A stretch of DNA of 64,000 nucleotides from Candidatus Marinacidobacterales bacterium (GTDB taxonomy: Bacteria; Acidobacteriota; Vicinamibacteria; Marinacidobacterales; DATDRI01). Position numbers and translations under genes: made by a program. Location: NCBI GenBank assembly GCA_965219415.1, contig CBDCNP010000002.1, positions 1,600,001 to 1,664,000 of the forward strand, given 5' to 3'. This document shows, one piece after another, positions 1 to 64,000 of this stretch; position 1 is the first letter of the stretch; every line of letters begins with the position of its first letter. Under the pieces are notes generated by a model, which searched no databases, was not told where the DNA came from, and worked only from the letters and a program-made list of their open reading frames with translations.

Positions 1-397
1 GCAACCGGTAGTGAATCCTGGTTCGCCCTCACGAATCGGAAGGCTTCGGTGGTACCGACTCGGTCTCCCGAGCGAACCAGGCCGCGGCTTTTGAGAGGAT
101 CTCCCGCTCCAACCGTAGTTGACGGTTCTCCCGTCGCAGGCGGCGGAGCTCCGCACGCTCCTCACTCGTCAGACCGTCCTGCCTGCGACCCTCGTCGAGA
201 TCCGCCTGGTTCACCCAGTTCCGGATCGTCTGGCCCGAGGGCTCAAACTCTCGCGCCAGCTCTTCGGAGCCGCGGCCAGCTCGCACCAGCTCTACCATTT
301 GGCGCCGGAACTCGGCCGCGTATCTGTTTCCCTGCTTTGACATCGTGGACTCCTGTCTCCCAAAGGATTAGGTGTCCACGAAAGCGGGTCAAGTCCA
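1..397 (-). mobile_element. IS3-family insertion sequence, copy 1 (runs off the window start)
   Basis: Matches 37043-37439 except one substitution seen (C311 vs T37353, synonymous). Ends in the terminal IR TGGACTTGACCCGCTTTCGTGGACA on the minus strand. Confidence 0.95.
29..343 (-). CDS. IS3-family transposase OrfA
   Basis: HTH (RYAAEF...QTIRNWV), coiled coil and ILSKAAAWFA motif; same protein as 37071-37385. Confidence 0.95.
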   Translation of the reverse strand: MSKQGNRYAAEFRRQMVELVRAGRGSEELAREFEPSGQTIRNWVNQADLDEGRRQDGLTSEERAELRRLRRENRQLRLEREILSKAAAWFARETESVPPKPSDS

Positions 398-658
398 AAA
401 ATGTACTTTGGCCACTTGATCTTCAATGGTGGCGGCCCGATCCAGGTCCAGGTACAACACAAGCTCAACAATGGCGGAGGATCGCTCACCTGCACCTACA
501 ACATCAGCACCAGCGACTTTTGGCTACTCACATGCGAAGTCGATCCTAGCAGCATCCGCCCCGGCTACTACAAAGTCACCTCGAACTACAGGGTCACCAG
601 TGGCGGTTCCGGCGGTGGCAAGGAAACGGCTTGGTTCGACATCTTCGGTAGCTGCTAA
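398..658 (+). pseudogene. 3' remnant of an unknown beta-rich, Cys-containing protein, probably interrupted by the IS
   Basis: Frame with coding-like codon bias starts right at the IS end; no RBS; 5' part not in window. Confidence 0.5.
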
Positions 659-765
659 CTAGCTTGGAGGACGGGTGCTTACCCGTCCTCCGTTTCACAC
701 CCCATCCTTGCTTCCCTCGAAGTCTGCTCGCCCGCGGCCCATCATCCCGGGCTCCCCACCGAAAG

Positions 766-774
766 TGCTATACT
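766..774 (+). promoter_or_regulatory. Extended -10 promoter (TGcTATACT) of the dehydrogenase operon
   Basis: TGnTATACT about 70 nt upstream of GAGGAG RBS and ATG 847. Confidence 0.6.
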
Positions 775-846
775 CTGCTGGCTTTAGAGCGTCGTTTCCC
801 TCTCCCCATTGGGGAGAGTGGCGCGGCCGACTTCGAGGAGTCCGAC

Positions 847-1914
847 ATGGCGACCACCAAAGCCAAGACCCTGAGTTGGAAGTTCAAGCCGCTCGATCCC
901 GAGATGGATCGCACCGAGCTCGACCCCGGCTCTCTCACCTTGTCCCGCGAAGAGCTCCTCAAGCTCTACCGGGCGATGCGCATGAGCCGGACGTTCGAGC
1001 ACCGACTCGCGTCGCTCTACCGCCAGGGCCGCGTGGTGGGGGCCGTCTACCTGGGAATGGGCCAAGAAGCCATCTGCACCGGCGTCACGAGTCTTCTTAA
1101 TAAGGATGACTACTTCAACACCATCGGCCGAAACCTGGGCGCATGGTTCTACCGCGGCGTCGAGCCCAAGCACGTCCTCGCCCGCTGGCTCGGAAAAGAC
1201 GAGCAGCCTTGTCACGGTCGGGACCTCGGGCTCTTTCTCGCCGATCTCAATAACTTCGGCATCGCCCCCTATCACAATGGCTCGATGGCTTCGTGGATTC
1301 CGTCCGGCGCGGGCTTCGCGCTTGCCTTCAAGATGCGGAAGGAGCCGCGGGTCTACGTCGCTTTCACCGGAGACGGTGCCACCAGTCCGGGAGATTTCTA
1401 CGAGGGGCTCAACTTTGCCGCCATTCACAAACTACCGCTCGTCGTCATCGTCGAGAACAACTATTTCGGCTATTCGACGGGTAACGAACGACAGATGCCG
1501 GTCGAAAACGTCGCCGACCGGGCACCCGCTTTCAAAATCCCGCATCAGATCGCCTTCGGCAATTGCATCTTCACCGTCATCGAAGTCGCTAAACGCGCCA
1601 TCGACTACGCGCGCTCCGGCAAGGGCCCGTACCTGGTGGAATTCAAGACCTTTCGTCAGCGCGGACACGGTGAGCACGACGACGCATCCTACGTTCCCAA
1701 AGAAATGCGCGAGTATTGGGAAGCGCGGGATCCGGTCGACCTCTACACCAAATACCTCCTCGGCAAGGGTGGCTTCACCCAAGAAGAGATCGATGCGATC
1801 GATGCCGATTGCAAGAGCATCATGGACGAAGCCGTCGAATACGCGGAGGCCCTACCCTATCCCGACCCGAGCACCGTGACCCAAGGGCTCTTCGCTCCCC
1901 GAGAGACATCGTAA
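847..1914 (+). CDS. 2-oxoacid dehydrogenase E1 alpha subunit (TPP-dependent)
   Basis: GQEA, GDGA...NN TPP motif and GHGEHDD loop. Start moved to ATG 847 after GAGGAG. Confidence 0.93.
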   Translation: MATTKAKTLSWKFKPLDPEMDRTELDPGSLTLSREELLKLYRAMRMSRTFEHRLASLYRQGRVVGAVYLGMGQEAICTGVTSLLNKDDYFNTIGRNLGAWFYRGVEPKHVLARWLGKDEQPCHGRDLGLFLADLNNFGIAPYHNGSMASWIPSGAGFALAFKMRKEPRVYVAFTGDGATSPGDFYEGLNFAAIHKLPLVVIVENNYFGYSTGNERQMPVENVADRAPAFKIPHQIAFGNCIFTVIEVAKRAIDYARSGKGPYLVEFKTFRQRGHGEHDDASYVPKEMREYWEARDPVDLYTKYLLGKGGFTQEEIDAIDADCKSIMDEAVEYAEALPYPDPSTVTQGLFAPRETS

Positions 1915-2888
1915 TGCCTGTCATCACGTACTTGGATGCCATCAGCCATGCTCTACGCGAGGAGATGCGCCGCGATCCGACTGTTTTTCTCATGGGCGAA
2001 GACATCGGAGTCTTTGGTGGAGCCTTCCGCATCACCAAAGGCTTCATCGATGAGTTCGGAGAAGAACGCGTCATCGATACTCCGATCTCGGAATCGGGTT
2101 TCGTCGGTGCCGCCTGCGGTGCCGCCATCGAGGGCTTCCGGCCGGTGGTCGAGTTTCAGTTCGCCGACTTCATCGCCTGCGCCTTCGATCAGATCGTGAA
2201 TTTCTCCGCCAAGTGCCATTACCGTTGGGGCATCCGGATGCCGGTCGTCTTCCGCGGCCCCTCGGGCGGAGGATTCCGCGGCGGTCCCTTTCATTCTCAA
2301 AACCCTGAGGCCTGGTTCACTCACGTCCCAGGGCTCAAGGTCGTACAACCTTCGACTCCCTATGACGCCAAGGGTCTTCTCAAGGCAGCCATCCGCGACA
2401 ACAACCCGGTGATCTACTTCGAGCACAAACACCTTTACCGAAGGGTCCGCGAGGACGTTCCCGAAGAGGACTTCGAGGTACCCATCGGGGTCGCGGACGT
2501 GAAACGCGAGGGAGACGACCTCACCATCATTACTTATGGTTCCATGGTCCACGAATGCCTCGAAATCGCGGAAAAACTTTCCGAGGATGGCGCCGAGTGC
2601 GAAGTCATCGATCTCCGCACCTTGGTGCCGCTCGACAAAGAGTGTTTCCTCGAAAGCGTGCGCAAGACATCCAAGGCTCTCGTCGTTCACGAGGCACACC
2701 TGACATCGGGCTTCGGGGGCGAAGTCGCGGCGATCCTCGCCGAAGAAGCCTTCGAGTCCCTCGATGCACCAGTCAAGCGCATCGGGTCTCTCGACGTTCC
2801 CGTGCCTTTTAGCCCGCCCCTCGAAGACGCGGTCTTGCCGAGCACCGAAAAGATCGAGGCCGCAGCTCGCGAGCTCTTGGATTACTGA
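1914..2888 (+). CDS. 2-oxoacid dehydrogenase E1 beta subunit (probably branched-chain type)
   Basis: GEDIG, DTPISE, EFQFADF, HSQNPE, FEHK motifs; TAATG coupling with E1 alpha. Confidence 0.93.
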   Translation: MPVITYLDAISHALREEMRRDPTVFLMGEDIGVFGGAFRITKGFIDEFGEERVIDTPISESGFVGAACGAAIEGFRPVVEFQFADFIACAFDQIVNFSAKCHYRWGIRMPVVFRGPSGGGFRGGPFHSQNPEAWFTHVPGLKVVQPSTPYDAKGLLKAAIRDNNPVIYFEHKHLYRRVREDVPEEDFEVPIGVADVKREGDDLTIITYGSMVHECLEIAEKLSEDGAECEVIDLRTLVPLDKECFLESVRKTSKALVVHEAHLTSGFGGEVAAILAEEAFESLDAPVKRIGSLDVPVPFSPPLEDAVLPSTEKIEAAARELLDY

Positions 2889-2902
2889 GGAGAAGACGAA
2901 GG

Positions 2903-4384
2903 ATGCCGACACCCGTTGTCATGCCCCAGATGGGCGAAAGCCTTTCCGAAGGCACCGTCACCAAGTGGTACAAGAAGGTAGGGGAACAAGTCGAGGCGGA
3001 CGAACCGTTATTCGAGATCTCGACCGATAAAGTCGACACCGAAATCCCGGCACCCGCGTCGGGCGTCCTCCAGAAGATCCTGGTTCAAGAAGGTGAGACC
3101 GTAGCCGTCGAGACCGTGGTCGGCGTTATCGCTGCGAAAGAGGACACTTCAGCAACGGCTCAGATCCCCGCCGCTGCACCAAGAACCGCCGCTAAGCAAG
3201 AGCCCCCGCCCACCAGCGGGTCGGACAGCGGGCATTTCCGCGAAGCGCAAAAGCCGACGACGTTTCAAAGAAGAACGGCTGCCCCGAGTAGGCCAACCGC
3301 AAGCACAGGCGAAAAGAAAGGCACCTTGTCGCCAGCGGTCTTGGGTCTGGCCGCGGACAATCAGATCCCGATGGAGGAGCTCCTCAGGATTCCCGGAACG
3401 GGAATCGGCGGCCGTATCCGAAGAAAAGATGTGGAACGCTACCTCGAACAGCGCACACAAGCCACGCCGACGCCGCCGGCCGCGCCGCCTCAACCCACGG
3501 CTGGCCCGCCGCCCGGCTACCCTCCGCCAGCACCGGCCTACTCCTGGCCGCCGTCCTATTACCCGCACGCTCCGAATCCCTTCGCCGTGCCGTCACCTTA
3601 TCCCCCCCAGGCCCTGGTTCCCGCTCCGCCCGCAGAAGCGCTGCCCGCCGCGCCCCAGGCCGACGAGACTCCCCAAGAGTATCTCTATAAACCCGAGCCC
3701 GAAGACACCGTCGTGCCCATGAGCACGATGCGCAAGAAGATCGCCGACCACATGATGTGGAGCCAGCGGATCTCGGCTCAGGTGACGTCTTTCAGCGAAT
3801 GCGACATGCATCGCATCGTCACGTACCGCGATGAGCACAAGGGCGACTTCGAAGCCGCCGAGGGAGTTCCACTCACCTTTCTCCCCTTCGTGGCCGAAGC
3901 TACCATCAAGGCCATCAAGGAGTTCCCCATCTTCAACGCCTCGGCGCTACCCGGCCAGATCGTGATGAAAAAGCACGTCCATCTTGGCATCGCGGTCGCC
4001 CTCGACGAAGGACTCATCGTCCCCGTCATCCATAACGCCGATGAGATGAACTTCGTGGGCCTAGCCCGCGCTATGCACGACGTCGCCACCCGTGCCCGTA
4101 ACAAAGAGCTCTCCGTCGACGAAGTTCAGGGGGCGACCTTCACCGTCACCAACCCCGGCATGTTCGGAGGCCTTACTGGAACCCCGATGATCGTTCAGCC
4201 CCAGGTGGCAATTCTGGGCCTCGGAGCCATCCAGAAGAAGCCGGTGGTCATCGAGGATGCGATCGGCATCCGGCCCATCATGGTCCTGGCCCTGACTCTC
4301 GACCACCGCATCATCGATGGGGCCACCGGGTTTCAATTCATTGAGCGGGTGAGGCTCAATCTGGAGCACTTCGAGCTCCCCTGA
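2903..4384 (+). CDS. Dihydrolipoamide acyltransferase E2
   Basis: Lipoyl domain (STDKVD), E3-binding GTGIGGRI, Pro-rich linker, catalytic DHRIIDG. Confidence 0.95.
   Translation: MPTPVVMPQMGESLSEGTVTKWYKKVGEQVEADEPLFEISTDKVDTEIPAPASGVLQKILVQEGETVAVETVVGVIAAKEDTSATAQIPAAAPRTAAKQEPPPTSGSDSGHFREAQKPTTFQRRTAAPSRPTASTGEKKGTLSPAVLGLAADNQIPMEELLRIPGTGIGGRIRRKDVERYLEQRTQATPTPPAAPPQPTAGPPPGYPPPAPAYSWPPSYYPHAPNPFAVPSPYPPQALVPAPPAEALPAAPQADETPQEYLYKPEPEDTVVPMSTMRKKIADHMMWSQRISAQVTSFSECDMHRIVTYRDEHKGDFEAAEGVPLTFLPFVAEATIKAIKEFPIFNASALPGQIVMKKHVHLGIAVALDEGLIVPVIHNADEMNFVGLARAMHDVATRARNKELSVDEVQGATFTVTNPGMFGGLTGTPMIVQPQVAILGLGAIQKKPVVIEDAIGIRPIMVLALTLDHRIIDGATGFQFIERVRLNLEHFELP
4328..4384 (+). repeat. Left copy of a 57-bp imperfect direct repeat (E2 3' end, GFQFIERVRLNLEHFELP*)
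   Basis: 45/57 nt identical to 5621-5677; all differences synonymous. Confidence 0.92.
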
Positions 4385-4440
4385 AGACTTCGGTGGTTCG
4401 GATCACCGAAATAAACTACTTAGGTTCAGTAGGTTCAAAA

Positions 4441-4502
4441 CATGTCGACCACGTCGACATGTCGGTGAAATATGTCGATAGAATAGCTTTTTTTCGACAT
4501 AT
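4441..4502. promoter_or_regulatory. Two ATGTCGA/TCGACAT inverted repeats upstream of fic (putative operator)
   Basis: CATGTCGAC-cac-GTCGACATG (4441-4461) and ATATGTCGA-N15-TCGACATAT (4470-4502). Confidence 0.65.
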
Positions 4503-4510
4503 ACTTAGAT

Positions 4511-5590
4511 GTGTCCTTCGATCCTCACCAGCCCTTCAACGCCTTGCCTCCGTTACCTCCCCATCTCGAGCTGGAGACCTCGACCATACTCAAGAAAGCA
4601 ACCGCCGCCCACCGACCTCTGGCCGAGCTCAAGGGGGCCGCCGCCGTGTTGCCGAATCCCCGAATTCTGGTTGATGGAATCGTCTTGCAGGAGGCGAGGT
4701 TGTCATCCGAGATCGAGCAAATCGTGACAACGTCCGACGAGCTCTATCGGGCCGCTGCAGGAGGCACCGCTGGGCTCGACCCATCTACCAAAGAAGTGGT
4801 CCGATACCGCGAGGCACTATGGCACGGATGTGAAGTGCTTGGAAGCCGCCCTCTGAGCACGAATCTGTTCGTGGTCCTGATGCGGATTATCAAAGACACC
4901 GACGCGAGCATTCGTTCGGTGCCCGGCGTTCGGATCCTAGGCGCCGGCGGCGAAATCGTCTACACGCCGCCGGAAGGCGAACAGCTCATCCGCGACAAGC
5001 TCGAGAATCTCGAGCACTTTCTCCATGCGGACGACGATCGCGACCCGCTCGTCAAAATGGCGGCTGCCCATTATCAGTTCGAAGCCATCCACCCCTTCAC
5101 CGACGGCAACGGTCGCAGCGGTCGGATCATCAATATTCTCTTCCTGATCGAGAACGGCCTCCTCGATCTCCCGGTGCTATACCTGAGCCGCTACATCATC
5201 GAGCACAAGCGTGAGTACTACGATAGACTGCGCGCCGTGACGGAACAGCAACAGTGGGAGCCCTGGATTCTGTACATGCTGAGCGCAGTCGAGGAAAGCG
5301 CCTCCACGACCCGTGCACAGATAAGCGCCATCGTTTCACTGATGGACGAAACACGGGAGCGTATCCGCCTGAAGCTACCCAAGATCTATTCGAGAGATCT
5401 CGTCGAAGTGATATTCGAACACCCGTACTGCAAGATCAATTTCTTGGAGCGAGCCGGCATCGCCAAACGACAGACTGCAGCTCACTACCTGCGTCAACTA
5501 GAAGAGCTTGGTATTCTACGGAGCGAGAAACACGGGCGGGACGTCTACTTCATCAACACACGGTTGATGGCAGCGTTGGGTGCTTCATAG
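4511..5590 (+). CDS. fic: Fic-family AMPylase, SoFic-like class II with C-terminal wHTH
   Basis: HPFTDGNGRSGR Fic motif, N-terminal inhibitory SSEIEQ helix, C-terminal RQTAAHYLRQLEELGIL wHTH. Confidence 0.93.
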   Translation: MSFDPHQPFNALPPLPPHLELETSTILKKATAAHRPLAELKGAAAVLPNPRILVDGIVLQEARLSSEIEQIVTTSDELYRAAAGGTAGLDPSTKEVVRYREALWHGCEVLGSRPLSTNLFVVLMRIIKDTDASIRSVPGVRILGAGGEIVYTPPEGEQLIRDKLENLEHFLHADDDRDPLVKMAAAHYQFEAIHPFTDGNGRSGRIINILFLIENGLLDLPVLYLSRYIIEHKREYYDRLRAVTEQQQWEPWILYMLSAVEESASTTRAQISAIVSLMDETRERIRLKLPKIYSRDLVEVIFEHPYCKINFLERAGIAKRQTAAHYLRQLEELGILRSEKHGRDVYFINTRLMAALGAS

Positions 5591-5620
5591 TCCGCCGCGC
5601 CTCGGACGGTTAGAAAAGTG

Positions 5621-5677
5621 GGGTTTCAATTCATCGAACGCGTCAGATTGAATCTAGAGCACTTCGAGTTGCCTTAA
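5621..5677 (+). repeat. Right copy of the 57-bp repeat (orphan E2 3' end)
   Basis: Encodes the same 18 aa plus TAA but has no start of its own. Confidence 0.92.
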
Positions 5678-6140
5678 TCAAGGTCTGTCAAGGCTGTCAG
5701 CGGATTCCCATCGAATCTCGCCCACCTCGATCCCGAGAGACCGAGGATCGATCGAGGGCGTCAGGTTCGGATAGTTTCTGAACTCGACGAAAGGCCGGAA
5801 GGTGGGATGGATTTTCCACTCCACAACCACGCCCTCGGATCTGGAAGGTCCGAGCTCGAACCGACGTTCCTCCCAACCTCCCCGGAGTGTCCCCCGGAAC
5901 TGCTCCCGACCATCGATTCGAATGACCACTTCGACCGGGTGTTCGCTCGCGCGAGGATGCCCATTCGCGAGCTTCACGATCAAGATCTCATCCTCCCAGT
6001 TCAGCCATTTCGCCGCGTGACCGGTCGACCACTGTAAGCTCCCGCCGGCGCTCGCCTCGAGCTCATGAAACCCGAAGCTCCGGTCGCCCGGACCGGGGAT
6101 AGCTTCGAGCCCGAACACTCGCCACGGCAGAGCCGGGCGG
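5678..6140 (-). pseudogene. C-terminal fragment of a membrane/glycan-related protein (beta domain of the kind seen on O-antigen ligase or glycosyltransferase tails)
   Basis: Protein-like stretch SFGFHELE...QWST...TFRP...DPRSLGIEVGEIRW; upstream the frame becomes antisense of the TPR gene. Family is a guess. Confidence 0.5.
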
Positions 6141-8117
6141 CGGGCCGGCCGGCGATCGCGGTCATGTATTTCGAAGACAACACCGGCTCGGAAGAAATTC
6201 GATGGCTCTCCAAAGGGCTCCCCAACATGCTGCTCACCGATCTGGCTCAGACCCCTGGTCTCGATGTGGTGAGCCGTCAGCGCATCCTCGAGATCCTCAA
6301 GCAAGTAGGAGAGGACGACTTGAAGGCGATCGACGCCAGCTTGATCCCCGAGGTCGCCCGCCGAGCCGGAGCGGGGGCGGTCGTCGGAGGGAGTATATAT
6401 AAGGTAGGCGACGACATCCGCATCGACGTCCAGGTCGAAGACGTAGGGAGCGGACGCATCTTGTCCGCTCACAGCGTAAGAGGAAACGACGTCTTCCCAC
6501 TCGTCGACGAGCTGTCGGGACAGATCCGCGCCAGTCTCGACATGACCGATGCGCCCGTCGACCGTGGCATCGCCGACGTCACGACGGCGTCTCTCGAGGC
6601 CTACCGCTTGTACTCCGAGGGCGTGGAAGCCCGGAGAAACCTTCGTCGCCGCATCGACGCTCGCGACCTGCTCGAGAAAGCGATCGAGATCGACCCGACT
6701 TTCGCCATGGCTTACTACGAGCTGGCGAAAACCCCGGAACGGGTTGGAGAAGCGGGCTCCAACAACGAGTACGTTCGCAAGGTTGTCGAGTACATGGATC
6801 GGCTGCCTGAGCGGAAGCGCCTATTGGTCGAAGCCACCAGGGCCATCGAGGAGGAGAGAGAGCCGGAGAAAGCCGAGGAACTTCTGGAGTCGCTTATTTC
6901 TCGCTATCCAGATGAGGAGGAGGCGTACTTTCTTCTTGCCGGCGTTCATCGCGAGCGAAACGAGAGCGGGTTGTATGGTGCCACGTTGGAACGCGGCGTC
7001 GCCGCTGTGCCGGACTCTGGCCTCCTTCGCAACCAATATGGCTACCATCTTCTAGGAAGTGGCCGGTACGAAGAGGTCATACATCAGTTCGAAACGTATG
7101 CGCGCCTGAAGCCCGATGAACCTAACCCCCGTGACAGCTTGGCCGAGGCGTACTTGATCAGCGGCCAACCGATGAAAGCGGCCGAAGAATACGCGCGCGC
7201 CCTCGATGCGGACCCGACCTTTTTCACCTCGCACAGCGGTCGCGCTTGGGCCTTCGCAATCCTCGGCCGATACGATGAGACTCTCGCCGAGCTGGCCGAG
7301 AACGAGAACGTGATCGCCGAGAGCGGTCTGCCGACAACTGGAAACCAGTTCGGTTGGGCGTTCGTATTGTCCCGGATCGGGCGCTATGACGAGGCGGAAG
7401 AACGGCTGGGCAAAGGGATCGAGCAGGCGCTCGGCGAAGGGCCGAGTGCTATTCGTGCCCATCTTCTCTTTCTGGCCGCCCAGGTGGCGATCGAGAGAGG
7501 CGACTACGAGCAGGCCCTCGAGAATCTGACCCAGTCGAAGGAAGGTCTGTCCGGCCCGTATATGAAGAGCCGGGAGGCGATGGTGGCCCACCTCCTGGCG
7601 GGCGTGGCCAAAGCCCGTTCGGGTAAACTCGATGCCGCCCGGGCACACTTGGGAGCGCAGAAGGAAATCCACAACCCCAACGATGCCCTTGGAGACTTTT
7701 GGCTCTATGCGCTCGAGGTGGAGATCGCTCTCGCCGACGGAGATCTCGAGGCGGCGGAGACGGCTTTCGCCGCCGGTCTGCCGGAGTACAAGGCGTGGTT
7801 CAGCAACAGCCAAGGCAGTTGGTCCGCCTTCACGAACAATCTCCCCTTCCGCAATGGGCAGGCTCGCATCGAGGAAGCCCGCGGAAACCTGGCCGGCGCC
7901 ATCGAGATTTACCGCGGCCTCCTCACCCCGGGTACCGACTTCCAAGTGGACGGCCGCGCTCGAGCCGCGCCATGTGCTGGAGTTGGCGCGTTTGCTCGAC
8001 AAATCGGGAGATAGCGAAGCCGCGCGCCGCGAGTACACGCGTTTCCTGGACTTATGGAAAGGCGCCGACCAAGGCCTTCCGGAGCTTCAGGAGGCCCAGT
8101 CCTACCTGGCGTCTTGA
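6140..8117 (+). pseudogene. TolB-N/FlgO-like plus TPR protein, 5'-truncated and frameshifted near 7940
   Basis: Similarity to the 8339-10735 paralog begins at GRPAIAVMYFEDN; the C-terminus (KWTAALEPR...QEAQSYLAS) is in another frame (ORF 7632-8117). Confidence 0.8.
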
Positions 8118-8174
8118 CGAGCTAACTGACGCCCCCCATCGAATCCAATCTTCTGGATTCCGCCTTTTCGAAGC

Positions 8175-10735
8175 GGGGTCGTTCATCGCGACTTGAAACC
8201 GGACAACGTCCTGCTATCGGAAGACGGCTTCGCGAAGATCATCGACTTCGGGCTAGCGAAACTGGGTGAGCCGGTGCCGTCACCGGATGGCAACACCGTC
8301 GAGCACGAGGCCGAGACTTTGGTTCGGCACAGGACGGCTTGGTCCTCGGAACCGTTGCCTACATGTCTCCCGAACAGGCGCGAGCCAACGCCGTCGATGC
8401 ACGGACCGATGTCTTTTCTCTTGGCGTTGTTTTCCACGAGATGTTGGCGGGCGATCCGCCGTTCCAGAGAGCCAGCGTCGCAGAGACGTTGAGTGCCATT
8501 TTGAAGGAAGACCCCTCTCCCCTCCCCGAGGACGTCACTTCTCTCGCCCCCGAGCTTCCTCCCATCTTGCGGAAGTCTCTGAGCAAGAAACCCGACGACC
8601 GCTATCAGCGAATGAGAGAGGTTGCTCAAGCGATTCGGGAAGTCCGTGACCGCATGGGAAGTGGGGCACGACCTGTTTTTGGCCTCGGGTTACCTAAGAA
8701 GGTTCGCACCGCCGGTATCGGAGCCTCGGGCCGTCCCGCCATCGCCGTGATGTACTTCGAAGACAACACCGGCTCGGAGGAGATCCGCTGGCTCTCCAAG
8801 GGACTGCCGAACATGCTGCTGACCGATCTGGCGCGGACGCCCGGACTCGATGTCGTGAGCCGACAGCGAATTCAGGAGCTCCTCAAACAGGTTGGAGAGG
8901 AAGACCTCGACGCGCTCGACGCCAGCCTGGTCCCGGAGATCGCCCGGCGAGCCGGAGCGGGAGCGGTGGTCGGTGGGAGCATCTACAAGATCGGTGATGA
9001 AATCCGGATCGATGTCCAAGTCGAAGACGTAGGAAGTGGGAGAATTCTGTCGGCGCACAGTGTGAGGGGGGACGATGTCTTCCCACTCGTCGATGAGCTC
9101 ACCGGTCGTATCCGAGCGAGTTTGAACATGGCCGACGCTCCTTTGGAGCGAGGCATCGCCGACGTGACCACTGCGAATCTCGAGGCCTACCGGCACTATA
9201 GCGAAGGTTTGGAAGCATACCGAAATTTCCGCTGGTCCGACGCGCGAGCGCATTTGGAGAGAGCGGTGGAAATCGATCCCTCTTTCGCCCTCGCGTACTT
9301 TCGACTCTCGCAACTATCCGGTCTTTGGGCGGATGAGACGGTACAGGAAGGCTATCGCCAGAAAGTCCGCGACCATCTGGATCGGATGCCGGAACGCCGG
9401 CGACTCTTCGTGGAGGCGAGTTTCGCGCAACAACAGGACGACGATCCGGAACAGGCGAAGGAGTTACTCGAGGAGCTTCTCACCCGCTATCCCGACGAGG
9501 AAGACGCCTACACGCTCCTCTCGGTTATCTATAATGGTCCCCTCAACGAGCGGCCCAAAGCCATCGAGACCCTCGCCCGCGGAACGGTGGCAGTTCCCAC
9601 CTCGGGTACGATCCGCAATCAACTCGGCTACTACTTTTTGTATGACGGGCGCTATCCAGAAGCCTTCCGTGAGTTGGAAGCCTACGCCGACCTCAACCCC
9701 CACGAGCCGAACCCCTTCGACAGCATGGGCGAGGCGTACTTGTTTACGGGACAACCCGACAAGGCGCTCGCGAGCTACGGTCAAGCGCTCGAAGTCGACC
9801 CTTCGTTCTTCAACGCGAACACCGGTCGAGCATGGGCGTTCGCAATGTTGGGACGTTACGACGAAGCCCGCGACGAGACGTTGAACGTGCAGAAGACGAT
9901 CGATGAAGCGGGTTTTCAGAATCTGGAGCCGACGACGATGTTCGTCTCGGCTTTCTTGGCTTCTCGAGTCGGGCGCTACCAGGAGGCCGAGGAGCAAATC
10001 TCGCTTGGAATCGATCTGGCACAGAAGCTCGACCAGACCGGCGTGGTGGTACCGCTGCATCTCTTGTCGGCCGCCATGGCTCTCGAACGCGAGGACTATT
10101 CCCGCGTGGTGGAGCTAGCGAACGAGGCACAGAGATTTCTCCCAGAGCTGGAGAGTGAGGAGCAAAGAAAGGCGCAGTCAATTTTCGCCGATCTGCTCGC
10201 GGGTACTGCAGAGGCGCGAACCGGCGATATAGAAGCGGCACGCGCGCGTTTGGGCTCTCAGCGTGAGCTGTACGACCCGGAGCGAGAGCTGCTGAACTGG
10301 GCGTATCACGCGCTAGAGGGCGAGATCGCTCTGACGGCGGGTGAGCTCGAAGAAGCCGCGGCCGCGCTCACCGCCGGGGAGCCCGAGATCAAGATGCACT
10401 TGCACATGACCGCCGCCATCGTGAGCCTGGCCGCCAACAACCCACCACTACGCGACGGGATGGCGCGGGTGAAGAAAGCGCAAGGAGACCTCGCAGGAGC
10501 GATCGCGATCTATCGAGGTCTCTGGAGGCCGAACATCAGTGCCAAGTGGACGGCGATGCTCGAGCCGCGTTTCGTCCTCGAACTGGCCCGTTTGCTAGAG
10601 GAGTCCGGCGACACGGCTGCGGCGCGCGACGAATACGAGCGATTCCTGAGCCTTTGGAAGAATGCCGACCCGGAGCTTCCCGAGCTTCAAGAAGCCCGCG
10701 AATACCTGGCGTCTGACCACACTCAGACTAGCTAA
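8175..10735 (+). pseudogene. Ser/Thr kinase-TPR protein lacking the kinase N-lobe, frameshifted near 8178 and 8327
   Basis: VHRDLKPDN and DFGLAK in one frame, [10 protein letters not shown]...DVFSLG in the next. Only about 60 nt follow the previous stop, leaving no room for the N-lobe. Confidence 0.82.
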
Positions 10736-10759
10736 GCCCCGATTGACGCCCGTACGAAG

Positions 10760-10768
10760 TGCTATCCT
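10760..10768 (+). promoter_or_regulatory. Extended -10 (TGcTATCCT) 5 nt before ATG; leaderless-type
   Basis: Read directly; no SD before ATG 10774. Confidence 0.5.
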
Positions 10769-10773
10769 GTTCC

Positions 10774-11958
10774 ATGTTCTCCCGGCGTTTGAATTGGAGC
10801 TTCGCTTCGAACCGGCTGGCACGTCTGCTAGAGGAAAAGCGGAGGGCAGGCGAAGAGATCCTGGACCTCACGGAGTCGAACCCCACGCGAGCGGGATTCG
10901 ACTACCCGTCCGATGCGATCCTGGCCAGCCTGAACGACCCTCGGTCACTGGCTTACGAACCCGCCCCGCTCGGCCTCCACGCCGCGCGGGAGGCAGTGGC
11001 CGGGTACTACGCGCGGCGGGGGCAGGTCGTTTCTCCAGAACACCTTGCTCTCACCGCGAGTACCAGCGAGCCCTATAGTTTCCTCTTCAAAGTGCTGTGC
11101 GATCCCGGGGATCGAGTGCTCCTACCCCGGCCCAGCTATCCCCTTTTCGACTACCTTGCCAGCCTAGAATCCGTCGAAACGGATTCGTACTCTCTCGTCT
11201 ACGACGGGGCCTGGAGCATCGACCTCGAGACGATTCGGAGGAAGCTGGGTCCCCAGACCCGAGCCTTGCTACTCGTTCATCCCAACAACCCCACCGGCTC
11301 CTATGTAAAACAGGCCGAGCTATCTGAGCTGACGGCAATGTGCGGCGAGCATGGCGTCGCACTCGTCGTCGACGAGGTCTTCGCAGACTATGGGTTCGGA
11401 GAAGATCCGGATCGTGCTTCCACATTCATCGGAAAAAACGACGTGTTGACTTTCGTGCTAAGCGGGCTCTCCAAGATCGCAGCCCTTCCGCAAATGAAGC
11501 TCGCGTGGATTTGGACTGGCGGTCCCGACGACAAGAAGCGCGAAACCTTGGCGCGGTTGGAGCAAGTGGGTGGTGTGTTCCTTTCCGTGGGCGCTCAAGT
11601 CCAGCACGCGGCGGCGAAACTGCTAGCCCTGGCTCCCTCGCTGCAGGCGGCGATCCGAAAACGCCTGATTGAGAATCGCGAGCTCCTCAGGAATGCCATC
11701 CCCACCTCCTCACCGCTCGAAGCGCTAACGACAGAAGGAGGCTGGTACGGGGTCCTACGATGTCCCGAGGTTCAGAGCTCCGAGGAGTGGGCGCTCGCTT
11801 CTCTCAGCTCCGACGACACTCATGTCCATCCCGGGTACTTGTTCGACTTCCCCACCGACACCTATCTCGTGGTGAGCCTCTTGACGCCGACCGAGACCTT
11901 CGAGCCAGGTATTCGCCGCATGCTGAGTCGCGTCGAGACAACCGTGGCCGCGATATGA
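10774..11958 (+). CDS. PLP-dependent aminotransferase class I/II
   Basis: HPNNPTG, DEVF, SGLSK...KLAW motifs. Confidence 0.9.
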   Translation: MFSRRLNWSFASNRLARLLEEKRRAGEEILDLTESNPTRAGFDYPSDAILASLNDPRSLAYEPAPLGLHAAREAVAGYYARRGQVVSPEHLALTASTSEPYSFLFKVLCDPGDRVLLPRPSYPLFDYLASLESVETDSYSLVYDGAWSIDLETIRRKLGPQTRALLLVHPNNPTGSYVKQAELSELTAMCGEHGVALVVDEVFADYGFGEDPDRASTFIGKNDVLTFVLSGLSKIAALPQMKLAWIWTGGPDDKKRETLARLEQVGGVFLSVGAQVQHAAAKLLALAPSLQAAIRKRLIENRELLRNAIPTSSPLEALTTEGGWYGVLRCPEVQSSEEWALASLSSDDTHVHPGYLFDFPTDTYLVVSLLTPTETFEPGIRRMLSRVETTVAAI

Positions 11959-12751
11959 GAATGACCACCGAGCGCGCAACGGGGATCGGCGTCGGCATAG
12001 CATTGGGTGGCCTATTAGGCCTATTGGCCAAAGAGCTGAACCTTCTTTCTCTCATCTCTTATTGGCATGATCGCGCCCCTTGGGTCGTAGGAGTCGCGAT
12101 ACTGGGAGGCGCTATTTGGAGCACACGTCTGCGCTGGCTACTCGGCCTAGGCGTAGCAGCGCTAGGCGCTCTGTGGCTCGTCATCGCCTTTACCCCTCTC
12201 AGCCCCTGGTTAGCGCGACAGACCTCACGCGGCGTGACCCGCTTCAACCTGCCGACGCCGTCTACATCCTTGGTTCCAGTATCCAGAAGGACGGCGAGCC
12301 AACTGGGGAAGCCGCGAGCCGTCTACTCGGCGGGCTCCAGCTGCTCCAACAGGGAATGGCGCCGGTATTGGCCGTTTCCGAGCTTCCGCCTCCCTACCCT
12401 TCACACTCAGAGACTTGCCGGGAGATCATGGACAGTCTAGGAATGGAGCAGCCGATCCTTTCGGTCGGCGAGGGACGGAGCACCCGGACCGAAGCGATCG
12501 CGCTAGGGGTTGTATATCGAGACCGCGATTGGAAGCGCATACTGGTGGTGACGTCTCCCGTCCACTCGCGTCGCGCCTGCGCGGCTTTCGAAAAAGAGGG
12601 AATGGAAGTCGTTTGCTATCCATCGATCGAGATGGACTTCGACTTGGAAACGCTCGAAGAGCCCGACGAACGACTCGAATCCTTCGGGCCCATCATGCAC
12701 GAGATCGTAGGACTCTGGGTCTACCGCCGGCTCGGCTGGATGGCGAAATGA
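11955..12751 (+). pseudogene. YdcF/DUF218 membrane protein, frameshifted near 12215
   Basis: TM N-terminus in ORF 11760; ADAVYILG, STRTEA, LVVTSPVHSRRA, HEIVG in ORF 12080. Confidence 0.8.
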
Positions 12752-12753
12752 GC

Positions 12754-13815
12754 TCAGCTCTTATTGTCGCTCTCGACCGCCTCTAGCATATGGGGGAGGA
12801 AGCCCGGGATCGCGGCGGTGACGCGGTTCCATGTGGGGATGAGAGGAGCGCGGAGGGGATTTTTCAGAAACTGCTCGCCGGCGATCTGCATCGAGTGTGC
12901 GAACGTCTCGACGGCTTTTTCTTCAGCGTCGCGATCGAACTCGAGGCCGTTGATGGCGGCGTCGGCGTGGAAACGCTCGATGGTGTCCTCGGCGGTCCGC
13001 CGATAGCTGGCCAAGAGGGTGCGGAACAAACCCGCGGAAAGGATGACGCCTTCCGCGGCGAGCGTGCGGAACAAAGACTTCGAAATGTCGATCGCCCTCT
13101 TCTTCAGTCCCGCATTCGGATCTTGCTCCGACAGGGGCTGGTGCTTGTGCTCGTAGTTCCCGGCTAGATCGACCTGACAGACCCGCTGCACTGCAACGTT
13201 TCGAAACATCTCCGCCAACATACCGACCTCCAACCCCCAGTCGGATGGGATGCGGTTCACTCGCGCCAGGTCGGCGTCCATCGAGAACTCCCCGGCAAGG
13301 ATGTAGCGGAAGCTGTCCAGGTAGTCGAGAATCGGCAAGGGTCCTACGATCCGCTGCAGCCCCTGATGAGGGGCGTCATCATGAGCCGTGTCACACGACC
13401 GTGCATGCGGTTGGTGATTCGACTGTAGAAGCCCTTGCAGAAGCGGTAATCGAAATTAGGGTTGACCACTGGAAAAACGAGACGTGCGAGCATCTCCCGG
13501 TCGTACGAGACGATATCGCAGTCGTGAAGTGCGATGACCTCGGCTTGACCACGAGCGGCTGAAGAACTCTCGGGCGCGCTCGAACTGCTTGCGGTCGGCC
13601 CGGTCGAGGCTGATCACGATCTGCTGTACGTAGGGTACCTTGGAGAGCTCGTCCACGATATGCCCGAGGGCGGGGCCTTCGAGCTCGCTGAAAAGGGAGG
13701 GCAGGACGAGCGCCACCGGCCGCTCTCGGACCAGCTCCCGCTCTAGCCTCTCTACGTTGGGAGGCCCGAGCCGGCGTAGCGTCGTCACGACACCGGTCTG
13801 GTAGAAATCGCTCAT
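12754..13815 (-). pseudogene. Glucosyl/mannosyl-3-phosphoglycerate synthase-like glycosyltransferase with an apparent internal deletion (~13557) and a frameshift (~13360)
   Basis: Three frames give MSDFYQTG..., IALHDCDIVSY...FCKGFYSR...GRVTRL and FRYILAGEF...DWGLEVG...YEHKHQ. The usual GKG-containing segment between the first two is absent. Confidence 0.8.
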
Positions 13816-14054
13816 TCGGCACCCTCAGGAGACACTCTGCCACCCTCGAGGCAGGGAAATCCCCGGCAATCGAGATCCGGATGGGGGCACATTCTACCCC
13901 CTGGGGTGCTAGAAGCGCCACTTGACGAAATGAAGCTCTTGTTCCTCTATTCCCTCGCTCCCTTTGGAGGAGCGGGTAGGGTGTGAGGGGGGCAGATCAA
14001 CCGAAACTCTCGACTCTGCTGGGTGGTGCGTGACGAGATTGAGTTGGAACGAGA

Positions 14055-14981
14055 CTAGTTGCCCGCCTGAGTCGCGGTATCGGGTCGAAGCTCGCGGAGG
14101 GGCACCCAGAGCCGCTTGTTATCTCGTGCGCGATCTTTGTGCATGAATTCGAGCTCGACTTCTGAGCCGCGCTCGAATCGTTTCTTCAGCCCTTCATATG
14201 CATCGAGAACCTTGGCAACGTACTGACGGGTTTCTGTCGCGGTGCGACCGCTGCCGGCTCGGAAGTACCCGGCGTTCAAAGGACCGCCATTGTATTCGGC
14301 GAGGACCAGCCGTTCATCGTTGTAGGCAGAAAAAAGAATATCCAAGTAGAGGGCAGCCAGCTCCGTGTTCTTCTCGGGGTCGAAGAGCATTTCCTCGGTG
14401 TACTCCCAGCCCCTGACCCTTGCCAACATTCTTCCGGTGGATGGCCAGATCTGGTAGAGGCCTTTGGCGTCGGAACCGCTGACCGCGTTCGTCCTGTACC
14501 CGCTCTCCACAATGCCAATCGAAAGAAACATGAGCGGGTCCAAAGACGGATATTTCTCGCTCGCGCCGAGAATCCAATCTGAGTACTGGTACGCCTGGTT
14601 GAGACCGATCTTCGGATTGGCTTCCATGATCGCGTCCCGGATCCCAAGCAACATCTGCTGGCGTTTGGAATCGAATCGGACCGCGGAGTCGAGCTTCTGC
14701 ATTCTCGATTCCACATTGGCCATCATTCCATCGGTCTCTTCACTTAGTGTCGCAACCCAGTGAAACGCGTACAAGGCCAAGACACTCGTCGTCAATAGGA
14801 GAAGCGAAAGACAAACAAGCGCGACCGACTGCCAGCCGTACTTTCTTTGCGGCTTGCTGGAACGCGATGTCCGTTTCTTCGGCTTCCGAGCTCTCTGATT
14901 TCTGGTTTGGGTGCTCTCCCCGAGAAGCCTTCTTTCCGCCAGGCTGAAGACCTTGCTCTCCGCTTTTCTCCGAGCTGCCAT
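14055..14981 (-). CDS. Membrane-anchored lytic transglycosylase (SLT domain)
   Basis: VESGY, GAKG-like DAKGLYQI, EYNGG, ETRQYV; one TM helix plus coiled coil. Confidence 0.88.
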   Translation of the reverse strand: MAARRKAESKVFSLAERRLLGESTQTRNQRARKPKKRTSRSSKPQRKYGWQSVALVCLSLLLLTTSVLALYAFHWVATLSEETDGMMANVESRMQKLDSAVRFDSKRQQMLLGIRDAIMEANPKIGLNQAYQYSDWILGASEKYPSLDPLMFLSIGIVESGYRTNAVSGSDAKGLYQIWPSTGRMLARVRGWEYTEEMLFDPEKNTELAALYLDILFSAYNDERLVLAEYNGGPLNAGYFRAGSGRTATETRQYVAKVLDAYEGLKKRFERGSEVELEFMHKDRARDNKRLWVPLRELRPDTATQAGN

Positions 14982-15295
14982 CCAGAACCTCCGGTATCAG
15001 GATAGAGGCGTTATCTTCCCGAGATACCAATTGCCTCGTGCCTCGTTTCGAGAGCCGAACCGGACCTCGATATAACGATGCCGTCTTCCGAGAAAATTAG
15101 GATTATTAAGGAACTGGAGCCTTCTAGGTTGGGGACGAGTCGTTATCGCCTCCACTCGGCGATTCGTCAAACTCGTCGAGAAGCAGCGGTCGATCTTGCA
15201 TCTTAAGTGTATGTAATATATAGCTTTATACACGGTGCGTGGTGTATGAAGCACTCACAATTTGGTGCATTGGCGGTATCGGGAGGATAGAACTC

Positions 15296-15742
15296 ATGGA
15301 AGAGATCGGCCGGCTCTTGACGAAGTTCCCGGTGGTCATCGAGATTGATGTGGCCTGGGGTGAGATGGACTCGATGGGCCACGTCAACAACATCGTCTAC
15401 TTCCGGTACTTCGAGAGTGCACGCATGGTCTATCTTGAACAAATCGGCTTCCTGGAAGAAAAGCATCGCACCGGCGTCGGTCCGATCTTGGCTTCCACAC
15501 GCTGCGACTTCCGAAAACCGCTCGTTTTTCCAGATAAGATCTCCGTCGGCGTCCGGGTTGACGACTTAGAGACCGATCGCTTCGTCACGTACTACCGGCT
15601 GGTAAGCCACAAATTAGGCAAAGTAGCGGCGGAAGGAGAAGGCCTAGTCGTGTGCTACGACTACCAGAAGGGAAATAAGGCCGAGATCCCAGACGCGATT
15701 CGCAAAGCGATCGAATCTCTAGAGGGGAAAGTCGAAGGCTGA
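15296..15742 (+). CDS. Acyl-CoA thioesterase (4HBT hotdog)
   Basis: EMDSMGHVNNIVYFRYFESAR; GGAGG RBS before ATG 15296. Confidence 0.9.
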   Translation: MEEIGRLLTKFPVVIEIDVAWGEMDSMGHVNNIVYFRYFESARMVYLEQIGFLEEKHRTGVGPILASTRCDFRKPLVFPDKISVGVRVDDLETDRFVTYYRLVSHKLGKVAAEGEGLVVCYDYQKGNKAEIPDAIRKAIESLEGKVEG

Positions 15743-15747
15743 GCGAT

Positions 15748-16161
15748 TCACCAGATGGGGTTGGGCCTATAGAGAGGCTCGGCCCAGGGCGTTACCCTGG
15801 CCAGTTCCTCCGAGTCCATCGGACCCTGTGTCGTTTCGAGGTAATCGAGTAGCGACGTCCGATCTTCGATGGAAAAAAACCAAAGGCCTTCTTCCTTCTC
15901 CATCCGGGTAATGACCTCGTCCCAGCCTTCGCGAGTCGTGCGGTAAGAGACGACGAGCGACGGCGAGTGGCAGAGCACGCAGTACGTCAGAGTCAGCTGC
16001 CGACCTTCGCCGGGCTTCAGACCGTGCAGGAGATCCTCGTCTGCATCCTGGGCTGGCTGAGTAGGCTGGGCAGGCTGAGCAGAAAGAGGCCCGAGTAAGG
16101 CGACGATTCCGACGACGAGCAGAATTATCGCGACCGCGACGACGAGGACTTTTTGCACCAT
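15748..16161 (-). CDS. Monoheme cytochrome c, SorB-like
   Basis: CVLCH heme motif, signal/TM N-terminus, directly downstream of a sulfite oxidase. Confidence 0.8.
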   Translation of the reverse strand: MVQKVLVVAVAIILLVVGIVALLGPLSAQPAQPTQPAQDADEDLLHGLKPGEGRQLTLTYCVLCHSPSLVVSYRTTREGWDEVITRMEKEEGLWFFSIEDRTSLLDYLETTQGPMDSEELARVTPWAEPLYRPNPIW

Positions 16162-16165
16162 CTAG

Positions 16166-17377
16166 TCAGGACACCCGCACCGAGATCCGCTGCATGGCGT
16201 TATTTAGATAGCCTCGTGGATTCCAACCCGGGACCACCATAGGCTGCTGTCGGCCTCGGTGGTCGGTCGCGCGGGCCCAGACTTCGTAATAGCCAGGCGT
16301 GGGAAATTCCAGGGTCGCCTCCCACCGTTGCCAAGCGAACGGATTACTGGGTTCGGCGAGCGAGGCGCGGGTCCACGTGGTCGCGAAGTCGAAGCTCACG
16401 TGCATTTCCTTGACCGGTCCGTCCCCACACCAGGCGTGCCCTCGTAAAGCAAGCGCCTCGCCGAGTCGAAGCTCTACTCCCGTCTTCGGCCGGGTAATGA
16501 TGGACTTCACCGGCATGGCTTCGATTACCTTCATGTCTTCTTCTGGAACTCCGGTACCAGGCGCGACCGGATACTTGGGCACGCGGTAGGAGTGCCCGGT
16601 CATCTTGGGGCCGTCGTGCTCCCGGTCTCGGACCCAAAGCCGGCGAAGCCATTTCCCGGATGTGGAGCCCGGCCAGCCCGGCGCCACCAGACGTAGAGGG
16701 AACCCGTGCTCGGGCGGCAAAGGTACGCCGTTCATCTCCCATACCAAGAGCGTGTTCTCGTCGAGCGCTTTTTCGATCGGAACGCCCCGAGAGATAGGTA
16801 CCCTTTCGGTGTCGCCGCTCAAGTGAGGGTCTTCGCCGTAGTAAGCGACGAAAACCGCGGTCCCCTTCAGACCCGCCTCTTGTAGGACATCTTTGAGGCG
16901 CGCCCCGGTGTAGTTCGCACACCCGACCGCACCGAGCGTCCACTGATTGCCCGAGGCAGGCGGGTTGTATCCGGCGCGGCCGTTACCCGCGCATTCGATG
17001 ACCAGCGACGCTTGGCGATTCTCGAAGCGCTGCTTCAACTCATCGAGGCCTAGCGTGAGCGGCGTTTCGACCTCGCCGTCGATAGTGAGGGTCCAATCAG
17101 AAAGATCGCCGGTACTGGCACGCTCGGGAATGCGACCGTTGTTGCGTACGAAATGGCGTGAGTTAGGGGTCACCTCATCGTCGAGGAAGGTCACCGGCGT
17201 CTCGGCGGTAATCGGGCGGTCGCTCAGAACGGTGAGTCCGACTTTGCCTTGGAGAGGGGCGGCCTCTTGAGCCAGGACCACATTTGCAGGCGGAAGACCC
17301 TTCGCACCCCAGAAGTACATACCCAACGTGCTCGAACCGAGCACGCCGAGAAATCTTCTTCGCCCGTCCCGCGTCAT
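16166..17377 (-). CDS. Tat-exported molybdopterin sulfite oxidase, SorA-like
   Basis: RRRFLG Tat motif, FVRNN, ECAGNGR, HGFPLRL, YLNN. Confidence 0.9.
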   Translation of the reverse strand: MTRDGRRRFLGVLGSSTLGMYFWGAKGLPPANVVLAQEAAPLQGKVGLTVLSDRPITAETPVTFLDDEVTPNSRHFVRNNGRIPERASTGDLSDWTLTIDGEVETPLTLGLDELKQRFENRQASLVIECAGNGRAGYNPPASGNQWTLGAVGCANYTGARLKDVLQEAGLKGTAVFVAYYGEDPHLSGDTERVPISRGVPIEKALDENTLLVWEMNGVPLPPEHGFPLRLVAPGWPGSTSGKWLRRLWVRDREHDGPKMTGHSYRVPKYPVAPGTGVPEEDMKVIEAMPVKSIITRPKTGVELRLGEALALRGHAWCGDGPVKEMHVSFDFATTWTRASLAEPSNPFAWQRWEATLEFPTPGYYEVWARATDHRGRQQPMVVPGWNPRGYLNNAMQRISVRVS

Positions 17378-17399
17378 CGCCACCTCCGGTTGGGCGGCG

Positions 17400-17408
17400 A
17401 TTATAACA
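17400..17408 (-). promoter_or_regulatory. Extended -10 (TGtTATAAT) for the sulfite oxidase pair
   Basis: Perfect TATAAT on the minus strand, followed by GGAGG and ATG. Confidence 0.65.
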
Positions 17409-17448
17409 GACGCCCAAGGCACCGGGATCTGGTAGCATAAGCCGCATC

Positions 17449-18801
17449 GTGCCCCCCGCGGCCCAGCGACTCACCTGGCTCGAAGCCCTTGGTCTCCACC
17501 GTCGAGAGCTCAGAGCTTGGGCGATGTATGACTGGGCCAACTCGGCCTTCGCGACCACCATCATGGCGGCGGTGCTGCCCATCTTCTACCATGGATATGC
17601 CGCCAGCTCGCTTCCGGAGAACCTTCGCACCGTCTACTGGGGTTATACGCAGACGGTGGCGCTCGTCATCATCGCCCTCATCTCGCCGGTTCTGGGCGCG
17701 ACGGCCGACTACCTGGGTGCAAAGAAGAAGTTTCTCGCCGTGTTTGCCGGCATTGGAGTTCTGGGGTCGTTCCTTCTTTCCTTCACCGGCGAAGGACAAT
17801 GGCTCTTCGCTTCGGCCGTCTTCATCGTCGGCAACATCGGTTTCGCCGCCGGCAACGTGTTTTACGAGTCTCTCTTGCCGCATGTCGCTAAGCCAAACGA
17901 AGTCGATCGCGTATCGACGGCGGGCTACGCCATCGGCTACGTCGGTGGCGGACTACTCCTCGCCTTTCAGCTCGCGTGGATCACCTGGCCTGACAAATTC
18001 AGCATGACGGATGCAACCCAGGCCTCTAAGTACGCCTTCGCCAGTGTGGGACTCTGGTGGGCCATCTTCGCCATCCCGCTTCTCCGCACCGTCTCCGAGC
18101 CGCCGCGTCGACTGGAGCAGGGCGAGCTCCTCGAGATGAACCCCTTCCAAGTCGGTTTCAGCCGTGTCATAGAAACCTTCAAGGAGATTCGAAAACATCG
18201 GCAGATCTTCACCTTTCTCATCGCGTTTTGGCTTTACAACGACGGCATCATGACCATCATCAAGATGGCAACGATCTACGGTTCCGAGATCGGGATCGGG
18301 CGGACGCATTTGATCGGGGCGCTGCTCCTCGTGCAGTTCATGGGTATTCCCTTCACTTTTGCCTACGGTGCGTTGGCGGCTCGCATCGGAGCCAAGAATG
18401 GTCTCTATATCGCGCTCGTCGTTTACACCGGCATCTCCATCTTGGGCTATTTCCTGACCACCGCAACGCACTTTTGGGCGCTCGCTTGTGCCGTGGCCAT
18501 GGTGCAGGGGGGAAGCCAGGCCTTGAGCCGCTCCCTTTATGCGGCGATGGTGCCGCGGGGAAAATCGTCCGAGTTCTTCGGCTTCTACAGTATCAGTGGA
18601 AAGTTCGGGAACATCATCGGGCCCTTCGTGTTCGCGGTCGTCAGCCAGCTCACCGGTGGAAGCCGGCTGGGGATCCTCTCCCTCATCGTATTCTTTGCCA
18701 GCGGCATGTTTTTCCTGAGCCGAGTGGACGTGGAAGAAGGGCGCCGTGTCGCGGAGGCCGAGGACTCCGAGTTAAAACTAGCTGGGCCCAACGCGCGGTG
18801 A
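17449..18801 (+). CDS. MFS transporter, ATG22/UMF1 family
   Basis: [27 protein letters not shown]; about 12 TM segments. Confidence 0.9.
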
Positions 18802-18887
18802 GGACCTTACCTGACTGACTCTTTCGTTTCAAACCTTTCCTTCAAGAATCACGTACTCCTATCCTGGAGCCTTTCCTAGGAGAATTC

Positions 18888-21037
18888 ATGAGACTACTCT
18901 TGCCTACTGTTCCCGTACTTACCTGTGTCGGCTTCTTGCTGGGCACTCCGGTTGCCGCTCAAGAGTCGACGTTCTCGTCGACGAAAAGACGTTCCGGCTG
19001 CTCAACAACGAGCTCTCGGGAGAGATCGCCAAGGACAACCTGAAGGTCGTGACGCGATACCACCGGCCGGGAGGCTCCCAGGGGTTCCACGACGCCGCAC
19101 AGTTCATCATCGAGAAAGCCAAGGAATACGGGCTCGAGGGCATCGAGCTCATCCGCCAGGAAAGTCACCAGGCGGCCTGGAGCCCCGGACACTCCGAGCT
19201 CTAGATGGTGGAGCCGGAAGAGTTCAAGCTGGCCGATAACTGGGAAGTGGCGACGGCACTCGCCGACCATTCGCGTCCGGCCGACGTCACCGCCGAGCTG
19301 GTGGACGTGGGCGCGGGCACGACGGACTCGGATTACGAGGGGAAGGAAGTCGAGGGCAAGCTCGTTCTCGCGACGGGCGTGACGCCGATGGTCATGGCGG
19401 AGCCCGTTTTGAAACGTGGCGCCTTAGGAGTCATTTCGTCATGGTCGAGCCGCGTCCACCCAATTATCGAAGGAGCGGACCAAGTTTCCATCGGGCTCAT
19501 GGGAGGCTTCGGGGGCGGCGAGCAGGAACCGACGTTCGCGTTCATGATCTCACCCCGCACGGGGATCTGGTTACAAAAACTGATAAGTGGTGGTTTTTCG
19601 GGAGACGTATTCAACTTAGCCGTCGCCGAGCCACAAAAAGTCGTCCTGAGAGCGCGGGTGGAATCCAGGGTCGATCCCGAGCCATGGATGGAAATGATCG
19701 AGTACGTCATTTCCGGGAGCGAAATCCATGATCAAGACATCGTTTTGACTGCGCACCTCCAAGAGGAGAAACCTTCAGCCAACGACGATGGTAGCGGTTG
19801 CGTGAACCTTCTGGAGATCGCTCGTGTGATGACACTGGCGATCGATGAAGGACGCCTCCCTCGCCCGCGCCGCGACATTTGCTTTTGGTGGGCGACGGAA
19901 ATTTCGAGCGAGTATCGATACTTCGAGGAGCACCCCGAAGAGCGCGAACAGATGTTGGTCAACATCAACCAGGACATGGTGGGGGCCAACCAATCGTATG
20001 GAAACCGTGTCCAAATGATCACCCGAACTCCCAACTCCATGCCGAGTTATCTGAGCGACGTGGTGGAGTCGATCGCGCAGTCCTTGATTCGGGGCAACAC
20101 CGCGTTTCTGGCGGTGCGAGCAGCCGGCAACTTTGCCAGGGGGACACGTTATTCGCGGCCGGTTCTGGCACCGCTCGGGACACGGGATCGTTACAACGCG
20201 ATGGTCGTGCCCTACCACGGCATGACCGATCACATCGCGTTTATGAATTCCATCATCGGTATTCCCGGTGTCACACTCACCAATTGGCCGGATCCGTTCA
20301 TTCACTCCTCTGCCGATGACATGTGGAACGTGGACTCGATCCAAATGAAGCGGAACGCACTCCTCGTCGCTGCGTCGGCACTGTATATCGCCGATGCGGG
20401 CGAAACGGAGGTTCCCTCGCTGACGTCGGAGGTTTACGGAAGGGCGCTCGGAAGGATCGGACGGGACGTGGGCACGGCGAGCCGCCTCGTCCAAACGTCG
20501 CAAGCGTCGAACGCGGAAGACATGGCGGCGTCCTATCGAAGCGCTCGGAAGCTCATCGCGCAAGCGGTGGAACGAGAGCAGACCGCCTTGCGCTCGGTCT
20601 CCGTCTTCGCGCCTGCCGGCAGTTCGGCGAGCCGACTGATCCAGACCACGGCCGACTCGCTCGGTCAAAGACAGAGCGAGTGGACCACGCTTCTCGACGG
20701 TGTCTATCGCGCCGCCTCCGGGGGGGGATCGCCGCCGTCACTGGAACTGACTCCCCAAGAGAAGCAACTGAACCAGAAGACGCCTCGCAAGATAGGAACC
20801 ATCGGTGAGTACCTGAAGGCCTCGAGTCAGACCAAGCCGGTACCGGGGCTTCATCCGTTCATGCGAGAGAAAGTCTTGAACTTCGTGGACGGGCAGCGAA
20901 GCGTCCTCGATATCTTCCTAGCGGTGAGCGCCCAAGCCCAATCGGCTGGCGCCTTCTATTATGGAGAGACGTCCCTCACCAAGGTCGAGCAATACCTGAC
21001 GAACGCAGAGGAGGCCGGCGCCATCGAATTCCAGTAA
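18888..21037 (+). pseudogene. Secreted M28 peptidase with PA domain; frameshift near 18972 and TAG at 19202
   Basis: Signal peptide from ATG 18888; NELSGE...HR in frame with ORF 19205 through EL*MVEP; AHL, ANDDGSG, NQDMVG, TDH, FIHSS motifs. Confidence 0.8.
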
Positions 21038-21053
21038 ACTGTCCGGCAGATCT

Positions 21054-22838
21054 ATGCCGAACATGAACGATCTTCACCTGCTCCTCGATCGAATCGATGG
21101 ACGCGGCTACAAGGCATATAAGGAGATCGCGGGAACGTACGACGGCCAGGGCGAGGGCCAGAACGAGGGATGGACGTTACACATCGACCACGTACAGGGC
21201 GACCCCTTCGCCACCCCGAGTAAGGTCCGGCTCCGGGTGCCGCAGCGACGGTCTCAAGTCCCGCCGGCTCTCTTCGATAATCCGGCCCGCCGGCTGGCCC
21301 TTCAAGATTTTCTCTGCCGAGAGGTGCATCGTGCCATCCGGCGCGAGGTGAAAGGGCGGCGAGGGAGCGGCAAGAGCGGCACCGTCACCATCGACGTAGG
21401 AGGACAAGAAGTCCTCGAGCGCACCGCCCTTCGCGTGACAAAAGACTGGGTCGAGGCACGTATCGAAGTCGGCCTCCCAGCGGACGGACGCAGCATACTC
21501 GGGCGCCAGGCGGAGACCATCCTGTGTCGTGAGCTGCCCAAAGTGCTCGAGCGCTCCTTGCTCTGGAAGAATGTCTCGCAAGACGAGGGTCGGGAGTTCG
21601 TCGATTGCGTCGAGAATCAGGAGCACATCCGCCTAGAACTCGGGAAGCTCGGCCTCATCGCTTTCGTGGGGGACGGGGCGAGTCTTCCCCGCGAGAGCGG
21701 CGCCAGCGACCGACCCCTCGGTACGAAGGAGGCGGTCCCGTTTCGTGCGCCGGCTCCCCTGCGAGTGAGCATCGACGTACCCCACACGGTCCACCGGGAA
21801 GACGGTCCCACGCGATCCATCTCCGGAATGGGGATCCCGCCGGGTGTCACGCTCATCGTGGGCGGCGGCTACCACGGCAAGTCCACACTGCTCAAAGCGC
21901 TGGAGCGAGGTGTCTACCCGCACATTCCCGGAGACGGTCGGGAGTACGTCGTTACCGACCGCGATGCGGTCAAGATCCGAGCCGAGGACGGAAGGCGCGT
22001 GGAAAAGGTCAACATCAGCTCCTTCATTACTAATCTTCCTTTCGGACGGAGCACCGAAGCTTTCTCCACGGACGACGCCAGCGGAAGCACGTCACAAGCC
22101 GCTAACATCATGGAAGCGCTCGAAGTCGGCGCCACCACCCTGCTGCTGGATGAAGACACATCGGCCACCAACTTCATGGTCCGGGATTCTCGTATGCAGG
22201 CACTGGTGAACAAAGAGCACGAGCCGATCACGCCCTTTCTGGATCGGGTGCGCGAGCTCCACGACACGCTCGGTGTCTCCACCGTTCTCGTCATGGGAGG
22301 CTCGGGGGACTACTTCGAGTCCGCGCACAACGTCGTGCTGATGAAAGACTTTCTACCGCACGAGGTGACCGAGGAAGCAAAGCAAATCGCTAAAGCCCAA
22401 CCGACCCAACGTGCTATCGAGGCGGTTAACCCTCTACCCCGCCACATAGACCGCATCCCGGTGGCGCGAAGCTTCGATCCTTCTCGTGGACGGCGCGAGG
22501 TCAAAATAGACATCAAACAGGTAGACCTTATTTTGTTCGGACGGGAGCGGATCGATCTACGCGCCGCCGAGCAGCTCGTGGATTCGAGCCAAACCCGAGC
22601 CATCGGACACGTCATTCACCTTGCGGCGGAGAAGTTTATGGACGCCGACCGTACGCTCCGTGAAGTGTTGGAAAATGTGGGCCGCATCTTCGATAAGGAG
22701 GGGTTGGACATCCTCGATCCCTTTCGCCGCCCCGGGCATCATCCCGGCAACTTCGCTCGACCCCGGAAGCACGAAATCGCGACTGCCATCAACCGACTGC
22801 GGACCGTGCGCATGCGTCAAAGTGAGGAAGGTGAATGA
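21054..22838 (+). CDS. Predicted ABC-class ATPase (ABC_ATPase family)
   Basis: IDHVQGDPFA, GGGYHGKST Walker A, DASGSTSQAANI, LLDEDTSATNFM. Confidence 0.9.
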   Translation: MPNMNDLHLLLDRIDGRGYKAYKEIAGTYDGQGEGQNEGWTLHIDHVQGDPFATPSKVRLRVPQRRSQVPPALFDNPARRLALQDFLCREVHRAIRREVKGRRGSGKSGTVTIDVGGQEVLERTALRVTKDWVEARIEVGLPADGRSILGRQAETILCRELPKVLERSLLWKNVSQDEGREFVDCVENQEHIRLELGKLGLIAFVGDGASLPRESGASDRPLGTKEAVPFRAPAPLRVSIDVPHTVHREDGPTRSISGMGIPPGVTLIVGGGYHGKSTLLKALERGVYPHIPGDGREYVVTDRDAVKIRAEDGRRVEKVNISSFITNLPFGRSTEAFSTDDASGSTSQAANIMEALEVGATTLLLDEDTSATNFMVRDSRMQALVNKEHEPITPFLDRVRELHDTLGVSTVLVMGGSGDYFESAHNVVLMKDFLPHEVTEEAKQIAKAQPTQRAIEAVNPLPRHIDRIPVARSFDPSRGRREVKIDIKQVDLILFGRERIDLRAAEQLVDSSQTRAIGHVIHLAAEKFMDADRTLREVLENVGRIFDKEGLDILDPFRRPGHHPGNFARPRKHEIATAINRLRTVRMRQSEEGE

Positions 22839-24247
22839 GAAGAACTCTAATTGGTATTTGGTGCCTATTGCTGCTGTCTACTTGCCAAACCCCACCCGCG
22901 GACACCCCAGCGGACGGGGCCGACATCGTGGACATCGTTATTCGGGGAGGGACCGTGGTCACCATGGATCCGGGGAGACGAATCCTCGAAGGTGGCGCGG
23001 TCGTCGTTCGTGGGGCGACGATTGAAGCGGTGCTCGAGGCCGGGGAACCGGTTCCCGCGGCACGCGAGACCGTAGACGCCACCGGGCACCTCGTGATTCC
23101 GGGTCTGGTCAACACGCACGGTCACATTGCCATGAGCCTGCTACGGGGCATCGCCGACGATCTCATTCTCATGGAATGGCTCGAGGGATACATCTTCCCC
23201 GCCGAGGGGCAAAACGTCTCGCCGGAGTTCGTCTACTGGGGCAGTCTTCTCGGCTGCATCGAGATGGCGTTGAGCGGAACCACCACCTTCACCGACCAGT
23301 ACTATTTCGAAGAGGAGGTGGCCCGCGCGACCGACGAGGCGGGGCTGCGAGGCGTACTCGGGCAGACTATCATCGGCTTTCCGGTCCCGGATTACGCGAC
23401 ACCAGAAGAGACGCTAACAAGCACAGAGAAATTCATAAAAGAGTACAAAGACCACCCAAGGGTCACGCCGTCGGTTGCGCCGCACGCTCTTTACACGACT
23501 TCGCTCGAAGTCGTCAAAAATGCCTATCGGCTCGCCCAACGCTATGAAGTCCCTTTTCAGATCCACGCGGTGGAACCCCCTACTGAGAATGACACCGTCA
23601 AAGAAAGGCTGGGAAAGGAAACCATCGCCGTCCTCGATGACGCGGGGATTCTTTCCCCTGGCGTGGTATTGCATCATTCGATCTGGTTGTCCGATGAAGA
23701 CATCCAACGCATCGCTCGAAGCGGCGCGGCCACCTCCCACAACCCCGAGAGCAACATGAAGACGGCATCGGGGTTGGCCCGCGTTCCCGATCTCATCGCG
23801 GCCGGTGTGACGGTGGGTCTCGGGACGGATGGGCCGGCCAGCAACAACAACCTCGACATGTTCGAGGAGATGGATACCGCCGCGAAGCTTCACAAGCTCA
23901 TCAGGGAGGATCCGACGGTGATGCCGGCGGAAAAAGTCTTCGAGCTAGCCACGCTGGGAGGAGCAAAGGCTCTGGGCCTCGAGGAGTCCATCGGTTCGAT
24001 CGAAGCCGGCAAGCTGGCCGACCTCGTGCTCATCGATGCCAGGGTGCCGGGGCTGACGCCACTCTACGATGTTTACTCCCACCTCGTTTACGTCATCAAA
24101 GGAGGTCACGTAGGAACCGTATTGGTCGGAGGGAACTTCGTGGTGCGAGACAGGAAGGTGACGACCGTCGATGTCGACGAAGTCATGGCCAAGGTGCGAG
24201 AGTTCCGAACACGCATCCTCGAGAGCCTCCAAGGAAGCGACCGGTGA
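22835..24247 (+). CDS. Amidohydrolase, MTA/SAH deaminase-like, with lipoprotein-type signal
   Basis: PGLVNTHGH, APHALY, HNPESNMK, GTDGPASNN; N-terminus MRR...LLLSTC. Confidence 0.85.
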   Translation: MRRTLIGIWCLLLLSTCQTPPADTPADGADIVDIVIRGGTVVTMDPGRRILEGGAVVVRGATIEAVLEAGEPVPAARETVDATGHLVIPGLVNTHGHIAMSLLRGIADDLILMEWLEGYIFPAEGQNVSPEFVYWGSLLGCIEMALSGTTTFTDQYYFEEEVARATDEAGLRGVLGQTIIGFPVPDYATPEETLTSTEKFIKEYKDHPRVTPSVAPHALYTTSLEVVKNAYRLAQRYEVPFQIHAVEPPTENDTVKERLGKETIAVLDDAGILSPGVVLHHSIWLSDEDIQRIARSGAATSHNPESNMKTASGLARVPDLIAAGVTVGLGTDGPASNNNLDMFEEMDTAAKLHKLIREDPTVMPAEKVFELATLGGAKALGLEESIGSIEAGKLADLVLIDARVPGLTPLYDVYSHLVYVIKGGHVGTVLVGGNFVVRDRKVTTVDVDEVMAKVREFRTRILESLQGSDR

Positions 24248-25299
24248 GTACGGAAACTCTGCGGAAGCTACCTAAGGTCGAGATCCATCTACATCTTGAA
24301 GGAGCCATCCCACACGATTGCCTTTGGGAGCTGATCAAGAAATATGGCAAGGCCTCCGAAGTGAAGGAGGTGTCCGGCCTCCAAGCGAGATTCCAATACA
24401 AGGATTTCTCGCAATTCATCGAAACCTGGATATGGAAAAACGGCTTTCTGCGCGAGTACGACGATTTTACTTTCTTCGCCGACCGTATCGCAGCCGACTT
24501 GGTGGAGCAAAGAATTCGCTACGTCGAAGCCTTCTACACGCCGGGCGACTTCGCGGAGCATGGGCTGAAGCCGCAACGGATCACCGAGGCGCTCAGGAAG
24601 GGGCTCGACGAGCACGCCGATCGGGTCACGGTGAAGCTCATAGCGGATCTCAACCGCGATTTCGGTCCAGAGATCGGAGCAAGATGTCTCGAGGAAGTCG
24701 GCGAGGTGCAAGAGTTAGGCGTCATCGGGATCGGAATCGGAGGCTCGGAGCAACGATTCCCGCCAGAGCCATATCGCGACGTCTACGAACGGGCAAGGGA
24801 GCTCGGCTTCCACACCACCGCACATGCCGGGGAAGCGGCGGGGCCCGAAAGCATCTGGGGGGCGATCGAAACGCTCCGGGTGGAGCGAATCGGACACGGC
24901 ACCCGTGCCATCGAGGATGCCAAGCTGGTCGAGCACCTCAACGAGCGACAGATTCCGCTCGAGGTCTGCCCCATCTCCAACGTCCGAACCGGTGTCGTGC
25001 AGAATCTAAAGAGCCATCCCATCCAGCAATACTTCGAGAAAGGACTGTTGGTCTCCATCAACTCGGACGACCCCAAGATGTTCGAGACCAGCCTGGAGAC
25101 AGAGTTCACGGAACTGATGGAGACTTTCGGCTTCGAGCTGGAAGACGTCAAGAAGCTCATCGCAAACGGTATTCGCTCGGCCTGGTGCGACGAGGCGACG
25201 AAGAAGGCGTTGCTAGACGAGCTAGGAGAGCCCTCAGCCCGCGCGCGGTCGCCTGCCGACGGAGCGCGAACGCCTGGGGGTGGGGCCCCGGGCGACTAA
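24244..25299 (+). CDS. add: Adenosine deaminase
   Basis: LPKVEIHLHLEG, HAGE, RIGHG, EVCPISN, NSDDP. Confidence 0.92.
   Translation: MSTETLRKLPKVEIHLHLEGAIPHDCLWELIKKYGKASEVKEVSGLQARFQYKDFSQFIETWIWKNGFLREYDDFTFFADRIAADLVEQRIRYVEAFYTPGDFAEHGLKPQRITEALRKGLDEHADRVTVKLIADLNRDFGPEIGARCLEEVGEVQELGVIGIGIGGSEQRFPPEPYRDVYERARELGFHTTAHAGEAAGPESIWGAIETLRVERIGHGTRAIEDAKLVEHLNERQIPLEVCPISNVRTGVVQNLKSHPIQQYFEKGLLVSINSDDPKMFETSLETEFTELMETFGFELEDVKKLIANGIRSAWCDEATKKALLDELGEPSARARSPADGARTPGGGAPGD
25228..25299. repeat. REP-like element (AGCCCTCAGC...CGCCTGGGGGTGGGGCCCCGGGCGA)
   Basis: Related copies at ~37550-37625, 50482-50590, 50744-50850, 59785-59905 and a partial at 26887. Confidence 0.8.
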
Positions 25300-25403
25300 T
25301 TGATTTTAAGGCTCTTCGTCAGGGATCGGAATGCGGGTGCTGATGATTGTCCTGTCGAAGCGAACGTTCTGCGGCGGCGCCAGACTCGGAGGCTCGGTGG
25401 CCA

Positions 25404-26800
25404 TCACCGCCGACTGGGATTGGGGAGGCGTCGCAGGTCGGAGATCCTTGGGCACCGGGAACTGACCACTCGGCGGACGGCTCTCACAAATGTATTGTTC
25501 TGAGGCGGGAGGACCCGGTTCCTTCCCTGATGCTTGGCGGCGTAGAGAGCTTCGTCCGCGGCTTTGAGGAGGCTGGTGCTATCCAGGGCGTCGCCGGGAT
25601 AAGTAGCCACGCCCCCGCTAATACTCAGGACACCAAGAGGTTGCTTCGCCGCAAAGGAGAAGTCGTGCTGCGCGATTAGCGTGCGAAGCTTCTCCGCAAC
25701 ACGGAGCGCCTCCGTATTGGAGGAGCCCGGCAGAATGACCAAGAACTCCTCGCCGCCGAAACGACCGAAGATGCTCTCTTCCCTTACGTTGTCTTTCACC
25801 AAGCCCGCCAACTCTTTCAAGAGTTTGTCGCCGGCGGCGACATGACCATTGACGTCGTTGTAGTTCTTGAAATGGTCTATGTCGAATAAGAAAACGGAAA
25901 GGTTGGTCAATTGTTTCTGTGCCTGGTAGATCCTTTCGCCGAGCGCTCCGACTAAGTGGCGTTTGTTGTAGATACGAGTGAGGCCATCCATATCGGCGGT
26001 GATTTTCATCTGGCGGTAGGCGGTGACGTTATGCATGGCGACCGCTCCGATCTGCGCGATCAGCCACATCGCCTTCTTGGTAACGCTCCCCTGATACGGC
26101 GAACCGGAGATTGCGATCACGCCGACAGTCTTCTCGTCGAAGACCATGGGTGCCGCCAGGTCGGGTTTGAAACCGGGCATGGTTTTTCCGTCGATCTTTT
26201 GTCGGCTGAGAGACGTTTCTCGTTCGAAATCCTCACGACTCATCGTGAGCTGGGCCTCGGCAACGAAACCGAGGTCCCCTTCGCCGATGTTGATCTGAGA
26301 CCCGGGCTTGATGGAAGAGGTCGTAGGATGCACCGCCGCCACGGTGAGACGGCCGGCTCTCTCGGGCTCGGATTCTGCGCTGCGGCGCCGCAACAAGACC
26401 ACCGCCTGCCGCGGCTCCAAGGTTCGGATTACGACCTGTAGCAAAATACCGGGGATTCGGCGCGCTTTGACCCGAGAGTGAAGCTGCTCGGTGAGCAGCG
26501 GGAGCTCGCGCACGAAACGGTCGAGGAATTCCTGTCTCTCCAATCCCTGGAGAAGCTCTTTTTTTTGCCGCGTGAGGGCATCTGCTTCCGAGCTAACTCA
26601 CTCGAACTCGGTGCGGAGGCTCATGTAGCGGGTAACGATGTAGAACAGACCGATGCTCAGAGCCAATGCGATCAGGATGACCGATGTCGTCAGCAACAAC
26701 GTACGCTTCTCCCCCCAGATGGGAATACAAGAATGATGCCGACAACGGCCCCCGGGGCGATGAACACCGCCCGCCGGGGCGAACCCCTAAGCCACTCCAT
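25404..26800 (-). pseudogene. TM-GAF-GGDEF diguanylate cyclase with a frameshift (~26710) and an in-frame TGA (26598-26600)
   Basis: DGLT, DIDHFK, RFGGEEF, ADEALYAAK. The upstream TM/coiled-coil part is in frame but cut by TGA. Confidence 0.8.
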
Positions 26801-26930
26801 CCATAAGGCTTGTCGCTTGAGAAGCAGGCTCGCGGGGAAGCAGAAACACGGTGACTGTAGGAAAAAACCCTTCTCGGCGGGTAAAAGAGCCCTCAGCCCG
26901 CGTGCAGTCCTGAGCCGATGCGGAGTCGCT

Positions 26931-27046
26931 GCGGGCCGCCAAATGACGTGGTGGCTTTGACCGGAGCTAGCCAGGCGGGCACTCAGTTCCCGCGGGCCGC
27001 CAAAATACGTTGTTGCCAATCTGGAGCTAGCCCGGCGGCGGTGAGG
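26931..27046. repeat. Two tandem 61-bp-period units of the dispersed bipartite repeat
   Basis: GCGGGCCGCCAAA...GGAGCTAGCC at 26931 and 26992. Confidence 0.7.
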
Positions 27047-27048
27047 TT

Positions 27049-28689
27049 CTACTGATCCGCGCCGGTGCCGACGTAGCCCAGCGCCTTGAGCATCTCGAGC
27101 TGCTCCGGGTGCCCAGCCACTCGCTGCCGGTGGGTGAGGCGGAAGGCGAGTTTGGGTCTCCAATTCTTGAATTCCCGAGAGAGATCGACCAGCTCTCGCG
27201 GATGGGGAGGCGGTCCGAGGAGATCCTTCTCTTCCCAGGGATCGCTGCGGATGTCGAAGGCGGATTTCCCTGCTTCACGCTTCCACGTCCACTTGTACGG
27301 CCATTTGTAGCCCGCCGCGGCCGCCAAGCGGTTGCTCCCGTGTTTGAGCCCATAGGCCCACCACTCTCGACGCTCGGGGCACCGGCCGGTCCCCCAGCAC
27401 TCGACCAGAGAATGCCCCTCCACTCCCTTGGGAATCGGTAGTCCGATCAGATCGAGAAGCGTAGGTCCAACGTCCACCATCATGGCCCTGGTGTTGTCCA
27501 CGACCTTACCTGGAGGGACACCCGGACCGCGCATCTGCCAGAGTATTCGAAGTTGATCCTCGAACACGTAGGCCGAGTGCCCTAGATACCCGCGACGGTA
27601 TAGTCCCTCCCCATGATCGGAGACGATCACCCAGAGGGTACGGTCCCCGATTCCGAGAGACTCCAATAGCTCGCGCAACTCGCCAACGTACTTGTCCGTC
27701 CACGCAACCTCTTTTGGATACGCCTCCATCACTTCGGACGGCGGCGGGCGCATCAATCTCCCGCGAAAACCGAGTTCCAATTCGACCGTATCGCTCTCGC
27801 GATTCTCGAGCTCGAGGCTCCAGGAAGGGTCGAGCGCAATGTCATCGCTCGACTGTGGCAGCGTCGCGTCGGTCAACTCGGTCAAGTCGTTTTGGCCGAA
27901 CAGATTCATCTTGATACCGGTCTTGCGAAGGTCATCGGGCCGCGGCGCGCGCAGCGAAGTCCACGTCAAGACATGGCGTCCGGGTGACAGGGTAACCGTT
28001 TCTGAGACGTGAGCATGGTTCGCAAGTGTCCATTGGCCAACCAACTTGCCGTCCAGGGTCAGTTGCGTATCGGGCGGGGCGTCTTTGACTAGGTAGGGCT
28101 CGTGTGGATCCGAAAAGTGAACCCACATGAAAAAAGGATCTTGGTAATTTTGCTTGACCCACTCGCTGACCGGCTCGAACAATTCGTCGGCTCGGCGGTA
28201 CCACCTACCCTGCCGTTTGCCAAACGGATCGAAATACGAATCGAAGCCCTGATCGAGCTGGAACGCTTTCATCAAGACACCCAGAGAAACGAACGCCCCG
28301 GTACGATAGCCGGCATCCTTGAATACTTCCGCTAGCGTCGTGAGCCCTCGAGGGACGGCGTCTCCGTTGGCCATGACACTGTGCTTGAAGGGCGACATAC
28401 CGGTCATCAAGTCGGTGTGAGAAGGCAGAGTAATCGGCACCGGAGTGTAGGCGTGCTGAAAAACGACCCCTTGGTGCGCGAAGTCGACGAGATTCGGTGT
28501 CGATTGGTTTTCTGGATTGTAAACCCCCGTCTCGAGGACGTGGAGCGTATCGATCGTGATCAGAACAACGTGGGGATATCGGGCGCGGGCGCGCCTCCTA
28601 GCCACTTCCTCGCCAAAGCCAAAGAGGAAGAGCAATGCTCCGATCAAGCCCAGCGCTAGTAAAGTCCAGAACCATTTCGAGATTTTCAT
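27049..28689 (-). CDS. Membrane-anchored sulfatase-like hydrolase
   Basis: LITIDTL, TLPSH (Thr at the nucleophile position), DPHEPY, SDHGE. Confidence 0.88.
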   Translation of the reverse strand: MKISKWFWTLLALGLIGALLFLFGFGEEVARRRARARYPHVVLITIDTLHVLETGVYNPENQSTPNLVDFAHQGVVFQHAYTPVPITLPSHTDLMTGMSPFKHSVMANGDAVPRGLTTLAEVFKDAGYRTGAFVSLGVLMKAFQLDQGFDSYFDPFGKRQGRWYRRADELFEPVSEWVKQNYQDPFFMWVHFSDPHEPYLVKDAPPDTQLTLDGKLVGQWTLANHAHVSETVTLSPGRHVLTWTSLRAPRPDDLRKTGIKMNLFGQNDLTELTDATLPQSSDDIALDPSWSLELENRESDTVELELGFRGRLMRPPPSEVMEAYPKEVAWTDKYVGELRELLESLGIGDRTLWVIVSDHGEGLYRRGYLGHSAYVFEDQLRILWQMRGPGVPPGKVVDNTRAMMVDVGPTLLDLIGLPIPKGVEGHSLVECWGTGRCPERREWWAYGLKHGSNRLAAAAGYKWPYKWTWKREAGKSAFDIRSDPWEEKDLLGPPPHPRELVDLSREFKNWRPKLAFRLTHRQRVAGHPEQLEMLKALGYVGTGADQ

Positions 28690-28714
28690 CGAGATCTAAA
28701 GGGCTGAAGGAGGG

Positions 28715-29506
28715 TTACACCGAAGAGACAGACGTCTGCTCCAGCATCTTCTTCACTTCATCGAAGAGCAAGCCATTGGTGCTGATGGCGTCGCCACCAT
28801 ATATGCTCGCCTTGCCGTCCCAGTCGGTAAAGGTGCCGCCCGCTTCTTCGAGGATGGGCACCAGGGCAGCACAGTCCCAAGGTTTCATGAGCGGGTCGAG
28901 CATCACCTCGGCTCGCCCGGTCGCGACCAAACAATGGCCATAACAGTCACTCCAACCGCGTTGGAGGCGTGACGCCGCCTTGATACGATCCCAAAAGGCC
29001 CGGGTACGCTCGTCTTCGAGGGTCGCTACTTCGGTATGAGCAACCAATGCCTCTTCGATGCGCGATACGCGAGATACCCTTGCGAGCCGGCCGTTCCACC
29101 GGCACCCCTCGCCCTTGGCGGCGGAGACCGTTTCTTGCAGCCCTGGGAAGTGAGCCACTCCGACGACTACCTCGCCGGCAACCTCGAGCCCTATCAACAC
29201 TCCATAGAGAGGAACCCCTCGGATGAACGACTGGGTGCCGTCGATGGGGTCGATGATCCAGCGATGCGACGAGTCCTTATCCGCCTCACCGAACTCCTCG
29301 CCCAACACAGCGTGATCCGGGAAACGGTGAGCAATGAGCTCTCGGAGCAGCCTCTCCGCCCCCTGATCGGCGGCCGTCACCGGGGACTCATCCTCTTTCC
29401 ATTCAACGTCGACCCCGGTTTGAAAGTGCGCGAGGGTGAACTGACCGGCCTGCCAGGCGGCATCCATGGCGAAATCGAGGAACTCACGATTAGTGATGGG
29501 CGGCAT
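28715..29506 (-). CDS. hisN: Inositol monophosphatase family, histidinol-phosphatase-like
   Basis: SPVTAAD, GEEFG, WIIDPIDGT, PWDCAA. Confidence 0.75.
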   Translation of the reverse strand: MPPITNREFLDFAMDAAWQAGQFTLAHFQTGVDVEWKEDESPVTAADQGAERLLRELIAHRFPDHAVLGEEFGEADKDSSHRWIIDPIDGTQSFIRGVPLYGVLIGLEVAGEVVVGVAHFPGLQETVSAAKGEGCRWNGRLARVSRVSRIEEALVAHTEVATLEDERTRAFWDRIKAASRLQRGWSDCYGHCLVATGRAEVMLDPLMKPWDCAALVPILEEAGGTFTDWDGKASIYGGDAISTNGLLFDEVKKMLEQTSVSSV

Positions 29507-29809
29507 CTATGTTTCTTCGAACAGTTCTCGCCGACCGACTTCGCCCTTCGGGCTTCGTCGAGTCTCGCCGAAGCGACGCATAGGCGGAAGTTTCAGCGCA
29601 CGCGGACACCACAGCATATTCCGGGACGCGCTATTTTCCAAAGGCCTGGTGGAGCCCCCGCCCCCCCTCCAACTGGCACCGCCTGGTTTGGGAGCGCGCT
29701 CTTTGACCCCCTCACCGCGCAGTGTTAAGAATGGCTGGAGCCGGTCTTTCTGAAGCCGGTGTGAGGCTTTTCATAGGCCGGAACAGGCTGGCCTTGTAGA
29801 TTGCGAACG

Positions 29810-30544
29810 ATGGCATCGGAATCCGCCCTCATCTTGTTTACGCTCTCACCCGAAGCGGAGGGCCGCCGGAAGCCGCTCGGCCTAGGAAGGCCTGAGCGTG
29901 CCGCCGATGTGTTCGCGGTCCTTTTCGAGCACCTGGAGAACGTTTGTAGCGGGCTCCACGATGTAGATCTCCTCATCGCCACCCCGAAGCCTTTTAGAGA
30001 TTCGCGGCGGCATTACCTCCCACAAAGGGGCCGGAGCTTCGGAGACTCGCTACGACTGGCGGTCGACGATGCCTTTTCGCTCGGCTACCGACGCGTGGTG
30101 GTCATTGGCAACGATTCTCCGGAGATCTCGCGCCGCTATCTGGAGGACGCGTTCGACGCCCTAGCCTCGTCAGGACCTCGGGCGGCGGTGCTCGGTCCGG
30201 CCAAGGACGGTGGATACGCCTTGCTCGGACTCACGACACCTTGCCCCGAAGCCTTTGCAGCCATGCCCTGGGGGTCGTCGCGTGTTGCGCACCTCACCCA
30301 AGCGCGGCTGGTCGAAAGTCATTTTGTGGTCGAAACACTTCCCGCGCTCGAGGACATCGACGACCGACGCGGGCTAACTCGCTTCCTAACACGCGCACGA
30401 CTCGGATGGCTCGCCCGGCTCGCCCGGCGGATCATAAATCTCCTGCTCCCCGAACCGACCTGCCAAAGAACGACCGAAGGCCACTGGCGGAAGATTTTCC
30501 TTGCCGGGTGGCTCCCCCTCCGCGCTCCGCCTTCCACAACTTAG
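29810..30544 (+). CDS. DUF2064 / TIGR04282-like transferase (CofC-like fold) ending in RAPP
   Basis: QRGRSFGDSL, VIGNDSP, LGPAKDGGYALLG, DIDD; lacks the usual N-terminal KxP..KTRL. Confidence 0.85.
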   Translation: MASESALILFTLSPEAEGRRKPLGLGRPERAADVFAVLFEHLENVCSGLHDVDLLIATPKPFRDSRRHYLPQRGRSFGDSLRLAVDDAFSLGYRRVVVIGNDSPEISRRYLEDAFDALASSGPRAAVLGPAKDGGYALLGLTTPCPEAFAAMPWGSSRVAHLTQARLVESHFVVETLPALEDIDDRRGLTRFLTRARLGWLARLARRIINLLLPEPTCQRTTEGHWRKIFLAGWLPLRAPPSTT

Positions 30545-30600
30545 CCTCACGCCAATTTCTCCAATCTCGGATAACGCCCGCCCTGCGCGGGGAGGATTTT

Positions 30601-31812
30601 ATGTCTGGAAAACGAATTGCGATCATCGGTGCGGGTCCCGTCGGCCTCGAAGCCGCCCTTCACGGCCTGTCCCTGGGCCATCGCGTTCAGGTGTACGAAC
30701 GGGGAACCATCGGCGAGAACATGAATCGATGGGGTCATGTGACCCTCTTTTCATCCTGGGAGCTCAACCATTCCGAACTCGGAGCGAAGACCCTTCGGGG
30801 CGCCGGCCGGCCCCTACCCGCACCGGGGGAGTATTTGACGGGAAGGCAGCACGTGGAGAGATATCTCCGGCCCCTGGCCGACACCGACGCGCTGAGAAAG
30901 TGCATTCGAGAGGAAGTCGAAGTGCTGTACGTCGGGAGAGACGGTATCGGCAAGAAAGATTTGATCGGTGGTCCTCGGGAGCGTCATCCCTTTCGCATTC
31001 TGCTCGAGCGGGAACAGGGCGAAGAAATCGCCGAGGCAGACGTCCTGATCGATTGTTCCGGAACCTATGGCAATCACAACTGGATGGGCAACGGTAACAT
31101 CCCGGCTTTGGGCGAACTAGAGCTCGGCGGACAGATCGCCTACACGTTGCAGGACCTCCTCGGCGAGAAACGCGAGCAGTACTCGGGGCGACGCGTGCTT
31201 CTCATCGGCAGCGGACACTCCGCCGCCACGGCGCTCGAGGCACTCACCCAACTACCAGACACATCGGTCACCTGGATAGCCCAAAGCGCCGAGCAGAATC
31301 CCCTGTCTGTTTTCCCCAACGATCCACTTCCGGAAAGAGACCGGCTTTCCAAGAAGGCAAACGAGCTCGCCAGAGGCGGGGCTCCTCGGGTCGCGTACCG
31401 TCCTGCAACTCTCGTCGAGCGTGTGACGCGCCAGGCAGGATCATTTGCCGTCGAGCTCCGCGCGATCGAGACCGATCGCCGAGAGACGGTCACAGTGGAT
31501 CGCATCCTGGCCTATGTGGGCTACCACCCGGACAATCGAATCTATCGGGAGCTCCAGATGCATGAGTGTTATGCGTCGATGGGACCGATGAAGCTTTCGG
31601 CCGCTCTTCTAGGATCGAGCTCGGCAGATTGCCTCGCCAATGAGTCCCACGGGGCCGATGTCTTGACGAACCCGGAACCGAATTTCTTTGTCCTCGGCTC
31701 GAAGAGCTATGGCAAGAACTCGAACTTCTTGATTCGGATCGGGCTCGAGCAAGTTCGAGAGGTCTTCAGCTCCATCGAAAAAACGACCGCCGTGGATCAG
31801 TACGCATCATGA
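30601..31812 (+). CDS. FAD/NAD(P)-dependent oxidoreductase (flavin monooxygenase type seen near ars genes)
   Basis: GAGPVG, WGHVTLFSSW, GSGHSA, HECYAS, PEPNFFVLGSKSYG. Confidence 0.85.
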   Translation: MSGKRIAIIGAGPVGLEAALHGLSLGHRVQVYERGTIGENMNRWGHVTLFSSWELNHSELGAKTLRGAGRPLPAPGEYLTGRQHVERYLRPLADTDALRKCIREEVEVLYVGRDGIGKKDLIGGPRERHPFRILLEREQGEEIAEADVLIDCSGTYGNHNWMGNGNIPALGELELGGQIAYTLQDLLGEKREQYSGRRVLLIGSGHSAATALEALTQLPDTSVTWIAQSAEQNPLSVFPNDPLPERDRLSKKANELARGGAPRVAYRPATLVERVTRQAGSFAVELRAIETDRRETVTVDRILAYVGYHPDNRIYRELQMHECYASMGPMKLSAALLGSSSADCLANESHGADVLTNPEPNFFVLGSKSYGKNSNFLIRIGLEQVREVFSSIEKTTAVDQYAS

Positions 31813-32714
31813 CCACCCATACTGCCGAAGCTCCGCCGCGTGTCGCCTTGAGTGCGCTCGACGACCTGTGGTTCCAAGTCTCTGGAACACTCTGCAATCT
31901 CACCTGCGCCCATTGCTTCATCTCTTGCAGTCCAACCAACCACGCGTTCGAGCTCATGGACCTCGAAGCCATGAAGCGCCTCCTCGAGGAATCGAAGGCG
32001 TTGGGGGTCAAGGAGTACTACTTCACCGGCGGAGAGCCCTTCATTCATCCCAATATGGTCGAGGTCCTAGAGGCCACCCTTTCGATCGGCCCAGCCACCG
32101 TCCTGACGAATGCCACGGTGATAAAGCCCCAGCACGCGGAGCGTCTCGCCGCCGCCGAGGCGCGATCGCCCTATTCGCTCGAGTTTCGCGTCAGCATCGA
32201 TGGGTACTCCCCGGAGATGAACGACCCCATCCGAGGGGTAGGAACGTTTCGCAAGGCCATGGATGGCGTTCGACTCCTACTGGCGCATGGGTTCCTCCCC
32301 ATCATCACCGTGGCCCAAACCTGGGAAGATGGTCGAGACGACGAAGTCTTTCAGCGTTTCGTCGAAGTACTGAGGATGGAAGGCTATTCCCGTCCCCGGA
32401 TCAAAATCATTCCGCCTCTGCGTATCGGTGCCGAAGAAAATAGGTCGCGCTCTTACACCGATACGGAGCGGGTGACATCAGACATGATGTCGGGTTTCGA
32501 CACCTCACAACTCATCTGCTCCCACAGTCGTATCGCCACCGATCGGGGCGTGTACGTCTGTCCGATCCTCATCGATTCGCCAGAGGCGAAGATGGGAGCT
32601 ACCCTGGCCGAATCGGCCGAACCTTATCCTCTCAAGCACGGTGCCTGCTACACCTGTTACGTGGGGGGCGCTATCTGCAGCAATCTGAGCTCGGGAGGCC
32701 GAGATGTCTCTTGA
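31809..32714 (+). CDS. Radical SAM protein with Cys-rich C-terminal domain
   Basis: CNLTCAHC, TGGEPF; C-terminal C, CPIL, HGACYTC, C. ATGA overlap with the upstream gene. Confidence 0.92.
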   Translation: MTTHTAEAPPRVALSALDDLWFQVSGTLCNLTCAHCFISCSPTNHAFELMDLEAMKRLLEESKALGVKEYYFTGGEPFIHPNMVEVLEATLSIGPATVLTNATVIKPQHAERLAAAEARSPYSLEFRVSIDGYSPEMNDPIRGVGTFRKAMDGVRLLLAHGFLPIITVAQTWEDGRDDEVFQRFVEVLRMEGYSRPRIKIIPPLRIGAEENRSRSYTDTERVTSDMMSGFDTSQLICSHSRIATDRGVYVCPILIDSPEAKMGATLAESAEPYPLKHGACYTCYVGGAICSNLSSGGRDVS

Positions 32715-33507
32715 GCGCTACGAACGGATCGCGGCCATCGGTGGCGTCTACAGCAACCACCTTGCGCTCGAGGCCGCGGTGAACGACGCGCAACGGCGAG
32801 GAGTGGACGCGATCTTCTGTCAGGGCGACCTCGGCGCCTTCGGCCCCAGCCCGGACAAGGTTTTTCCGATTCTGATGGATGCGGGTGTCCAGGTGATGCA
32901 GGGCAATTACGACAATTCGATCGGCGCAGGGCTTGCCGACTGTCAATGCGGCTACGTCGATCCCAGAGACAACCACTTCGCAAAGCTCTCTTATGACTAC
33001 ACGTTCGCCAACACGTCCGACCGTTGGAAAGCATGGATGCGCGAGCTACCGGGGTCCATTCGCATTCAACTGGGAAGCCATCGACTGCTGATGAGCCACG
33101 GTTCGCCCCGTAAGATGAACGAGTTTCTGTGGGAGTCGACGACGCCCACTCACTTCTTAGACCGTTTGCTCCAGGAGCACCAGGCCGACGTCGTGCTCAC
33201 GACCCATACCGGCATTCACTGGAAACGTGAGGTTCCAGGAGACCGACACTTCGTCAATGTGGGAGTGATCGGACGCCCGGAGAACGATGGCAACACGCAT
33301 GTCTGGTACACCATCCTGGATGCGCGGAAGGGCCGGAAAGGGTTGACCGTCGAGTTCGTCCCCCTCGAATACGACCACCGAAGTCTCGCCCAGGAAATGG
33401 CTAGCGAGGGACTGCCCCAGGAGTTCATCGACACCGTTCTCACCGGATGGTGGACGACGTGCCTGGAGATTTTGCCTTCAAAGGAACGTAAACGAGGCAA
33501 GTTCTAG
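32704..33507 (+). CDS. Atypical calcineurin-like metallophosphoesterase
   Basis: GD, GNYD, HGSP and THTG retained; DxH replaced by GGVYSN; CQCGY motif. Confidence 0.82.
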   Translation: MSLERYERIAAIGGVYSNHLALEAAVNDAQRRGVDAIFCQGDLGAFGPSPDKVFPILMDAGVQVMQGNYDNSIGAGLADCQCGYVDPRDNHFAKLSYDYTFANTSDRWKAWMRELPGSIRIQLGSHRLLMSHGSPRKMNEFLWESTTPTHFLDRLLQEHQADVVLTTHTGIHWKREVPGDRHFVNVGVIGRPENDGNTHVWYTILDARKGRKGLTVEFVPLEYDHRSLAQEMASEGLPQEFIDTVLTGWWTTCLEILPSKERKRGKF

Positions 33508-33568
33508 GAGCCATGGCTAGTAATCAGTCACTGATAACTGTTCAATGAACATGTAGGAGCGAATTTTC

Positions 33569-34732
33569 ATGTCAAGCGATTCGAATGTTGAGCACGCTGT
33601 CAAAGACCGCTACTCGAAGGCGGCTTCCGCGAAGGAAGACGCACTTTGCTGTCCCGTCGAATGCGAAGAACGCTTCCTCGACGTTCTCCCGAATGAGATT
33701 TTGGAGCGGGACTACGGGTGCGGCGACCCCTCCAAGCACCTCCAGCCGGGCGAGACGGTCCTCGATCTAGGAAGCGGTGGGGGCAAGATTTGCTACATCG
33801 CCGCCCAAGTCGTCGAAAGGGAGGGTAAGGTCATCGGCGTCGACACGAACGATGAGATGCTCGACCTGGCTCGACGCTACCGTCAGGAGATCGGCGATCG
33901 GCTCGGCTACCACAACGTCGCCTTTCACAAAGGCAAGATTCAGGACCTTGCCCTCGACTATGGAAAGCTCGAGCAATACTTGGCCGAGCATCCAGTTACC
34001 ACCGCAACGGAGCTAGAAGCGCTAGAGAGCTGGAAGGACGACCAACGGCGAAACCACCCGATGGTCCCCACGGCGTCGGTCGACGTCCTGGTAAGCAACT
34101 GCGTGCTGAACCTAGTCCGGCCCCAGGACAAGACCGAGCTCTTTCGAGAGATGCATCGCGTCCTCAGGAAAGGCGGTCGGGTCGTGATCTCGGACATTGT
34201 GAGCGATGAGGACGTGCCGGCTCACCTTCAAGTCGATGCGGAGCTTTGGAGTGGCTGTCTTTCTGGTGCCTTTCGCGAGGATGGCTTCCTGACCGCCTTT
34301 GAAGAGGCGGGATTTTACGGCATCCAAGTATTGAAGCGCGACGACAAGCCATGGCAGACGATAGAGGGCATCGAGTTCCGCGCGGTAACCGTCGAGGCCT
34401 ACAAGGGGAGAGAGGGACCATGCCTCGAACGCCACCAGGCGGTCATTTATAAGGGGCCCTGGCGCAGCGTGACCGACGACGACGGCCACACTCTGTTCCG
34501 AGGCCAGCGCATGGCAGTCTGTGACAAGACCTATCGCGTCTATAGCTCTGAACCCTACCGGGGCGCGATCGAGCCGGTAGAGCCATACGAAGACACTCCC
34601 TTATCGGAAGCGACTCCGTTCAATTGCCGGAAAGACACGGTACGACATCCGAAGGAGACCAAGGGGACGGAGTACAACGTTACCGAAACGACCGACGCGC
34701 CCTACTGTGGGCCGGATGGAGACTGCTGTTGA
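33569..34732 (+). CDS. arsM: Arsenite S-adenosylmethionine methyltransferase-like, long form
   Basis: CCP, YGCGDP, LDLGSGGG, SNCVLNL, WSGCLSGA; Cys-rich C-terminus (..CGPDGDCC). Confidence 0.8.
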   Translation: MSSDSNVEHAVKDRYSKAASAKEDALCCPVECEERFLDVLPNEILERDYGCGDPSKHLQPGETVLDLGSGGGKICYIAAQVVEREGKVIGVDTNDEMLDLARRYRQEIGDRLGYHNVAFHKGKIQDLALDYGKLEQYLAEHPVTTATELEALESWKDDQRRNHPMVPTASVDVLVSNCVLNLVRPQDKTELFREMHRVLRKGGRVVISDIVSDEDVPAHLQVDAELWSGCLSGAFREDGFLTAFEEAGFYGIQVLKRDDKPWQTIEGIEFRAVTVEAYKGREGPCLERHQAVIYKGPWRSVTDDDGHTLFRGQRMAVCDKTYRVYSSEPYRGAIEPVEPYEDTPLSEATPFNCRKDTVRHPKETKGTEYNVTETTDAPYCGPDGDCC

Positions 34733-34774
34733 GCCCGCAAGCTTAGCGCCTCTCATCCGCAGAGCGACGCACCA

Positions 34775-35523
34775 GTGATTCTAGCTGCCCTACTCATCGC
34801 CGGGGCGCTGTTTGTGGCCTATGCCAACGGCGCCAACGACAACTTCAAGGGAGTCGCGACCCTCTATGGAAGCGGCACCGTCGGGTACCGAGGTGCTCTC
34901 GCGTGGGCCACGCTTACTACGTTTGCGGGGTCGCTCTGCTCGGTGTTGCTCGCCGAGAAGCTCGTAAGAATTTTTTCCGCGAAAGGTTTGGTCCCGGAAT
35001 CGGTCGCGGGAACGCCCGAGTTCCTCGCTGCGGTGGCACTCGGAGCCGCTCTCACGGTATTCTTGGCGACCCTCCTCCTCTACTAGACGCAGGACACTTT
35101 CTCAGCGCGGGCGCGGTGAGTTTTGCGCGAGGGTTGAACGACGCACCGAAGATCGTAGGGCTGATGTTTGTGCTCGAGGCCCTAAGCGTACGAACGAACC
35201 TCTTGCTGGTCGCCACGGTCATGGCGGTAGGAGGTCTCCTCCAAGCGCGGAAAGTAGGAGAGACAGTCGCTCATCGAATTACGCGGATGAATCACGCTCA
35301 AGGCTTCGTCGCCAACCTCGTCACGTCTTGCCTCGTGCTCACAGCCAGCGCGAGCGGACTACCCGTTTCCACGACTCACGTGTCTTGCGGATCTTTTTTC
35401 GGAATCGGCCTAATCACCGAGCAAGCCAACGTTGGGGTTATCCGGCAAGTCGTGTCGTCCTAGCTCCTGACACTTCCACTCGCAGCGGTCCTCGCCGGCG
35501 TCGCCAGTCTAGTCTTGAGCTAG
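34775..35523 (+). pseudogene. PiT-family phosphate/anion permease with internal deletion (~35080) and TAG at 35461
   Basis: GANDNFK in the first frame; GLNDAPK and PVSTTH in the second; SS*LLTLP corresponds to the family SW..TLP. Confidence 0.82.
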
Positions 35524-36134
35524 GGGCCAGCGAGCCGTGCTCTCCGAACGTCCCGTGTAATCCGAGCGAAACGTTCGCCAGCGAGGCGCGCCTCCTCCAA
35601 CTCTTTTTCCGATAGACCCGGATCGGCGGGCCCGGTAGTGGCTTCCGCGCCGAGGTTGCCGAACCCGTCGGCCTGGAGCCCTCCGACCGCGACAAAGCGC
35701 ATGTTCATGAAGGCGGAAAGGATGGCGATTCTAGCGAGCTCTTTCCCCGACGCCACGGCTCCCCCGGTGCAGAACGCGCCCGCGGTCCGCCCCTCTCCGT
35801 GTTGTCCCTCACCCTCACCCAGGACGCGACCCACACGATCCACGAAGTCCTTGGCGCGCGCGCTGAGTCCTCCCCACTGGACAGGCGTTCCTACGAGAAT
35901 ACCGTCCGCGTTCCGAATGTCCTCGTCCTTTACCTCAGACACACTCCGCAGAACCGGCTCGGTATTCGGAACCGAGGAGATCCCCTCCACGATCGTCTTA
36001 GCCAGCGACTCGGTATTCCCCGTTTCGGAGTAATAGGCCACCAAGATGGTCGCTTTGCCGGCCTCCGCCGCGCTCGATGCCGCCGGAGTCATCAAGGCTG
36101 CCAGGAAAAGCATGAAAGAAAGGAGAAAATTCAT
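35520..36134 (-). CDS. WrbA-like flavodoxin with N-terminal signal peptide
   Basis: YYSETGNT, ADGILVGTPV, AFCTGG; hydrophobic leader ending in Ala-rich cleavage-like residues; GGAGG RBS. Confidence 0.82.
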   Translation of the reverse strand: MNFLLSFMLFLAALMTPAASSAAEAGKATILVAYYSETGNTESLAKTIVEGISSVPNTEPVLRSVSEVKDEDIRNADGILVGTPVQWGGLSARAKDFVDRVGRVLGEGEGQHGEGRTAGAFCTGGAVASGKELARIAILSAFMNMRFVAVGGLQADGFGNLGAEATTGPADPGLSEKELEEARLAGERFARITRDVRRARLAGP

Positions 36135-36222
36135 CGATCGCCTCCGCAACTGAGCGTCTATCGCCAGCCAATAGTACATGCTGAAGTGACCCCGCTTTCG
36201 TGGACAGGTTAAGAGTTAGGGA

Positions 36223-37074
36223 TCAAGCGTCGCGATAGTACCTCCTTTCGAATTGGATAGGCGAGCAATAGTCGATGGCGGAGTGTCGTCGTCGCGGGTT
36301 GTACCAGCCTTCGATGAAATCGAAGGTCGCCATGCGCGCCTCAGCGTGGTAGCGAAACGACCGGCGCTCGATCAGCTCGCACTCGAGCGTCGCGAAGAAG
36401 CTCTCGCACATCGCATTGTCGTAACAGTCCCCGACCGAACCCATCGACGGTCGCACCCCGGCCTCCCGGCATCGCTGGCCGAACGCTAGTGACGTGTACT
36501 GCGTGCCCTGGTCCGAGTGATGGATGACGTCGCCGGGCTTGCGTTGGAACAGCGCCATGTCGAGGGCGCTCAAGACGAGCGACGTCCGCAGGTGGGTAGC
36601 CATTGCCCATCCGACGATGCGTCGGCTGAAGGCGTCCAGCACGACGGCGAGGAACAAGAAGCCCGACCACGTGGGCACGTAGGTGATATCGGCGACCCAC
36701 AGGCGGTCGGGCCGGTCCACCTCGAAATTCCTGTCGACGAGATCGGGGGCGGGACGGGCGTCGTCACAGCGAATCGTAGTGTGCGCCCTCTTGCGCCGGT
36801 GAACACCTTGAATGCCAGCCTCGCGCATTAGCCGCGCTACACGCTTGCGTGAGACGTGGAGCTCGTGTGTCTCTCGTAGCTCGTGGAGGATCCTCGGCGC
36901 GCCGTACGTGCTCCGCGACGCGGTGTGAATCGCCCGGATCTTCTCAAGCAACTCCGCATCCGACACCGCGCGGGCCGACGGGGCACGCTCAAGCCACGCA
37001 TAGTAGCCGCTGGCGGAGACGTCCAGCAGTCGGCACATCGTGGCAACCGGTAGTGAATCCTGGTTCGCCCTCAC
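36223..37074 (-). CDS. IS3 transposase OrfB (DDE integrase core)
   Basis: WVADITY, HHSDQGTQY, DNAMCESFF, WYNPRRRH. Its frame is -1 relative to OrfA and stays open back to an AAAAG slippery site in orfA. Confidence 0.96.
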   Translation of the reverse strand: MRANQDSLPVATMCRLLDVSASGYYAWLERAPSARAVSDAELLEKIRAIHTASRSTYGAPRILHELRETHELHVSRKRVARLMREAGIQGVHRRKRAHTTIRCDDARPAPDLVDRNFEVDRPDRLWVADITYVPTWSGFLFLAVVLDAFSRRIVGWAMATHLRTSLVLSALDMALFQRKPGDVIHHSDQGTQYTSLAFGQRCREAGVRPSMGSVGDCYDNAMCESFFATLECELIERRSFRYHAEARMATFDFIEGWYNPRRRHSAIDYCSPIQFERRYYRDA

Positions 37075-37385
37075 GAATCGGAAGGCTTCGGTGGTACCGA
37101 CTCGGTCTCCCGAGCGAACCAGGCCGCGGCTTTTGAGAGGATCTCCCGCTCCAACCGTAGTTGACGGTTCTCCCGTCGCAGGCGGCGGAGCTCCGCACGC
37201 TCCTCACTCGTCAGACCGTCCTGCCTGCGACCCTCGTCGAGATCCGCCTGGTTCACCCAGTTCCGGATCGTCTGGCCCGAGGGCTCAAACTCTCGCGCCA
37301 GCTCTTCGGAGCCGCGGCCAGCTCGCACCAGCTCTACCATTTGGCGCCGGAATTCGGCCGCGTATCTGTTTCCCTGCTTTGACAT
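37071..37385 (-). CDS. IS3 transposase OrfA
   Basis: Same protein as 29-343; GTGA overlap with orfB. Confidence 0.95.
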   Translation of the reverse strand: MSKQGNRYAAEFRRQMVELVRAGRGSEELAREFEPSGQTIRNWVNQADLDEGRRQDGLTSEERAELRRLRRENRQLRLEREILSKAAAWFARETESVPPKPSDS

Positions 37386-37549
37386 CGTGGACTCCTGTCT
37401 CCCAAAGGATTAGGTGTCCACGAAAGCGGGTCAAGTCCATGCTCCGCGTGGGACTTGCAGGCCGGGCCCCAATTGTGGCATTTGTTACGTGCGATTGGTC
37501 CTTTGGCGGCACTCAGGGCCGCCCGGCCGGCTTTCTGGCCGCGAGCGAG

Positions 37550-37625
37550 GAGCCTTCAGCTGCCGCGGAGCGCGAACGCGCGGAGCGGCTAGCGGTGGGG
37601 GTGGGGGTGGGGCCCCATCGCACTA
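37550..37625. repeat. REP-like element
   Basis: AGCCTTCAGC...GGGGGTGGGGCCCC. Confidence 0.7.
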
Positions 37626-37669
37626 TTGGATGAACGGGGCGCGAGCGAGCATTAATTAATGGAGGCTAG

Positions 37670-37987
37670 ATGGAGTTCAAAGACCTAGAAAAGATGACCG
37701 TCGTCAAACTTCGTGCGGAAGCAGCGAAGTTCGAAGACTTGAAAGGCGTCTCCGGCATGAACAAGCCGCAGCTCATCGACGCCTTATGCCAGAAACTCGA
37801 AATCGAACGACCGCACGTCGAGGTCGAGGGGATTGACAAACCCACGATCAAGGGCCGCCTCAAGGAACTTCAGGCCAAGCGTAAGCAGGCACTTGCCGAT
37901 CGCAATAACGAAACGCTCGCCGACCTGAGAATGAGAATCAAAAGATACAAGAGGATGCTCAAGAAGCACAGTCACGTGACGGCATAG
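37670..37987 (+). CDS. Small basic protein with a Rho N-terminal-like domain
   Basis: LEKMTVVKLR...GVSGMNKPQLI; GGAGG RBS. Confidence 0.7.
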   Translation: MEFKDLEKMTVVKLRAEAAKFEDLKGVSGMNKPQLIDALCQKLEIERPHVEVEGIDKPTIKGRLKELQAKRKQALADRNNETLADLRMRIKRYKRMLKKHSHVTA

Positions 37988-38153
37988 CGCTAAATCCAAG
38001 CAGCCTATCCCCACCCTTCCGAATATCGGCCGGCTCTTCGGTCATCAGGTCGCACACCGGGTCGGACTTTGTGGCCCGATAGTTGCAACTGCCTCACCCT
38101 TCGAGCACTCCTGATCGCCTTTTCGACCGACCGGATTTTTTTTGATTCCGGGG

Positions 38154-38183
38154 TTGACTTCCTGCACTTGGAGCGGCTAGGAT
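38154..38183 (+). promoter_or_regulatory. Sigma70-type promoter TTGACT-N18-TAGGAT
   Basis: Read directly upstream of the Lrp gene. Confidence 0.55.
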
Positions 38184-38201
38184 CGCCTCCTCTTTTCGGT
38201 T

Positions 38202-38729
38202 GTGGATTCTATGAGCCCGCCTATTGACTTTATCGATAAACAGATTCTCAAAGCGCTCCTCTCCAAAGGACGAAGTACGTTCGCCGAGTTGGCCGCGCAG
38301 GTTGGCCTAACGGCACCTACCGTTCACGATAGAGTCAAGAAGCTCGAACGCACCGGAATCATCGAGGGTTACTCCGCCTCGGTCAATCCTTCGACCCTGG
38401 GATACGACATCAGCGCCTTCGTCAGCATCACCACAAGCGGTAGCGTCCCTTCGCGTGAATATGAAGGAAGACTCGCTGGGATGACCGAGGTTCAGGCGTG
38501 TTACAGTGTTGCAGGGGAAGAAACCTACATGGCTCGGGTCATTACGAAGAACCCGCGAACCCTAGAGTTGCTCCTACAAAGAATCAAAGACTTACCCGGC
38601 ACGCTGCGCACGAAGGCGACCGTCGTGCTGTCCTCCCCAGTCAACCGACACACGCTGCCGCTGGACGAGGAGGTTCGAGAGTTTCCGGGAGAGCAGCCGG
38701 CTCTTGCTCGGTCTCAGGGCATCCGCTAA
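38202..38729 (+). CDS. Lrp/AsnC transcriptional regulator
   Basis: DFIDKQIL...LAAQVGLT...RVKKLE..GII, CYSVAGE. Start may be ATG 38211. Confidence 0.92.
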   Translation: MDSMSPPIDFIDKQILKALLSKGRSTFAELAAQVGLTAPTVHDRVKKLERTGIIEGYSASVNPSTLGYDISAFVSITTSGSVPSREYEGRLAGMTEVQACYSVAGEETYMARVITKNPRTLELLLQRIKDLPGTLRTKATVVLSSPVNRHTLPLDEEVREFPGEQPALARSQGIR

Positions 38730-38754
38730 GTTCTACTCACCTCGCGCTTCCAGA

Positions 38755-38802
38755 CCGGTGTCTGGCCACGTTGACGTAAAGCACCGGGCCATTTTGACGC
38801 CC
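38755..38802. repeat. Dispersed bipartite repeat, between convergent genes
   Basis: GTCTGGCCAC-N10-AGCACCGGGCCATTTT-N-ACGCC shared with 43607-43653. Confidence 0.8.
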
Positions 38803-38889
38803 GGCATGCGACCCCGTTGAGGAGCGACACGGGGCTCTGACCCCCAGTAGAAACTGCACTCGAAAAGCGGAGTGCGGAAATTCTCGCAC

Positions 38890-40257
38890 CTAGCGCTCGT
38901 CTAGACGTCGCAGCAGCAAGTTCATCGCAACCAGTAGCGGGTTCCAGAGGGTTCCAACCGGCGGTGTGTACGCAAGGTCCAGCTGAGCGGCGTCATCCAC
39001 GGTCATTTTTGTGGCGAGCGCGGTCGCTACGACATCGATTCGCACCGAAGCCATGTCGCTGCCAACGATTTGAGCACCCAAGAGTCGGCGAGTTACCGGA
39101 TCGGCAAGAACCTTGACCACCGAGGGTTCGGCTCCGAAATAGGAGGCCTGAAAACGGCCTTCCACCCGTGCCTCTACGACTCGATACCCCTCTCGCTTCG
39201 CCTGCTCGGTCGTCAGGCCGGTTCGTGCGGCGACAAGCCCGAAAACCTTCACCGCGGTGGTGCCCACCGCCCCACGGAAATACGACACCCTGCCGGCCAT
39301 GTTCTCGCCCGCCACCCGACCCTGCTTGGCGGCTACCGTTCCGAGAGGGTCGAAGCTTGGCCTACCGGTGACTAGATTCACCGACTCTGCACAGTTGCCC
39401 GCCGCGTAGACGGCCGAGACATTCGTCTCCATCCGCTCTGAGACCGCGATCGCGCCACTTGCTCCGAGCTGGATACCTGAACCAGCTATGACGTCTACCC
39501 GAGGCGCCACGCCGACATCTGCGAGCACGAGATCTGCAGGCAGCCGGTGTCCACTTCCGACCAATTCCACGCCTTCTACCGAGCCATCGGGGCGGGATAG
39601 GATCCGCCCTACCGAGCGACGCGTCATGACCCGGACGCCTTTCGCCTGGAGCTCCGATTCCAGCGGTGAAGCCATGTCGGGATCGATGGCTGGGAACACG
39701 GCTGGCGACTTCTCTACCAGCGTGACACGAACCCCACGCTCACGGAAGGCCTCCGCCATCTCCAAGCCGACGTATCCCCCTCCGATCAAAACAACTTGCT
39801 TCACTCGCCCCGAATCGAGCCACTGGCCGATGGCCTCACCGTGCTCGATACGGCTGACAGTGAAGACCCCGGAGGCATCGAGGCCTTGGATCTCGGGACG
39901 GGTCGTTTTGTATCCAGTAGCTATCAGCAGTTTGTCGTACTTGAGGGTCTCCTTCTTGTGGTTCGCCAGGTCTTCGACGACCACCGAGCGCCTCGAAGGA
40001 AGGATCTCCATCACGCGGGTCTCGATCCGAGCGGATATCCCACGATCGTTTTGTAGGCGTTCTGGAGAAAAATAAAGAAGATCGCCGAAGCGCGAGATGC
40101 GCCCCCCCAACCAGTAAGGTAGGCCGCAAATGCTATACGAGATATAGCGGCTCGCTTCGAGAACCGTGATGGAGAGCGAAGGACAGAGTCGCTTGGCTCG
40201 GGAGGCCGCGGTCATTCCGGCAGCGTTCCCGCCGATCACGAGATGGTGTTCAGCCAT
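38890..40257 (-). CDS. CoA-disulfide reductase / NADH oxidase family
   Basis: GGNAAG, SYSICGLPY redox Cys, GGGYVGLE, DLAYTPP. Confidence 0.9.
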   Translation of the reverse strand: MAEHHLVIGGNAAGMTAASRAKRLCPSLSITVLEASRYISYSICGLPYWLGGRISRFGDLLYFSPERLQNDRGISARIETRVMEILPSRRSVVVEDLANHKKETLKYDKLLIATGYKTTRPEIQGLDASGVFTVSRIEHGEAIGQWLDSGRVKQVVLIGGGYVGLEMAEAFRERGVRVTLVEKSPAVFPAIDPDMASPLESELQAKGVRVMTRRSVGRILSRPDGSVEGVELVGSGHRLPADLVLADVGVAPRVDVIAGSGIQLGASGAIAVSERMETNVSAVYAAGNCAESVNLVTGRPSFDPLGTVAAKQGRVAGENMAGRVSYFRGAVGTTAVKVFGLVAARTGLTTEQAKREGYRVVEARVEGRFQASYFGAEPSVVKVLADPVTRRLLGAQIVGSDMASVRIDVVATALATKMTVDDAAQLDLAYTPPVGTLWNPLLVAMNLLLRRLDER

Positions 40258-40268
40258 GGACACTGGAA

Positions 40269-40703
40269 TCAGTGGACCGCGGTGGTTGCGTCGGGGGGCA
40301 TTTCAACCGGCACCACCGATGCATGGTGAAGGACCATCCGCCACCCCGAGGATGTATGCACAAAGAGGTTGGTTCCTTGCGCCAAAGAGATGAGATTTCC
40401 CGATTCGGGTCGACTGATGATCCGCTCCAGACAAAGTGCCCACGCGAGCTCACCGAAGAGCCGTAACTTGACGTCGCCCGCCTTTACGCGTTGGCTCAAA
40501 GTATTGCTGAAGATCTGCCTCCAGCTCTCCTGTACGTCATCCCAGCTGCTCAGCATCTCCCAACCGGGGTGGACGCATCGGACCCAGGGCTCGTGCAGCC
40601 AGATCTGCTCCATCGCCGCCGCGTCCAGCGCGGTCAGAGCCTGGTAGAAGCAGTGATTCGCCTCCAGAACTGCCTGCTCGGCACTCACAACGCCCGTCAT
40701 CAT
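40269..40703 (-). CDS. SnoaL/NTF2-like protein
   Basis: ANHCFY, CVHPGW, TNLF, WRMVLHHAS. Confidence 0.85.
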   Translation of the reverse strand: MMTGVVSAEQAVLEANHCFYQALTALDAAAMEQIWLHEPWVRCVHPGWEMLSSWDDVQESWRQIFSNTLSQRVKAGDVKLRLFGELAWALCLERIISRPESGNLISLAQGTNLFVHTSSGWRMVLHHASVVPVEMPPDATTAVH

Positions 40704-41075
40704 AGCAGAAGCCCGAGGAAGGGGAAGCGCAGCCCGGCCTGGCCTGGCACCTTTCAAATCGTTCTCTTGGCGCCAAACCAGGGAAGGTGCCTATGGGCAA
40801 AGTGGCCAGGCGCCCCTCTTCAAGACTGCTGGCCGCAAAAACACCGCGTTGCCCAGCATCGGCGTCCTTGCCGCGTTTGATAGCGGGGCATCTGGCCATC
40901 GGGGCTCGCAAGGCGGCTCTCTAGATCCTGCTGGCCGCCCACTAGGCGTCATTTCGTGCTGGCCGCTAAATACACAATTGCCAGTATTCGGGCTAGCCAG
41001 GCGGCGGGTGCTGCTATCGGGGTACGGGAGGACGCCGGTGTACAGGGAGGACGAGCGTGGTACCTTACTCAATAG

Positions 41076-42578
41076 ATGTGGACCCCCCCAGAGCGAATTC
41101 GCCATCGGCTTCCCGAGGTCTCTTGGCCGACCGCGGAGCAGACACGATCTTCCTTGTGGTTCAGCCCCATCCGGCTGGGAAAGACCGTGCTGGCCGAGCA
41201 ACGTACGTGGGTTCCCGCCATGGTGCCCTGGCGAGCCACCGAGGACGGTTTCGTCACCGAGGAAGTCATTGAATGGTACGCGAGGTTTGCCGAAGGAAGA
41301 CCGGGGGTCATTGTGGTCGAGGCCACCGGCATTCGAGACATACCGAGCGGACCGCTTCTTCGTATCGGCCACGATCGGTTTCTGGAAGGCTTGCGAGAGC
41401 TGGTCGAAACGGTTCGCCGAGCCAGTCACGGTCAAACCCGTCTCCTCATCCAGACCATCGACTTTCTCTCCATCAGGCGGCGCCCATCCGCAGACAAGTA
41501 CTTCAACCGTTTTCTGAAGCTCACCGACCGCCATCGCCAGAAGTTGGCACAGCTCACGGGGGGCGAAGAATGGCGTGACGCGTCGGAACCCGAAGTCCGT
41601 CAGAGACTGTTGGACGCCACCGACGAGGAACAGGATTTCGTCTTAGATGAGCGGGAGCTCGAAGACCTCCGATTCGGGGCGAGGGAACGCGTGACCGACG
41701 TGCACCTCGAACACATCCGCGACTTGCCGAAGTTTCTTCCCGGACTTTTTGCGGACGCTGCGGCAAGGGCTCAAAAGGCTGGGTTCGACGGCGTGGAGCT
41801 TCACTACGCCCACGCTTACACCATGGCATCCTTCCTTTCAGCGCTCAATACACGGCAAGACGGCTATGGTGGTCCGCGCAAAAACCGGGCGCGATTGCCC
41901 CTCGAGGTGTTCCGAGAGGTTCGAGACCGCGTCGGAGAGGACTATCTCGTCGGCTGCCGCATGCTCGGAGACGACGTGATCGAAGGTGGCAACCACATCG
42001 AGGACGCTCTCTACTTCGCAGTCGAGCTCGCTCGCGCCGGCATGGACTATCTTTCTATTTCGAAGGGGGGCAAGTTCGAAGACGCCAAGCGCCCCGACGT
42101 AGGGTGGGCGGTATACCCTTACACCGGTCAAAGCGGCTACGAATGCATGCCCACCGTCTATTCCGATGAGCGAGGACCGTTTGGCAGGAACATTCCCCTC
42201 GCGGCCGCCATCAAGAAGGCCATCAACGCCACCGGCATGGAGACCCCTATCGTCACCTCGGGGGGAATCGGCAACTTCGAACAGGCCGAAGCCGCTCTCG
42301 AACGCGGCGAAGCGGATATCGTTGCTGCGGCTCGCCAAACGCTCGCCGATCCGGACTGGTTTCGAAAGGTTCTTCTCGGGCGCGGCGAGGAAGTTCGCCG
42401 ATGCGAGTTCACGAACTACTGTGAAGCGCTGGATCAGAAGCACAAGCAAGTGACTTGCAAGCTTTGGGACCGACGGGAAGTCGACGAGCCAGACGTGAGA
42501 CTCGACACGAGTGGCAAGCGTCGACTCACCGCGCCTCGCTGGAACCCGGCGCCGAAGCCAGCATCCGTCCGCCGCTGA
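41076..42578 (+). CDS. NADH:flavin oxidoreductase (Old Yellow Enzyme family)
   Basis: AGFDGVELHYAHAY, NTRQDGYGG, ARQTLADP, C-terminal CEFTNYC...C. Confidence 0.9.
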   Translation: MWTPPERIRHRLPEVSWPTAEQTRSSLWFSPIRLGKTVLAEQRTWVPAMVPWRATEDGFVTEEVIEWYARFAEGRPGVIVVEATGIRDIPSGPLLRIGHDRFLEGLRELVETVRRASHGQTRLLIQTIDFLSIRRRPSADKYFNRFLKLTDRHRQKLAQLTGGEEWRDASEPEVRQRLLDATDEEQDFVLDERELEDLRFGARERVTDVHLEHIRDLPKFLPGLFADAAARAQKAGFDGVELHYAHAYTMASFLSALNTRQDGYGGPRKNRARLPLEVFREVRDRVGEDYLVGCRMLGDDVIEGGNHIEDALYFAVELARAGMDYLSISKGGKFEDAKRPDVGWAVYPYTGQSGYECMPTVYSDERGPFGRNIPLAAAIKKAINATGMETPIVTSGGIGNFEQAEAALERGEADIVAAARQTLADPDWFRKVLLGRGEEVRRCEFTNYCEALDQKHKQVTCKLWDRREVDEPDVRLDTSGKRRLTAPRWNPAPKPASVRR

Positions 42579-43546
42579 TGCCGCGGACGAAGCTCTGGCT
42601 ACTCATCTGCTCGGTACTAATCCTCCCGTCCTGCGTTTCTCGCGGGGTCAACGTGCCTCCGTTCATTGCCCCCACTAGCGACGCGACACTTCAAGATTTG
42701 GTCGCAATAGTGAACCAGCGGCGAGACGTCGCAACGCTCACCGCCAAGGTCGACCTCCAATTCGAAACCAACGAGGGCGAAGAGGCCGGCCGGCTGCGGC
42801 GATTCCGCACCGCGCAGGGCCGAATCATTCTGGCCCGGCCCGAGAGCATCAGACTTCAGATCGAGGCTCCGGTGCTTGGAGTCAATCTGGCCGAGATGGC
42901 TTCGGACGGCCGACGATTTCAGCTTCTCATCTACCCCGAGGACCACCGCGCCTTCATCGAAGGCAGCAACAACAGAGATTACTCGGAGCAGACGGCGAAA
43001 ATGGAGTCCGATCCTGAGCTAAAAAGGGCAGGCCCCCTGGCCAACATCCGCCCTCAGCATTTCACATCGGCCTTCCTCTTCGAGCCCATCGACATAGAAG
43101 ACCCGAACACGATTGCAGTGATGGAAGAAGATCGGCCCCTCGAAGAGGACAACAGTCCAGGTGCAAAAAAGGGACAAACGGTGATACGCAGCTACTACGT
43201 CCTGACGGTCATTCGCCGGGGCGAGCGGAGTCCACGCTATCGATATTGGTTCGACCGTACCCGCGGCCTCGAGCTGGTGGGACTAAGGACCTATAGTCGG
43301 AAAGGACTGTTGCTGGGCGACGTCACCTTCTCGGATTTCCAGCCGGCCCAAACGAACGCAGAGCTGGGGCTTCCCGGCGAGACCTATATCGTTCGGCCCG
43401 AAGACCGATACGCTTTGCGCATTACCATGAAGTCCGGAACACTAGTCCTCAACCGGGACATCCCGCAGACGGCATTCTCTATAGAGGCGCCCCCGGAATG
43501 GGGCGATGCGGTGAGCCGGATCGACCTCGATCGAACCGGACACTGA
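42578..43546 (+). CDS. Lipoprotein, probable LolA/LolB-like fold
   Basis: Lipobox LPSC; TGATG coupling; beta-rich. Fold is inferred. Confidence 0.6.
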   Translation: MPRTKLWLLICSVLILPSCVSRGVNVPPFIAPTSDATLQDLVAIVNQRRDVATLTAKVDLQFETNEGEEAGRLRRFRTAQGRIILARPESIRLQIEAPVLGVNLAEMASDGRRFQLLIYPEDHRAFIEGSNNRDYSEQTAKMESDPELKRAGPLANIRPQHFTSAFLFEPIDIEDPNTIAVMEEDRPLEEDNSPGAKKGQTVIRSYYVLTVIRRGERSPRYRYWFDRTRGLELVGLRTYSRKGLLLGDVTFSDFQPAQTNAELGLPGETYIVRPEDRYALRITMKSGTLVLNRDIPQTAFSIEAPPEWGDAVSRIDLDRTGH

Positions 43547-43606
43547 CACGAGCGGCGGACCATCGGGTCGGCCGCATCCTTCGTCAAAATGTTAGACGGG
43601 ATAACA

Positions 43607-43653
43607 GGGGCGTCTGGCCACCTTGGTATGTAGCACCGGGCCATTTTCACGCC
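43607..43653. repeat. Dispersed bipartite repeat
   Basis: Shares 10-nt and 16-nt exact blocks with 38755-38802. Confidence 0.8.
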
Positions 43654-43773
43654 GTGCATTTATGGCGTTTGATTGGCAGCAACTCTTGTCCTCGTGATCC
43701 TGTTTAGTCTTTTTGCCGTTTGATTTAAGGAGGGTAGAAGGCGTAGCATCGCACTCACTCGCGGAAGGTAGGG

Positions 43774-44190
43774 ATGTCCACCGACACCGACGAAAGATCC
43801 CGCCAGGAAGTGCTTCGGCTTCTGGAAGCCATGCGCCAGGACTATGTGCGAGGCAGCTTGAAGCTCTACAAGGAACACCTCTCGGAAGACGCCATCTCAC
43901 TTGGGATCGGCGATCCCGGGGTCCGCAAAGGCAAGGAAAGCTGCCTCGAGTACCTACGCCTTTCCACCCAAAAGGGATTGGTACAGGAAGTTCAGGCGGA
44001 GACGGAGGACGTCAAGTTGCTCGGCGATCTTGCGATCGTAGTCGAGAGTTTCACATCACGCTATAAGATAAAGGACGAGTCCTTTCGGGACTACGGTCGG
44101 TCGACCAGCGTTCTGCAGCTTCGTAAAGGGCGCTGGTATGTGATCCTCTCTCACATCGAGAGGCTGGCCTCCAACAAAGTCATACCTTAG
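43774..44190 (+). CDS. NTF2-like (DUF4440-type) protein
   Basis: VKLLGDLAIV, GRSTSVL...GRWYVILSH. Confidence 0.75.
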   Translation: MSTDTDERSRQEVLRLLEAMRQDYVRGSLKLYKEHLSEDAISLGIGDPGVRKGKESCLEYLRLSTQKGLVQEVQAETEDVKLLGDLAIVVESFTSRYKIKDESFRDYGRSTSVLQLRKGRWYVILSHIERLASNKVIP

Positions 44191-44200
44191 CTTGCTGCCA

Positions 44201-44257
44201 AGTAAACAGTCATCAACTATCAGTGGCGACTTTACTGATCACTGTTCACTGATTACT
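44201..44257. repeat. Inverted heptamer repeat array (AGTnATC / ACTGnTC)
   Basis: Three degenerate heptamers facing three complementary ones, between convergent genes; short copy at 33519-33543. Confidence 0.65.
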
Positions 44258-44272
44258 ATCCACGGATTGCGT

Positions 44273-45199
44273 TCAGCGGATGCGGTACGTGACCAAAGAG
44301 AGGATGTTGAACAAGCCGTCGGTTTGGCTCGCGGTGCTGGGTGGCCGAATGACGTCGAGGGGGCTATAAAACACTTCGCCGCTAATGCTGAATCGTTCGG
44401 TGATGGCATAGCTCACGCCGCCTGTGAAAGACACCGTGAAACCCTCGGCTAGCAGGAGCGTCCGGTCGATCAGTCCCGAATAGCGGGCGTTTACCTGGAA
44501 ATCGGCGTCCAGGTAGTTGAACGCAACGCCGAGGTACGGTTCCAACTTGCCCGCGGCGTCCACCTGAAACGCGGAGCTCACCTCCACACCAAAGGAGCCG
44601 AGCGAGTACGTGTCTTCCGATACCTCTCGGCAATCGAACGGATTGCGGATCGGATCCACACCTGCCGCAACTGTCTCCTCGTCACAGGTGAAATCGCCTT
44701 CGATAGTCCCGAATTGCCCATATCCCCGGAGGCCGAGCCGCCACCTCTCTCCTTGGTACAGGGGCCGTCCGATAGCAGCACCAAACAAATGTGGCTTCAC
44801 ACCGAACGCGTTCACCGGCGGAACGTAGGTCAACGTCAGTGAGAAGTCGTTGGGCAGGCCGAATACGAACCACGGCCGAATGAATACCGACGTCTTGTTC
44901 AGATCTTCCAGCTTGGTTCCTTCGAATCCCACCGTCCGCTGCGCGTCGTTGAGAGATGGGACCCAATCGATTTCGAGGCCCACATCGATCGTCCCCGAGC
45001 GAGTGGGGCGCGGCGATCCGAATCCAGTCAACAGATTCATGGATCCAAAGTACTTCATCGCCCACGCCTCAGGACGTGAGAAGTCCAATTCCTCTTCGAA
45101 TTCGACTACTGGTTGAGCACCGGCGATAGCAACCGGCATCAGAAAGAAAATGGTCGTGGCAAAGCTGATCCAACGTGTCGTCCGAGTTGATTTCCTCAT
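44273..45199 (-). CDS. Secreted, probable outer-membrane beta-barrel protein
   Basis: Signal peptide (AGA-Q), alternating beta strands, C-terminal LVTYRIR. Confidence 0.65.
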   Translation of the reverse strand: MRKSTRTTRWISFATTIFFLMPVAIAGAQPVVEFEEELDFSRPEAWAMKYFGSMNLLTGFGSPRPTRSGTIDVGLEIDWVPSLNDAQRTVGFEGTKLEDLNKTSVFIRPWFVFGLPNDFSLTLTYVPPVNAFGVKPHLFGAAIGRPLYQGERWRLGLRGYGQFGTIEGDFTCDEETVAAGVDPIRNPFDCREVSEDTYSLGSFGVEVSSAFQVDAAGKLEPYLGVAFNYLDADFQVNARYSGLIDRTLLLAEGFTVSFTGGVSYAITERFSISGEVFYSPLDVIRPPSTASQTDGLFNILSLVTYRIR

Positions 45200-45307
45200 C
45201 CAATCATGAAGTGCAAGCTTTGTGCCCGACCGGGACCTCCAGTTGGACCGTAACTGATACAAATTATTGACAATAGAGCTATCCAAAACACCGGCCGAAC
45301 GACCCGG

Positions 45308-45344
45308 CTTACCGGTTGCGTAAGCGACTTACGAAATTGGTAAG
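45308..45344. promoter_or_regulatory. Tandem CTTAC-N7-GTAAG palindromes (putative operator)
   Basis: Perfect copies at 45308-45324 and 45328-45344, between divergent genes. Confidence 0.65.
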
Positions 45345-45425
45345 AGCTGCAAACTCACGGCTACTCGGGAAGTTCGTTCGTCTAATTGTGACGTTAGAGT
45401 TATCATGATTGGGAAGGGAGGCGAT

Positions 45426-45889
45426 ATGGAACTCTATCTCGTGCAACACGGCGCCGCGGCGACAAAAGAGGAAGATCCGCAGCGGCCTTTGAACGAAACG
45501 GGGCGAGCTTTTTCAAAACGGTCGGCCGCCCACGCCGTGCGTCTTGGTGTACGAGTCGCGGAGGTTCGCCACTCCACACATTTGCGTGCCATCCAAACCG
45601 CCGAAGAGTTCGAGAGCGCTCTGGGTGCCCGCGGCGCGAGGTGGAGGGCCTCGATCCCGACGATGATGTGAGCCCGCTCCGGCGAGAAGTCCAATCTCGC
45701 AGCGAGGGTCTGCTAGTAGTAGGCCACCTGCCATTCCTCGCTCGGTTGGCTGCGGCGCTTCTCTGTCAAAACGAAAGCATGCCAGTGGTGGGCTTTCGGC
45801 AGGCCGGCCTGGTGAAGCTCGAGCGGGCGGAGGGTGGCACTTGGAGCGTAACCTGGGCACTGCCTCCCGAGATCGTGCCGGAAGCCTGA
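45426..45889 (+). pseudogene. sixA: Phosphohistidine phosphatase SixA, frameshifted near 45630
   Basis: LYLVQHG...RPL...RAIQTAE, then GLDPDDD...LVVGHLPFL in another frame. Confidence 0.8.
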
Positions 45890-45900
45890 GGGAGTTTGAG

Positions 45901-48117
45901 CTAGCTAACTTCCCAGATGCGAATGCGACCGTCCGACATGGCGCAGGCGATCTGGCGCCCCTGGCCTAGAACCGCCACGCTGGCGAACGCCTCTTCTTGA
46001 GTTCCCCAAAGGGTTGCGGAGGGCGTGCCCTTTTCCAGATCCCAGAGAATGAGCGAGTTGTCCATCGCGACGGTAGCCAAATGCTCACCGTCGGGAAAAA
46101 AGCCTATCGAGGAAATCGCCTTCTTGTGCCCGTCTAGCAGCGCCACTTGGGCTCGCTGTTCGAGATCGAAGATACGGACGGTCCGATCCTGCCCTCCGCT
46201 GGCGATCAAATTCCCGTCCGGTGAAGTGGTCATACAGCTAACGCCTGCCTCGTGACCACGGAGCGTGGAAGTAAGTCTCCCGGTGACCGCATCCTGAACG
46301 CGCATGAGCCGGTTCGTATGACCGGTGACGATGACCGCACCTTCGCGTGCGTAGACGAGGGAGGTGACACCCGCGGGCTGCCGATGGATGCGACGGCGAG
46401 CTTCGCCGAGACGCAAGGCCTCGAGCTCCCAAAGTTTGAGTGCGGAATCTTGTCCTCCGGAGGCCAAGCTCTTCCCGTCCGGCGAGAAGGCCAAGGCGCC
46501 CACAGCGGAATCGTGCCCCAGCTTCACCTTCATTTCTTCGCCCGTGTCGAGGCCCCAGACGTGTATGGCCCCATCAAGGTGTCCGGACGCAAGCAACGCT
46601 CCGTCGCCAGACATGACTAACGTCGTAACCAAGCCCTCGTGGCCAGTCCGCTTGTGCATGTCGCTTCGTAGGGTCGCCAACTTGTTGCGGACCTCAGGGT
46701 CCCACAGGCGAATGGCGCCATCGAGCCCTCCTACCGCAACCAAGTTCTCCATCGGCGAGATGGCGACGGCGCGGATCTCAACCGGCTCACCGAACGTAAC
46801 TTGCTCGCGAAACTGGGCTCCCGCCCTCAGCCGTGCCTCGGTGCCGGTGAACGTCCGGTGTTGTCCGGTTCGCACTCGTCCCGGTGCGGCGGGTGTGTCC
46901 AAGATCTCGCGCAGCTCGACGGCCGGCGGAAATTTCGGATCGATCGCTAGAACATCGCCTACGATGCGGAGCGCTTCGGTGCGGTTGCCACCGGTCAGGG
47001 CGAAGCGAGCCTCGTCGATCCACTTTTCGATATCGATCTTCGCGTCGGTCGGCACGCGACGCTTCGCCGGGGGCGGTTGCGCCAACGTGGGCTCGTCGGC
47101 TTGCTCACGGAGCTCGCGCTCGAGCAGTGCGATCAGGTCCGACACCTCCGGGCGGGATGGCTCGAGGACTTGCGCACGCCGCGCCGCTTCGAGCGCCCGC
47201 CCGGTTTGGCTCTGTTCGCGAAGTGTTCGAGCAAGCCCGAGATTCCGTGAATAGCTGCCCTCTCTCGCCTCATCGGTCAAACCTACTTCGGCTGCCGGTG
47301 CGCCCATAGCTTGTTGAAGGGCATCCGCCATTTCCGCGAGATTGCGATAGCGACCGTCTGGATCTTTGGTCAATGCGCGATCGACGACCTCCACCACGCC
47401 GTCGGGAAGACCTATCGCACGGGCGTCGAGGGATGGTGGTGAGGCATGGACGATCTTATAGATCAGGCTAGGAATGGTATCTGTGTCGAAGGGACGGTGC
47501 CCGCTCAGAAGCTCGTAGAGGATCGTTCCCACCGCCCACATGTCGGCGCGATGATCGACCGGCTCGCCCTTGATTTGCTCAGGTGCCATGTAGGTAGGTG
47601 TGCCCATCACCAGACCGGTCTTGGTTTTCGCTCCGGTAGCACCCTCGAGCCGCGCGATGCCGAAATCTAGGATCTTGGCTGTTCCATCGGGAAGGACCTG
47701 AATGTTTCCGGGCTTGACGTCCCGGTGAATGACGCCCCGCTTGTGAGCGAAGTCGAGACCCCGGCACACCTGGGTCACTAAATTAACCTTGTCCTCGAGT
47801 CGGGTGAGCTTCTGGTGGTCGACGATCTCTCCGAGATCCAGTCCACCGAGTAGCTCCATGGCGATGAAGTGCTTACCTTCATGCACGCCCAGCTCGAAAA
47901 TGGTCACGATGTTGGGATGCTGCATCGCGGCGGCGGACTGAGCCTCACGGAGAAAACGATCCTTCATCTCCTTCTCGGCCAGAAGCTCCTCGGACATCGT
48001 CTTGATCGCCACCTCCCGACCGAGGTCTGGGTCGCGGGCCTTATAAACCGTGCCCATCGCTCCTCTTCCTAGCTCGCCTATGATCTCGTATTTTCCGATT
48101 TTTTCGGGGGCTGACAT
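45901..48117 (-). CDS. Ser/Thr protein kinase with helical linker and WD40 propeller
   Basis: GRGAMG, VAIK, HRDVKPGN, DFG, YMAPE; about seven GH...WD/WE repeats. Confidence 0.93.
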   Translation of the reverse strand: MSAPEKIGKYEIIGELGRGAMGTVYKARDPDLGREVAIKTMSEELLAEKEMKDRFLREAQSAAAMQHPNIVTIFELGVHEGKHFIAMELLGGLDLGEIVDHQKLTRLEDKVNLVTQVCRGLDFAHKRGVIHRDVKPGNIQVLPDGTAKILDFGIARLEGATGAKTKTGLVMGTPTYMAPEQIKGEPVDHRADMWAVGTILYELLSGHRPFDTDTIPSLIYKIVHASPPSLDARAIGLPDGVVEVVDRALTKDPDGRYRNLAEMADALQQAMGAPAAEVGLTDEAREGSYSRNLGLARTLREQSQTGRALEAARRAQVLEPSRPEVSDLIALLERELREQADEPTLAQPPPAKRRVPTDAKIDIEKWIDEARFALTGGNRTEALRIVGDVLAIDPKFPPAVELREILDTPAAPGRVRTGQHRTFTGTEARLRAGAQFREQVTFGEPVEIRAVAISPMENLVAVGGLDGAIRLWDPEVRNKLATLRSDMHKRTGHEGLVTTLVMSGDGALLASGHLDGAIHVWGLDTGEEMKVKLGHDSAVGALAFSPDGKSLASGGQDSALKLWELEALRLGEARRRIHRQPAGVTSLVYAREGAVIVTGHTNRLMRVQDAVTGRLTSTLRGHEAGVSCMTTSPDGNLIASGGQDRTVRIFDLEQRAQVALLDGHKKAISSIGFFPDGEHLATVAMDNSLILWDLEKGTPSATLWGTQEEAFASVAVLGQGRQIACAMSDGRIRIWEVS

Positions 48118-48216
48118 TTGGCGGTGTCCTAGGGCTTCGAGTGCCTCGAGGAATGCAGGAAAACGACTATAGCGTTGCTGGCCACTCCTGTCAACCTCAT
48201 GCCAAAACAGGGTTTA

Positions 48217-48517
48217 AGATGGTTTCCTCATCCTTTACTCCCTCTCCCTCAGGCTACTGTGGCCGTCAAAATGCGTTGTGCCAACGAACAAAGTGGTCAG
48301 ACGGCGGGTGAGGGTCAGATGGTCTCTTCATCCTTTACTCCCTCTCCCTCAGGCCACTGTGGCCGTCAAAATGCGTTGTGCCAGCGAACAAAGTGGTCAG
48401 TCGGCGGGTGAGGGCCAGATGGTCTCTTCGTCCTTTACTCCCTCTCCCCTCAGGCCACTGTGGCCGTCAAAATGCGTTGTGCCAAGCAAACAAAGTGGTC
48501 AGACGGCGGGTGAGGGC
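48217..48517. repeat. Three tandem ~100-bp near-identical units containing the bipartite repeat
   Basis: Units start at 48217, 48317, 48417; core GGCCGTCAAAATGCGTTGTGCC...CAAAGTGGTCAG. Confidence 0.92.
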
Positions 48518-48539
48518 AAACGAAGCTGGCTTACTTCAA

Positions 48540-48983
48540 TTAAGACGCGCGCGGCGAGACCTCATCGACTTCGATGAACTTGCCTCGGTCTTCGGGACTA
48601 GGGATTTGACAGACTTCGTATCGTCCAAAAACGCGATAGCGATTCCGGGCGACGAGGTTATAGCCAAAATCGAGTAACCCGCCAGGTAGATATCCGAGAA
48701 CCTGGGCGAGGCGCCAGGGACCACCCAGCTCCCCGAGTATGAAGAGCACCGCCTCCGATCTCATGAGAAGCCTCTCGGACGAAGTCCCTTGTCGAGCGAG
48801 AACATAGAGCGTGTCCAGGTCTCGTGGATCCTTCCCGTACGCTGACAGGGCCTCGGCTGCGAAGCGGCTCTGCAAGGACGCGTAGCGGAAAACCCCCTGT
48901 CGATCGCGGCGGATCACGAACCGATTGAGGCGGCTACACAGACCGCACACCCCGTCGTAGAGAATGATGTGACCTTGGTCCAC
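48540..48983 (-). CDS. DCC1-like thiol-disulfide oxidoreductase
   Basis: YDGVCGLC, ASLQS, VARNRYRVFG. Confidence 0.9.
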   Translation of the reverse strand: MDQGHIILYDGVCGLCSRLNRFVIRRDRQGVFRYASLQSRFAAEALSAYGKDPRDLDTLYVLARQGTSSERLLMRSEAVLFILGELGGPWRLAQVLGYLPGGLLDFGYNLVARNRYRVFGRYEVCQIPSPEDRGKFIEVDEVSPRAS

Positions 48984-49085
48984 CTGACTTCCCTCTCCCC
49001 TCAGAGTAACAATAAACCAGCTTGGCGTCCAAGTGTAGCTGGCGCTTGTCTTTGCCCCTGAGATGCTGTAACAAACGGCTCATCG

Positions 49086-50405
49086 ATGAACCCTCCGAGA
49101 CGGAACAGTCCGATGGAGACCATGGACCGGCAGGAGCGGGAGTCCCTGCAGGTCGGACGACTTCAGGAGCTCGTCGCGAGTGTCGGTGCCGCCGTACCGC
49201 ACTATCGGCGGCACTTCGACGAGAGCGGCATCCAGTCGGACAGTATCCGCTCCCTCGAGGACTTGGAGAAGCTGCCGTTCACGACCAAGCAAGACCTGCG
49301 CCGCAGTTACCCCTTCGGTATGTTTGCCGTACCCCTCGAGCGCGTGGTTCGTCTCCACGCGTCGAGTGGAACGACCGGCAAGCCCACTGTCGTCGGCTAC
49401 ACCGAGCGTGACATGGAAACTTGGTCGGAAGTGATGGCTCGCTCCTTGGCGGCTGCCGATGTCACCGCGGCAGACGTGGTCCACAACGCCTACGGCTACG
49501 GGCTATTTACAGGAGGTTTGGGATTCGGCCTCGGGGCCGAGACCATCGGCGCGGCCACGGTTCCCGCCTCCGGCGGCTTCACCAAGCGACAGTTCATGCT
49601 CATGGAGGATTTCGGCGCAACCATCCTTTGTTGCACTCCCTCCTACGCGTTGGTACTCGCGGAAACAGCCCGAGAAGAAGGAATCGATTTTCCGGGACGC
49701 ATGAAGCTTCGTGCCGGTTTTTTCGGAGCCGAGCCTTGGTCGGAAGCGATTCGCCGGGAGCTCGAGCGCCGCTTGGGACTGGAGGCCTTCGACGTCTACG
49801 GGCTCTCCGAGATCATCGGACCCGGCGTCTCCGTGGAGTGCAGCGAGCACGACGGACTTCACATCGCCGAAGATCACTTCCTTCCTGAGGTCGTCGATCC
49901 GGAAAGCGGTGCGCAGTTGCCCGAAGGATCCGAGGGCGAGCTCGTTTTCACGACTCTCACCAAGGAAGGCCTTCCCCTCATACGCTATCGGACCCGGGAC
50001 CGGGTACGACTATCACGTGAGCCCTGCGCGTGTGGCCGGACGACTGCACGGATGAGTAAATTGCTCGGGCGCACCGACGACATGCTCATCATCCGGGGCG
50101 TCAACGTATTCCCATCCCAGATCGAACAGGCGCTTCTCCACATCGACGGGCTCGCGCCTCAATATCAAATCGTGGTGGACCGCACCGGGGACCGGCTCGA
50201 TGACTTGGAAGTTTGGGTGGAAAGCTCCGAAGAGGTGCACCGCGGCGGCGAGACCGCGGTGGCGAGGATCCGAGAGCTGGCGCTCGAAACGGTACAAGAG
50301 AGCCTGGGTATCCGCGTTAAGCTTCGAGTCGTAGGCCCCCGCGAAATCCCGAGAAGCCAAGGGAAGGCGGTTCGTGTGATCGATCGAAGAGAAGTGAGTT
50401 CCTAG
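49086..50405 (+). CDS. paaK: Phenylacetate-CoA ligase
   Basis: HASSGTTGKP, YGYGLFTGG, YGLSE, RYRTRD, GRTDDMLIIRGVNVFPSQIE. Confidence 0.93.
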   Translation: MNPPRRNSPMETMDRQERESLQVGRLQELVASVGAAVPHYRRHFDESGIQSDSIRSLEDLEKLPFTTKQDLRRSYPFGMFAVPLERVVRLHASSGTTGKPTVVGYTERDMETWSEVMARSLAAADVTAADVVHNAYGYGLFTGGLGFGLGAETIGAATVPASGGFTKRQFMLMEDFGATILCCTPSYALVLAETAREEGIDFPGRMKLRAGFFGAEPWSEAIRRELERRLGLEAFDVYGLSEIIGPGVSVECSEHDGLHIAEDHFLPEVVDPESGAQLPEGSEGELVFTTLTKEGLPLIRYRTRDRVRLSREPCACGRTTARMSKLLGRTDDMLIIRGVNVFPSQIEQALLHIDGLAPQYQIVVDRTGDRLDDLEVWVESSEEVHRGGETAVARIRELALETVQESLGIRVKLRVVGPREIPRSQGKAVRVIDRREVSS

Positions 50406-50484
50406 CGCCCGGAGAGCCAGCAGCTAGCGAAGGCGAGGGGCCCCGCGCCATGGGGCCAAGACCGGGGGCGCAACGAAAGGGAGC

Positions 50485-51003
50485 CCTCAGCAGCCGCGAA
50501 GGCGCCGAAGCGGCTAGCGCCCAAGAGCCTTCAGCTTGCGCGCAGTCGCTTGCGGCGAAGCGCAGCGCCTGGGGGTGGGGCCTCAGGCGATTCGGCGATG
50601 TTGAGTGAGGCCGATTAAAGGAGGTCACATGGGAAAGCTGGAAACGATGAGTTGGGAAAAGGATGGGAAGGTGGCGCGCGTCACGCTGAATCGCCCCCAA
50701 CTCTTGAACGCCATGAACAACCAAGCGACGTTCGACCTCAATGCCTCAGCAGCCGCGAAGGCGCCGAAGCGGCTAGCGCCCAAGAGCCTTCAGCTTGCGC
50801 GCAGTCGCTTGCCGGCGAAGCGCAGCGCCTGGGGGTGGGGCCCCAGGCGATTCGGCGATGTTGAGTGAGGCCGATTAGAGGAGGTCACATGGGAAAGCTG
50901 GAAACGATGAGTTGGGAAAAGGATGGGAAGGTGGCGCGCGTCACGCTGAATCGCCCCCAACTCTTGAACGCCATGAACAACCAAGCGACGTTCGACCTCA
51001 ATG
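50485..51003 (+). repeat. Tandem 259/260-bp duplication (REP element, RBS and first 38 codons of the hydratase)
   Basis: 50485-50743 vs 50744-51003, three differences seen. Confidence 0.93.
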
Positions 51004-51656
51004 CGGTGGCCGATGAAATTTCCGCCGATCCGTCGATCCGAGTCGTCACCATCGTCGGCACCGGGCGGGCCTTTTGCACCGGAATCGATTTGAAAGAGCT
51101 TGCGGCTGGCAAGATCGACATTACCTACCATGACCACTGGGAGGGGGCACTTCGCAAATTCGAAACGATGGAGCCGATCGTCCTCTGCTTGATCCACGGC
51201 TACTGCCTGGGGGGCGGACTACAGTTGGCCATGGCCGCCGATATCCGCATCTCGACGCCTCTTGCGAAGATTGGCTTGCCGGCGATCCGAGAGTCACTGA
51301 TTCCCGGCCTGGGAACCTGGCGATTGCCCCGCTTCGTGGGGATGGGGCGCGCAAGATGGATGATTCTTTCCGGCGAGAACATCGGCGGCGAGGAGGCCGC
51401 CCGCATCGGGCTCGCCGATCACCTGGTGAGCCAAGACAATTATCGTAAGGAGTTCGAGGAGTATGTCGGCAAATACTTGGGGGTTTGCTCCAAGGGAAGC
51501 CGAATGGCCAAATTGGCCACCAACCGAGCGTTCGATTTGGATTTCAAGAACTTTTACGAGGAGTACATCAAGCTACAGGAGGTTGCGATGACCTCGGCAG
51601 ACTTCGATGAGGCCGCGGTGGCCTATCGAGAAAATCGCGATCCCGAGTGGGAATGA
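50889..51656 (+). CDS. Enoyl-CoA hydratase/isomerase
   Basis: LNRPQLLNAM, AFCTGIDL, GYCLGGG; GGAGG RBS. Confidence 0.92.
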   Translation: MGKLETMSWEKDGKVARVTLNRPQLLNAMNNQATFDLNAVADEISADPSIRVVTIVGTGRAFCTGIDLKELAAGKIDITYHDHWEGALRKFETMEPIVLCLIHGYCLGGGLQLAMAADIRISTPLAKIGLPAIRESLIPGLGTWRLPRFVGMGRARWMILSGENIGGEEAARIGLADHLVSQDNYRKEFEEYVGKYLGVCSKGSRMAKLATNRAFDLDFKNFYEEYIKLQEVAMTSADFDEAAVAYRENRDPEWE

Positions 51657-51659
51657 CGA

Positions 51660-52679
51660 CTACTTCTGGGTCCGCCGCCGATAGGCCTCGGTCTCGTAGA
51701 CTTCCGGATTAATGCAATTGGGAGCCTTCTCCCGCTTGAGATGGGCCACTGCGTTTTCTGCGCACATCGTCGCCATCCGATTTCGAGTATCGCGGCTGGC
51801 GCTCGCGATGTGAGGTACGACGACGACGTTGTCGAGCTCGGCCAAGCCGTGGGCCATCTCCGGCTCGCCCTCGAAGACATCCAACCCCGCCCCCGCAATC
51901 TTCCTCTCACGGAGCGCTTCCACCAAAGCTTTTTCATCGATGATCGGACCGCGCGCAGTATTGACGAGATAAGCGGTGGCTTTCATCTTCTCGAAAGTTT
52001 CGGCATTGAAGAGGTGGCGGGTGCTGTCGTCTAGAATCGTGTGAATGGTTACAAAGTCGCTTTCTTCAAGGAGGCGATCCATCTCGGCGTACTCCACACC
52101 ATCCGTCTTCGCAATGAGGTCCTTGAGTGGCGGGTCGTAGGCGAGCACGCGCATCTCGAACCCCCGCGAACGGCGGTAGACGGCCTGGCCGATGCGGCCG
52201 AAGCCTACGATGCCCAGTGTCTGGGGGCGATCGTCGCCGCCCCGGCTGATGTCCGCACCCAGAAACAGGCTCGGACCCCATAGACGAAAACGGCCGCCAC
52301 GCATGTAGTTGTCGGCAGGAACGATGTTGCGCGCTACCGCCATCAGGAGGGTCCAAGCAAGGTCCGCCGTCGTGTCAGTGAGCACCCCCGGTGTGTTCGT
52401 GACCGGCAGCCCGAGCTCGGTCGCCACCGCCACGTCGATGTTGTTGAACCCCACCGCGTAATTGACCACGCCAAGTAGACCCGAGCCTGCCTCGAGGACT
52501 GGACGGTCGACGGCCTCGGTGAGCAGAGAGACGAGTACGTCAGCGGCCTTCACGCCCTCGATGACCTTCTCCCTAGAAACTACCCGGTTGGCGACGTCCT
52601 CGGCCACGTGAACATCGGCGGCGCTTTTCAAGATCTCGAGACCAGCATCAGGAATGGCGCGAGTCATGAAGATTCTCAT
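51660..52679 (-). CDS. D-2-hydroxyacid dehydrogenase (glyoxylate/glycerate reductase)
   Basis: NTPGVLTDTTAD, GFGRIG, NTARG, GLDVFE, PHIAS. Confidence 0.92.
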   Translation of the reverse strand: MRIFMTRAIPDAGLEILKSAADVHVAEDVANRVVSREKVIEGVKAADVLVSLLTEAVDRPVLEAGSGLLGVVNYAVGFNNIDVAVATELGLPVTNTPGVLTDTTADLAWTLLMAVARNIVPADNYMRGGRFRLWGPSLFLGADISRGGDDRPQTLGIVGFGRIGQAVYRRSRGFEMRVLAYDPPLKDLIAKTDGVEYAEMDRLLEESDFVTIHTILDDSTRHLFNAETFEKMKATAYLVNTARGPIIDEKALVEALRERKIAGAGLDVFEGEPEMAHGLAELDNVVVVPHIASASRDTRNRMATMCAENAVAHLKREKAPNCINPEVYETEAYRRRTQK

Positions 52680-53983
52680 ATCTCAACTCCAACCGCTTCT
52701 CGATCCTTGGTGAAAGAGACGAACCCATCTCGGTCCTTGCTCGCCTTGACGAGGCGATCGATACCCCGCCTCAGAGTCTCCACATCGCTCGCGATGCTAA
52801 ATCGCACGAAGTGCTGACCCTCACTCCCGATGGCTCCGAAGCTTCTTCGATCCACTATAGCTACGCCATGATGATAGATGAGGAATCGCATCAACAAGGT
52901 GGCGGGGCTGGTCATGGCACGTGCGGCGCCTGGCATTTTGCCATAGAACTCGTGGATACCCAGGTCACCACAGAGTCCATCTACTTTCGGAAAGAGGTAA
53001 AAGGCACCCAGCGGCTTGAGGCAGCTGACGCCTGGTACATCGTTGAGCGCTGGAACCATGTAGTCCCGCCGCTTCTTGAACTCACCAACCATGTGGGCGA
53101 CGACATCGTCCGTCTTAGGGTTTTCGAAAGCCTCCCGAGCCGCTTCCTGAACGAACGGCGGCACACAACTCACGATATTGATGTTGAGCTGCTTGAAGAG
53201 CCTCGCCTCCTCCACGGTTGGAAGAACGACGAATCCGATTCGCCAACCCGTCATAGCGAAACTCTTGGAATGACCGCTGGAGATCACCGTCCGCTCCTCC
53301 ATTCCCGGAACCGAGGCGATCGAGTAGTGTTCGAAACCGTCGTACGTGATCCGCTCGTAGATTTCGTCTGAGTAGACTCGAATGTCGGGCCGCGCCTTTT
53401 TCTTAATGATTTCTGCGACGCCCTCCAAAACCTCGCGGGAGAGCACTCCACCGGTTGGATTAGACGGAGAGCACAGAATAATCAGCTTGGTCTTCGGCGT
53501 AATGAGCGCATCGATCTCTTCGGGAGTGAAGGCAAAGTCGCTTTCCTGCCGGAGGTGCAGCGGCACTGGTTTTGCGCCCACGAACGTTGCCCATGACTCG
53601 TAGATCGGGAACCCCGGGCTCGGGTAGATCACTTCGTCGCCCGGGTCGACGTACGTCGTTACGGAGTAACCGATCCCAGGCTTGGCCCCCGGCAGACCGA
53701 CCACCCGCTCCGGGTCGATCGAGAGACCACGGGTCCGGGACACGTAATCGGCGACCGCCTTGCGGAACGGCGCGATCCCGGCCGGATCCACGTAGTGCGT
53801 ATTCCCCGCCAGAATGTTGTCGATGCCCACTTGATTGACGTGCGGCGGGCTGGCGAAATCTGGCTCCCCCAGCGTGAACCGAATCACGTCCATGCCACGC
53901 TTCTCGGCGCGAGCAATGTCCTCGCCCACTTTGAAGGCGTTCTCGGTCCCGAGCGCGGCCATCCGGTCTGCAATCACACCCAT
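52676..53983 (-). CDS. Aspartate aminotransferase-like, class I/II
   Basis: GEPDF, PSNPTG, SDEIY, SKSFAMTGWRIG. Confidence 0.92.
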   Translation of the reverse strand: MGVIADRMAALGTENAFKVGEDIARAEKRGMDVIRFTLGEPDFASPPHVNQVGIDNILAGNTHYVDPAGIAPFRKAVADYVSRTRGLSIDPERVVGLPGAKPGIGYSVTTYVDPGDEVIYPSPGFPIYESWATFVGAKPVPLHLRQESDFAFTPEEIDALITPKTKLIILCSPSNPTGGVLSREVLEGVAEIIKKKARPDIRVYSDEIYERITYDGFEHYSIASVPGMEERTVISSGHSKSFAMTGWRIGFVVLPTVEEARLFKQLNINIVSCVPPFVQEAAREAFENPKTDDVVAHMVGEFKKRRDYMVPALNDVPGVSCLKPLGAFYLFPKVDGLCGDLGIHEFYGKMPGAARAMTSPATLLMRFLIYHHGVAIVDRRSFGAIGSEGQHFVRFSIASDVETLRRGIDRLVKASKDRDGFVSFTKDREAVGVEI

Positions 53984-54209
53984 CCTGCGACCTCCTAAAT
54001 TGACTGTTCATCATATGTTTACGGAACTACCGGGGCAACAGGACTTATCATTTCCCAGGCGCGAAGTCGATTCGACGAGGTCGAGCGCGAGTGTTGGCTT
54101 AGGCTGGCGGCACTCAACCAGTGCAAGTACTTACTTTAGAGTGAGTTAATGGCTGTCTGGCCAGAGAACGTCTACGTCTTTTTTGTCTCGGCCCCTCCAA
54201 GGGGCTCAC

Positions 54210-54238
54210 TTGAAGGCCTCGTCCCTCAGAACTACAAT
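54210..54238 (+). promoter_or_regulatory. Promoter TTGAAG-N17-TACAAT, 6 nt before ATG (leaderless)
   Basis: Read directly; no SD. Confidence 0.65.
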
Positions 54239-54244
54239 AGAACC

Positions 54245-54901
54245 ATGAGGTGGCGCATACTGTTCGGTCTATCCCTCGCCCTCGCGGTTCCAGCATTCAT
54301 GGTCGCCCAGTCTCTCACCGAGCTGGCGAAAGAGGAAAAGGAAAGGCGCAAGAAGAACAAAGAGCAAGGAGAGCAAGTTCACGTAATCACAGAGAAGGAG
54401 CTGGTAGAGAACACCGGGACCATCGCCAACCCCGGCGCTCCGACAACTTCGGCTCCGGACAACACAGCAGGAGGAGCGCGGAAACCGGCCTCAAAAACCA
54501 GTGCTGACTCGACCAGTGGGGACGACGCCTCGGCTGACGATGACGTTCCTGAAAACCTCGCCGCGGACGCGGCGATCGAAGACAAGTTAAAGACTTTTGA
54601 AGCGATGAAGGCCGGCTATCAAACAAAGGTCAAGAAGATCGACGAAGAAATACAGAAAAACAACGAACGGCTGACGGCAATTCAAGAGGAGCTCGTCTCG
54701 ACCGGCGGCACGGGATTGCCCACCGCACCGCAAGCGGACATGACACCGCGCAATCCGGCCAGCATCCCTGCTTTGAGAAGCGAACAGCAGCAACTGCGGG
54801 ATAAGAATCAGGCGCTAGAAGCTCAGAAGAAGACCCTCAAGGACGACTTGATTCAAAAAGGTAGGCGCGCAGGGATCCCGAACCGTTATCTACAGCTCTG
54901 A
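54245..54901 (+). CDS. Secreted coiled-coil hypothetical protein
   Basis: Signal peptide, QSLTELAKEEKERR...VITEKEL, C-terminal GRRAGIP. Confidence 0.75.
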   Translation: MRWRILFGLSLALAVPAFMVAQSLTELAKEEKERRKKNKEQGEQVHVITEKELVENTGTIANPGAPTTSAPDNTAGGARKPASKTSADSTSGDDASADDDVPENLAADAAIEDKLKTFEAMKAGYQTKVKKIDEEIQKNNERLTAIQEELVSTGGTGLPTAPQADMTPRNPASIPALRSEQQQLRDKNQALEAQKKTLKDDLIQKGRRAGIPNRYLQL

Positions 54902-54905
54902 TCCC

Positions 54906-55409
54906 TTAATCGATTCCGATGCGGCTCTCCTGACCGCTCCCTTCTTCAACTAAAAAGACCTCTTCATCTTCCAGCACGATCCGCTGTACTCGATAGGGTC
55001 CGACGAGCTCACCCTCCCCGACCAACCAAACTCTTCCCTCGAATCGGATAGCGGCCGAAACCCGCGAAGTCTCGTTGTCCTCGTCACGTAATACGAAGCC
55101 GGCTAGTTGAGGCGCCGCGTGAGGAGGCACGAACGCGGTCACCGCCGGCTCGACGACAGAGGGCTGGGACCTCGGAGGGGGCTCGACGACCTCCCGGAAG
55201 ATGTCCCGTTCGGGCGGCTCCTGTTGGCCCGCGCTTTCCTCCCGAAGCCAGTTCCCGAGTCGCGCCAGACTCTCGGGTGAGAGCCCTTCCGGAAGAGACG
55301 AGGTTGCACGCTCGTCAAGAGGAGTCTTCTGAACAGCAGGGGGACCGAGCGACAACCAAAATAGGGCACCCGCACCAAGAAACAAGACCCCTGCTGCCAA
55401 CCACCTCAT
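54906..55409 (-). CDS. PilP/GspC-like protein
   Basis: TM, RDIF, Pro-rich linker, LAG...VGEGELVG..YRV; last gene of an MNOP-like run. Confidence 0.55.
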   Translation of the reverse strand: MRWLAAGVLFLGAGALFWLSLGPPAVQKTPLDERATSSLPEGLSPESLARLGNWLREESAGQQEPPERDIFREVVEPPPRSQPSVVEPAVTAFVPPHAAPQLAGFVLRDEDNETSRVSAAIRFEGRVWLVGEGELVGPYRVQRIVLEDEEVFLVEEGSGQESRIGID

Positions 55410-55442
55410 GGCCCACCCTCTTCTAATCGCACGGGATGCTCG

Positions 55443-55949
55443 TTACGATTCCGGCCAAAGCGTCGACCACGTCGCAATGAGACGTAAAGCCGAAGCAGGA
55501 TCTTCGGTCAGTTGCATTTTCGACAGCCTCAGTGGAACGCCCAGTCGTGACAGGCGAAACAGGTACTGGTATATGTTTGCGAAATCGCCCCTCGTTTCCA
55601 TATCGATTCGGTATCCCCGAAAACCGACCGGAACCTCGCTGTCGAGGCGTATGTCCATTGATCCCCGCCGGATAGTAAGTCCTCGCTCCGCATCGAGAAG
55701 AGCACCCTGGAGAACCGAGAGTTGGACCTTGCTCTGAGTCGGAGTGGGCTCCAACCGCGACGCGGTGAGGCGAACCAACTCTTGGAGCTCCTTCCATTGC
55801 TCCACTTCTATCAAGCGACGGGTATGGGATTCCTCGAGATCTTCCGCCTGCCGTTGGAGCTCGCCGAGCTCGCGCTTCGCAGGAGTAGTGAATAGCGCAA
55901 AGGCCAACCCGTTCATGCCCAACAATGTCAGCAGTAAGGCGGACTTCAT
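55443..55949 (-). CDS. PilO/GspM-like protein
   Basis: TM, coiled coil, GDFANIYQYLFRL. Confidence 0.6.
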   Translation of the reverse strand: MKSALLLTLLGMNGLAFALFTTPAKRELGELQRQAEDLEESHTRRLIEVEQWKELQELVRLTASRLEPTPTQSKVQLSVLQGALLDAERGLTIRRGSMDIRLDSEVPVGFRGYRIDMETRGDFANIYQYLFRLSRLGVPLRLSKMQLTEDPASALRLIATWSTLWPES

Positions 55950-56512
55950 CTCGCCCCCCCGGTCGGACCGAGCTCCGCCACGATCCGATAGAAGAACTCC
56001 CCCCCTGGTCGAGGGGTCTCTTCGAGCACCTCCGCTCGCCGCACTAATGGCGATTCGGTAAGTCCACTCAGGAAGGACACGACTGCATGCGGGTTGGCGG
56101 TCGCGGCGTCCAACTCCAGCTCTCCTTGGGAAGCGGTAGCACTGAGGCGAACCGATATTACGCGTGCCTCTTCCGGCAAGACCTTTGAGATTTCGTAAAG
56201 TACCGCGGCGGGTGCAATGGTCACCGGTAGGCCCGCACGATCCAGTGCAACGAGCTGTCCGATGGTCTCAGCGGCAGCCGGCGCGTCGAGGTAGGTGCGC
56301 ACCGTCTCGAGCTGTCGCTCCGATCGTTCGAGGCCATCCTGGCCCATTTGGATTCGATGCGTAAATTCTTCCTTGGCGCTTCGAAGCCGCAACATCATTG
56401 CCACGTGCAAACCGGAAACGAGAAGAACCCCGAAGAGAACGAACCACCAAAGCTTCGGCGGAATCTCGCCTAAGAACGACCGACTCGAACTGAGGTTGAT
56501 GCCGTTTTTCAC
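55946..56512 (-). CDS. PilN-like protein
   Basis: INL, TM, coiled coil, ISKVLPEE, FLSGLTESP. Confidence 0.65.
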   Translation of the reverse strand: MKNGINLSSSRSFLGEIPPKLWWFVLFGVLLVSGLHVAMMLRLRSAKEEFTHRIQMGQDGLERSERQLETVRTYLDAPAAAETIGQLVALDRAGLPVTIAPAAVLYEISKVLPEEARVISVRLSATASQGELELDAATANPHAVVSFLSGLTESPLVRRAEVLEETPRPGGEFFYRIVAELGPTGGAR

Positions 56513-57411
56513 GTTTTGTTCACTCTGCGAACCAGCGTTGCCATGAGTGAAGAAAGGTGGGCCTGGTGTCCATCCTCGCCAAGTCTCACCCGCCCCTTCA
56601 TCAGTTTGTGTTCACCGAGCTGTTCGAAAAGAGTGGCGGCACCGACGCCGTGAATCGTCAACCGTTCGTACTCTGCGCCTCCGGACATTGCTGGTAGTCG
56701 GGTCAGTTCATCCATGATTCGGTTGCTTTCCGCCCCGCCGACTAGCTTCACGCGGATGTCGATCAACTCTCCCCCACGGAAAACCGAAAGGGAGTAGTGG
56801 CCGGGATAGAGTTGAACGTGTACTTGCATGCGTGCCGAGGATTCTTCTCCTCCCCGGCCGTTTTCCCGCTCGCCACCCACCTCCTGGGACCAATCCGGAA
56901 TTCTAATGAGACTCGCACCGTCGACCCAGGAGACGCGGCAGCCGACCGCCTCGACCGCTCCCTCGTATTGGCGGAGTACCGCTCCCCGGACGGCGGCGAA
57001 GAGCACCCACCTGGACCCACCGCGCCAGGTGTCGAAGACGGCCTCGTGGCTCGCGTACGGTAACCGCGAGGCGACATTCGCCAGCATCTGGACCGGCTTG
57101 GTGCGCTTCGCAACGGGTAGAGCGAAGGCACGGACCGCCAAATCCGAGAGGATGAGGGACAACCCCGCCCCCTGACATTCCACCTCGCCCAAGGCCTCGC
57201 CGGTAATACGGGCCAAGCCGGACACGGATTGGACGTTCGGTTCGGCGGGGGACGTGGAAACCAGATCGGCAGGAAACGGGCGCTCTGCTGTATCGACCAC
57301 CACCCAATCGCGCCCCCACGATGCCAGTCGGGCGGCGAAAACAGATCGCTCTCCGAACGCAAGAGCGTATCGCGTCCGCCTGCCTTTGAGACCAGAGACC
57401 CCGTTAACCAT
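56509..57411 (-). CDS. PilM/GspL-like cytoplasmic protein
   Basis: PilM-like features (LILSD..VR, RLPY, LRQYE..VEAVG); first gene of the run. Start uncertain. Confidence 0.55.
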   Translation of the reverse strand: MVNGVSGLKGRRTRYALAFGERSVFAARLASWGRDWVVVDTAERPFPADLVSTSPAEPNVQSVSGLARITGEALGEVECQGAGLSLILSDLAVRAFALPVAKRTKPVQMLANVASRLPYASHEAVFDTWRGGSRWVLFAAVRGAVLRQYEGAVEAVGCRVSWVDGASLIRIPDWSQEVGGERENGRGGEESSARMQVHVQLYPGHYSLSVFRGGELIDIRVKLVGGAESNRIMDELTRLPAMSGGAEYERLTIHGVGAATLFEQLGEHKLMKGRVRLGEDGHQAHLSSLMATLVRRVNKT

Positions 57412-57507
57412 CTCGTCCGGTTGATTATAACCCACTCAAATCTGGTCTCGCGGCGGCGCAGCTAACACCTTCTCGCCGCTGCGCTTGTCCCGGGACGCGC
57501 GACGGCG

Positions 57508-57537
57508 TTGCACGAAAAAACACGCCGGTGATATAAT
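57508..57537 (+). promoter_or_regulatory. Strong promoter TTGCAC-N18-TATAAT with extended TG
   Basis: Read directly. Confidence 0.75.
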
Positions 57538-57541
57538 CGCC

Positions 57542-57659
57542 GCCCGTCCAGGGGTCCCTCGAGACCGACGGCCTCGTGGAATCTCCGGCCGCGACCCGAA
57601 CCATTCGGGTCCAAGGAGCTCAAGGTTGATCCGCAGCCTGGTATGACGGGCCGGTTTTT
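57542..57659 (+). ncRNA. Structured RNA (short 6S-like RNA or cis-regulatory leader)
   Basis: Closing stem GCCCGTC/GACGGGC and CCAGG/CCTGG, internal hairpins, T5 tail; starts at the predicted TSS. Confidence 0.5.
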
Positions 57660-57685
57660 CCGAGATATTGTAAAACGGAGGGGCG

Positions 57686-59776
57686 ATGAAGACCTACGAA
57701 ACCGCCAACATCAGGAATATTGCTATCGTCGGCCATGGAGGCTCGGGAAAAACCTCCCTAACCTCTGCCATGCTCTTCGATTCCGGTACGGTCAACCGTA
57801 TGGGAAAAGTCGAGGAGGGTAACACCGTTACCGACTTCGACCCCGACGAGATCGAACGCCAGATCAGCCTCTCCACCGGCCTGGCACACTGCGAGTGGCA
57901 CAAGGCCAAAATCAATATCTTGGACACGCCGGGTTATGGCAACTTCATCAATGAGGCGCGTGCCGCATTGCACGTCGCGGATACCGCCGTGGTCACCGTC
58001 TGCGCGGTGGCCGGGGTTGAGGTCCAAACCGAGAAGGTTTGGCAGTTTGCCGAAGAGTTCGGTCTGCCCCGCGTTCTGGTAATCAATCGGCTGGACCGAG
58101 AACGAGCAAGCTTCGAAAGAAGTCTCGGCTCGATACAACAATCTTTTGGGCGTACTGCGGTTCCGATACAACTACCAATGGGCGAAGAGAAGGACTTTCG
58201 CGGCGTCATCGATCTCCTTCGGATGAAGGCTCTCGTCTCGAGCGGAGACGAGAAAGGCTCATACGAAGAGCAGGATATTCCCGAGGACATGAAAGGCACG
58301 GCGAACGACGCCCGCAACGCGCTGACCGAGATGATTGCGGAAGGTGACGATGCGCTCATGGAAAAATTCTTCGAGGCGGGCGAGTTGACTCAAGACGAGT
58401 TCACGAACGGGTTAAAAGCCGGCCTTCTGGCGGGCCGGATCTTCCCGGTGCTAGCGGTGTCGGCGACTCACAACATTGGCGTCCAAACGCTGTTGGATCA
58501 CGTGACGGACCTCGCGCCGTCCCCGGAGGCTCGCGGAGAAGTGAAAGGAAAAGATCCCTCGAATGGAGACGAGATTACCCGCAATCCCTCAGCCGATGAT
58601 CCAACTTCGGTCTTCGTCTTCAAGACCATTGCCGACCCTTACGCGGGACGCATCACCTTGTTTCGCGTTATGAGCGGCGTCTTCAAACCGGACACCGCCT
58701 ACTCGAACGCCGGCAGGGAGTTGACGGAGCGGGTCGGTGCCTTGTCGCTGCTTCAAGGCAAGAACCCGGAGTCGATCTCCGAGATCACCGCCGGGGATCT
58801 CGGCGCCGTCATGAAACTGAAAGAAACGCGCACCGGGGATACGCTGAGCGATAAAGCGCACCCCATCGTGTACGACCCGATTTCTACACCTGAACCGGTC
58901 ATCAGTTTCGCCATCGAGCCCAAGTCGCGAGGTGACGAGGAGAAGATCAGTCAAGCCCTGCAGCGGTTGGTAGAGGAAGATCCGATTCTCCAATACCACC
59001 GCGATGCCAACACCAGCGAGTTGATCCTCTCCGGCACCGGCCAGCTCCACATCGAGGTCGTGGTCGCACGGTTGAAGAAAAAGTTCGGTGTAGAAGTGGA
59101 CGTACACCCACCGAAGGTACCGTACCGAGAGACGATCACCGCCAGCGCCGAGGCCCACGGCCGACACAAGAAGCAAACCGGCGGACATGGGCAGTTCGCC
59201 GACTGCTGGGTCCGCTTCGAGCCCCTGGACGGTGGCGCTGAGTTCGAGTTCGCGAACGAAATCTTCGGTGGATCAATCCCCAAGCAGTACATCCCGGCCG
59301 TAGAAAAGGGGATCCAAGAAGCGCGGATGAGGGGGTACGTGGCGGGATTCCCGATGGTCAACTTCAAGGCCACCGTCTACGACGGCAAGTACCACGCCGT
59401 CGATTCTTCGGAGCTCGCCTTCAAGATCGCCGGTTCACTGGCCTTCAAAGAGGCCATGCCCACGTGCCGCCCGACTTTGCTGGAGCCGATCATGAACGTC
59501 GCCATCTCCGTGCCCGACGACACTACCGGAGACGTGCTGGGCGACCTGAACTCGCGCCGCGGTCGTACACAGGGAATGGACAAGAAAGGCTCGCAGACCA
59601 TGATCAAGGCCCAGGTGCCGATGGCGGAGATGCTCTCCTATGAACCAACCCTGACTTCTATGACGGGGGGCCGAGGGGACTTCCACATGGAGTTCGCCCG
59701 CTACGACGAAGTGCCGACGCACTTACGCCAGAAGCTGATCGAGTCGTTGAAATCAGAAAAAGAGGAGGCGAAGTAA
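57686..59776 (+). CDS. fusA: Elongation factor G paralog (EF-G2-like), outside the str operon
   Basis: GHGGSGKT, DTPG, divergent RQISL and NRLD, KKQTGGHGQF, VDSSE. Confidence 0.88.
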   Translation: MKTYETANIRNIAIVGHGGSGKTSLTSAMLFDSGTVNRMGKVEEGNTVTDFDPDEIERQISLSTGLAHCEWHKAKINILDTPGYGNFINEARAALHVADTAVVTVCAVAGVEVQTEKVWQFAEEFGLPRVLVINRLDRERASFERSLGSIQQSFGRTAVPIQLPMGEEKDFRGVIDLLRMKALVSSGDEKGSYEEQDIPEDMKGTANDARNALTEMIAEGDDALMEKFFEAGELTQDEFTNGLKAGLLAGRIFPVLAVSATHNIGVQTLLDHVTDLAPSPEARGEVKGKDPSNGDEITRNPSADDPTSVFVFKTIADPYAGRITLFRVMSGVFKPDTAYSNAGRELTERVGALSLLQGKNPESISEITAGDLGAVMKLKETRTGDTLSDKAHPIVYDPISTPEPVISFAIEPKSRGDEEKISQALQRLVEEDPILQYHRDANTSELILSGTGQLHIEVVVARLKKKFGVEVDVHPPKVPYRETITASAEAHGRHKKQTGGHGQFADCWVRFEPLDGGAEFEFANEIFGGSIPKQYIPAVEKGIQEARMRGYVAGFPMVNFKATVYDGKYHAVDSSELAFKIAGSLAFKEAMPTCRPTLLEPIMNVAISVPDDTTGDVLGDLNSRRGRTQGMDKKGSQTMIKAQVPMAEMLSYEPTLTSMTGGRGDFHMEFARYDEVPTHLRQKLIESLKSEKEEAK

Positions 59777-59784
59777 CGGCAGGA

Positions 59785-59905
59785 TTTGGGGGTGTCCGCC
59801 TTCGCTCGCCTGGGGGTTCAGCTCAGCGAGCTTCGGCGAGACCGCGCCGTAGCCGCCCAGATTCTCACGCGGCGGCGTAGGCGGGGGGCCCCAGGCGACT
59901 AAGTA
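59785..59905. repeat. Composite REP-like element between convergent fusA and rplQ
   Basis: TCCGCCTTCGCTC...CTTCGGCGAGAC...GGGGCCCCAGGCGA. Confidence 0.7.
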
Positions 59906-59918
59906 ATTTCGAGGCTAG

Positions 59919-60515
59919 CTAGCCCTCTTTCTTGGACTTCTTCTTACTCGCCTTTTTCTTCCCGGCCTTGGAAGCGGCTTTCTTCTTCGGTGCGGCCTGC
60001 CGCTTGGCCCCTGCTTTCTTAGCCTTCTTGGAAGCGGCAGAAGCCTCTACTTCTTCTTCATGCTCTTCAGCGTCTTCGGGCTCGGGCTCGTCGACAACTT
60101 TAGGCTTCGCTTCGGCCTTTTCTTTCTTCGAAACGGGCTCCCTCTTCTGCGGCGCAAAGGCGAAGTCGACGAGCTCGATGTAGGCCATCGGAGCGCCATC
60201 CCCCTGGCGGGGGCCGAGCTTCAAGATGCGGGTGTAACCCCCGGGGCGATCGGCAAAACGCGCGGAGAGATCCCGGAACAGTTTGGCGACCGCTTCCTTG
60301 TGCACCATGATGCGAAGCGCCCGGCGACGGGCGTGAAGCGAGTCCTTCTTGCTGAGCGTGATGAGCCGCTCCGCAAAGGGCCGAAGCTCCTTGGCCTTGG
60401 CCAAGGTCGTCCGGATACGCTCGTGGATAAAGAGCGATGCAGTCAAATTGCGCAGCAGACTTATCCGGTGCTCGGTCGTTCGGCCTAATTTGCGGTGGGC
60501 TACTCGGTGTCTCAC
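59919..60515 (-). CDS. rplQ: 50S ribosomal protein L17 with C-terminal extension
   Basis: MRHR...[19 protein letters not shown]. Confidence 0.97.
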
Positions 60516-61471
60516 TATTCCACTCTCATCCCCAGCGCAAGCCCCATCGTCGTGAGGATCTCTTTGATCTCATTGAGAGACTTTCGCCCGAAGTTCTTGG
60601 TCTTCAGCATCTCGGACTCGGACTTCTGTACGAGCTCGCCGATGGTCTGAATGTTCGCGTTCTTCAGGCAGTTGTAGGATCGGACCGAGAGCTCCAGCTC
60701 GTCGACGCTGCGGTTGAGGTTCTCGTTTAGCGTCTCGCGCTCGCGGTCGACCAACACCTCGTCAACCGGACCCTCCTCCTCGAAATTCACGAAGATCGTC
60801 AGATGATCCTTGAGAAGTTTCGCTGCGAGTCCGACAGCCTCCAGTGGTGTGACGCAACCATTCGACCACAAGTCGAGCGTCAACTTGTCATAGTCGGTCG
60901 CCTGCCCGACACGAGCGGCTTCGACGAGGAAGTTGACCTTCTTCACGGGCGAATGAACTGAGTCGATTGGGATGTATCCGATCGAAAGGTCCTCGTCGAA
61001 ATTCCTGTCGGCCGCCACGTAACCGCGCCCGTTCCTGAGGCGCATCTCCACGTTGAGCTTGGCGCCCGTGGCGAGATTCGCGATGTGAACCTCCGGATCC
61101 AGAACCTCGATATCGGAGTCCACTTCGATGTCCCCGGCCTTCACTAAACCCTCCCCCTGAGCCTTTAGATAGACCGTCTTGGGACCGGTGGTGTGGAGCT
61201 TGAAGGGAATCTGCTTGAGGTTCAGGACGATACCCGTTGCATCCTCCAAGGCGCCGGGAATGGGGGAGAACTCGTGGAGGACTCCCTCGATCTTGACTGC
61301 GGTAATTGCGGCGCCCTCGATCGACGACAAAAGAACGCGCCGGAGCGCGTTTCCAACGGTGGTGCCGAATCCCCGTTCGAATGGCTGTGCGTAGAATCGA
61401 CCGTATCTCTCGGTCAAGGTTTCGCGGTCTACTTCCAGCCGCTTGGGCTTTTGAAATCCCTTCCAGTGCAT
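60515..61471 (-). CDS. rpoA: RNA polymerase alpha subunit
   Basis: [40 protein letters not shown]. Confidence 0.98.
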
Positions 61472-61494
61472 CTTTTAAAACTCCTTCTGTAGGC

Positions 61495-62124
61495 CTACTT
61501 CGAGTAAAGCTCGACGACGAGCTGCTCTTGTACCGGCAGACCGACGTCCTCTCGCTTGGGGAGAGAGATGACCTTCCCAGACGTTTGATCCTCAGCGAGT
61601 TCAAGCCAAGGTGGCGTCCCTCGACTCTTTGCCGCCTCCAGCGACTGTTGGAATTGAGGGTTCTTGCTGTACTTCTGACTGACAGACATGACTTCACCCG
61701 GCCGCAGTATGTACGACGGGATGTTGACCCGGCGGTCACCCACCCGTACGTGCCCGTGGCGAACCAATAATCTGGCCTGAGCGCGAGAGCTGGCAAACCC
61801 TAGTCGATACACGGCGTTGTCGAGTCGACGCTCCAGTAACTGGAGAAGGGTTTCACCGGTAATACCACGTTGACGCTCGGCGCGCTCGAAATAGTTGCGG
61901 AACTGCTTCTCGAGCAAGCCGAAGATTCTCTTCACCTTCTGCTTTTCTCTGAGTTGCAGGCCGTAACCCTGTATTCTGGCCCGACGGCTCTTCCCGTGCT
62001 GACCGGGCGCAAAGTTGCGCTTCTCGATAGCGCACTTCTCCGTAAAACATCGCTCTCCCTTGAGGAAAAGCTTCGTGCCTTCCCGCCGGCAGAGCCTGCA
62101 AACTGGGCCTCGATACCTTGCCAA
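61495..62124 (-). CDS. rpsD: 30S ribosomal protein S4
   Basis: [25 protein letters not shown]. Confidence 0.98.
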
Positions 62125-62166
62125 GAGACTACCTCCGTATCCTCTCGTCGCACTGCTGCGACATCG

Positions 62167-62580
62167 CTAAACTCTCCGCCTCTTTGGAGGCCGACAACCG
62201 TTGTGAGGAATAGGCGTGACGTCGCGAATCGACCGCACTTCGATTCCCGCCGCCTGAAGTGCGCGAATCGCGGATTCGCGCCCCGATCCTGGGCCCTTGA
62301 CCCGCACGTCGAGCTGTTTGCAGCCGAGCGAGCGGGCGGCGCTGGCCGCGGATTGGGCCGCTTGCTGGGCGGCGAAGGGAGTACCCTTACGGGAACCTTT
62401 GAATCCCAAAGACCCCGCGCTCGACCAGCATACTAGATTCCCCTGTTGGTCCGTGATCGTAATCAGAGTGTTGTTGAAGCTCGCGCGGATATGGGCGACA
62501 CCCTGGTAGAGGGTTTTCTTTTCCTTCTTCTTGTACGCCTTGCGCTTGCCCTTTTTGTCTGTTTCTTTCTTCTTCGCCAT
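62167..62580 (-). CDS. rpsK: 30S ribosomal protein S11
   Basis: [31 protein letters not shown]. Confidence 0.98.
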
Positions 62581-62585
62581 GCAAT

Positions 62586-62966
62586 TTACCTCGGCCTCGT
62601 CGGTGTCCTTCTCATCGTGCCCTTGCGAGGCCCTCTCCGGGTCCTGGCGTTGGTGTGAGTCCGCTGCCCGCGACAGGGGAGGCTGCGACGATGCCGGAAG
62701 CCCCGGTAGGAACCAATGTCCATGAGCCGCTTGATGTTCATTGAGATCTCCTGGCGCAGATCTCCTTCCACCCCACCGGCGGCGTCGATTGCTTTTCCGA
62801 TCCGGCTCACCTCCTCCTCGGAGAGATCCTGGACCCGGATGTCGGCACCGATGCCCACCTCATCCAGAATTCGCTTCGCCCTGACCGACCCAATACCATA
62901 GATGTAGGTAAGTCCGACCTCGATGCGTTTGTTGCGTGGTAAGTCCACGCCGGCGATTCGTGCCAC
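62586..62966 (-). CDS. rpsM: 30S ribosomal protein S13
   Basis: [26 protein letters not shown]. Confidence 0.98.
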
Positions 62967-62978
62967 GATTCTCTTCTC

Positions 62979-63092
62979 CTATCCCTGACGCTGTTTGTGC
63001 TTGGGATTGGGGCAAAGAACGCGCACCACTCCCCGGCGCCGAATGACCTTGCATTTGTCGCACATGCGCTTGACCGATGCTCTAACTTTCAT
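62979..63092 (-). CDS. rpmJ: 50S ribosomal protein L36 (not in the ORF track)
   Basis: Translated by hand: [37 protein letters not shown]. Confidence 0.97.
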
Positions 63093-63100
63093 TTCCGTTC

Positions 63101-63319
63101 CTACTTGTACCGATAAACGATTCTGCCGCGGGTGAGGTCATAGGGAGAAAGCTCCACCAAAACCTTGTCCCCCGGTAAAATCCGAATGAAATGTCGTCTC
63201 ATCTTGCCCGAGACGTGAGCCAGCACTTTGTGCTTGTTCTCGAGCTCTACTTTGAACATAGCGTTAGGGAGCGGTTCCAGCACCGTGGCCACGACCTCGA
63301 TCGCGTCCTCTTTAGACAC
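63101..63319 (-). CDS. infA: Translation initiation factor IF-1
   Basis: [28 protein letters not shown]; GTG start after GGAGG. Confidence 0.97.
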
Positions 63320-64000
63320 CGTTACCACCTCCCGGATTGGGCCCACTCAAGACCCACGGGCCATTGTCGGTAACGGCCACCGATCGCTCGAAGTGAGCCG
63401 AATAGCTGCCGTCCATCGTCACCACCGTCCAATTGTCCGACAGCGTCTTCACGAAGTGCGCCCCTACGTTGACCATCGGCTCGATCGCCAGGGCCATACC
63501 CGGGAGCAACCGCGGCCCTTTTCCAGGCTCTCCGTAATTAGGCACCTGCGGATCCTCATGGAGCGCGGTTCCGATTCCATGACCGACGAAATCCCGTACC
63601 ACCGAGAACCCTTGGTTCTCGACGTAACTTTGGACTGCGTGGCCGATGTCGGAGATCCGGTTGCCGACCCGCATGGCTTCGATACCCTTGTAAAGCGCGG
63701 CCTCCGTGACCTCGAGAAGCTTCCGTAGGGACTCCGAAACCTTTCCCACCGCGACGGTCACCGCGCCATCCCCGTAGAGACCGTCTACTATAGTGCCCAA
63801 ATCCAGGCTTACCAAATCGCCGTCTTTGATCACTCGTTCCGGCGAGGGAATGCCATGCACGACCTCGTCATTTATCGAGACACACAACGTCGCGGGGAAG
63901 CCGCGATAACCCTTGAAGGCCGGCTCGGCGCCCGCCTTACGGATGCTCTTTTCCGCCTGGCGATCCAAATCTTCCGTGGTAATGCCCGGCTCCAACGACT
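63312..64000 (-). CDS. map: Methionine aminopeptidase (5' end outside the window)
   Basis: [31 protein letters not shown]. Confidence 0.96.

Follow-up and report, generated by a model that had tools for sequence, protein, structure and literature searches.

Small peptides of the export pathway or the membrane are the known carriers of a C-terminal RAPP or RGPP arrest core; they monitor secretion or, it is now suspected, metals. In ApdA and ApdP, saturation mutagenesis showed the arginine and the prolines of the core to be irreplaceable and the change from alanine to glycine to be fully permissive for arrest (PMC12992588); RAPP by itself is insufficient in these two peptides, and the upstream segment lodged in the tunnel matters (PMC12992588, PMC7897499). 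RAPP and RGPP are also described as the four-residue words that bacterial proteomes avoid most strongly, RGPP foremost, and translation arrest was seen with seven of seven Streptomyces lividans proteins that have a C-terminal RAPP or RGPP, including one that lacks a localisation signal (PMC12992588). Among the closest described systems is CruR, in which RAPP lies 3 residues before the C terminus and the stalled ribosome blocks Rho (PMC9426467), the arrest itself having been demonstrated in PMC12992588.

Here we analyze a locus of a Candidatus Marinacidobacterales bacterium, lying in a window of 64,000 nucleotides (the whole stretch of DNA under study), in which such a core ends a DUF2064 protein. 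Judging from the gene, its homologs and the predicted structure, it is reasonably probable that this RAPP is an arrest module carried by a folded cytoplasmic enzyme and gating the downstream flavoprotein, radical SAM and ArsM genes. Put briefly, synthesis of the DUF2064 enzyme probably governs expression of the arsenic-type operon that follows.

Results

A DUF2064 Enzyme with a Disordered Tail Heads the Operon

The product of the first gene (Table 1) matches PF09837 (DUF2064) as its sole Pfam family, at 92.2 bits and thus above the gathering score of 25.8, while its TIGR04282 score of 114.1 bits is below the cut-off of 134. The initial annotation had remarked that the usual KxP..KTRL motif is missing, and this is borne out: the TIGR04282 alignment begins at profile position 23, leaving out the N-terminal KxPxxGxVKTRL segment, and the protein starts with LILFTLSPEAEGRRKPLG in place of the canonical AKxPxPGxVKTRL. 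Across the whole RAPP-bearing DUF2064 subfamily, the N terminus reads FTLSPEAEGRRKPLG.

The AlphaFold2 model has a mean pLDDT of 90.1, with 10-residue blocks of 92-98 up to residue 210, except for 79 at residues 61-70. Its best Foldseek match is the cytoplasmic protein 3cgx (E 1.5e-17), followed by 7p97 and 6bwh (about 1e-8). The GNDxP, DGGY and DxD motifs are kept in the subfamily alignment, and D102, D133, D182 and D184 are invariant among its 40 sequences, which makes it probable that the protein works as an enzyme and is more than a sensor. No CXXC occurs in its 244 residues. The model is a soluble alpha/beta domain whose first element is a strand at residues 5-10, with no signal peptide or membrane segment of the kind found in Sec/YidC substrates; nearly all known RAPP peptides have one or the other, which is a counterpoint to arrest.

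Beyond the folded domain, the pLDDT blocks of the tail fall to 70, 46, 54 and 67, and the tail is not packed onto its own domain. The 40-sequence alignment contains no conserved column from residue 213 to 237, after which no sequence departs from R238, P240 or P241 and glycine is the one alternative to A239, so that R(A/G)PP is the sole invariant element of a variable, disordered tail across the subfamily. The protein ends WLPLRAPPSTT*, as the initial annotation had read it, the motif being encoded by CGC GCT CCG CCT. RAPP lies 28 residues C-terminal to the last helix of the 3CGX-like fold. In 41 of 63 proteins the arginine lies at a distance of 56 from the D(I/L)D motif, the extremes being 47 and 66, and tail length is constrained among cluster representatives as well. 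Beyond the motif the sequence is unconserved and short, with 1-8 residues in the best homologs and up to 12 among the representatives. The segment upstream of the core, though important in ApdA and ApdP, is variable here, a further counterpoint to arrest.

Since the upstream neighbor (28715-29506) is on the minus strand, the DUF2064 gene is the first of its unit. A promoter scan found one sigma-70-like site upstream of it, by consensus match only, against 0.2 expected in shuffles. The upstream neighbors of the orthologs are ambiguous owing to GC-rich shadow frames, and a clear divergent upstream gene is seen only in the clade that we call f1. Downstream, the flavoprotein gene follows the DUF2064 stop after 56 nt, and it is intact, on the same strand and directly next in 14 of 16 loci, with a same-strand gene or remnant downstream in all 16. 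The spacer before this next gene is at least 44 nt long, and the downstream genes overlap one another. The best NCBIfam match of the radical SAM product is the Rv1681 family, below cut-off; the ArsM-like product scores 328.8 bits against NF040538, below the cut-off of 500, and 185 bits against PRK11873. Two loci, L004 and L114, have lost the flavoprotein, radical SAM and phosphoesterase genes and retain RAPP, so that a regulated target, should there be one, cannot simply be equated with the flavoprotein. We found no Rfam family in 29400-30800 and no intrinsic terminator or second promoter in the spacer. Among the public RNA runs listed, none contains the locus.

Table 1. Features of the RAPP-bearing DUF2064 locus, in window coordinates
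Feature	Position	Strand	Evidence or remark
Sigma-70-like promoter match, TTGACC-18-AAGAAT, 5′ of the DUF2064 gene	29703..29732	+	Consensus match only
DUF2064-subfamily gene	29810..30544	+	244 aa plus stop; PF09837, TIGR04282, Foldseek 3cgx
Folded CofC/FbiD-like alpha/beta domain, residues 1-212, last helix 202-212	29810..30445	+	AlphaFold2
Disordered C-terminal tail, residues 213-244	30446..30541	+	AlphaFold2, alignment
C>G stretch, candidate Rho loading site	30511..30588	+	C 0.49, G 0.15; RAPP codons, stop, most of the intergenic region
Putative footprint of a ribosome stalled on RAPP	30512..30542	+	P-site first base -15 to +15; ends at the stop codon
RAPP codons, R238 A239 P240 P241	30521..30532	+	Sequence, conservation; 3 codons before stop
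Small hairpin CCCGC-CCUGC-GCGGG abutting the SD	30577..30591	+	Single-sequence folds
Shine-Dalgarno (SD) GGAGG of the flavoprotein gene	30591..30595	+	5 nt before the ATG at 30601
Flavoprotein gene, pyridine-nucleotide-disulphide oxidoreductase type, 403 aa	30601..31812	+	PF13738, PF07992
Radical SAM gene	31809..32714	+	PF04055; overlaps the flavoprotein stop by 4 nt
Metallophosphoesterase gene	32704..33507	+	PF12850
ArsM-like SAM methyltransferase gene	33569..34732	+	NF040538, PRK11873

The Motif Is Conserved in the Subfamily and Depleted in the Genome

The initial annotation had made its proposal depend in part on conservation of RAPP in homologues, and the motif is indeed kept. Among 54 other genomes of the order, all 10 orthologs have R(A/G)PP 3-7 codons before the stop, the rest of the tail diverging. 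Among the 69 best database homologs, 63 carry the motif 1-8 residues from the end (58 RAPP and 5 RGPP), variation in these 63 being confined to A/G, with no K, S or T; the other six comprise two truncated, two partial and one divergent sequence and one with WQLPPP. A C-terminal R[AG]PP ends at least 64 clusters (50% identity) of the best 150 representatives, 26 with RAPP and 38 with RGPP, a set enriched for the motif by construction because the search profile includes the RAPP columns. Motif-bearing clusters occur in at least two phyla, Bacteroidota among them. A second group of the family (21 of the 150 clusters) has [WF]Q[KLI][APS]PP at the equivalent place, indicating that K or L can replace R there. 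In canonical DUF2064 loci, by contrast with the subfamily, C-terminal R[AG]PP was found in 0 of 94.

Both words are scarce in the window's genome: in crude ORFs of at least 300 aa, RAPP occurs 7 times against 35.2 expected (observed/expected 0.20) and RGPP 4 times against 30.9 (0.13), with AAPP at 1.07 and KAPP at 1.04 as control words in the same ORF set. Of the other crude ORFs of the genome with a C-terminal RAPP or RGPP, five were scanned, three being without a Pfam match and two resembling gene fragments; they are uninformative as to further RAPP leaders in this organism. Arginine, alanine and proline are common residues in a genome of 60% GC, and a chance RAPP would have to be weighed on this ground; going by the frequencies above, however, R[AG]PP is expected in the last ~12 residues of a protein with a chance of the order of 1e-4 to 1e-3, and both its frequency among the best homologs and its presence in so many distinct clusters refute the chance reading, to which we give practically no weight. 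The codons of the motif differ among loci (CGC, CGT, CGG or AGA for R; CCG or CCT for P240; CCT, CCC or CCG for P241), and this synonymous variation points to selection on the peptide.

A Putative Arrest Switch and a C-Rich Stretch

From these features we infer a stall, its release and an effect on the downstream genes. A soluble CofC/FbiD-like enzyme, encoded by the operon's first gene, would have acquired a disordered tail of ~30 residues ending Arg-Ala-Pro-Pro as an arrest module. The stalled ribosome would hold the P240 codon (30527-30529) at its P site, with the codon for P241 (30530-30532) placed in the A site, a register borrowed from the CruR, ApdA and ApdP toeprints (PMC12992588). At this point residues ~213-240 would lie in the exit tunnel with the last helix of the otherwise finished domain at the tunnel mouth, and docking of this helix, perhaps assisted by a ligand or partner, would tug on the nascent chain and so free the ribosome. 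The constant tail length agrees with the idea that an enzyme-fold domain serves as the nascent-chain component of such a switch. The parked ribosome, if it has a footprint of the usual size, would cover about 30 nt ending at the stop codon (Table 1), and the operon would stay on. As the favored output, it would shield the C-rich, G-poor stretch 30511-30588 from Rho, as for CruR; alternatively, RNA structure around the SD might be remodelled.

Several observations bear on the first of these outputs. The C-G difference of 30511-30588 is 0.33, a value unreached by any sampled background window of the genome, and C and G make up 0.45 and 0.12 of the first 40 nt after the DUF2064 stop. The equivalent window has a C-G of 0.13-0.33 in 15 of 15 loci, which represent about 8 lineages only, and in 11 of 15 it is at or above 0.141, the 95th percentile of a background drawn from the window's genome only. 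The excess is modest (0.13-0.15) in 6 of the 15, and part of it is forced by the Pro and Ala codons. Rho is present in the genome (725.8 bits against a cut-off of 509). The CruR-type pattern consists of Rho together with a C>G stretch that begins near the ORF's 3′ end and continues into intergenic sequence, and both are found here. A CruR-like, Rho-shielding output would fit the comparative data at least as well as SD masking.

Alternative Outputs and Roles of the Motif

The initial annotation had proposed that the stall uncovers the flavoprotein SD, CCCCUCCGCGC (30515-30525) being otherwise paired with GCGCGGGGAGG (30585-30595), as in SecM-secA. We consider this output distinctly unlikely. 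The pairing does exist, CCCCTCCGCGC at 30515-30525 being able to form 9 Watson-Crick pairs and 1 G-U pair with 1 mismatch, as had been described. The stall-to-start distance is 71 nt in the window, 70-126 nt in 14 of 15 loci and 188 nt in L006, and a distance of 70-126 nt is SecM-like. Four of the 15 loci (L002, L004, L034 and L035) give SD-footprint pairing probabilities of 0.50-0.83, and the motif alanine is encoded by GCU (12 loci) or GCA (2 loci), which together make up 26% of the genome's Ala codons, a choice that preserves a CUCC/CCUCC element within the motif. Against this, the SD window of the locus under study pairs with the RAPP/footprint region at a probability of 0.01 in a 170-nt context, and imposing the footprint of a stalled ribosome takes the unpaired fraction of the SD from 0.25 to 0.19, so that the SD is not freed. 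In the minimum free energy structure of 30490-30620, the SD is paired with 30491-30511 and not with 30515-30525; folding of the region, suggested at the outset as a check, lent the idea no support, the two folds having z values of +0.82 (159 of 200 shuffles fold as well as 30490-30620) and +1.01, no better than shuffles. Moreover, 19.5% of synonymous recodings of the same peptide (n = 2000) pair with the SD region of the window's locus (L001) at least as well, which bears out the original caveat that GC-rich pairing can arise by chance; the recoding null is <=0.05 in 2 of the 15 loci and above 0.68 in 4. Leu-Arg-Ala-Pro-Pro is always encoded by C-rich sequence and therefore pairs with a G-rich SD. 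On the thermodynamic folds, the stalled-footprint constraint and the recoding null we reject the anti-SD pairing as a selected feature, and the claim that these codons mask the SD finds no support. The local hairpin that the initial annotation had seen as a competitor (CCCGC, 30577-30581, with GCGGG, 30587-30591) is present in the sequence and appears 5′ of the SD in the single-sequence folds of 13 of the 15 loci, with an energy beyond shuffles (<=0.05) in 2 of 15 only; MAFFT and RNAalifold gave no consensus for it on 13 of the 15 loci, L006 and L115 being omitted because they are without a CCGC-type stem. SD-sequestering hairpins were likewise not found for ApcA, ApdA and ApdP by Sakiyama et al. 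(PMC7897499).

A different question is whether the motif acts on the ribosome at all. R(A/G)PP might be a post-translational short linear motif, by which the tail docks on a partner or on its own active site, any pausing being incidental. A conserved short motif that ends a disordered tail of constant length also resembles a docking peptide, and the K or L that the [WF]Q[KLI][APS]PP group has in place of R would be unexpected in an ApdA/ApdP-type core. We nevertheless regard docking as unlikely, though less so than SD unmasking: it would need the retention of the two most strongly excluded four-residue words, which are depleted in this genome too; variation within the motif is A/G only; the model leaves the tail unpacked on its domain; and the few residues beyond the motif are unconserved. 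The persistence of the motif in L004 and L114 argues that the flavoprotein, radical SAM and phosphoesterase are not its obligatory partner. The stall might also be real and serve the enzyme alone, for instance by allowing it time to fold, load a cofactor or assemble co-translationally, and leave the downstream genes unaffected. The 28-residue spacer, which would set the stall just as the domain has emerged, and the invariant aspartates of a probable working enzyme are in keeping with this; it is hard to reconcile with a gene that heads its unit and is always followed, across at least 44 nt, by a same-strand gene in front of overlapping downstream genes, and with the conserved C>G stretch. The RAPP peptides characterized in PMC12992588 and PMC9426467 are moreover all regulatory, and we rate an enzyme-only role as very improbable.

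Discussion

The RAPP-type arrest module proposed here differs from the known peptides in its carrier: the RAPP/RGPP core belongs to a soluble enzyme of full size, follows a constant-length spacer, and is conserved across at least two phyla and at least 64 sequence clusters. Among the best 150 representatives of this DUF2064 clade, the C-terminal motif seen most often is RGPP, the four-residue word described as the most excluded from bacterial proteomes (PMC12992588). If the stall is real, the locus offers a natural system in which to ask whether the folding of a cytoplasmic domain, or its binding of a ligand, releases a programmed arrest, as well as a regulatory handle on an uncharacterized ArsM/radical-SAM gene cassette.

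A bolder reading, which we put forward tentatively and hold to be a minority possibility, is that a multi-phylum DUF2064 clade uses its own catalytic domain as a force-generating sensor, whose folding, possibly stabilized by a substrate or an arsenic-type metabolite, releases the stall and sets how far the organo-arsenic-type operon is transcribed or translated. The tail would then be a tunnel-length ruler, such that the ribosome stalls once the domain is complete but before its last helix has left the tunnel mouth. Were this true, the locus would be a natural cytoplasmic counterpart of arrest-peptide force assays and would answer the question, raised in PMC12992588, of the source of pulling force outside protein export.

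A literature search under DUF2064 found nothing, and among the matches listed for TIGR04282, PF09837 and "selenodomain-associated transferase" the titles and abstracts were unrelated. Of ApdA, ApdP and the seven S. lividans peptides, none is known to us as an enzyme-fold domain (PMC12992588, PMC7897499); the main text of PMC12992588 contains none of the words TIGR04282, glycosyltransferase, arsen and oxidoreductase, and its supplements may list the family.

Within its own family, the protein shares its fold and the GNDxP, DGGY and DxD motifs with canonical DUF2064/TIGR04282 proteins (3CGX) and with the CofC/FbiD guanylyltransferases. Canonical DUF2064 proteins have about 200-215 residues and the AKxPxPGxVKTRL N terminus, without tail or motif, whereas the RAPP subfamily combines its FTLSPEAEGRRKPLG N terminus with the tail.

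As in SecM-secA of Escherichia coli, a core of the same structural class (RAGP in SecM) lies a few codons before the stop, and the SD of the next gene follows tens of nucleotides downstream (PMC7897499). In SecM, a stem-loop that sequesters the SD has been demonstrated, and the stalled ribosome opens it (PMC7897499), whereas no such structure is supported here. Release of SecM is driven by export, which is inapplicable to a cytoplasmic domain such as that of the DUF2064 protein.

ApdA, ApdP and the seven S. lividans peptides resemble the present case in their C-terminal R-(A/G)-P-P, in an ORF of fewer than 300 residues and in a same-strand gene downstream. With ApdA and ApdP it further shares a variable segment before the core and A/G as the tolerated substitution, its natural variation being restricted to the change that leaves their arrest intact. 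Those peptides, in contrast, are small secretory or membrane proteins (with one S. lividans case lacking a signal) that act as Sec/YidC monitors or are suspected of sensing metals or redox state (PMC7897499, PMC12992588).

A close parallel is CruR (Bp2923, DUF2946) of Bordetella pertussis. CruR is an exported, poorly structured peptide of ~145 residues with a CXXC copper site (PMC9426467), unlike the 212-residue folded cytoplasmic enzyme domain found here, which belongs to an unrelated family and has neither DUF2946 nor CXXC; the operon here is of the arsenic/radical-SAM type, and its putative Rho dependence is read from base composition and the presence of Rho. Like CruR, the DUF2064 gene is the first of its operon, has RAPP exactly 3 residues before the C terminus (PMC9426467) and shows a C>G stretch that extends across the 3′ end of the reading frame and on into intergenic sequence. 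For CruR, release is proposed to occur via ligand-induced co-translational folding and the stall keeps the downstream genes on, in parallel to what we propose for the DUF2064 enzyme.

Locus and fold of the DUF2064 protein

The DUF2064 gene stands first in an operon of arsenic type, in a window of ~60% GC (contig C3, 1600001-1664000), and its upstream neighbour, on the opposite strand, is of the inositol monophosphatase family. Its tail sequence and the position of its RAPP codons are as the initial annotation had them. The downstream genes of the operon overlap one another, unlike the DUF2064 and flavoprotein genes, which are separated by a spacer of 44-164 nt to the next gene in the 15 loci with a placeable start. 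In L002, L111 and L003, the loci of the closest relatives, the first ~45 nt after the DUF2064 stop contain a spacer insert 35-50 nt long that carries a separate hairpin (cgccgaagcc..cgaaggcg); the insert is absent from the window's locus and from L112. Immediately 3′ of the ArsM-like gene, two overlapping ORFs in different frames, 34775-35086 (+) and 34903-35463 (+), match positions 1-81 and 200-337 of the PHO4 phosphate-transporter family profile, and may represent a frameshifted or degraded transporter gene.

Features of the DUF2064 operon in the window
Feature	Coordinates	Strand	Remarks
Promoter-like site	29703-29732		upstream of DUF2064 gene
DUF2064 gene	29810-30544	+	244 residues, C-terminal end FLAGWLPLRAPPSTT, then stop
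RAPP codons	30521-30532	+	
SD GGAGG of flavoprotein gene	30591-30595	+	flavoprotein start at 30601
Flavoprotein gene	30601-31812	+	downstream of DUF2064 gene
Radical SAM gene	31809-32714	+	
Metallophosphoesterase gene	32704-33507	+	
ArsM-like methyltransferase gene	33569-34732	+	

Against Pfam DUF2064 the protein scores 92.2 bits, and against NCBIfam TIGR04282 it scores 114.1, below the cut-off of 134. Because the latter match (residues 28-186 only) begins at profile position 23, the canonical N-terminal KxP..KTRL segment is missing, as initially claimed. An AlphaFold2 model built on a 40-sequence alignment (mean pLDDT 90.1) shows a domain at residues 1-212, whose last helix spans 202-212, and successive blocks after residue 212 have pLDDT values of 70, 46, 54 and 67, which in the model indicate a disordered tail that is not packed on the domain. 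Foldseek ranked 3cgx (DUF2064) first and the FbiD/CofC guanylyltransferases next. D102, D133, D182 and D184 are invariant in the alignment, and on this basis the protein is probably a working enzyme. The genome also encodes a more canonical DUF2064 paralog, on contig C3 at 193201-193602 (+), with 34% identity over residues 72-208.

A ribosome with Pro240 in its P site would have 28 residues between the peptidyl-transferase centre and the end of the last helix, roughly enough to span the exit tunnel and close to the linker length at which, in published force-profile studies, domains exert pull on arrest peptides as they fold. Of 63 homologs, 41 have a D(I/L)D-to-Arg spacing of 56 (47-66 over all 63), and the spacing is 47-65 across 64 representative clusters; tail length is held constant and tail sequence is not.

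Conservation of the R(A/G)PP tail

An ortholog is found in 11 of the 55 genomes of the order, this one included. In the other 10/10 orthologs, R(A/G)PP is present 3-7 codons before the stop (9 RAPP, 1 RGPP), with the remaining tail sequence divergent. The motif is also present in 63 of the 69 best homologs among 120 listed matches from a search of 5.8 billion proteins (58 RAPP, 5 RGPP; 1-8 residues beyond the motif), so that the conservation of the RAPP tail is borne out. The other six comprise two sequences ending inside the domain, two partial matches, one divergent protein and one with WQLPPP. Past residue 189, the sole invariant positions of the 40-sequence alignment are R238, P240 and P241, and A239 is replaced by G only. 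Codon choice in the motif varies from lineage to lineage (Arg CGC/CGT/CGG/AGA; first Pro CCG/CCT; second Pro CCT/CCC/CCG), so it is the peptide that is kept, and RAPP is under strong peptide-level selection.

When 1.84 billion representatives were searched with a profile, at least 64 clusters of the best 150 had a C-terminal R[AG]PP (38 RGPP, 26 RAPP; tails otherwise unrelated), a minimum count rather than a frequency, because the profile includes the motif and so enriches the list by construction. None of the 94 canonical DUF2064 loci fetched has the R[AG]PP tail motif; these include L014 of the unpublished genome G007, which was counted as lacking the ortholog. The carriers identified by name belong to Acidobacteriota (Candidatus Marinacidobacterales MAGs, Acidobacteria bacterium Mor1 and Vicinamibacteria), and one motif cluster includes Membranihabitans maritimus, a member of the Bacteroidota. 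In an even sample of the phylum, the subfamily occurs in 2 of 401 genomes.

Another set of tailed DUF2064 proteins, which accounts for 21 of the 150 best representative clusters, terminates in [WF]Q[KLI][APS]PP (WQKAPP, WQLPPP, WQKPPP, FQKAPP and the like), and here too the distance from the domain is the same (53-62 residues in 18 of the 19 proteins measured). Its members are proteins P0136, P0138, P0139, P0142, P0151, P0156, P0164-P0166, P0173, P0178, P0179, P0183, P0184, P0199, P0204, P0209, P0214, P0215, P0224 and P0236 (and P0073). This ending may be either a distinct stalling motif built on proline or a docking motif that is shared.

Proposed pairing between the RAPP codons and the flavoprotein SD

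The initial annotation had proposed that 30515-30525 pairs with 30585-30595, masking the flavoprotein SD. Both 11-mers are present and can pair as described; the anti-SD mechanism itself is not supported. The 131-nt region proposed for it folds no better than shuffles (z +0.82; 159/200 shuffles equally good), and its MFE structure pairs the SD with 30491-30511, not 30515-30525. Within 170 nt of context, the probability that the SD window pairs with the region of RAPP and the stalled-ribosome footprint is 0.01; the main partners of the SD window are a local hairpin and CCUC just after the stop. Across 15 loci, the SD-footprint pairing probability is 0.50-0.83 in four (L002, L004, L034, L035), 0.20-0.36 in three and <=0.09 in eight, and holding the footprint open has little effect on how much of the SD window is unpaired. 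The ten codons around RAPP were also replaced by synonymous ones, in 2000 trials per locus that followed the genome's codon usage: at the window's own locus, 19.5% of recodings give an SD-region duplex that equals or exceeds the real one in stability, and values at or below 0.05 occur only in L009 (0.009) and L112 (0.036). Any sequence that codes for Leu-Arg-Ala-Pro-Pro would thus pair in this way with a G-rich SD.

At the Ala position of RAPP (30524-30526 in the window, and 14 other loci), 12 loci have GCU and two have GCA, and the RGPP locus uses GGU for Gly; GCC and GCG, which account for 75% of the Ala codons in the genome's long ORFs, are never seen there. With about eight lineages behind the loci, this is no more than a hint of a codon bias, which may stem from tRNA choice or from a constraint on the mRNA.

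In the window (30577-30591) and 12 other loci, a small predicted GC hairpin, with CCGC...GCGG as its core and a stem that varies by lineage (CCCGC, CUCCGC, UCCGC, AUCCGC, CCCC, ACGAC), directly abuts the flavoprotein SD. It may act as a pause hairpin, stabilise the mRNA 5′ end or serve as a protein site.

Possible docking or Rho-dependent output

The tail could alternatively be a docking peptide for the flavoprotein, whose gene is intact, on the same strand and next after the DUF2064 gene in 14 of 16 loci. This is argued against by L004 and L114, where a deletion removed the radical SAM and phosphoesterase genes along with the greater part of the flavoprotein gene, leaving a remnant of 42 or 20 codons before the ArsM-like gene (L004:1293-1421 (-)), and where RAPP, SD and hairpin are all retained.

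As the output that a stall on RAPP would have, we favor a putative Rho route over SD unmasking. In CruR (PMC9426467), where the stall blocks Rho, a C>G stretch runs from the ORF 3′ end into the intergenic region, and its authors suggest that the ligand induces co-translational folding and so frees the stalled ribosome. Here, a 78-nt segment beginning 10 nt ahead of RAPP is 0.49 C and 0.15 G, a C-G of 0.33 that no sampled coding-strand window of the genome reaches (99th percentile 0.192). The equivalent segment has a C-G of 0.13-0.33 in 15/15 loci, 11 of which reach the 95th percentile (0.141), and in 11/15 loci the gene-wide maximum lies -41 to +8 nt from the stop. The first 40 nt after the stop have a G content of 0.12 in the window and are not G-poor in all loci. 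Rho is present, and no intrinsic terminator or Rfam element was found at the DUF2064-flavoprotein locus. For ApcA, ApdA and ApdP, Sakiyama et al. (PMC7897499) likewise report no SD-sequestering structures.

Comparison with known arrest peptides

RAPP and RGPP are depleted in a crude mechanical set of the genome's ORFs of at least 300 aa, in which false ORFs would if anything inflate the counts: RAPP is observed 7 times vs 35.2 expected and RGPP 4 vs 30.9, while the controls AAPP (44 vs 41.2) and KAPP (16 vs 15.4) are not depleted. Five further mechanical ORFs carry RAPP or RGPP 5-17 residues from the C terminus, C3:4840162-4840866 (-), C3:406556-407005 (-), C3:866096-866758 (-), C1:263136-264035 (-) and C3:637820-638218 (+); three have no Pfam match and two are fragment-like (LonC helical, Bmp).

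According to Fujiwara et al. (EMBO J 2025, PMC12992588), in many phyla no four-residue words are excluded more strongly than RGPP and RAPP, both words are enriched near the C terminus of proteins of <300 residues encoded upstream of diverse genes, and 7/7 such Streptomyces lividans proteins caused translation arrest. The same study describes the RAPP-type stall as resistant to EF-P, the Arg and first Pro of RAPP in ApdA/ApdP as irreplaceable, and Ala to Gly as fully permissive or stronger; the natural variation of the DUF2064 tail, A or G only, is this permissive set. Our best reading, which we consider somewhat probable, is that the tail is a putative RAPP/RGPP arrest module, of a type already known, here attached to a folded cytoplasmic enzyme.
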